This document shows positions 1 through 64,000 of a stretch of 64,000 nucleotides of DNA, in pieces. Position 1 is the stretch's first letter. Every line of letters begins with the position of its first letter. The stretch spans positions 62,001-126,000 of the forward strand of contig CAXHJY010000941.1 of the NCBI GenBank assembly GCA_964016885.1, written 5' to 3'. The notes under the pieces were generated by a model. The model worked only from the letters and a program-made list of their open reading frames with translations, searched no databases and had not been told where the DNA came from. This stretch comes from Eledone cirrhosa (taxonomy: Eukaryota). Position numbers and translations under genes: made by a program.

Positions 1-15022: not shown

Positions 15023-15612
15023 GCGGCGATGAATTAGTTTTGCGAGGTTTTTTATATGAAATCGTGTGTCGAAACAGATATTGTTATATTTGGGGAGGGT
15101 CATATTTGCGTAATATTGCCAGAATTAATAACAGAACACACTCACTGTTTGGTTGGTTTTCGCTTCTCGCTGTCTTTTATATATATATATCTGCGATCTA
15201 ACTTACTCGGTCCTCAATGTTGCCATTGACTGACCGGCGGTCAAAAATAATACAGATACAATATAGACAAACACATATATATATAGTTTACATAATTTAC
15301 ATAAATCTTTCGTTGCACATCTGCAACATTGTCAGTGGTGTTATATTCATTGTTCCTCCTGTTGTGTTGTATGTCTACGCCATTTTTTTTTGTTCAGTCT
15401 GTCTATATATTTATTTATTTATTTGCTTGTTTGTTTATCTTATTTTATTTTGTCTTCTTTGCGCATGCGTTTGCGTGTGTGTATTGTGTTATGTGTGATG
15501 TGTGACTAGTGTGTATAGTGTTGTGTCTGCTGGGTGACTAGTGTGTGTTTATGTGCTTGTGTATGTATTTATTTATCTTATTTTATTTATTTAATTTAAT
15601 TTACTTATTTAT

Positions 15613-16550
15613 TTATACTTCTCTTAGGTCAGTGTTGTTTGTTTGGGTGTTGTTGTTGTTCCACTCATTCTTTCTGTTTAGCTTTGGTCTTCTAATTTCT
15701 ATTTCACTGGCCTCTCTGATTTGCCTATCTGCTGGGTCATTCCTATGTTTAGATATTATTCTAATTTCTATGTTGTCTATGTTACCGTCATGTTGTTGTC
15801 TAGCATGTTCGTATAGTACTGACCCGTTTTTTTGTCCTTTTAGTTCCCCCCAGTGTTGGTCTATCCTTTCACCTATGCTACGAGCTGTCTCACCTATGTA
15901 TGTTGTTGTCGTGTTTCTGCAAGTACCCTCTGTACATCTTATGCTATAGACTACGTTTCTAGTTTTACAGTTTATCCGGGGGTTCACCTTACATATGATA
16001 CATTTCCTATTGGTACAGTGGGTTTTCTTAAAAGGGTAGGTTTTGCTGATCAGGGATTTTATGGTGGTTCCTGGCTTTTCTACCACCTTTATTTTTAAGT
16101 GGGTCTTTCTCAGGGCCTTTCTACACTGGTTAGCTAATTTCCCTCCAGGGGTGGCGTCCACAAACATGACACTCTGATATCTCTGGTTGTCGTACCATGA
16201 TGTGGCCTTCCCTATCTTATGTCTAGCCCTATCTAAGCTATTCCATGATTTGCTCCTGTATAGTGGGCAAATTCCTTTCATGTCCAGTTCTATGAGGGTC
16301 TTATACTTTTCCATGGCTCCTTCGTATACTCTGACTCTGTCTCTTTGGTTGTAGCCAGAGAACTGCATGCGGTTGATGAAGTGTTGGATGTGTCCTTCCA
16401 TTTCTGTTGGGTCGCACATGCTGGACACATTCTTCATCACTCGTACCAAATCTGCGATCAGAATATTAAACTTAGCACTACTGGACATTGCTGAGTTTTT
16501 GAGTATCAGGTATTTGGAGGCCATGGGTTTAGCATAGTGTGAGTGGAGAA
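15613..16550 (-). pseudogene. Inverted duplicate of PLE2 C-terminal ~312 codons (thumb + GIY-YIG)
   Basis: Translation identical to PLE2 from LHSHYAKPM to DLREV; no start of its own. Confidence 0.93.
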
Positions 16551-19500
16551 ATATGCTCAAAACGAATGCTGTAGGCATTTCAATAAGAAATTAGAATGGA
16601 TGAATAAGAAAAAACTACAAGAAAGGAAAATCGAATATTCTCAAAAATACCCAGATAACATCGACAACATCCGTATGAGTGATGTAAAACTACCGGAAGA
16701 ATTTACCAATGACCACACAGTAAATATCTATGGGAACACTTTAATCAGTGAACAAGAACAACAAATCCTAAAGTTACCACCAAAATTTGCCATCTACAAA
16801 AAGATTAACCCTATGGAATGCAAAACGGAGCTGGAAAAGTGTTTCACAAAAATACGTTGGAATGCAAAGGTAAACAACAACAACAATAATAACGGTAGTA
16901 GTAATATAAACAATAACTCTGGGTATAGAAATAACAGCCATAACCATAACAATGGCAGGAAAGTGAGAAATAGTGATAATAGTAATAATACTAGCGATAG
17001 ACAGAACAACAACAACCACAATAATAATAATAATAGAAACGTTAACCACAGACACAGCAACAGTGACCACAGTAGTAATAACGGTAACAATACGAACAAC
17101 AACAACAACAATAACCACAGTGGTAATAATGGAAATAGTACATGTAGCAACATCAACAAAAACAAGAAACATAATAATAGTAACAACCACAATGGTAGAA
17201 ATAGCAGTAACAACAACAACAATAACGGTGAAGTAAACAACAATACATCTAGCAATCATAACAATAATAATATTAATGCTAATGATAGAAACAACAACAA
17301 CCACCATGATAACAATAATAGCAACACACACAACTATGACGATAGAAATAACGACAACCCCTTAGAGAAACTATTTTTCAACCCAGCTGACAAAACATAT
17401 AAGATGGGTAATATCTATCCTACGAGGTTACCCTTTAATAAAAGAGTTTGCATACCACAGCAAATAGATGACGAGACGGAGGCACAGTTCACCATAGCTA
17501 GAAATAAGATTAGACAAGTAGTAGACAGGTACACTATGAGACAGAGCAGACCAGAGGCCCAACAACTTGGGATAAAACCTGTAGAAGGCTTGGTTAGCCT
17601 CAAGCAGCGCACAAGGGATGGTGAGGTAGTGTGTCTACCCACAGATAAGTCTGGTAGGATGTCAATAGATAGCATGCCGAACTACATCGAGGCAATGCAA
17701 CCCCACATCACCAACACGAGCGAAGTTGCACAACTAACACACGATGGGAGAGAAAAAATCCTCAACGCTCACATGATGATGTGGACTGACATCCTAAAGC
17801 CAAGCAGACGCACTGCCAACAACTTCCAGGCGTCTAACAATGGCATACCACCCTTGTATGGGCTCCGCAAAGACCACAAGACAGTCGACGACCCGACAAC
17901 AGGACCACCAACAAGACCCGTATGCGGAGCTAATATAGCTAGCAACTACAGGATCTCCTACTTCCTCTCAATGGTTATACGCCCCATAATCAAGATGTCC
18001 CCAGATGTATGTGAAAGTACAGAGGACCTCCTCAGCAGAATCAGTGAGTGCAACAAAAACAGGAGCCTATCCAACTGCATAATAGGCAGCATGGATGTGG
18101 TGTCACTGTACCCATCCATTAACATTGATTTTGCTGTGAAAAGATGTGTGGAGATGATCATTGAGAGTGAGGTGGAGTTCTGCGACGTCGACACAGACGA
18201 ACGGGGCCTCCTACTTAGACTTACCTACGACACTGACTACCTAGACAGCCATGACCTTAGATGTTTCTGCCCTAGTAGACCTATAAGAGGTAGACCCCCC
18301 ACCATAACCTCAATGGCTAAAAAGACTCCCATAGGAAGGTGGATTGGGTGGACCAAAGCTATACGGACACCCCAAAACACTGATCAGGTAAGAAAAATGG
18401 TCGCACATGCAATAGGGGCTAGTATCAAAACTACCCTAAAGGGCCACATATTTAAGTTCAATGAGAAAATCTACACCCAAAATGAGGGAGCAGCCATCGG
18501 CGTCAGCATAGCTGGTGATGTTGCCAACCTTTTCATGGTATGGTGGGAAAGGAGACTTAAAGATCTCCTCCTTAATGAAAGCTCCATAGACCTCATCATG
18601 TACTCTCGTTATGTAGACGATATCAATATAGTTATAAGAACACCCCCACTAGAGAGCACTAACAAGTTTGATTTAGAACGTAGCACGATGGAAAGCATCC
18701 AGCAGATAGCTAATTCCATACACCAGAGTATAACTGTAACTATAGACTTCCCTTCCAAACACCCTAACAATAGACTACCTGTATTAGACACAGAACTCTG
18801 GATTAACACTATAGACGAGAGAGCCCAAATTCTCCACTCACACTATGCTAAACCCATGGCCTCCAAATACCTGATACTCAAAAACTCAGCAATGTCCAGT
18901 AGTGCTAAGTTTAATATTCTGATCGCAGATTTGGTACGAGTGATGAAGAATGTGTCCAGCATGTGCGACCCAACAGAAATGGAAGGACACATCCAACACT
19001 TCATCAACCGCATGCAGTTCTCTGGCTACAACCAAAGAGACAGAGTCAGAGTATACGAAGGAGCCATGGAAAAGTATAAGACCCTCATAGAACTGGACAT
19101 GAAAGGAATTTGCCCACTATACAGGAGCAAATCATGGAATAGCTTAGATAGGGCTAGACATAAGATAGGGAAGGCCACATCATGGTACGACAACCAGAGA
19201 TATCAGAGTGTCATGTTTGTGGACGCCACCCCTGGAGGGAAATTAGCTAACCAGTGTAGAAAGGCCCTGAGAAAGACCCACTTAAAAATAAAGGTGGTAG
19301 AAAAGCCAGGAACCACCATAAAATCCCTGATCAGCAAAACCTACCCTTTTAAGAAAACCCACTGTACCAATAGGAAATGTATCATATGTAAGGTGAACCC
19401 CCGGATAAACTGTAAAACTAGAAACGTAGTCTATAGCATAAGATGTACAGAGGGTACTTGCAGAAACACGACAACAACATACATAGGTGAGACAGCTCGT

Positions 19501-19767
19501 AGCATAGGTGAAAGGATAGACCAACACTGGGGGGAACTAAAAGGACAAAAAAACGGGTCAGTACTATACGAACATGCTAGACAACAACATGACGGTAACA
19601 TAGACAACATAGAAATTAGAATAATATCTAAACATAGGAATGACCCAGCAGATAGGCAAATCAGAGAGGCCAGTGAAATAGAAATTAGAAGACCAAAGCT
19701 AAACAGAAAGAATGAGTGGAACAACAACAACACCCAAACAAACAACACTGACCTAAGAGAAGTATAA
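16551..19767 (+). CDS. PLE RT + GIY-YIG endonuclease with Asn-rich insert (N-terminus missing at inversion junction)
   Basis: Open ~1070 aa. [46 protein letters not shown]...[16 protein letters not shown]. Confidence 0.94.
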
Positions 19768-20042
19768 ATAAATAAGTAAATTAAATTAAATAAATAAAAT
19801 AAGATAAATAAATACATACACAAGCACATAAACACACACTAGTCACCCAGCAGACACAACACTATACACACTAGTCACACATCACACATAACACAATACA
19901 CACACGCAAACGCATGCGCAAAGAAGACAAAATAAAATAAGATAAACAAACAAGCAAATAAATAAATAAATATATAGACAGACTGAACAAAAAAAAATGG
20001 CGTAGACATACAACACAACAGGAGGAACAATGAATATAACAC

Positions 20043-20080
20043 CACTGACAATGTTGCAGATGTGCAACGAAAGATTTATG
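20043..20080 (+). ncRNA. Degenerate hammerhead-like motif of PLE2 (mirror copy 15300-15337 on - strand)
   Basis: CUGACAA-U-GUUGCA-gaug-UGCAAC-GAAA-gauu-UA. Same layout as the PLE1 motif, but C3/A8 is mismatched and stem I is weak. Confidence 0.5.
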
Positions 20081-20302
20081 TAAATTATGTAAACTATATA
20101 TATATGTGTTTGTCTATATTGTATCTGTATTATTTTTGACCGCCGGTCAGTCAATGGCAACATTGAGGACCGAGTAAGTTAGATCGCAGATATATATATA
20201 TAAAAGACAGCGAGAAGCGAAAACCAACCAAACAGTGAGTGTGTTCTGTTATTAATTGTGGCAATATTACGCAAATATGACCCTCCCCAAATATAACAAT
20301 AT

Positions 20303-21390
<1,088 letters not shown>

Positions 21391-21391
21391 A

Positions 21392-22637
21392 CTAGACTAA
21401 AGTTCTAGTTTGTAGGAAAGAAAATAAGGCTGCAGTCCCATCTGGGAAATGGCCATGCTCAGTGTGTAGGAAAGACATAGGTAGAAACTCCATTTTATGT
21501 CCCAAATGCAAAGTATGGGTGCATAAAAGATGTAGTGGGATCACAGGTAAGCTAACTAAGAACATAGATTTTACATGTGGCCGGTGCTCTGGTGCAATAA
21601 GTAGCAGCAAGTGCCCACAAAATACTAGCTCCTTCAACTGCGCAGAGGGTTCTATAGAAATAGTGGACAGCTTCCGTTACCTGGGTGACAAAATCAGCAG
21701 TGGGGGAGGGTGCTCTGAAAGTACAGTAGCTAGAGTCAGAACTGGATGGAAAAAGTTCAGAGAGCTTATACCACTATTAGCCGCTAGAGGGTTCTCCCTA
21801 AAAATGAAAGGCAGGTTATACGATGCCTGCATACGAACAGCAATGCTGCATGGCAGTGAGACCTGGGCATTGTGTGCAGAGGATATACGCAGACTAGAGA
21901 GGAACGAAGCTTGCATGCTCCGCTGGATGTGCAATAGTAATATACGTGAACGGCAAAGCATAAACGAACTAAGGAAAAAATTAGAAATAAGAGGGATCAG
22001 ATGTTGTTTACTCGAGAGAAGGCAACGTTGGTACGGTCACGTGATGCGCATGAAAGACGACAGCTGTATAACAAAGTGCAGGGCAATAAAGATAGACGGT
22101 AGCCACGGAGTAGGCAGACCCAGAAAAACATGGGACGAGCTGATAAATTCTGACCTCACACGCTTACACCTCTCCAAGTCAATGTCACTGGACCGAGACC
22201 TTAGGCGGTACTCAGTAATAGAGAAGACCCGCCTTACCGAAATACAAAGTAAAAACCTACTACAGTCAGTAGGCATCTCTATCAAAACACCCCCCCGTAC
22301 CACCACCTCCACCCCATCCACACCGCCCCTTTCAATGTAAAGTTATGTTGGTCCCACAACATCCAGGCCGAAACAAATGAGATCGTGTAGGTGTCACGAC
22401 AAAAAAACACACAGTCCACGCTGTAATGTGGCCGTGTAGGCAACACGGTAAAAACCTCCCAGCCCCACACTGTAAATGTGGTTGGTGTTAAGAAGGGCAT
22501 CCAACTGTAGAAAACCCGCCAGACAGTCCTATGCGAGCAAGACAACCACTCTTGCCTCAAGTGGGAAAACCCCCGTCCAAACCCATGCAAGCATGGAACA
22601 CGGACGCTAAACCTGATGATGATGATGATGATGATGA
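21392..22637 (+). mobile_element. 5'-truncated RTE family A copy (PHD finger to (GAT)n tail)
   Basis: Protein nearly identical to the C-terminus of 2316-5432. 3' UTR and GAT tail present. Confidence 0.95.
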
Positions 22638-23815
<1,178 letters not shown>

Positions 23816-24396
23816 TATACAAATATACGCAATATATATTTGAAATGAGTCTGTCAAAATGATATGAAAAGTTATTATTTAAAGATTCAAGTAAAAGAAA
23901 ATGATAGGGAAAATATTTTGAAAACATACTTGTCAGGCAAATAGTACTAAGTTAAATGCAAACTATACGAGCAGAACATGACTTGGCAATAGATATGATT
24001 GACATATAACATTGGAAAACTGAAGTTATGAACAAGATAAAGACAGTAAGGCACCAGACATCGATAAAGTAAGTCCAAAGATGCTGACAGCTAATGTGAT
24101 CCAGATACTAACAGAACTTCCTCATCATCTATGTAAGGAAAGATACTTTAGAGCTGATTTAATGTAGCGAATGTGGAAAATATTCATATATGCTCTATAC
24201 ACATACATCCCAAGGATAAAAGAATATGATATTACAATAAATTAGCATATAAATTGTTATACGATATATTTATATGACATGATATATATATATACATATA
24301 TATGAGTGTGTGGGTGTATATAATCAGTTCCTGATTATTACTAGAATTCTATAAGTATCAAACATTCATGATTTTCAGCAAACAGGCGGAGTACTT

Positions 24397-24441
24397 AGCT
24401 TTGATAAGCACCAAAAAGTGCGAAACAGAGCTCTGTCAGCT
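24397..24441 (+). ncRNA. Type I hammerhead-like motif with U3-A8 core, inside a longer hairpin (24371-24465)
   Basis: AGCU-UUGAUAA-GCAC-caaaaa-GUGC-GAAA-CAGAGCUCUG-UC-AGCU. Outer arms ATTTTCAGCAAACAGG / CCTGTTTGCTGAAAAT. Confidence 0.7.
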
Positions 24442-24701
24442 TTATCTCCCCTGTTTGCTGAAAATTAAAGTAAGTGAGAGTGTCACTACTCTAAAACAAT
24501 AGCGTAAGGTCTTCGAAATGCTCTTAATTAAGCATACAGTGTATTGCAAAATACACTATATATACATTCATATATATATATATCGCTATTTCAGAGCACC
24601 AATTCTAATATGTATATATATATACGTCTAACCCATGCTAGCGTGGAAGATGGACGTTAAACAAAGATGATGATGATGATACATACATATACACATATGT
24701 A

Positions 24702-24753
<52 letters not shown>

Positions 24754-25233
24754 CAACTGATAGTTGTATGAGACAACACAACAATAAATGAGAAGAGAAA
24801 ATAGACAAAATATACATAATTTTTTCTTCAAGGTCCTGGCTGTACAGTTTTGCTGACTGGTATGCTGGCAGAGTGCAACAGGGTTGTGAGGCTATCCGCT
24901 TTTCAGTAGACCTCTCAATGAAAGGATGAATTCTTGAACTGACCGCTACAAGTGAAAAATTCTTGGGAAAGAGAACTATCATACAGTATAGCAGTCACAG
25001 AAGGTTGGTAAAGGTTGGACGTTTGGCAAGTAATATATTTGCTAAAAGAAGCAGCCAGTACCCATTTTAGTTAACTGTAAGGGAGTTGGAACCAAATAAT
25101 AAGATACACATATTCATAAACACACACATATTATATATATATATATATATATAGGAAAAGAGTCAGGACCCCGATGGATGAGTTCCAGCCATTTCGACTG
25201 CTAGATCCGAACCATATATATATATATATTTTG

Positions 25234-25862
25234 TGGCGAGAGCTTCAAGATAGTAAAGAATCATCTGTACTGCACCAACATGCTAAAATAGAACATAAGG
25301 GTAAATTAGAGAACATAGAAATAAAAATAGAATCTACACACAGAAAAGACGCAATGTTTAGACAAATCACAGAGGCAATAAACATAAATGAACTCCAACC
25401 AAAATTAAATAAAAAACATGAATGAAACAGCAACATCACAACTTACAATTAAGGACAAAATGAAAACACACACGCACATAGAACAAACAACCAGTAACAT
25501 GTAAATAAATAAACAAATATAAACGTAAATAAATAAACAAATATAAATGCACACAGACACCCGGATGTAACACATGCGCAAACTAAGCACACATCACACA
25601 CAAAAACAAGATGGCGTAGGACAGAACAAAGGAGAGGCACAAAAACAAAGAAAATAATCCCCAGTCACTGAAGAGGTCACAGAATGTGTGACGAAAGAAC
25701 TTTGACAATATATGAACAATCGTCTGGTTGTGGAACCAACCAGCCAACCGGAAATTTATAAATTCCTAAATTTATAAATTTAATTTATAATAAATTGAAG
25801 TGAAAGCAACTGGTGCGTGTGTTTCTTATTGGCAACATGACCCTCCCAAAGCATAACAATAT
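25234..25862 (+). mobile_element. Short 5'-truncated copy of PLE1 family (EN C-terminus, 3' UTR, hammerhead, ORF start)
   Basis: WRELQDSKESSVLHQHAKIEH...KLNKKHE matches PLE1. It then continues to ATG 25837 (MTLPKHNN) and ends in ATATAT. Confidence 0.92.
25664..25706 (+). ncRNA. Hammerhead-like motif, PLE1 family
   Basis: GUCA-CUGAAGA-G-GUCACA-gaaug-UGUGAC-GAAA-gaac-UU-UGAC. Confidence 0.72.
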
Positions 25863-25939
25863 ATATATATGTATAAATAACACACACACACACACACACA
25901 CATACACACACACTCACACTCATACTCTCTCTCTCTGTG

Positions 25940-26206
25940 GTTTATTCAATAATTTGAATAACATTGTGGGTTACTGGAGGGGAGGTGAGTCTGTCTGGTC
26001 ACAGCACATCGTGCTGTTTTAGCCATAAGATAACGCCATCCCAATGGCTGGGTGGGCAGGCCGGTACTCATTTCTACAGCTGAGTAAACTGGAGCAACGT
26101 GAAATAAAGTGTCTTACTCAAGGAAACAACACATCACCCGGTCCGAGAATTGAACTCACAACCTTTCGATTGCAAGCCTAATGCTCTAACCACCAAGCCA
26201 TGCGCC
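25940..26206 (-). mobile_element. tRNA-derived CORE-type SINE
   Basis: Minus strand: GGCGCATGGCTTGGTGGTTAGAGC (A box), GAGTTCAATTC (B box), CORE-like CCTTGAGTAAGACACTTTA...CAGTTTACTCAGCTGTAGAAATGAG. Confidence 0.8.
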
Positions 26207-26236
26207 GTCACGATATTTTATTTATATATATATATA

Positions 26237-26447
26237 TCATTTCATCATCATCATTTCATTTTACGTCCGCTTTTCCCTGCTTGCAAGGGTGGGACGGGAA
26301 CTGATTCTGGCTTGATTTCTACAGCTGGATGCCCTTCCTAACACCAACCTCATTTACCGTGAGTGCTGGGTGCTTTTTTGCCGTGGCACCTCCACGACCA
26401 CTCTACAGTGGAATGATATGGACCCCAGTCATATGATCTCATTTCTA
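26237..26447 (-). mobile_element. 3' half of CORE-type SINE with RTE-derived tail, fused to the RTE copy next to it
   Basis: Matches 39676-39886. Abuts RTE coding sequence at 26447/26448. Confidence 0.85.
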
Positions 26448-29277
26448 CCACCCATACTTTGCATTTGGGACATAAAATGGAGTTTCTACCTACGCCTTTC
26501 CTACACACTGAGCATGGCCATTTCCCAGAAGGGACCGCCGCCTTATTTTCTTTCCTACAAACTAGAACTTTAGTCTTAGATAGGTTAATTTTAAGTCCTT
26601 TTGATTCTAGGCCGTGCTTCCATGTTTGGAATTTCTTCTCTAGCTCGGCCATTGATTCAGCTATGAGTGTCAGGTCGTCTGCGTATAGGAGTTCCCATGG
26701 GCAGCCGGTCTTGAACTCCTCTGTTATAGCCTGAAGGGCAATAATAAATAGTAGGGGGCTGAGAACAGAGCCCTGATGGACGCCAACTTTTACGCTAAAC
26801 TCTTCACTATATTCGTTGTTAATTCTAACCTTGCTGACTGTTTCTTTATACATGGCTTGTATAGCTCTCACAAGCCATTCGTCAACCCCTAGTTTTCTAA
26901 GAGCCCACCAGATAATGGAACGGGGGACTCTGTCGAAGGCTTTCTCCTAGTCGACAAAAGCTAAGTAGAGGGGTTTACCTTTAGCTAGGTACTTCTCCTG
27001 TAGTTGTCGTACAATGAAAAGAGCGTCTGTGGTACTTTTGCCTGACACAAACCCGAACTGCATTTCATCTAGGTCAATTCTCTCTCTGATTAGTTGCGCT
27101 ATTACTTTTTCCGTGACCTTCATGACCTGGTCGATTAATTTAATGCCTCTATAGTTACTCCTATCAAGGGCATCTCATTTACCCTTATAACAGTTAACGA
27201 TGATGCTGCTATGCCAGTCCTTCGGAACAACCCCATTCTGTACGACTTGGTTAACTATGCGGGTGACCATGGTGTGTCCCACCGTGCCAGATGCCTTCAG
27301 CATCTCAGCAACTATTTCCGAAGGCCCAGCCGCCTTACCCGTCTTCATATCCTTGATTGCCTTACTTATTATACTCCCCTCGACTAACACTGCTGGTCCC
27401 TCTATTGGGTCGATGTGGGGGAGACTGTCTTTCTCCCATTTATTCTCCTCATTTAGTAGCCTTTCATAGTGACACTTCCAAGCTACCTTCTTATCAGCGT
27501 CGGTGATGGCAAGTACGCCGTCATCATTAAGTACACACTTCTCCCCGACAATATCACGGTTTTCCTTGACGCATTGCCTAGCAATCCTGAACACCTCACG
27601 TTTTTGGTCCACGCGTTGTAGAATATGCTTGAACTTTCTTTCCTCTGCTTCCCTTCTTGCGAAGTACACTTGTCTCCTAGCTTCCCTCCTGGCCACTTGA
27701 TAGTCTTCTCTACTTCCCCCATCCCGCCATACTTTCCAAGCCTTCTTTTTGGCCTTAATTGACCCCTCCACCTTACTGTTCCACCACCATGTTACTCTCC
27801 TCCTGCCTACAGGCCTGCTCCAGCCACAGACTTCGTCTGTCGCCATCAGTAGGTTTGCTTTCAGAAATTCCCACTGTCCCTCTATATTGTCCGACTCTAA
27901 ATGCTCTTCCTTTCTGTCGAAAGCATCAAGTAATATGCTTTGAAATTTATTTCTGGCTGTGGGGTCCTTTAGCTTCCATATTTTTCTCCTGAGGATAGTC
28001 CTCTTCTGCTGTCGAGTACGTCTCGTCCTGACTATGAGGTCGCTAATTATCAGTCTATGTTGGGAGGTGCATTCTTCATGGGGGAGGGATTTAGTGTTTA
28101 CAACAGACACTCTGTCGCGTCTTCTGGTAAGGATATAATCTACCTGGCTTGTGTGTTCCCCGGATCTATAGGTGATCAGGTGATTGTCACGTTTTTTGAA
28201 GTTAGTGTTACAGATAGTTAGGTTATTTGCGTCACAGAATTCCAGGATTCTGGAGCCTTCTTCATTTCTAGTACCAAACCCATTGCCTCCATGGATTTCG
28301 TCGTAGCCGTCACAATGTTGTCCAACGTGACCATTTAGGTCGCCTGCAATAATTATATAGTCACTGTCGGTTATTTGGGAGGTAGTGAGCATCAGTGTCT
28401 CATAGAATCTGTCTTTTATAGTGCCGTGCAGTCCGGATTGGGGTGCGTACGCAGATATTACTGTCACCATAGTTCTATTGAGGGCAAGTCGTATTTTAAT
28501 TATTCTGTCGTTCACTCTATTTACGTCTATTATCTTATCTGCCCACTTTTCTGCTACCATGATTCCTACTCCACCCAGCCCATCGCCGTTTCCCACCCAG
28601 AAAAGCTTATAACATCGTTTTTTACCCTCAATGAATCTAGCAGACCCACCCCTCCACCTGGTCTCTTGAATACAACAAACATCGACCTCCTTACGTTCAA
28701 GCATTTCTACAACCTCGTTAGCGCGACCCTTTAGGGTGCCTACATTTATGGTACCAACTCTGAAGTTTTGGATTGCGTTTGGAGGGTGGGGGCGGTGGGG
28801 GGCGGGGGGAGATGGGGTTATGTTAGCCATCCGCGGACGAAACAAAGAGGAGTGCTCGCATTCTCGTCCACGAGGTGAATTTGTCTTTATCTTTGGCATT
28901 TTCGCTGAGCGTCCAGATTTTTCTCTCTCTTCCACTCTCCAGGATTCCATAATCCATCCATCCATCCATCATATATCGAAAGGCAACCGGGCAAGCGATA
29001 GTATAGGCCTCTGGCTTATGATTGGTCCGCGTAATAACAATGTTGGTGCGTGGGAGCGTGTGGGAGGGGTGTTGGGTAGCTAGCTGGAAGGTTAGGATTG
29101 TATGAGATCTCCGTGTTTAACAAGCGATTAACAAAAAACAAAAATACAAGATTTGTTCTGTTCAATACGACAAAAACTCCCGTATTTAACATAAATAACA
29201 AAAAATACAGATTTGCTTTAGGAAAACGTTTGCTACATTTAGGATTTTGCAAGATTGGATGTTTGGACTAGGTACGA
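26448..29277 (-). mobile_element. RTE family A copy with 5' end, 3'-truncated, two nonsense mutations
   Basis: ORFs 27175-28965 and 26350-26871 match the first RTE. GGA>TGA at 27175-27177 and TTG>TAG at ~26947. It ends at CPKCKVWV. The 5' UTR limit (~29277) is uncertain. Confidence 0.9.
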
Positions 29278-31561
29278 AAATATATATATATATATATCAT
29301 TATCATCATCATTTAGCATCTATTTTCTATGCTTGCATGGGTCAGACTGGTTGCCCACATTATGAGACAAGTCTGGCCACACCATACCTTGTTCAAATAA
29401 AACTGCATTTTGGTTGAGTACCCTTCTTAACACCAACCACGTATTACACACACAATTCAAATGGTTTTCTGAAGGGAAATGGAAGGGAACCACAATTGAA
29501 TCATCATCATCATCATTGTTTTTACGTCTATTCTTTCGCACTTGCATGGGTCAGATGGGAGTTAAATAAGGTACTCAAATACATTAGTAGAGAAAGTACA
29601 TATATTTTTTCATATAGAAATTACTTCAATAGGACTAGAATTGATTCATTCATTTTAAATCATCAGGAATGTATATATATATGTGTATCTCTGTGTATGA
29701 AATGCAGTGCGTCTAAAAGCTTCAGCTAATTGAAATTATTCTTGCAGTTTAGAGACAAGATCTCCTTTGTCTAAAAACATCAAGCGAGGAAGTTACCTCT
29801 AATAGGATGAGTTTTTTCATGTTATCGAGAATAATAGATTTTTGCCTCTAGATATATACAAGGAATTCTAAACATGATAAAATATAAAGGTTGTCCAGCA
29901 TTTCACATCACAGGGAAATAATCCTCTGAATTTATGTCCTCAACTGAAATAATCAACGAATGACAAAAAGAAATAAAAAATGAAGAGAAAAAAAGGAGAG
30001 CAGTTTTTTAGTTTATTATCTCCCCCAAACAAAATACTCTCTCTGTACACACACACACACACCACACACACACATTGATTTGTTATTTGTGTACTGTTAC
30101 TCTGTGATAAAAATCTTTCTGCTTGACTAATAAAATTCTTCTGAGTGGTGGAACAATAGTGGCCATATTTCTAACAAAACAATTCCAAGATAATACTTAT
30201 CAAAAAACAAATGATTTTCCTATATATTTCTTAATCTGAGAAACCTTTGATAGTCTACACTCAGAAATTTAGGTATAAATTGATAGAATTGTACATATAC
30301 ACACATGCATGTATATTTTCTGGTAGTTTGTTAAAGTTATCTGACAAATTTGACTCGGTAGTGAGCAATCCCACCTTTATGTATGAAATTACATTGACTA
30401 AGGGGTGTTTTCTTTGTGTAACTCTACTATTTATTACTAGTGTAACACATTACATACGCCTTCTTTGATTAAATTGCTCTTTATTTACCAATATAAAAAG
30501 TCTCTCTTTTTCCTTTTCTTGCTGATAAATGCTCCGCTACTAGGCCCTCATTTTTATCTCTTCTTTATCTCAACACATGACTTTGAAAGAGACATAACAT
30601 GTTTATCTGCTCTTTTCTACACTTACTTTTTTGACAATAGTTTATTTATATTTCCTTCCTTCAATGTGTGAATGGAATAGTTGTCATCATCAACATTATC
30701 ACCATCATCATCATTATTATCATTAGCATCAGTTACCGTATAAGCAAGACAAGGTCAGCCAACTGGACACTGCCCACAACAGGACAACCTGTCTAACCCA
30801 TGTTAGCGTCGAAGAACGGACATAAAACGGTGATGATGATGATAATGACCACTATCATCATCATTCTCATCATCATGATCATTTTTCCTCTTCCTCCTCA
30901 CCATCATCATCATCACTATCGTTTTACATTCATTTTCCATGCTAGCATTGATTGAGTGTAACATTTTTAGGCAGTGTTCTATTGTCTTTCATGATGACAA
31001 CCCTCACTAGTTTTTTTTTTTTTAAGTGAAGTACTAATTTTTGCATGCATGTCAAACTCCTGAGTTGTAGGACATTTGTGATTGCTGGAAGATGGATGTT
31101 AAATAGTGCTGCTGATGATGATGATGGTTATATATATATATATGTATATATCTATATATAATGTTAATAAATATGAAGACACTGTTCTGCTTTTCCATAC
31201 TTTGATTAATTGAATAATTACCATCATGTACTTTTCAGAGGTATTTGACTATTGTTACATAAGAATAACTCAAGTCGAGCACATCCTCATTAAAACGCAC
31301 TTTCCAAAGTTGATGGCATGAAGACTGAAGGACGTAGGTTGTTATTCTTACGTAACAATTGTTTGACATCTCTGAAATGTACATAACAGTTGTTATTCAA
31401 TAAATTGAAGTATGGAAACGTAGAACTGTGACTTCATATTTATTAACATACCAATACTTAGATAGATAGATACAACAGATGTGGACTACTAAAGCCTGAT
31501 TACAGTGATAAAATGCAACACTGACAATCAACTAAAATTGAAATTAAGACTATATATATAT

Positions 31562-31953
31562 ATATTGGTAAACGGAATAGAAAATGCTGACAAATTGTTC
31601 ACAGTTGAAAAATGGTTTAATTAGGAATAAAAGAGTATTAATAATTGTATGGGTTAGTATTCAGTTGTGGTTTTAAGTTTTTAAGTTTTTACCGGTTGCG
31701 CATTTCTAAATGCTTTTCAAAAATAATTTTGAGACAGAGTGTCCGTGCTGTTTGCTCTGATCTGAGCAAACAGCACGGACACTCTGTCTCAAAATTATTT
31801 TTGAAAAGCATTTAGAAATGCGCAACCGGTAAAAACTTAAAACCACAACTGAATACTAACCCATACAATTACTAATACTCTTTTATTCCTAATTAAACCA
31901 TTTTTCAACTGTGAACAATTTGTCAGAATTTTCTATTCCGTTTACCAATATAT
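31562..31953. repeat. ~390-bp near-perfect palindrome without spacer, TA-flanked, with a hammerhead-like motif in each arm
   Basis: Arms mirror around GCTCTGATCTGAGC (~31755-31768). The right arm has TTTT-TTGAAAA-GCATTT-ag-AAATGC-GCAA-CCGG-TA-AAAA at ~31797-31835. Confidence 0.92.
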
Positions 31954-32721
31954 AATAACTTGTGTGTTACACCTCTATTCTTTTAACTATATATATATAT
32001 ATAATGGATTCCCAGATAGTTTCTAGTTACCAAATTTACCTAAAGGAATTGGCTGACCTGAAGCTTTAGTAGAAGTCATTTACCCAAGGTGCTATGCAGT
32101 GGGATAGAACCCAAAGTAAACTTCTTAATCACATAGAATAAATGTTGAAAATGAACTCTGTCAATTATTAATTTGAACCATCCTTAACCAGCTGTCAACT
32201 AACTTTGTTTATAACTTGATAATGGTTTGCTATGGAATGGCCATATTAATCACTTCCTCATTGAATTAAACAAATTCAAACACATTTTGTTTCAATTGCA
32301 TTACAGTTTGTCAAGAACTAACTGCAGTGTATTTTTATTTTCATTTATCATTTATGGGATCTGATTATGTTCCTTAACATCTTAAATAAATTATAACTTT
32401 ATCACAATTATACAAAAAATAAATGTATTGAAGGATATAAATGTATCTGAGTATAATGCCTATAAAATTGTTACAGCATAATGTTATAAAATTTAATGAA
32501 TCTAATATTTAGTTGTGAATATATAGAGGCTGTTACCAGCATTTGTAATAATTTGTTTATGATGATCTTTAGAATTCCTTCTCATGCCAGAATTGTGTAC
32601 ATCATCACCACGACCATGACCACAACAGACACCACCATCAACAACAACACCACCACTACAACTACCACTATCATCATCATCACCATGACAAGCAGGATCT
32701 TGACCACTATCAAAGGAAACA

Positions 32722-33680
32722 AAAATGGTTTTTAGTAGAGTTTTCCTTGGAGTCACGACTTTTCCTTTTATCTTGTGTGTGCATGTGTGTGTTTCGTTGC
32801 AAATGTATAGGTTTGCTTAGAGATGTGTATAAAACTGGTTATTCCCATCTATTTATTGTCTAATGGGGGACAATTACATATCATAAATAAATAGTGATCT
32901 ATAAATAGAAATAACCAGTTTACACACATCTGTAGATAAGCCTATACATCTCAAACCGCACATACCACAAGATAAAAGAAAAAATCATAGCTCCAAGGAA
33001 ACCTCTTGGAAAAAACCATTTTTTTCATTTCCTTGCTTTCTTTTTTTTCTACAAATCTTTCTGAAACTTATTCTTTATACTCCACCCCCAAAGGACCACT
33101 TTTAATCACCTTTATACCTATATTGGTATTTTTATTTTACTTCCCTTTTTTTTATCTGCAAACCCTAAAAATAATCTTGATCTCTTGACACAAGAGAACC
33201 CCCCCCCCCCCACACACACACAAATACACATGCACCACAATACAAAAGAAAAACTCCATATCCACTCTTAGCTATTTTTAGCTATTTTCACAAACTCTGA
33301 AAATAACTTTTGAGAAACCCACCTAAATTAAATGCCTCACAGTACTGAACATCAAACAAAAGTGCCATCTGGACCATTATTGTGAATAGTAAAAAAAATG
33401 TTCTATTTTAACCAAGTGGAACCTGTTGAACCCTACTTCCATAAAGAACATATATATAAGAAAAGATTTTGACAGAAAATTCACATATCCGCTAACTGCT
33501 CACAGAATATGAAAACAAACTTTTTTTAAATATTTGATAAGATTAACATACTAATCAAAACCGGTAATATTTGATAAAATTTAAATTCATTTAATGTAAT
33601 AATTATAAAAATATTCATTTTGTCGGATTAAAGAAAAAATAATCTTTATAAATACCCGTGCTTTTTTCAGTTTTACTTAT
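32722..33680 (+). mobile_element. Old PLE 3' UTR/pLTR remnant with diverged 5' inversion (~32722-32870)
   Basis: Homologous to 46830-47540. Hammerhead-like motif at 33529-33571. The left part is an imperfect inverted copy of ~32905-33022. Confidence 0.7.
33529..33571 (+). ncRNA. Decayed U3-A8 hammerhead-like motif
   Basis: AAUAU-UUGAUAA-GAUUA-acauac-UAAUC-AAAA(for GAAA)-CCGG-UA-AUAUU. Confidence 0.55.
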
Positions 33681-35560
33681 ATATATATATATATGTGTAC
33701 AGTTGTAGGTAGAAGTAAAAGAAAAGAGAAACTAACACATCTTGTGAAAGTTGAATATTTATATTAACAGTTTGACTTAACTCTGGACTGCCATCTGTTT
33801 CATGATGAAAATATGTTTAAATCATCAGGTCCATTTTGAGAAAAGTAAAACATGATGGAGAATGGAGTTCGAAGCCATGCTGCTAAAGGTTCAGGTCATG
33901 TGGTTGTGTTGATAAGTAATCAACAGTATGAGGAAGCTGGCATCTTGGGAGCACCAGTAATATCAATAGAATCCAGTGACATTGCATGTATGATCTTATT
34001 GGCATCCTAGTGGTATCAATGAGACTGGTGGGTCTTCTTTGGGAATGTGGTGTCTCTGGACGTTGTACTCTTGGTCATGGAGACTCCATATCAAATGGAA
34101 CAGGTCGATGTAATTCTCTGTGATCCTGCATCTAAATGATTGAATGTGTGGGGTTAATCTACCCTTGAACTCATTGGTTGTTAGGAAACCATCTGGTTGT
34201 ATGAAGGTGACTCTGTAGAATTCAGGCAGGATTTATCTAGAGGATAGTTAGTAAGGTTTTGGTAATTTCAGGCTGTCGTATGTGTTGGGGCTTGTGTGTA
34301 TGTATGCCTTTTTCTGTTATAACATATGATATTTGAAGCGATGCTATTCAAGTAGGATTAACTAACATTGCTTCAAACATTGCATATTGGTATATGTGTG
34401 TGTACATACATATCTAATTCTTGAAAAATTGTAATTTAAAATCTGGGATTCCTCCTCAGAGCTAAGAAAAGCTTCATTCCTGAACTGTTGTTGACTCTAT
34501 TCATTATACAGATGTAACCACCACTTGGGCACTGCTCTCTCTCTCTCTCCCTCCCTCACACATGAACACCATGACTATCCTGTTGATTGAGAATGTTGCT
34601 CTTACCAACACATTGCAGCTGCTAGCCTCACAAACATGCTATATCCTCTCACCATTTCTTCAGCTGATGCTACAATCTGCACAGCACCTAATTTTATTTA
34701 AAACAACTCGTATATATTCTTGTGCTTCACATGAGGTTTCACACTCTGAACCATGTGCTAAATATTTAGCCTAGTCCTTTTTTTTTGTCCTTCCCATATT
34801 TCTCTACATAATTTCAAGCTGAACATCTGCACCAACTTCACCTGTTTAAATGAGAGTATTATAAGTTATGGGTCTCTACTATACAAAGTAACTAATAAAC
34901 CAGATATTTGTCTTGCACTCAAATGAACACAAATTGATATCACTAGCAACGTTGAGAGTTATATTGCTTTTGATTCTTTGTGTACCCAAGTTTTCTAATT
35001 TATTTTGTGTGCCTCTATGTTTACTCTGCATGTTTCTTCTAACTAGTTCCTAAAGAATTGTTTTATGTTACTGATACATTTGAAGAAAATATTGTTTTAT
35101 ATCCTCATACTACAACTCTGAACTTGATTATCTGAATTTTATTTGAAAAAATAATAATCAGTTAACAAGAATAATGAATACATTGAAAGAGCTGATTCTT
35201 TTCCATTATTTATTAATTTAATTAATTTTCTTTCTATTCAATATGGATATTTTTCTCCTTTTGGGAATTTATGCTAATTCTTCAAATGAAAACTCTGAAT
35301 ATGAAATTTAATTGTTGTAATATAGAATATATACATTACTTCAATGCTGATATTTTTCAATCTCAAATAAAACCATTAACAAGATAGCTAATTCATTGAG
35401 AACTGTTTGTATATGTCAATCCTTATGCTAACATCTACTTGATTTATCTTCTAAATCCATGAACAACTAAATTGATACAAAGCTATATTTGTGTTTCTGG
35501 CAGTAGTGAATGCATGAGAAAAAGCAAAATTACACATGATTATACATCATTGCTCTATCT

Positions 35561-35660
<100 letters not shown>

Positions 35661-35688
35661 CACACACATATATATATATATATATATA

Positions 35689-36002
35689 GGAGAAAGTATG
35701 ACCCCGACGGCAGAGCTCAAGCCGTTTCGACGGCTATTTCTGGACTAAAGAGTTTTTTTAGTCTGGTAAATAAATAGCCAAACTTATCAAGGGGTACTTC
35801 CTTATATAGTTGTCAAGAGGATTGGTCAAAATTTGTAGCAGACACAGAAAAGTCTATCATTGACAACTACAATCTTCCCATATAAGAAGTACCCCTTGAT
35901 AAGTTTGACTATTTATTTACCAGACTAAAAAATACTCTTACTTTAGTCCAGAAATAGCCGTCGAAACTGCTTGAGCTCTGCCGTCAGGGTCATACTTTCT
36001 CC
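35689..36002. repeat. Foldback element with ~125-bp imperfect inverted arms
   Basis: GGAGAAAGTATGACCC...CTTATCAAGGGGTACTT mirrored by AAGTACCCCTTGATAAG...GGGTCATACTTTCTCC. A related fragment lies at 25153-25213. Confidence 0.85.
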
Positions 36003-36892
36003 TATTACCCACTCTACTACCCTAAGTATTGAGTACTCTGGTGCAATATGGTCCATCTGGTTCCTTACCACAACTCCTTTGTTATATATGTATATATATA
36101 TATATATGTATATATATACACACCAATCTATCCATTCATCCATCAATCTATCCATGAGTTAATGTATTTAATGAATAGTCATGAATATAAATACAAATGG
36201 AAAAATATAATTGGAGTTATAAAATAGTATGTACAGTACATGGATATAAGAAATGTAAAAAAAGATTTAAATAAAACAATACAACATACATCTAGATTTA
36301 TTTCATATACCAATATGTGTTTATTTTATGTATATACTGAAAACTGAAAGTTCACTTGCAATATTGGGCTGAATATATCTTGAACCAAATACAAAAGTAA
36401 TATGACTAAATAATTAAGTTAAAAATCATTATTTATAATAAATACTGTTGTGCAACAATTTATATATTTTATATCATACAAAAAGAGATATACATTGGCT
36501 ATATATGTATACTTTGTGCACTATGATAGCAATTATTGAACTGATTTTTTATTTGTTTTATATGTTCAATGTAAAGTCTATTACATGTAAATATCTATAT
36601 TTTATTATCACCTATTTTCCATCATCATTGAAAGCACACATACACCAGTAAAGATATGAAGTGCATTATGAGCTATGAGCATAGTGGGGAATAAATTGTT
36701 GCACATCAGTTATGTGGTGCAATCTCTAATGTGAACCAGTGTCTGGACTTAATGGCAAGATAAATGAGATGATTAAAGTGAATCTAGTATGTGACTCACT
36801 ACTGGAGTGGATTTTATAGATGTCTAGGTTTAGCTGAATACAGCAATGAAAGCTCTTCTTCTTTCATATGAAATAGAAATTATGTGACATAC

Positions 36893-37067
36893 CCCAGGCA
36901 CTGTAACCAGCTCATGGTAGTGAGATTAGAGAATGTGAAGTTCACAGTCTCTTGTTGGTGGAGATCTGAGAACTCACTTATTGTGTGTTCTGCAGTCTGC
37001 TCTGGTGAGCCACACTGATATTCAGTTGGGTCGGTTGAGGTGTCTTTTGCCAGATAGCTCTCCACAT
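36893..37067 (-). CDS. Candidate internal coding exon of an unidentified host gene
   Basis: CATGCTTCAG acceptor, GTATGT donor, GC-richer than its flanks, open frame (D)VESYLAKDTSTDPTEYQCGSPEQ...SWLQCLG. Confidence 0.35.
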
Positions 37068-38589
37068 CTGAAGCATGTTGAAACTTTAGCTAATGCAGTG
37101 CTAACAAGATATGGGTCACTATGACTTGCCTAGTTTGGTATCATATCAACATATACATTATGTATTTTAAAGTATATTTGGCTCATACTGACCAAGATAT
37201 GTGATTAGTACTGATGTAAATGAAACATTTATCTTTGATACATGCAAGGTTTCAAAATACGTGTCTTTGCAAAATACGCGTAAAAATTACTTTAGAGACA
37301 AAGAGCTAGAAATGTAAAATGAAAGAGTTGTCTGAATATGTTTTGTGGGTTTTAATTAAAATCTATCTTTAAAATGTAAAATTATGAATAATATATAGTT
37401 AAGTTAGTGTTAAAATGTTTAACGCAGAGAGCATTAAAAATCTAACTAATAACTATAAACAGGCATAGTTTTAATTACACTGAAGCCATTCAAGACTAAA
37501 CTATGTCAAAATTGCTACTCTATTGCTGTTGGGACATATAATTGTCTCACAGTGTTGTAAACACAAAACTGTTTTAGAGTAAGGCTAGAATTCTTTTCTT
37601 ATTTACAATTAATTCATATTCCTGTGCATCACATATTTATATATTGACAAACGTTTGTTTGTCAATTCTGCCTTCTGAGATAAAATTTGTTTAAAGCGGT
37701 ATATTTATTTTTTTCAACACAGAGAAACTATTTAAATTTCTAGATAAAAATAATAAAATAAGATGCTGAGGTTACAGAAATCGTTTAATCATTACAATTA
37801 TTTCCACAGTTCTCCATGCAATCGAGAAGTCCTTTATGCATTTGTTGTTGTTATTAGAACGGTATCCTCAGATGATATCTGATTTGTTTGATATGCCTCT
37901 GGCAGGAAAAAACACACGCCCTATTGCTTGTGTGTCCACCATTTTAGATATATATTTTTTATTCTTCTTAGTTACTGTATTATAATTTTCTGTTATATCA
38001 ATTCACTTTAGATTGCTAAATTTTAACACATACACAAATCTCTTCAACATTTTAGTCATACTATTTTTTAAATTTGTATTTTGATTTTCACATTGTCCTA
38101 TGACTCAAATACAGCCAAACCTAGCATAGAACTAAAGTTGTAACTCTGTATTTTTGTTTGTGTGAACCAGGATTTTAGTGAAAAGTGTCTATAACATAAG
38201 CCATTTGGCTGAAAATAACTTTCAGTACATTTTTGAATTCTGAATTCTCAAAACCAAATAAATTTTTTCTTTATTTTATCAATACAAAATGTCATTTCCA
38301 GCCATTTGTGGAAGAGAGACTATAGAAAGTAATGCACACAGGCACAAACCAACTCTCAGACATATATACAAAAACACGTACACATGCACATACATATATA
38401 GTATAAACACAAGATTTAGACACATAAATAGAACACATACTTTAAAAAATACATTTAATCTTGAAAGCATGCACACAAACAATAAAAATCATAACACACA
38501 TAAACACAGAATACATAGACACATACAGAAGATAAAACATAATTTTATTTTCACCTTTTTAGGTGGCTAAAATAAGATTTAATGGTATA

Positions 38590-38649
<60 letters not shown>

Positions 38650-38650
<1 letters not shown>

Positions 38651-39400
38651 AGCTCATTATAACATTAGATTATGCAATGAGAATTGTCACAGCGGATCAA
38701 TTAGCTGGATACACACTCACCAAGAAGAGTGGGCCAAATCACGCAACTAAGTTAATAGCAGATACAGATTTTGCAGACGATATTGCATTGTTATCTAAAC
38801 TAGTTAAAGATGTCAACTATTGTTTAAAAGAATGTAAATTGCAGCTGTGCAAATTGACCTACACTTATACGAGTCAAAGACTGAGTTCATATCTCTAAAT
38901 CAACTTCCAGTAGGCATCACCACTTTAAGGGGGTCCAAGCTAAAAGAGATGAAAGTACTTTGGAGCCTGGACAATTAACTTAGTAAAGGATATTAATGCT
39001 CATATAGCTCAAGCTTAGTTGACATCTAACAAAATGGAAATAATATGGAAATCAAATCTAAATCCAGACTCAAAGCTTAGATACTTCAGGGCAACAATAG
39101 AAAGTGTATTGATGTACTGTACCAAAATATGGAAATTAACGAAGGTCTTCCAAAACTGCTTGAACAGTACCCAGACAAGATTATTACAAGCAGTACTCAA
39201 CACAGCATGGAGGAAACATAAAACTAATGCTGAACTTTATTGTAGTCTACCACTAATAACATATGCTGTACCAACAAAGATTAATGTTCATTGGTCACTG
39301 TTGGAGAAGCAAAGACAAATCAATACATTAAATATGGAAGCCTACTTATGGCAAAAGATCAAGATGAAGACTTCACTTTACATTCTATACCAACTGGTAA
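38650..39400 (+). pseudogene. Decayed non-LTR RT fragment (RTE-like, distinct family)
   Basis: IITLDYAMR...IADTDFADDIALLS, then IWKSNL...YFRATIESVLMY. Frameshifted. Confidence 0.8.
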
Positions 39401-39499
39401 AGAATTGGAGAATCTGCCTACTGCTAGGGAAAACCATATCTATTGAGTTGTATTTAACTATGTTTATTGCTGCTAAGATATCAGGGTACCAAACATTAT

Positions 39500-39668
39500 G
39501 TCAGATATAGTGTGTTGGGGGTTAACATCATTGACAACCCAGATCAGTCTTATTAGGATTGCTAAAAACAGAGCAGTATTGTTTCAGCAGTATCTCACTC
39601 ATAGTTTCAGCATCATCATTGGGAGTGTTATTTTCATCAATCAGAGGGCCAACAGTGGAGATAGCCAC
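39500..39668 (-). pseudogene. CR1/Jockey-like LINE fragment (EN-RT linker)
   Basis: VGPLIDENNTPNDDAETMSEILLKQYCSVFS. Confidence 0.55.
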
Positions 39669-39675
39669 TATATAT

Positions 39676-40015
39676 ATCATCATCATCATCATCATTTTAC
39701 GTCCCCTTTTCCCTGCTTGCAAGGGTGGGACGGGAACTGATTCTGGCTTGATTTCTACAGCTGGATGCCCTTCCTAACACCAACCTCATTTACAGTGAGT
39801 GCTGGGTGCCTTTTTGCCATGCCACCTCCATGACCACTTTACAGTGGAATGATAGGGACCCCAGTCCCTATCATCTCATTTCTACAGCTGAGTAAACTGG
39901 AGCAATGTGAAATAAAGTGTCTTGCTCAAGGAAACAACACATCACCCAGTCTGAGAATTGAACTGACAACCACCTTTCAATTGAAAGGCCAATGCTCTAA
40001 CCACTAAGCCATGTG

Positions 40016-40017
<2 letters not shown>
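39676..40017 (-). mobile_element. Full-length tRNA/CORE-type SINE with RTE-derived 3' tail
   Basis: tRNA-like head, CORE-like block, tail shared with 54833-54929, (GAT)n end. Confidence 0.88.
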
Positions 40018-40070
<53 letters not shown>

Positions 40071-40071
<1 letters not shown>

Positions 40072-40577
40072 AATACAAAGTAAAAACCTACTACAGTCAG
40101 TAGGCATCTCTATCAAAACACACCCCCGTCCCACCACCTCCACCCCACCCACACCGCCCCTTTCAATGTAAAGTTATGTTGGTCCCACAACATCCAGGCC
40201 GAAACAAATGAGATCGTGTAGGTGTCACGACAAAAAACACACAGTCCACGCTGTAAATGTGGCCGTGTAGGCAACACGGTAAAAACCTCCCAGCCCCACA
40301 CTGTAAATGTGGTTGGTGTTAGGAAGGGCATCCAACTGTAGAAAACCCGCCAGACAGTCCACGCTGTAATGTGGCCGTGTAGGCAACACGGTAAAAACCT
40401 CCCAGCCCCACACTGTAAATGTGGTTGGTGTTAGGAAGGGCTTCCAACTGTAGAAAACCCGCCAGACAGTCCTATGCGAGCAAGACAACCACTCTTGCCT
40501 CAAGTGGGAAAACCCCCGTCCAAACCCATGCAAGCGTGGAACACGGACGCTAAACCTGATGATGATGATGATGATGA

Positions 40578-40581
<4 letters not shown>
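40071..40581 (+). mobile_element. RTE family A 3' UTR with internal ~113-bp tandem duplication
   Basis: Matches 22241-22637. ACAGTCCACGCTGTAA...CCGCCAG is repeated at ~40241 and ~40354. Confidence 0.92.
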
Positions 40582-40617
<36 letters not shown>

Positions 40618-40626
40618 AAAAAAAAA

Positions 40627-40701
40627 AGAGAATAAGAAGCACCAAAGAGTCAATATGCTATTAGACTAATAGCATATTGACTTTTTAGTGCTTCTTATTC
40701 T
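40627..40701. repeat. Hairpin with ~36-bp arms and 1-nt loop
   Basis: AGAATAAGAAGCACCAAAGAGTCAATATGCTATTAG-A-CTAATAGCATATTGACTTTTTAGTGCTTCTTATTCT (2 mismatches). Confidence 0.88.
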
Positions 40702-40803
40702 TTATTTATCAGCCCAGCATGAACCCCATTGCATCAACCTTTCAACCCTCTGGTAAAGTTTATACCCAATAATAGCAACACTGTTATTATTATTATTATT
40801 GTG

Positions 40804-40834
<31 letters not shown>

Positions 40835-41125
40835 TTCAAGAGTAACTAATCTTAAAGAGAGAGATGGTGAGGGCATAGGAGAGGAGAGATTGGTGAATTA
40901 GTTAGAAGCCAAAGCGTAAAGGCATGTGCTCAAAGTGCAATATGCAGTGGAAAGCAGCTAGGTGGCTGGGTTCATGCAGAAGTTAGGTGCGCAGAGCTGG
41001 AAATATTTATTAGTTAAGCAAAACAAGACCACAAATTTCACAAGGAAGACATTATTGAAAGATTGTCAGCATATTTTAGTTTGATGTAAAGAATGTAGAG
41101 AATAATAATAATAATATTAATAATA

Positions 41126-41313
41126 ATTGTTTCTACTTTAGGCACAAGGCCAGCAATTACCCAGGGCATTACTGGTACTTTATTTTATCGACCCCGTAAG
41201 GATGAAAGGCAAAGTCAACCTCGGCGGGATTTGAACTCAGATCGTAAAGGGACGTAACTAAGCTGGAAAGCATGGCGTCCGACCCTCTACTGATACTGCC
41301 AATCCACCGCCCT
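41126..41313 (-). mobile_element. tRNA-derived SINE, second family (Meta-domain-like)
   Basis: Minus strand: GGCGGTGGATTGGCAG..., GAGTTCAAATCC B box, GAGGTTGACTTTGCCTTTCATCCTTACGGGGTCGATAAAATAAAGTACCAG, (ATT)n tail. The domain name is from recall. Confidence 0.8.
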
Positions 41314-41327
41314 TAAATAATAATAAT

Positions 41328-42030
41328 GTCCGTTTACAATTGTTTCGCTACTCCATATAATATCTCTGGATCAAATGACTATATATGATTATTGATCTGG
41401 TTCAGTTGAAAATAATTAAAGATAGGGCGGCTCATCGGAACTTCAAAGGAATATACATTAAAATAAGGAAAGAATGTTACATAATGTAATGTTCCATATA
41501 TTGGTATTTCACTATGGTGTCCTGGTTGTATCAATTGTCTGCCATAATCAAGCAGTATTCTTCTGCCGAGGCTGCATTGTGTGAGATCTGCCTATGGGTA
41601 ACAAGATGGCCGCCAATGGACATATTTACCTTACTAATTAGAGGGCGGTTTCAGGGGAAGTAACTCCTCGAGAGATAGGAAATTGTGGGTAGTTTATAAT
41701 TAAGTGCTAATTTTTTAATTGAGAGACAATGTAGGGGAGGTAACTTATAATTATCTAAGTTAGTTATAGCTATTTAACTTATTAGCTACAAGTAAACATG
41801 GGGCTAGATGACTATGTTGGGTCAAGTATTCTGTTGGTGAAGGAATTAGCCCTTCGATGTTGACAGCTAATAGTTACCTCCGTTCTATCGTTAATCGGTA
41901 GAGGCCGTGATAGAGTTATGTAATATGCTTCGGTAATACAGAGATCATAAGATTTTCTTCGTCCATTGAACGGTTGGGCCCTAGCTAAGATATCCCATGT
42001 TAGTGAGTGTTCAATGTTGGTTAATTTAAT
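41328..42030 (-). mobile_element. Old PLE 3' fragment (third family) with decayed hammerhead at 41332-41441
   Basis: Minus-strand translation WDILARAQPFNGRRKSYDLCITEAYYI...INDRTEVTISCQHR resembles PLE endonuclease C-termini. GUU-CCGAUGA...GAAA-CAAUUG-UA-AAC. Confidence 0.65.
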
Positions 42031-42082
42031 CTTTTAATAATGTCTTCCTTGTGAAATTTGTGGTCTTGTTTTGCTTAACTAA

Positions 42083-42114
<32 letters not shown>

Positions 42115-42117
<3 letters not shown>

Positions 42118-42533
42118 TCATCATCATCATCATCAACGTTTAACGTCCGTGTTCCACGCTTGCATGGGTTTGGATGGGGGTATTCCCACTTGAGGCAAGA
42201 GTGATTGTCTTGCTCGCATAGGACTGTCTGGCAGGTTCTCTACAGTTGGATGCCCTTCCTAACACCAACTACATTTACAGTGTGGGTCTGGGAGGTTTTT
42301 ACCGTGTTGCCTACATGGCCACATTACAGCGTGGACTGTGTTTTTTTGTCGTGACACCTACACGATCTCATTTGTTTCGGCCTGGATGGCGCGGCACCAA
42401 CATAACTTTACATAGAACGGGGTGGTGTGGATGGGGTGGGGGTGGTGGGACGGGGTGTATTTTGTTAGAGATGCCTACTGGCTGTAGTAGGTTTTACTAT
42501 GTATTTAGGTAAGGCGGGTCTTCTCTGTTACTG
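42115..42533 (-). mobile_element. RTE family A 3' end
   Basis: Reverse complement of ~5404-5806 with (GAT)n tail. Confidence 0.93.
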
Positions 42534-42554
42534 ATATATATATATATATATATA

Positions 42555-42710
42555 TGGAGGCACATGGCTTAGTGGTTTGAGCATTGGGCTTGCAATCGAA
42601 AGGTTATGAGTTCAATTCTCAGACTGGGTGATGTGTTGTTTCCTTGAGCAAGACACTTTATTTCACATTGGTCCAGTTTACTCAGCTGTAGAAATGAGAT
42701 GATAGGGACT
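42555..42710 (+). mobile_element. CORE-type SINE 5' half
   Basis: GGAGGCACATGGCTTAGTGG...GAGTTCAATTC...CCTTGAGCAAGACACTTTA. Confidence 0.85.
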
Positions 42711-43530
42711 GCATATATGTACTCTGTGTTTTTGCATTTATTCACTATTGGTTCTGTTCTTTTCTTTTCTTTTGTGTACTTTATGTCTGTTTTTCTTTGA
42801 TTTTGTTCCATGTGATTGAAATTATGACTGTGTACCAGATTGCTAATGCCTTGAACCCTGTAGTTTGCCCTCCGTTATAATGTACGGCACTGTCGTTCAA
42901 TATGTGGATAGAGTAACTGTGACACTAGAATCCCTCTCAGAACTTATTACTTAAACATCCCTCTCCATATTATTTACTCACTTCAATCTATATCTTTACT
43001 CAATCCGAATTATCACTTGAAATATTTTTGAATTTCGAATTTTTTAATTTTTTAATTGTTTAATTTATAATCTCTGATATTTGATTTAGGATTTTAATTT
43101 TTAATTTTTATTTCCAACTCTCACTCTTAACTTCCAATGTAAAACCATGGTACCTAGAATTAAGTTTATTTTCCCTTATGAGTTGATGGTCAGTCTTGCT
43201 GTCAACGCTTAGTGAAAGGTAGTATTATGACCTATAAAAACTAACACCCTCCCATCTCCTCTGGCTTTCGGCTGACTGCCACAGTCGTAAACTTTAGTAG
43301 GGCATAGGTGGGCCATTGTTTTGGCTGAGAGGGTGAACTGACAGCGAATTTCGTTGAAATCTGCGGTGGCTAATGGTCAACTTCCTTCGGACATGCGCTT
43401 GTGCAGACCGGTGGGGGTGAATTGGTACTCACAAGGGAACGGATGAAAAACCCAAAAGCACGAACTTCATCCGTTCCCATGTCGATTCAATTTGGATTGC
43501 CTCGGAAACATAACCTTATTATGTAACAAG

Positions 43531-43602
43531 CTGTCTGATGATGACACGACACTCGCACACAGAACAGTGTGGCCAGTGTCGTCATTGAAATATATATCAC
43601 AG
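43531..43602 (+). ncRNA. Type I hammerhead-like motif with canonical core and long stem II
   Basis: CUGU-CUGAUGA-ugacACGACACU...AGUGUCGUcauu-GAAA-UAUAUA-UC-ACAG. The base of stem II is imperfect. Confidence 0.7.
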
Positions 43603-43943
43603 TATTATTATTAAAGGACTTGAACATCTGAAACTACTTTGCTTTTCCTTATTCAATATTTACTCTGTCACTCCTATGTGGAAAAAGTACGTTGAGTGCT
43701 TGAATTGAATTGCATCAATGTTTACCCTAATATATATATATATATATATAGGGAATGTAACAAATGAATTGTTATAGACCTTTCTAAGCTCTAATGGTTC
43801 ATTCTGTCATTACCACAGCAGAGGTCCGATGAACTTTTGATTCCAGAGTTGAGCTAGATCGATACAAATCGAACCTTGAGCTGTTCATTAGCGAAAAGCA
43901 TGTCACTGCTCAATAAATGTAATGGAGATATAACAAATCGTCC

Positions 43944-43981
<38 letters not shown>

Positions 43982-44029
43982 ATAAAAAGGATGATTTGTT
44001 ATGTCTTCATCTATATATATATCAACATT

Positions 44030-44140
44030 TTCATCATCATCATTTTATGTCCGCTTTTCCCTGCTTGCAAAGGCGGGATGGGAACTGATTCTGGCTTGAT
44101 TTCTACAGTTGGATGCCCTTCCTAACACCAACCTCATTTT
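44030..44140 (-). mobile_element. SINE/RTE 3' tail fragment
   Basis: Matches 39690-39790. Confidence 0.8.
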
Positions 44141-44240
44141 ACATATATATATCTATATATGTATGTATATATATATATACATGTATGTGGTTCACAGCTG
44201 AGAGAAAAGTGTGCTCAATACCAAAGTAGAATTTTAATAT

Positions 44241-44380
44241 TCATTTTATTAAGGCTAAATAGTTAGTGTTGTTACTCTGGAGTTTTGCCTGTTTATTTCA
44301 AGGTCATAGACAAAAACCTGTGATAAACAGGTGAAACTCCAAATTAACAAGACTCACTATTTAGTCTTAATAAAATAAAT
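44241..44380. repeat. Imperfect foldback, ~55-bp arms
   Basis: ATTTTATTAAGGCTAAATAGT...CCTGTTTAT versus ATAAACAGG...ACTATTTAGTCTTAATAAAAT. Confidence 0.75.
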
Positions 44381-45637
44381 GTGTGTGTGCATGTGAACGG
44401 GTTATATATTGAAATGATAGTAACATTTTAGGAATTAAAAATAATTTTGTAATTTCTCTATGTGATAAACAATGTGCTTGAAATAACAAATGTGTAGAGA
44501 ATTAATTACTTACTGTGATTCTCACTCAATGAATTGATTACTCATTTATTACTCTAATATCTGGACAATGCTAAGCATACTTTTAGTATGTAAATAATTA
44601 GAATTTCAGGTTTGTCTCCTCTGCCACTTTTAACCAGAATTAGACATTTAAATTATAAAATCATAGTTAGTCTCATCACCAAAGGAATACTTTTAATTAT
44701 TTTTTAAGTAATTAATTTCTTGGCTTACTACATCAAGTTTATCATTTTTTTTGTGATATAATGGTTGTTTCCATATATACACGTTTGCTTATGTGTATAT
44801 TTCTGTGTGTTCAAGTTAATTTTCTGTCTATATGCTCATTCTGCAATTCAATTACTATAGTGACAAAAATATAATCAACAAACGGGAGAAAAAACAAGTA
44901 AAAAAACAAAAGGGCATGACAACAGAAATGCCAAAACAAGCTGAAATGTGACAAGCGTGAGAGAAAATATTAATATGATAACTATGCATTTTTTTCACCA
45001 AGATATTTCAAAATCAATGAGAATTAAAGAACAGAAAAAAATTGGCATTTTAAGCCAGAACAGGCACAAAAAAACACAAGACTAATTTCGCCTTTATTTT
45101 TTCCTAAAATTGCTAGTGAACAAAGAATTTAAAAGAGAAACAGACATTATTATGTGGCAAACAAAATGAAATTTTTTATACATGAGAACTAACAGATGAT
45201 TTATACAAATGCTCACAAGAAAATAGACATAGCAAAAACTAGGAAATTATAAGAAAAGAAATTGGTTTAGATATAGCTGGTTTTCTTGAACTGGTGATGC
45301 TAAACTGAGAAGATGACAAAAACTGGATGGCATTACAGATTTCTTGTTTTAAAAATTCTCTAATCTGGAAAGTAAACTACAGTGATATTTTCTCAAAAAG
45401 TTATCTGGTGAAATTAGCATTAGACCCATGCTTTGTCACCTAACAGGCTAAGAATTGCAAGCTGACAAAATACTGGCTGCTCTCTGATATGCTTATTTCC
45501 AAACCTATAATGGTAGAAACATTAGATATCTTGTAACCTTGATCCACCTGCCTAATCAGTTTGATTAGGATAAAGATGGCCATCCATAAGAATAATTTCT
45601 GTGAAGGGAAATGATTCTTTTAGCCCATCTTCCTTAC

Positions 45638-45713
45638 CATTTGCTATTTTGGCTGCTGGGACTATAAAACATTTGCATAGCACGCGTTTATATAATAAAA
45701 TGTTCATGTCTGT
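45638..45713 (-). CDS. Candidate short host exon
   Basis: TTTTTCTTCATGTATTACAG acceptor, GTAAGG donor, open frame TDMNILLYKRVLCKCFIVPAAKIAN+G. The phase matches exon 36893-37067. Confidence 0.3.
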
Positions 45714-46227
45714 CTGTAATACATGAAGAAAAATATGAATTTCTGTTAAAAATATAACAAGAAAAGAAAATGCTTTAAAATATTATTTCTTCCAAATTAT
45801 TTTTACGGAAAGGAACGATTGCAGTTCACATCCCCCTTTATACACAAAGTATTGTTGTATAAGAACGAGCTGAATTAATTCAGTCTTTTAAAATGAATTT
45901 CCAAAACATTGCAAGTTTAATCTAAATATTTAATCATTTGCATTTATTAAATTTCATTTTTAGTCTTAGAAAAAAAAAGAAAATCAATAACAGCTCTGAA
46001 AATATGAAAATATGTATTTTCATTGGACATCATTGTTTGCATATTTTTTTTTTCGATAATGCAAATGGAGTCACACACAAAGGAAATTAAACAACATTAT
46101 TAAAATGAAAACACAATATATGCCTGCATATATATAGATATGGTTATGTATATATCATTATCATCGTTATTTTCACTGTGTTTTTTTCCCATGTTTGCGT
46201 GGGATTGATTGGCTGTCAAATTATGGC

Positions 46228-47545
46228 CTAGGCAGTTCGTCTTTCCTTAAATTTGAACTCTGGTCTTTCAATCAGGTATAAGCAGGTACCACAATTTGTT
46301 CTGCATTTTATAACAGTGGGATTAGAGATTTGTTTGTGGGATTTTGTCCTAGTATAGATATGTTTTAGTATTTTGGGCTGTCTTTTACTTTTGATTTTTT
46401 TTTGTTTTTCTACAATTTTTTTCATCTTCATATAGAATAGGAAGGTTTTTGCAGAGGTGGTCAAATATGCAGAGATGGTCAAACGTTCAGAATAAAAGGG
46501 AATTTCATCTGTAACTTAGAAAACCTAATCTATGTGATTGCATGCTGTGGATGTTTAAAAAGATTACATACAACAGATGGGAATTCCATTACACCAAAGA
46601 ATGACCATACATCGCCAACAAATAATGAAAACATGAGACAAATCCCATTAAGCAGTCACATTGAAACATGTGCAGGATTAGATATATCCAACTTTACCCA
46701 ATCTACAAATGCTCAGACACTTTCACTTAACAACAGAGATTAAATAAAGAAAAACAATTCATTAAAAAATACAAACCACAATTAAATAAGTAATTACCCC
46801 CCACCCCATTAGACAATAGTGATTTATAGGTGGGAATAACCAATTTATACTCACCTGTAAGCAAACCTATTCATTTGTAGTCACACAAATACCACAAGAT
46901 AAAAGGAAATCTCAACTAAAAGCTTTTTCTCTTCTTTTTTTCTCTTTCTTTCGTTTTCTTTTTCTTCTTCTACAAATCCTTCAGAAACCCATTCTTTGTA
47001 CCCACCCAAGGACCCCTTTCAACCATATTTATATCTTTATTTCCCTTATTCTTGCTTTTATCTGCAAACCATGAAAATAATCTTAATCTCTTGACACAAG
47101 GGAACCCCACGTACACGTGTACACACAAATGCACACGCACACACGTATGTATGTATGTATGTATATACACATTTCAGAATAACAAAAATGCCATCTGGAC
47201 CATTATTATGAATAGTAAAAGAATTTCATATTTTAACTGAATGAATTCAATTGAATTCTGACCTGTTGAACCTTACTTCTACCTTCATCATCACACTTTC
47301 ATAAAGAACATATATATAAGAAGAAACTTTGATGGAAAATTCACAAATGTTCTACCTACTCGCAGAATATGAGAACAGACTTTGTTTGATATTTGATAAG
47401 GTTGATATACCAATCAAAACCGGTAATATTTGGCATAATTTAAATCCATTTAGTGTAACAATTATAAAATTATTCATTCTGTTGATGTAAAGAAAAAAAA
47501 ATCTTTAAATCATTTTTTACTTTTTTACTTTTACCTTTTACCTAT
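46228..47545 (+). mobile_element. Old Neptune-like PLE 3' fragment with 5' inversion (46228-~46470 on - strand)
   Basis: Plus strand: TFRIKGNFICNLENLIYVIACCGC...RLNKEKQFIKKYKPQLNK*. Minus strand: KSKRQPKILKH...KCRTNCGTCLYLI..EFKFK, the linker normally just upstream. Hammerhead-like motif at 47388-47430. Confidence 0.8.
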
Positions 47546-47814
47546 ATATATATCATTATCGTTCAAATGTCCACTTTCCTTTCTAGCAAGGGCTGGATTA
47601 AATATATATTTATATATGGGTGGGTGGGGTGGTGGTTAATGCATGTATGTATTTATACATGTATCCATATATATTCCTCTCTAATAAAGTGCATTTGTGG
47701 TTTGATATTATTGTTATTTTTCTCTCTTGCATGCTCTTTCTCTAAATATAATCAAAAACATGCATCAAAGCTGTTTACTTTAAGTTAGCATAAATTCAGC
47801 TCTAAAAATTGATT

Positions 47815-47857
<43 letters not shown>

Positions 47858-48099
47858 CAATTAAAAACAACTGCATGGGCGTATGTGAATTCTGTAAGCT
47901 GTAGTGAAGTTAACTCATCTAAGAGAGCAGTGACTCCAATTAATAGAGTAGGCATAACTCCATACAATGTAAATCTTGGGAACACAAGAGATGTAGTGGG
48001 ACAACAGGTAGACTAACAGGAAAGGAAGACTTTGTTTATAGAAGATGCACATGAGCAATCTAAGGGAAGAGCATCAGTGACATAAACCTCTTCAAATCA

Positions 48100-48680
48100 C
48101 AGGAAGGATTCATAGAGGTGGTTGATAACTTCTGCTATCTAGGTCACTTAATCAGCAGTGGAGGAGGATGCTCTGAGAGCATAATAGCTAGAATAAGGAT
48201 AGGAAGGAAGAAGTTTAGAGAGCTACTCCCACTTTTGACAACAAAAGGTCCTATGTACAAAAGTATGACTGTATGATGCCTGTGTGCAATGCTGCATGGT
48301 AGTGAAATATGGGCAGTGTCTGAGAACACATACGTAGACTGGAGAGAAATGAAGCAGCCATGCTTCATTGAATGTGCAACATAAATGTGAGAGAAAGGCA
48401 GAGCTTGGATGAACTGAAGAAGAAGCTGGGTTTAAGAAGAATTTGAGGTAGCATGCAGGAGAGAAAACTGCATTGGTACAGACATGAGATGTGCATGGAT
48501 GATGATTATTGGGTGAATAAGTGCCAATGGATGGAAACTGCAGTAGAGGTAGACCAAGAAAGACCTGAGCAGAGGTGGTGAGAGCTGATCTCAAATTGCC
48601 TAGACTCACAGAGGACATGACAAAAAAAAAGCAGAAAGTGGAACGATGCTGTACTGAAAAGAACCAGTCAAACATGGAAA
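48100..48680 (+). pseudogene. Decayed RTE 3' fragment
   Basis: [45 protein letters not shown]. Confidence 0.85.
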
Positions 48681-48794
48681 AGCAGATGTAAAAATGAATC
48701 AGGATGCCACTCGAGAACATCAAGTCAAAGTGGAGTGGGCTCTCCATTGGAACTAAACCTTATACATTATTGGCACTCTATTAGTTACAATAAA

Positions 48795-49081
48795 AAGTGT
48801 TCCAGTTGCTACAATCAATGGAACAGCCTGCTCATGAAATTAATGTTCATGTGGCTAAGCATTCCACAAACACACATACCCTTAATGTAGGTCTCAGGGT
48901 GATTTGGCATGACACAGAATGTGACAAGGATGGCCTTCAAATTACAGGTATAACTCATAATTGCCAGCTAAGTGAACTTAAGCAACACAAAATAAACTGT
49001 TTTGTTCAAGGACACAACACAGGGTTGAGAATCAAATTCACGACCTTGCAGTTGTGAGACAAATACCCTAAGCACCAAGCC
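48795..49081 (-). mobile_element. Diverged CORE-type SINE with a different tail
   Basis: Degenerate tRNA head and CCTTGAACAAAACAGTTTATTT block on the minus strand. Confidence 0.6.
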
Positions 49082-49089
49082 TTATATAT

Positions 49090-49413
49090 ATCATCATCAT
49101 TTCATTTTATGTCCGCTTTTTCCCTGCTTGCAAGGGTGGGACGGGAACTGATTCTGGCTTGATTTCTACAGCTGGATGCCCTTCCTAACACCAACCTCAT
49201 TTACAGTGAGTTCTGGGTGCTTTTTTGCCGTGGCGCCTCCACGATCACTTTGCAGTGGAATGATAGGGACCCCAGTCCTATCATCTCATTTCTACAGCTG
49301 AGTAAACTGGAGCAATGTGAAATAAAGTGTCTTGCTCAAGGAAACACCACATCACCCAGTCTGAGAATTGAACTCACAACCTTTTGATTGCAAGGCTCTA
49401 ACCACTAAGCCAT
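49090..49413 (-). mobile_element. CORE-type SINE with RTE tail
   Basis: Near-identical to 39676-40017. Confidence 0.9.
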
Positions 49414-49945
49414 GTATATATATTTATATATAATAATAATAATAAATGTGACTAAAATCCAAAGAGGGCTCGATAAGGATTATATATATATCAAAATATA
49501 TAAAACCATAGTTTCAGAAGATCCTGTTAAGGGTGAGAGCAGTGATTCTTTGCTTAAATTTTAATCTGTTATTTTAATTAATATATATATATATATATAT
49601 TAAACATTTAGGAATGCTTAGGTTATACAAGCAAACCTCTCAATATTCAATAGCATTTACAATTACATTGAAGTGAATGTTGGTGAATGTCTAAATAAAT
49701 AAAAACAACTTCATCTTAGCAGCATCATTCCAACTCAATGTAAAGTCCAGAAGGTGGTGATCAAGTAAATATGTGTTATCCTTGATTTGATTGAATCGAT
49801 TTTTCAAACAGTAATTTATTAGAATTCTTTAAAAAAAATCTTTCTGAGTATAAAATCTTGAGTATTTTCCCATACTTCCTAAGAGATTCTGTGTATTTTC
49901 CCTCTTTGCCAATTTCCTTGGAGAATATCCCCACATTGAACTTAA

Positions 49946-50164
49946 CCCATTAGCATTTACATTACTCTATATAGACTATTGTATTGTGAAAGTAAACACT
50001 TTATTTCACAATTATCTCATATGATATCGAATCTACAAGATTTTCATATTATTTATTTTGAGAACAATACCTTAACATCAGTACGAGCAGCCAGTTATGG
50101 CCAGTTTGAACAGAAAGAGTTGAGGGAATTCTGGCCAGATACTGCTGGTTTAAATGCTAAAAGG
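49946..50164 (-). mobile_element. piggyBac-type MITE
   Basis: TTAA-CCCATTAGCATTTA...TAAATGCTAAAAGG-TTAA. The body is the reverse complement of the two other copies. Confidence 0.8.
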
Positions 50165-50267
50165 TTAAACAGCTTATTTTACTTCCATGCACTAAATGGA
50201 TTTTCATACACTTTATTAGGGGGTAAATTTCTGACAAATTCAACTATTTTTGCTAAACATCTCTAGT

Positions 50268-50597
50268 ATCATCATCATCATCATCATTTCATTTTACGTC
50301 CCCTTTTCCCTGCTTGCAAGGGTGGGACGGGAACTGATTCTGGCTTGATTTCTACAGCTGGATGCCCTTCCTAACACCAACCTCATTTACAGTGAGTGCT
50401 GGGTGCTTTTTTGCCATGGCACCTCCACGACCACTTTACCCCAGTCCCTATCATCTCATTTCTACAGCTGAGTAAACTGGAGCAATGTGAAATAAAGTGT
50501 CTTGCTCAAGGAAACAACACATCACCTGGTCTGAGAATTGAACTCACAACCTTTCAATTGCAAGGCCAATGCTCTAACCACTAAGCCATGTGCCTCC
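50268..50597 (-). mobile_element. CORE-type SINE with RTE tail
   Basis: Near-identical to 39676-40017. Confidence 0.9.
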
Positions 50598-53017
50598 ATA
50601 TTGTCTCATTGTATATATATATATATACATAACCACACAGACGCACACATACAAATACATTACTTATATAATCACAGACGCACACATACAAATACATTAC
50701 TTATATAATCAAAGACGTACAGACCCATATTACTATTTTTACAAAGTAGGTAAAGAAGTACTAAAATTTAAGGGAATCATGGAATATTTTTGGATATAGT
50801 CAAGCAGGGGTGTTTTACATGAGAGAGGTTTCTTTGTGGTGGTGATGATTGGGTTGTGATGGTGGGGGTGTTGGTGATTTGGTTGTGATGGTGGGGGTGT
50901 TGGGGGTAGTGATGATTTACATACACAAACATACATTTGTTCATATTCTGTTAGAAATTCTAATTCCTATGAAACAAATAACATAGAGTGGTCTTTAACA
51001 ACGATATTGTTATTCAAATTTTCCTCTTCTAGTCATAGAAGCATTGACATGAAGCAAATGAAAGCTGTATGTGGCATGTCAGGCTATTATTTCTCCAACC
51101 AAGTATGTTTCTCATACAATGAGACAATAGCCAAGAAATTACAATGTAGTGATTAAACAGAGTTTACAGTAAAATTTTCCAATAGTAACATTTTATTATG
51201 TTCTATAAAGTAAAGTAGTATTTAGATATTATTAGAATGTTAAATGTTGTCTTACTTGTAGGTCATATTGATTTGGTTTATGCAGGAAGTTATAAATTTA
51301 TAGGAGAGTACAATGTGATTGCGTGTGTTTCCCTAGATAATTACTGGCTTATGGTAGGTAAAGTGAATTAGATCTAATCTGTATCAGATTCTTGCTTTAC
51401 ATGTTGTGATGGAGACTGTGGAATTGGTTGTAGCCACTTCAATATATTGTAGTGAAAATAAATCTAGTTCAATATAGTTATTTGGTTCAGTTTCTAAATT
51501 GAAATCACACTTTGTAATTTGAACTTAGAAACTTTAATTTTCAAATTTCTTTCTTTATAAAACACATGGATGGCACACACAGTTGATAAGTAATTCATTA
51601 ACTGTGTAGTATTTTTATTTTATGGCCCTATACGTTCAGAGTTCAAATCCTGTTGAAGTTAGCTATGCCTTTCATCCTACTGGAATTAATAAAATAAAGT
51701 ACCAATAATGCAATCTCTTAATGCCATTCCCTTCAAATTGCTGGCCTTGTGCTTACAGTAAAAATAATTATTTCTTCATTTTATAATCACTTCACACATT
51801 GGATCATTGTTGGTAAAGCTACCAAAGACAATTATTATCTTGGACTATACTGGTTTTCATTTGCTTCTATACACACCTTTGGAGAATTTAAGCTAAAAAA
51901 ACTGTTTGTTGAAACAGCTTGGAAGAAAGGATTTAAAATCACATGCAAATGAAAATAGTGTTAGTGGTGGTAGTAGTGGTAGTTGATGGTCTCTATCAGT
52001 CTCCTGTTGTGCTGATATTTCTCAAAGTAAGAATAATTAGAAGGTCAAATCCTTCTGAACTTTGTTCCAATGATAACAATAACTAATTATAAACATAACT
52101 ATATCAGCAACTGTAAACTGTTGTTTGTGTCAGGAGAATAGGAAGACTTTAATAGCATTGCTTTTAACAATAAATAATCAATGTTTTTATTTATAATTCT
52201 GGTCATGTCCTATAGAAGATATGGAGTGAAGAGGCAATTAGTCTTAAGGGAAGAGAGAGAGAGTGCGTGTGCATCTGAGATAGTGAGAAAGAAGAGAGAG
52301 TAGGAGACAGAGAATAATATACTTTCTTTTACCAATGTAATTTAATTGTATAAGGTTAGCCAATCATTTTTATTTGAAAATCAAGACTACCACAAAATTG
52401 GTAGCCCAAAAGCAAACAAAACAACAACAATAACAACAAACACAATAGTGAGCCTCAAAACTGCTTACATGATTACACATGAAAGTTTAAGGTGAACTCA
52501 ATAATGGTGGCATTTGAAGTTTTTAGATTCTGACATTTGCATGTACTCTAGCTACTAGTGAGTGTTCTACCATTAGTTAACCTTTCTTGGTTTTACCATA
52601 CTATAAGAGACTTAAGAATATCACTTACATTTCCTTGTAATCAAATTGTAGCATGTTGAAAAAAGGACATTTTTTGAAAGATGTGATACAATGCCTATGA
52701 TGCCATAGTGACTACTTCAACAAATTGAAGGAAAATATTTTTTGAATTAATTCAACATTTTTGGACTATTAACTTCATCATTATATATCTATGCTATGCA
52801 ACTAGATTTCAATTATTTTATTCTCTGATTAGCTCCAAGTAACATATTCCTATTTACATAAACATATACAGAAGACTATCATGGTGGCGATTAGAGTATA
52901 GAAACACTGAATAAGGAAAAAATGTGTGGATTGAAACCCATCCTAAGGCTATGTTTGTTATATATATTACCTAAAGACAAAATAAAGAAAACAACAACAG
53001 CAACAATAATAATAATA

Positions 53018-53466
53018 ATGGTTTCTAATTTAGGCACAAGGCCAGCAATTTTGGGGGCGGGAAAAAATCGATTAGATCAACCTCAGTGCATTACTGGTGC
53101 TTTATTTCATCGACCCCGTAAGGATGAAAGGCAAAGCTAACCTCAGTGGAATTTGAACTCAGAATATGAAGGATCGTAACTCTATGCTGCGAAGCATGGT
53201 GCCTGACACTCTACCAATAGTGCCAATCCACCACCCTAATAATAATAATAATTGTTTCTACTCCACAAGGCCAGCAATTTGAAGGGGTGGGGAAAGTTGC
53301 TTAAATTGACCCCAGTGCATTATTGGTAATTTATTTCATCAACCCCATAAGGATGAAAGGCAAAGCTAACCTCGGTAGGATTTGAACTCAGAACGTAAAG
53401 GGTCGTAACTCTATGCTGCGAAGCATGGTGCCTGATGTTCTACTGATACTGCCAATCCACCGCCCT
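53018..53466 (-). mobile_element. Tandem pair of Meta-like tRNA SINEs (53018-53237, 53250-53466)
   Basis: Both match 41126-41313 and are separated by (AAT)n. Confidence 0.85.
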
Positions 53467-53787
53467 AATAATAATAATTGTAACCCCCACAAACCACTCT
53501 CATGGGATTGTGAGGCAAACAATATTGAAATAGTTATTATCAAGCAACAAATCACAAAAAATATGTGTACACAGCTAAATAGAAGTAGGTAAAGGAAAAG
53601 TACTCTACACTCATTGAATGTCATGAAAGAGTGAAACTGGAAGGAAGCCATTGAGTAGGGCAACATATTTTTTACTTTTGTATGGAAAAGAACATGTTTC
53701 TGATGTCAGAAAGTAAACTAATGAATCGGGGGGTGATTAGGAGAAAGTTAATTGAGGTAGAAATATCTCAGATTAGTGAATGTCTAA

Positions 53788-54008
53788 CCCTTTAGCATTT
53801 AAACTGGCTGTATCCAGCCAGAATTCTCTCACCTCTTTCTGTCCAAACCAACTGTAATCGGCTGCTCATATTTATGTTAAGGTATTGTTCCCAAAATAAA
53901 TAATATCAAAATCTTATAGATTTGATATTATATGGGATAATTATGTGAAACGAAGCCTTTACTGCGAAAATATATTAGTAAACAGAGAATAATGTAAATT
54001 CTAAAGGG
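53788..54008 (+). mobile_element. piggyBac-type MITE
   Basis: cTAA-CCCTTTAGCATTTA...TAAATTCTAAAGGG-TTAA. Confidence 0.8.
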
Positions 54009-54322
54009 TTAAGGGAACTTGCAGATGATCAACAAAAGTAGGTTAGAGTAGAAGCTGAAGCTGTTTCTACAGTTGAAGTCAGAAATAAAAATAGACAACA
54101 GGAACGGGGAAATTATGATGAGACTGTTAGGGCTGCTGAAGAGGTTATGGATTGAACCCTAGTACTACTGAGGGGAGTTATACAAGAGGAAGAAGACAAT
54201 TGGATGATGAATTGCTTACATTACAAAGATGACTTATCAATTTGATGAATGCCCCCGAAGAAAACATTTCGATGAATATGAGAAGGGTAGATTGGAACAT
54301 GATGAATGAAATTACAAAAAAG

Positions 54323-55030
54323 ATGGTAGTGAGACCTGGGCACTGTCTGTAGAAGACTTGCGTAGATTAGAAAGAAATGAAACCTGCATGCTCCGATGGA
54401 TATGTAATAGTAATATATGCGAACGGCAAAGCATAAATGAATTGAGAGAGAGACTGAGCATAAGAGGAATCAAATGCTGTGTGCAGGAGAGGTGGTTGCA
54501 TTGGTATGGACATGTGATGCGTATGAAGGATGGCAGCTGCATAAAAATGTGCAGAACACTAGAAGTCGATGGAAACCGCGGAGTGGGGGAGACCCAAGAA
54601 GACCTGGGATGAGGTAATAAAAGCTGACCTTACCCAATTACATCTCTCAAAGGCGATGACACATGACCGTGACCTCTGGCATCACGCAGTAATACAGCAG
54701 ACCCAACCTCCCACGGGTACAAGCCGAAGCTGAATGATATAGGCAATATGCCCCCAAACCCTCCCAATGCAAAGTGGTCGTGGAGGTGCTACAACAAAAA
54801 AGCACTCAGCCCACACTGTAAAGGGGTTGTGTAGGTGCCATGGAAAAAAGCACCCAGCACTCACTGTAAATGAGGTTGGTGTTAGGAAGGGCATCCAGCT
54901 GTAGAAATCAAGCCAGAATCAGTTCCCGTATGAGCAAGACATGGTCAGCCGACCGGCTACTGCCCACAACAGGACAACCCGTCTAACCTATGCTAGCATG
55001 GAAGAATGGACGTAAAACGGTGATGATGAT
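54323..55030 (+). mobile_element. RTE 3' fragment, subfamily whose 3' UTR matches the CORE-SINE tail
   Basis: GSETWAL...RRLERNETCMLRW...WYGHVMRM; ends GGACGTAAAACGGTGATGATGAT. Confidence 0.9.
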
Positions 55031-55296
55031 AAATGTTGCCATACCACATATCCAGGCAGAGGACATAACACAAACAAGGAATCTTATCAGAGCTATTGTA
55101 CTATTTTTTGAGAAATTACAACTGATGAAAACAAAGCAGAGTAAGGCAAAAGAGCCATGATGGAAACAATGAATTAAAAAATGACATAATATGGTTAAGG
55201 CAAGATCTAAGAAAAATTGAGCAATGGTTTAGTGGAAAACAGAAAAAAAGACTGATCAAGAACGATAAGTAAGATTGGAAATATAAACAATGTAAT

Positions 55297-55486
55297 AATT
55301 GTTTCTACTTTTGGCACAAGGCCAGCAAATACCCAGTGTATTACTGGTACTTTATTTTATCGACCCCTTAAGGATGAAAGGCAAAGTTAACCTCGGCAGG
55401 ATTTGAACTCAGAATGGCAAGGGCCATAACTCTATGCGTCAAAGTATGGCATCTGACCTTCTACCGATACTGCCAATCCACCGCCA
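55297..55486 (-). mobile_element. Meta-like tRNA SINE
   Basis: Matches 41126-41313. ATAAACAATGTAATAAT occurs on both sides (~55283, ~55486), a likely target-site duplication. Confidence 0.85.
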
Positions 55487-55814
55487 TAAACAATGTAATA
55501 ATGGATTCTATACAGCAGCTAAGGTTTATCATTTTTCATGACAAAATTCAAATAAATTTTAAAAGGCATCAGCTGTAATAACTAGCTTCTTAAGAGAAAT
55601 AAGCAACACTACCTCAACTATTCGCTTTGGTTAACACTATTACCACTACCACAACCACCAACACTGCAACCAATATCACCCACCCCAACCAATATCAAAC
55701 AACCACCACAAATATTACTGCCATTGTCACGACTACCAACACCATTGCAGCTACCACCACCACAAAACCCCCACCTTATCACAATCACTCCTATAAACAA
55801 AAGTAATAAAATAG

Positions 55815-58800
55815 CACCAACATTATCACCACCAGCACTCCCACCATTATCACCACCAGCACTCCCACCATTATCACCACCAACACTCCCACCATTATCA
55901 CCACCAATACTCCCACCATTATCACCACCAATACTCCCACCATTATCACCACCAACACTGCCACCATTATCACCACCACTCCCACCATTATCATCACCAA
56001 CACTGCCACCATTATCACCACCAGCACTCCCACCATTATCATACCAGCACTGCCACCATTATCACCACCAACACTGCCACCATTATCACCACCAACACTG
56101 CCACCATTATCACCATCAGCACTGCCACCATTATCACCACCAGCACTGTCACCATTATCACCACCAACACTGCCACCATTATCACCACCAACACTCCCAC
56201 CATTATCACTACCAGCACTCCCACCATTATCACCACCAGCACTCCCACAATTATCACCACCACTCCCACCATTATCACCACCAACACTGCCACCATTATC
56301 ACCACCAACACTGCCACCATTATCACCAACAACGCTGCCACCATTATCACCACCAACACTCCCACCATTATCACCACCAGCACTCCCACCATTATCACCA
56401 CCAACACTCCCACCATTATCACCACCACCACTCCCACCATTATCACCACCAACACTGCCACCATTATCACCACCAACACTGCCACCATTATCACCACCAA
56501 CACTCCCACCATTATCACCACCAACACTCCCACCATTATCACCACCAACACTCCCACCATTATCACCACCAAAACTGCCACCATTATCATCACCACCACT
56601 CCCACCATTATCACCACCAACACTGCCACCATTATCACCACCACCACTGTCACCATTATCACCACCAGCACTGGCACCATTATCACCACCAACATGCCAC
56701 CATTATCACCACCAACACTGCCACCATTATCACCACCAGCGCTCCCACCATTATCACCACCAGCACTCCCACCATTATCACCCCCAACATTCCCACCATT
56801 GTCACCACCACTCCCACCATTATCACCACCAACACTGCCACCATTATCACCACCAGCACTCCCAGCATTATCACCACCAGCACTGCCACCATTATCACCA
56901 CCACCACTGCCACCATTATCACCACCAACACTGCCACCATTATCACCACCAACACTGCCACCATTATCACCACAAACACCCCCACCATTATCACCACCAG
57001 CACTCCCACCATTATCACCACCAGCACTGCCACCATTATCATCACCACTCCCACCATTATCACCACCAACACTGCCACCATTATCACCACCAGCACTGCC
57101 ACCATTATCACCACCAACACTGTCACCATTATCACCACAACACTCCCACCATTATCACCACCACCACTCCCACCATTATCACCACCAACACTGCCACCAT
57201 TATCACCACCAGCACTCCCACCATTATCACCACCACCACTCCCACCATTATCACCACCACCACTCCCACCATTATCACCACCACCACTCCCACCATTATC
57301 ACCACCAACACTGCCACCATTATCACCACCAGCACTCCCACCATTATCACCACCACCACTCCCACCATTATCACCACCACCACTCCCACCATTATCACCA
57401 CCAACACTGCCACCATTATCACCACCAGCACTCCCACCATTATCACCACCAGCACTCCCACCATTATCACCACCACCACTTCCACCATTATCACCACCAC
57501 CACTCACACCATTATCACCACCAACACTGCCACCATTATCACCATCAGCACTTCCACCATTATCATCACCAGCACTCCCACCATTATCACCACCACCACT
57601 CCCACCATTATCACCACCAACACTGCCACCATTATCACCATCAGCACTTCCACCATTATCACCACCAGCACTCCCACCATTATCACCACCACCACTCCCA
57701 CCATTATCACCACCAACACTGCCACCATTATCACCACCAGCACTCCCACCATTATCACCACCAACACTGCCACCATTATCACCAGCAGCACTCCCACCAT
57801 TATCACCACCAGCACTGTCACCATTATCACCACCAACACTCCCACCATTATCACCACCAACACTGCCACCATTATCACCACCAGCACTCCCACCATTATC
57901 ACCACCAACACTGCCACCATTATCACCACCAGCACTCCCACCATTATCACCACCAGCACTGTCACCATTATCACCACCAACACTCCCACCATTATCACCA
58001 CCAACACTGCCACCATTATCACCACCAACACTGCCACCATTATCACCACCAGCACTCCCACCATTATCACCACCAACACTGCCACCATTATCACCACCAC
58101 CACTCCCACCATTATCACCACCAACACTGCCACCATTATCACCACCAACACTGCCACCATTATCATCACCAACACTCGCACCATTATCACCACCAGCACT
58201 CGCACCATTATCACCACCAACACTGTCACCATTATCACCACCACCACTCCCACCATTATCACCACCAACACTCACACCATTATCACCACCACTCCCACCA
58301 TTATTACCACCAACACTGCCACCATTATCACACCACTCCACCATTATCACCACCAACACTGCCACCATTATCACCACCAACACTGCCACCATTATCACCA
58401 CCAACACTGCCACCATTATCACCACCAGCACTCCCACCATTATCACCACCACTCCCACCATTATCACCACCAACACTGCCACCATTATCACCACCACTCC
58501 CACCATTATCACCACCAACACTGCCACCATTATCACCACCACCACTGCCACCATTATCACCACCACTCCCACCATTATCACCACCAACACTGCCACCATT
58601 ATCACCATCAGCACTTCCACCATTATCATCACCAGCACTCCCACCATTATCATCACCAGCACTCCCACCATTATCACCACCAACACTGTCACCATTATCA
58701 CCACCACCACTCCCACCATTATCACCACCAACACTGCCACCATTATCACCACCAACACTGCCACCATTATCATCACCACCACTCCCACCATTATCACCAC

Positions 58801-61800
58801 CAGCACTCGCACCATTATCACCAGCAACACTCCCACCATTATCACCACCAACACTGCCACCATTATCACCACCACCACTGCCACCATTATCACCACCAAC
58901 ACTGCCACCATTATCACCACCAACACTGCCACCATTATCATCACCACCACTCCCACCATTATCACCACCAACACTCCCACCATTATCACCACCAGCACCC
59001 CCACCATTATCACCACCAGCACTGCCACCATTATCACCACCAACACTCGCACCATTATCACCACCAGCACTCGCACCATTATCACCACCAACACTGTCAC
59101 CATTATCACCACCACCACTCCCACCATTATCACCACCAACACTCACACCATTATCACCACCAGCACCCCCACCATTATCACCACCAACACTGCCACCATT
59201 ATCACCACCAACACTGCCACCATTATGACCACCAACACTCCCACCATTATCACCACCAGCACTCCCACCATTATCATCACCATTCCCACCATTATCACCA
59301 CCAACACTGCCACCATTATCACCACTAACACTCCCACCATTATCACCACCAGCACTCTCACCATTATCATCACCGCTCCCACCATTATCACCACCAACAC
59401 TCCCACCAATATCACCACCAACACTCCCACCATTATCACCACCAGCACTCCCACCATTATCACCACCAACACTGCCACCATTATCACCACCAACACTGCC
59501 ACCATTATCACCACCAGCACTCCCACCATTATCACCACCACCACTCCCACCATTATCACCACCAACACTGCCACCATTATGACCACCAACACTCCCACCA
59601 TTATCACCACCAGCACTCACACCATTATCACCACCAGCACTCCCACCATTATCACCACCAACACTGCCACGATTATCACCACCAACACTCCCACCATTAT
59701 CGCCACCAGCACTCCCACCATTATCACCACCAACACTGCCACGATTATCACCACCAACACTGCCACGATTATCACCACCAACACTCCCACCATTATCACC
59801 ACCAGCACTCCCACCATTATCACCACCAACACTGCCACCATTATCACCACCAACACTGTCACCATTATCACCACCACCACTGCCACCATTATCACCACCA
59901 ACACTGCCACGATTATCACCACCAACACTGCCACGATTATCACCACCAGCACTCCCACCATTATCACCACCAACACTGCCACGATTATCACCACCAACAC
60001 TCCCACCATTATCACCACCAACACTGCCACGATTATCACCACCAACACTCCCACCATTATCACCACCAACACTCCCACCATTATCACCACCAACACTCCC
60101 ACCATTATCACCACCAACACTGTCACCATTATCACCATCAACACTGCCACCATTATCACCACCAACACTGCCACCATTATCACCACCAACACTGTCACCA
60201 TTATCACCACCACCACTCCCACCATTATCACCACCAACACTGCCACCATTATCACCACCAACACTCCAACCATTATCACCACCAGCACTCCCACCATTAT
60301 CACCACCAACACTGCCACCATTATCACCACCAACACTGCCACCATTATCACCACCAACACTGGCAGCATTATCACCACCAACACTCCCACCATTATCACC
60401 ACCAGCACTCCCACCATTATCACCACCAACACTGCCACCATTATCACCACCAACACTGCCACCATTATCACCACCAACACTCCCACCATTATCACCACCA
60501 CCACTGCCACCATTATCACCACCAGCACTGCCACCATTATCATCACCACTCCCACCATTATCACCACCAACACTGCCACCATTATCATCACCACTGCCAC
60601 CATTATCTCCACCACCACTGCCACCATTATCCTCACCAGCACTCCCACCATTATCACCACCACCACTGCCGCCATTATCACCACCAGCACTGCCACCATT
60701 ATCACCACCAGCACTGCCACCATTATCACCACCAACACTGCCACCATTATCACCACCAGCACTCACACCATTATCACCACCAACACTGTCACCATTATCA
60801 CCACAACACTCCCACCATTATCACCACCAACACTGCCCCCATTATCACCACCAACACTGTCACCATTATCACCACCACCACTCCCACCATTATCACCACC
60901 AACACTGCCACCATTATCACCATCAGCACTTCCACCATTATCATCACCAGCACTCCCACCATTATCACCACCACCACTCCCACCATTATCACCACCAACA
61001 CTGCCACCATTATCACCATCAGCACTTCCACCATTATCATCACCAGCACTCCCACCATTATCACCACCACCACTCCCACCATTATCACCACCAACACTGC
61101 CACCATTATCACCATCAGCACTTCCACCATTATCATCACCACCACTTCCACGATTATCACCACCAACACTCCCACCATTATCACCACCAACACTGCCACC
61201 ATTATCACCACCAACACTTCCACCATTATCATCACCAGCACTCCCACCATTATCACCACCACCACTCCCACCATTATCACCACCAACACTGCCACCATTA
61301 TCACCACCAGCACTTCCACCATTATCATCACCAGCACTCCCACCATTATCACCACCACCACTCCCACCATTATCACCACCACCACTCCCACCATTATCAC
61401 CACCAACACTGTCACCATTATCACCACAACACTGCCACCATTATCACCACCACCACTCCCACCATTATCACCACCAACACTGCCACCATTATCACCACCA
61501 ACACTCCCACCATTATCACCACCACCACTCCCACCATTATCACCACCACCACTCCCACCATTATCACCACCACCACTCCCACCATTATCACCACCAACAC
61601 TGCCACCATTATCACCACCAGCACTGCCACCATTATCATCACCACCACTCCCACCATTATCACCATCAGCACTTCCACCATTATCATCACCAGCACTCCC
61701 ACCATTATCATCACCAGCACTCCCACCATTATCACCACCAACACTGTCACCATTATCACCACCACCACTCCCACCATTATCACCACCAACACTGCCACCA

Positions 61801-62690
61801 TTATCACCACCAACACTCCAACCATTATCACCACCAGCACTCCCACCATTATCACCACCAACACTGCCACCATTATCACCATCAGCACTTCCACCATTAT
61901 CATCACCAGCACTCCCACCATTATCACCACCACCACTCACACCATTATCACCACCAACACTGCCACCATTATCACCATCAGCACTTCCACCATTATCACC
62001 ACCAGCACTCCCACCATTATCACCACCACCACTCCCACCATTATCACCACCAACACTGCCACCATTATCACCACCAACACTGTCACCATTATCATCACCA
62101 GCACTCCCACCATTATCACCACCACCACTCCCACCATTATCACCACCAACACTGTCACCATTATCACCACAACACTCCCACCATTATCACCACCACCACT
62201 CCCACCATTATCACCACCAACACTGCCACCATTATCACCACCACCACTCCCACCATTATCACCACCAGCACTGCCACCATTATCATCACCAGCACTGCCA
62301 CCATTATCACCACCACTACTCCCACCATTATCACCACCAACACTGCCACCATTATCACCACCAGCTCTCCCACCATTATCACCACCAGCACTCCCACCAT
62401 TATCACCACCAACACTCCCACCATTATCACCACCAGCACTCCCACCATTATCACTACCAGCACTCCCACCATTATCACCACCAACACTCCCACCATTATC
62501 ACCACCAACACTCCCACCATTATCACTACCAGCACTCCCACCATTATCACCACCAGCACTGCCACCATTATCACCACCAACACTGCCACCATTATCACCA
62601 CCAACACTCCCACCATTATCACCACCAACACTCCCACCATTATCACCACCAACACTCCCACCATTATCACCACCAGCACTCCCACCTTTA
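55815..62690. repeat. ~6.9-kb minisatellite, 24-bp unit CCACCATTATCACCACC(A/C)(A/G/C)CACT(G/C)
   Basis: The unit translates as PPLSPPTL / HHYHHQHC / TIITTNTA, with occasional 21- and 23-bp units. Confidence 0.97.
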
Positions 62691-62774
62691 CAACAGTACC
62701 CTATGTCCATGAAAACATTATCTTGTGGTTGAACTACATAATGTAACCTTCTTAATTACGTTTGGGTAGCATTT

Positions 62775-62958
62775 GGATTGGCAGTATCGGTAGAGGGTCG
62801 TACGCGATGCTTTGACACATAGAGTTATGTCCCTTGCCATTCTGAGTTCAAATCCCGCCTAGGTTAACTTTGCCTTTCATCCTTACAGGGTCGATAAAGT
62901 AAAGTACCAGTAATGCACTGGGTATTTGCTGGCCGTGTGCCAAAAGTAGAAACAATTA
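62775..62958 (+). mobile_element. Meta-like tRNA SINE
   Basis: TGGATTGGCAGTATCGG...GAGTTCAAATCC...TTTGCCTTTCATCCTTAC. Confidence 0.83.
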
Positions 62959-63014
62959 TATTTGAATAAGAAATGTTATCTGTTGCCAGGTTTAACACCA
63001 CTGCCTATCTGCTG

Positions 63015-63370
63015 GGTGCCTTTTGCAAGCATTTTCTCGTCTAACACACGTGGACATGCCTACAAAATCAGAGAACAGCACAGCTCCCATGACTTTCGGA
63101 AACATTTTTTCACGCTCAGAGTTCAGAGTTGCTGAAGCATGGAACAAACTGCCTGCGTCAGTTGTTAGCTGCCGAGACACTGCACCTTTTAAAACCCTTA
63201 TGCTTCCCGAAATTCACCAAAACTACACCTGATGTACCCCTTTCATGCACATGCACACATGTGTATATCATGACTCATGCACTGTTCATTTTCCTGACGT
63301 TTGTACATTACCCTATGTACTGTACATACACTTTTTGATGAGTTGTAGTGCACAGAAACATTATTATTTA
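63015..63370 (+). mobile_element. CR1/Jockey-like LINE 3' fragment
   Basis: TRGHAYKIREQHSSHDFRKHFF / RVAEAWNKLPASVV with a frameshift. Confidence 0.75.
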
Positions 63371-63596
63371 GTCTAGATCTAAAGTATAAGGATAACTCCC
63401 AGGTTCCTTCCTGCCAGTCTTTGAGGCCCTAAAAAAAGTCGCTTGTGCACTGCTGTTCATTCTCCAATTAACCCCTAAAGTAAGATGGGAAAAGAGATAA
63501 AATGATAAATTCCATGAAGGTTATTTAACTTTAAAATGTTTCAAATCTGTACAGGTTTCTCTGATAGTATTGATCATTAGGATATATTCTCCTTAA

Positions 63597-63805
63597 CCCT
63601 TTAATGTTCAAACCGGCCAGAACTCTCTCAATCCTTTCTGTTGAAACTGGCTGTAACTGGTTGCTCAAACTGATATTAAGGTATACTTTCAAAATAATAC
63701 TTTTAAAATCTCATAGATTCGATATTATGTGAGATAATTATGCGAGGTAAAGCCTTTACCATGAAAATATAATAGTATATATAGAGTAATGTGAATGCTA
63801 AAGGG
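63597..63805 (+). mobile_element. piggyBac-type MITE
   Basis: TTAA-CCCTTTAATGTTCA...TGAATGCTAAAGGG-TTAA. Confidence 0.8.
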
Positions 63806-64000
63806 TTAATTACAAGGCCAGTATTTGTGGAAATCTCTGTATATTACACTAGTCTTATTACATATAACTGCTACTGATTTGATTCAGTCTAAAAACAGGA
63901 AATGTTAAGTAAACATTTGCCAGGGATCAAATCAATAACACTGAAGGACAACTCTAATAGAAGCCAAATCTTCATTAAATTATACACTGTTGTGTTAAAA

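What the first reader, a model, noticed from the sequence alone, without database searches (positions are those of the whole stretch)
24371..24476. Apparently intact U3-A8 hammerhead nested in a long hairpin and followed by GTAAGT
Seen: the core is UUGAUAA instead of CUGAUGA, with perfect stems I and II, a 12-nt palindromic stem III (ACAGAGCUCUGU), a GUC site, a 16-bp outer stem and then AAA-GTAAGT. Known: the 3-8 Watson-Crick pair is required, U3-A8 is a rare natural covariant, and Penelope has a 5' intron. Inference: a solo pLTR or small ribozyme-bearing non-autonomous retroelement (retrozyme-like) between TA tracts.
Basis: partly seen in the sequence, partly recalled or inferred. Interest (0 to 1): 0.7.

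Follow-up and report, generated by a model that had tools for sequence, protein, structure and literature searches.

The report
Variant-core hammerhead in Penelope-type retrozyme
This is one copy of a 319-base non-coding repeat, found at over a thousand places in this animal genome, that carries a likely self-cutting RNA motif with an already known swapped base pair in its core and is probably pasted in by Penelope-type jumping-gene enzymes.

Summary
There is a type I hammerhead at 24397-24441 with a U3-A8 core, a 12-nt palindromic stem III, a GUC site and a 16-bp outer stem. It is not a solo pLTR. It lies in a 291-bp copy (24319-24609) of a 319-bp non-coding unit. The motif has 1,415 matches genome-wide, as dispersed copies, dimers and long arrays, so this is an animal non-LTR retrozyme.

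U3-A8 is the family norm (140 of 147 segments). A colinear sister family, about 75% identical, keeps C3-G8, and the stems covary across families. This points to selection on the fold.

Insertions carry the Penelope signature: (TA)n targets, partial tandems, inverted arms and two fixed 3' ends (35 of 40 two-armed insertions use one of each).

GTAAGT is probably not a splice donor: its G pairs in a hairpin and changes G-C to A-U in one subfamily. Folding predicts that a single copy or circle is off and a tandem dimer is on.

Cleavage, expression and the partner enzyme are unshown. U3-A8 and retrozymes are both published. This scan has already noted what looks like the same family, and sister families, on other DNA of this genome.

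The parts
24319..24609 (+). One 5'-truncated copy (unit positions u1-u287) of the 319-bp retrozyme unit; holds a single hammerhead
   Evidence: BLAST of a full unit from a tandem locus against the window locus; 97-99% identity to the best copies elsewhere
24371..24386 (+). 5' arm of the 16-bp outer stem (extension of stem I)
   Evidence: Fold; 9 of 15 pairs show two-sided changes across families
24388..24400 (+). 5' strand of stem I: distal GGAG, internal loop UACUU, proximal AGCU
   Evidence: Sequence, Rfam HH9 alignment
24401..24407 (+). Catalytic core U3-U4-G5-A6-U7-A8-A9 (U3-A8 in place of C3-G8)
   Evidence: U3-A8 in 140 of 147 segments; C3-G8 in the sister family
24408..24424 (+). Stem II (4 bp, 6-nt loop) and G12-A13-A14
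   Evidence: pair 10.2-11.2 is C-G in 81 and U-A in 63 of 149 segments
24425..24436 (+). 12-nt palindromic stem III; predicted to pair with a second copy in a double hammerhead
   Evidence: Self-duplex -20.1 kcal/mol; cross-pairing probability at least 0.98 in 7 of 8 real dimers
24437..24441 (+). C17 (predicted cut between 24437 and 24438) and 3' strand of stem I
   Evidence: Hammerhead consensus; cleavage untested
24446..24465 (+). 3' strand of distal stem I and 3' arm of the outer stem
   Evidence: Fold, covariation
24469..24490 (+). Hairpin that contains GTAAGT (24470-24475); a structural helix rather than a splice donor
   Evidence: u152-u171 is G-C in 132 and A-U in 12 of 163 segments; u157-u167 is U-A in 150 and C-G in 7 of 164
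24570..24583 (+). Internal TA run: first fixed 3' end of family insertions (site S1)
   Evidence: End mapping
24584..24609 (+). 26-nt tail ending at the second fixed 3' end (site S2), followed by target TA; shared with the abundant 310/311-bp sister family
   Evidence: an 18-mer spanning the tail start has 21,282 exact matches; alignment

Best explanation
This is a single-ribozyme genomic copy of a 319-bp animal non-LTR retrozyme, a non-coding repeat whose tandem transcripts likely self-cleave as double hammerheads and are probably copied back into (TA)n tracts by a Penelope-like element (PLE) reverse transcriptase/endonuclease. Shown by sequence: unit length, tandem and dispersed copies, fixed U3-A8 core, covarying stems, TA targets, two fixed 3' ends and inverted arms. 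Predicted by folding only: in one copy or in the monomer circle the core pairs with stem III (off), while in a tandem dimer the palindromes of two copies pair and the active double hammerhead forms (on). Inferred: cleavage at two sites releases a 319-nt monomer that a host ligase would circularise; a PLE protein would start reverse transcription inside the RNA at S1 on one target end and at S2 on the other, and read through the ribozyme site and the unit junction. The window copy has one ribozyme, so it could not release a monomer on its own and is likely a dead-end product. U3-A8 likely arose once from C3-G8 in the ancestor of subfamilies A-D.
For: Copy number: 1,415 motif matches at up to 1 mismatch, 0 for the reversed control. 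Unit 319 bp with head-to-tail junctions in 66 of 96 insertion clusters; arrays of about 25 and at least 17 units (L051, L052). Longest ATG ORF 44 aa. Core: U3-A8 in 140 of 147 segments; 95 of the first 100 listed of 188 hits to a pattern that left positions 3, 7 and 8 free are U3-A8, none C3-G8. Sister family E has CUGAUGA in 32 of 34 motif matches; the 310-bp family has CUGAAGA at the same offset. The U3-A8 rows form one clade, 100/100. Covariation: 16 of 36 pairs change on both sides, 94% of cells paired, 0 of 500 shuffles, slid controls 1-5 pairs. PLE signature: 37 of 39 one-armed clusters end at S1 or S2; 57 of 96 clusters are head-to-head two-armed; 35 of the 40 with both ends at fixed sites pair S1 with S2, p 1.4e-6. 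This matches the two internal start sites and tail shown in vitro for a PLE (PMC11167929). Rare variants are shared between units of one insertion at 6 of 169 (tandem) and 12 of 299 (opposite arms) sites, against 115 of 65,399 between loci. Folding.
Against: No cleavage or transcript was shown. Only 1 of 9 predicted Xenopus retrozyme dimers cleaved in vitro (bioRxiv 10.64898/2026.07.22.740005), so motif integrity does not guarantee activity. No autonomous partner was identified: the tail shows no significant similarity to the ends of 7 PLE families (133-500 of 500 shuffles reach the score). A circle is not required by the data, because uncleaved multimer RNA from arrays would also give more-than-unit copies, and PLE insertion in vitro did not need ribozyme cleavage (PMC11167929). 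The dimer fold is not universal: both active sites form at probability of about 0.5 or more in only 2 of 8 real dimers, one site in 6 of 8, none in the subfamily D dimer. In the artificial linked pairs the double hammerhead was the minimum-energy fold for 2 of 5. The covariation alignment is 9 hand-picked related rows, with the 310-bp row misaligned in stem III. Most loci were picked by patterns that contain part of the core. Most rare variants (96%) are not shared within an insertion.
Confidence: 0.8

Rival explanations
1. Solo or detached pseudo-LTR of an autonomous Penelope-like element; the unit is just the PLE terminal repeat.
For: Same insertion signature as PLEs. Several autonomous PLE families here carry UUGANAA-type cores. 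Xenopus retrozymes are homologous to pLTRs (bioRxiv 10.64898/2026.07.22.740005). One locus, L070, has a PLE ORF and 3' UTR joined directly to the unit in the same direction.
Against: Upstream of the ribozyme lies another copy of the unit, not an ORF. Of 87 loci, 12 hold a PLE ORF match and only 2 have it upstream on the same strand within 1.5 kb; in L017 it is a separate PLE with its own end and TA tract. No similarity to the pLTRs in 30 GIY-YIG loci and 50 further PLE loci apart from nested retrozyme copies. The window copy's upstream DNA matched only itself. A remote pLTR origin remains possible.
Confidence: 0.07
2. Same element and same PLE-type integration, but the template is uncleaved linear multimer RNA from tandem arrays; the ribozyme is kept for another step (freeing transcripts from read-through, protein-assisted late cleavage) and no circle is used.
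For: Long arrays exist. Copies read through the cleavage site. In the anole PLE system unprocessed RNA was the main substrate and ribozyme mutants still inserted (PMC11167929).
Against: Units and arms of one insertion share rare variants about 20-fold more often than units of different loci, as expected from one template copied more than once (small numbers, and gene conversion would also do it). Circles are shown for coral, mussel and axolotl retrozymes (PMC7229834).
Confidence: 0.1
3. GTAAGT is a working 5' splice donor, as in the Penelope 5' intron, with the ribozyme in a short exon.
For: It matches the donor consensus. A TTTTCAG acceptor-like word precedes the ribozyme in subfamilies A-C. 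GTAAGT is kept in family E at about 75% identity. In D. virilis Penelope an intron end abuts helix I (PMC4209133).
Against: G changes to A together with its pairing partner in subfamily C (A-U in 12 of 163 segments, 8 of 69 loci; 7 of 35 more). Subfamily D mostly has GTAAGC (3 of 4). The 310-bp family lacks it. Family E lacks the acceptor AG.
Confidence: 0.05
4. A satellite or repeat in which the ribozyme motif is a non-functional relic; U3-A8 is a dead double mutation carried along.
For: No activity data. A lone copy is predicted to hide the core. Below the Rfam gathering score.
Against: Compensated changes in every helix and in the 3-8 pair itself. 28 of 122 columns differ between subfamily majorities, none of the 12 core columns (part of the core was in the search patterns). 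U3-A8 is reported active in vitro (PMC3088659, citing a paper I could not read).
Confidence: 0.03

Closest known systems
Animal non-LTR retrozymes (Acropora, Mytilus, axolotl Rtz331/Rtz353; Cervera and de la Pena 2020, PMC7229834, parts 2-4 of 6 and passages read)
   Same: Non-coding unit of about 320 bp, GC 32-36%, one type I hammerhead per unit, monomers to long tandem arrays, well-folded predicted circle (z -3.1 to -6.8 for 8 monomers), coexists with PLEs.
   Different: U3-A8 core; a 4-bp, 12-nt palindromic stem III; the ribozyme is predicted to be self-blocked in the circle (13 of 13 monomers), whereas that paper predicts most animal circles leave it free; PLE-type inverted arms and tail rather than target-site duplications; RNA not shown here.
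Vertebrate non-LTR retrozymes as non-autonomous PLE derivatives (Li, Clavereau and Pollet 2026, bioRxiv 10.64898/2026.07.22.740005, parts 1-3 of 5 read; supplements closed)
   Same: Same proposal of PLE-driven mobilisation; mixture of monomers, dimers and multimers.
   Different: Their evidence is co-occurrence and pLTR homology. Here the evidence is insertion geometry, and no homologous pLTR was found.
PLE minimal hammerheads including the Schistosoma Cercyon U3-A8 variant (PMC4209133, parts 1-2 of 4 read)
   Same: U3-A8 covariation, palindromic stem III, dimer-dependent design.
   Different: Those are minimal motifs in pLTRs of coding elements. This one is a full-size hammerhead with an HH9-like stem I internal loop and stem II loop, in a non-coding unit.
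Poseidon PLE of Anolis (PAc), internal initiation (PMC11167929, parts 1-2 of 4 read)
   Same: Two adjacent start sites bounding a 30-40-nt tail, AT-rich targets, copies that span the ribozyme site.
   Different: PAc is autonomous, with a C3-G8 minimal ribozyme that needs the protein. The present element encodes no protein.
Natural U3-A8 hammerheads (Perreault et al. 2011, PMC3088659, section 8 read)
   Same: Same compensated core pair, described as natural and as active in vitro.
   Different: Here both states occur in colinear sister families of one genome, so the swap can be placed on a tree.

Membership tests
Type I hammerhead ribozyme | Core with a 3-8 Watson-Crick pair, UGA at 4-6, A9, GAA 12-14, A15.1-U16.1, H17 | tested here: met
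   U3-A8 pair, all other core positions canonical
Type I hammerhead ribozyme | Three helices with stem I open, supported by covariation | tested here: met
Type I hammerhead ribozyme | Rfam hammerhead model at gathering score | tested here: not met
   HH9 26.5 bits against 52; 0 hits at gathering score in 5 loci
Type I hammerhead ribozyme | Self-cleavage at H17 | not testable with these tools
   Needs an in vitro assay
Animal non-LTR retrozyme | Short (150-450 bp) low-GC non-coding unit with one type I hammerhead | tested here: met
   319 bp, GC 0.32-0.36, longest ORF 44 aa
Animal non-LTR retrozyme | Tandem copies with at least two consecutive complete ribozymes | tested here: met
   Met for the family (L012, L021, L034, L045, L051, L052, L054); the window copy itself is a monomer
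Animal non-LTR retrozyme | No LTRs flanking an internal region | tested here: met
   Copies consist only of unit sequence; PBS and PPT were not searched separately
Animal non-LTR retrozyme | Expressed as linear and circular monomer RNA | not testable with these tools
Penelope-like element (autonomous) or its pLTR | RT plus GIY-YIG ORF attached to the repeat | tested here: not met
   one junction in L070
Penelope-like element (autonomous) or its pLTR | Partial tandems, inverted 5'-truncated arm, 30-40-bp tail at one end, (TA)n bias | tested here: met
   definition from PMC8557442 passages
Penelope-like element (autonomous) or its pLTR | End sequence shared with an autonomous family | tested here: inconclusive
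   No significant match to the families sampled; the sample is incomplete
Penelope 5' spliceosomal intron | GT donor conserved across the family | tested here: not met
   GT in 138 of 166 segments; compensated loss in subfamily C

The most novel reading that the evidence does not exclude
A retrozyme lineage with a built-in on/off switch and a readable integration mechanism. The stem III palindrome locks the catalytic core in the monomer circle and unlocks it as a double hammerhead in multimers. A dimeric Penelope-type protein, possibly the family joined to the unit in locus L070, copies one RNA circle from two fixed internal sites onto both ends of a cut TA tract. Sister families provide a natural C3-G8 versus U3-A8 pair for testing whether the swap tunes that switch.
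Probability: 0.3. Interest if true: 0.7.

Novelty: new member of a known kind. Interest (0 to 1): 0.4.

Why it matters
The ribozyme variant and the element class are both published, so the motif alone is ordinary. The family is useful in three ways. First, it gives genomic evidence for a step that the retrozyme papers I read propose but do not show, namely mobilisation by Penelope-like proteins: the copies carry the PLE tail and pair two different fixed ends across inverted arms. Second, colinear sister families with C3-G8 and U3-A8 are a natural compensatory swap inside one lineage. Third, the predicted monomer-off, dimer-on fold offers an answer to how animal retrozyme circles avoid cutting themselves, which PMC7229834 leaves open. 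It also shows that descriptors fixed on CUGANGA, and Rfam at gathering score, miss a family with over a thousand copies.

Tried and rejected
Expression: no RNA holder listed. The four coded runs are contigs of unrecorded kind, and laying them says nothing on expression, ends or splicing. only gave the lead to the stem II variant.

Rfam over the whole window gave only low-complexity miRNA matches among the 150 listed. A bacterial promoter scan was at chance level, 2 sites against 1.8, and does not apply to an animal. The core pattern had 0 matches in metagenome contigs.

Partner search: the window's two PLE families and five to six others showed no significant end similarity. The one nominal hit on real sequence, PLE-1 at 14 of 500 with the TA run included, vanished with the tail alone (142 of 500). 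L027, where a PLE-1 end abuts one arm, is better read as a nested insertion into the unit's TA run. L070 may be a template switch or a microhomology-joined insertion with deletion; it is 1 of 63 5' ends screened, several of which were not true free ends.

The 9 kcal/mol gap came from a misregistered hand-built constraint; (2.9 kcal/mol) replaces it. A within-subfamily mutation deficit in the core (16 of 1,152 against 364 of 10,560) is biased by pattern selection. On BLAST-picked loci it was 2 of 444 against 82 of 4,070, p 0.015, which I treat as weak.

Arrays L051 and L052 were left out (mutation test); L035 (duplicate of L034) was left out throughout.

Papers not held and not read: Lunse et al. 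(PMC5785218) and Przybilski and Hammann 2007 (PMC1986816). They may hold activity data for U3-A8 dimers. bioRxiv supplements are closed and may list related families. Literature searches: 'hammerhead' + 'U3-A8' gave 1 paper, 'U3A8' 0, 'hammerhead ribozyme' + 'octopus' + 'retrotranspos' 3 papers, 2 listed, neither title pointing to this family (listing only).

Full report
Observation. The window shows, on the + strand, a type I hammerhead: stem I AGCU at 24397-24400 and 24438-24441, core UUGAUAA at 24401-24407, a 4-bp stem II with a 6-nt loop, GAA, a 12-nt palindromic stem III at 24425-24436 and C17 at 24437. It is enclosed by a 16-bp stem (24371-24386 with 24450-24465) and followed by GTAAGT at 24470. 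The stretch folds far better than its shuffles (z -7.2, 0 of 200). A strict descriptor finds 0.05 such motifs per shuffled window. Rfam HH9 matches weakly (26.5 bits, gathering score 52).

What it belongs to. A genome search with the surrounding 251 bases had 1,220 candidates; the 40 scored gave 62 matches, the best at 97-99% identity. Tandem loci define a 319-bp unit; the window copy covers u1-u287 (24319-24609) and holds one ribozyme. A 26-nt motif pattern has 1,415 matches at up to one mismatch and 0 for the reversed control. Besides monomers and dimers there are arrays of about 25 and at least 17 units (L051, L052). The unit has no ORF over 44 aa. Upstream of full copies lies another copy of the unit. 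Of 87 loci, 12 contain PLE ORF sequence, and only two have it upstream on the same strand within 1.5 kb. One is a separate PLE with its own end. The other, L070, is a direct junction to a PLE 3' UTR through a 6-nt microhomology. The 433 bases upstream of the window copy matched only themselves. So this is a non-LTR retrozyme copy, not a solo pLTR.

The U3-A8 core. It is the family norm: 140 of 147 aligned segments, and 95 of the first 100 listed of 188 hits to a pattern that left positions 3, 7 and 8 free, with no C3-G8 among them. Four subfamilies (A-D, 70-95% identical to the window copy) share it. A colinear sister family E, about 75% identical, has CUGAUGA in 32 of 34 motif matches in 25 loci; one match belongs to another element and a few are junction fragments. 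The abundant 310/311-bp family, about 60% identical, has CUGAAGA at the same offset and shares the tail region. In a 20-row tree the U3-A8 rows form one clade (100/100) apart from E; the root is midpoint only and the 310-bp row is a long branch. One swap from C3-G8 is the simplest reading. On a 9-row alignment, 16 of 36 pairs change on both sides, including the 3-8 pair; 0 of 500 shuffles reach this and slid controls give 1-5. The rows are related and hand-picked, so this is support, not a probability. U3-A8 is published: about 1,300 motifs in Schistosoma, found from a PLE (PMC4209133), and a natural covariant reported as active in vitro (PMC3088659). UUGANAA-type cores also follow the ORFs of several autonomous PLE families in this genome.

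The GTAAGT. GT is present in 138 of 166 segments. The G pairs with u171 in a hairpin: G-C in 132 and A-U in 12 of 163 segments, A-U in 8 of 69 loci. A neighbouring pair also covaries (U-A 150, C-G 7 of 164). Subfamily C thus loses the donor while keeping the helix, and the 310-bp family lacks the word. In its favour, family E keeps it. A structural role is the better reading; splicing could not be tested without RNA reads.

How it integrates. In 96 insertion clusters, 57 are head-to-head two-armed and 39 one-armed; 66 read through the unit junction. Outer 3' ends fall at the unit's internal TA run (S1) or about 26-33 nt further (S2), mostly followed by (TA)n. Of the one-armed clusters, 37 of 39 end at S1 or S2. 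Of 40 two-armed clusters with both ends at fixed sites, 35 pair S1 with S2 (p 1.4e-6); the other 17 have at least one end elsewhere. Partial tandems, an inverted arm, a 30-40-bp tail at one end and (TA)n bias define PLE insertions (PMC8557442), and the tail corresponds to two internal reverse-transcription start sites shown in vitro (PMC11167929). Rare variants are shared within an insertion at 6 of 169 and 12 of 299 sites, against 115 of 65,399 between loci. That fits one template copied more than once but does not separate a circle from a homogenised array or from gene conversion. The partner is not identified. The window's abundant PLE family has a 59-nt tail; two other families have a tail of about 33 nt after an internal TA run, like this element, one of them the family joined in L070. 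None of 7 families shows significant tail similarity.

Predicted switch. In the window copy the stem I strand and core pair with stem III, and the active stems have probability 0.01; the active fold lies 2.9 kcal/mol higher. In all 13 circular monomers folded, stem III has probability at most 0.06 and stem I at most 0.17. In 8 real dimers the two palindromes cross-pair at 0.98 or more in 7; one active site forms at about 0.5 or more in 6 and both in 2; the subfamily D dimer forms none. These are secondary-structure predictions without tertiary contacts or co-transcriptional folding. Dimer-dependent cleavage through a palindromic stem III is known (PMC4209133, PMC7229834). A self-blocked circle differs from what PMC7229834 predicts for most animal retrozymes.

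Verdict. A real, probably functional hammerhead in a new member of a known class. Cleavage, expression, the circle and the partner protein are inferred. Earlier notes of this scan describe what appears to be the same 320-bp U3-A8 family and its sister families elsewhere in this genome. I had the unit, the two ends and the inverted arms before those look-ups; the test of S1-with-S2 pairing followed their lead. The subfamily labels, S1, S2 and the PLE numbers are my own working names. Those notes call the genome a cephalopod's, which I did not test.

Noticed in passing
window 8360-11548 (-) and 16543-19764 (+): Two long PLE ORFs (1,063 and 1,074 codons, RT plus C-terminal GIY-YIG with a cysteine linker). 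The first family is very abundant and young: 39,372 candidates, 150 scored at 98-100% identity.
   Followed up: partly
window 8068 (-) and 25668 (+): Minimal C3-G8 hammerheads in the terminal repeats of the first PLE family; its insertions end at two sites 59 nt apart.
   Followed up: partly
window 12720-13060 (-), core at 12816: Another hammerhead-bearing repeat with a CUGAUGA core, a long stem II and an 8-nt palindromic stem III; related copies with inverted pieces lie in L008, L011 and L019.
   Followed up: no
L217, L230, L235: A PLE family with a long 3' UTR whose hammerhead-like motif has UUGAAAA and GCAA in place of GAAA in all three copies seen, an unusual core change.
   Followed up: no
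L131-L158 group, L220-L222, L226, L227, L232, L223, L228: At least three further autonomous PLE families with UUGANAA-type (U3-A8) hammerhead-like motifs after the ORF.
   Followed up: partly
L070:2570-2600: Direct same-strand junction of a PLE 3' UTR to the retrozyme through a 6-nt microhomology, with the rest of that PLE's end missing: a possible template-switch chimera.
   Followed up: partly
L161-L185; L058, L071-L100: Sister retrozyme family E (C3-G8; 2,719 candidates) and the 310/311-bp family; all share the tail region, whose 18-mer occurs 21,282 times.
   Followed up: partly
window 31559-31954: A near-perfect 400-bp palindrome whose centre resembles the terminal repeat of the L217/L230 PLE family by eye; probably an inverted pair of PLE ends.
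   Followed up: no
window 2298-5429 (+), copies at 21394-22611 and 26449-28865; short 3' piece at 24630-24680: A LINE with AP endonuclease, RT and a PHD finger; a short 3' fragment with a (TGA)n tail sits right after the retrozyme copy.
   Followed up: no
window 55817-62690: A 6.9-kb array of a 24-bp unit (288 copies) with strong strand skew and long open frames.
   Followed up: no
L051: Array with a higher-order period of about 1,155 bp caused by a recurring deletion junction (u61 to u183) that removes one ribozyme per period.
   Followed up: no
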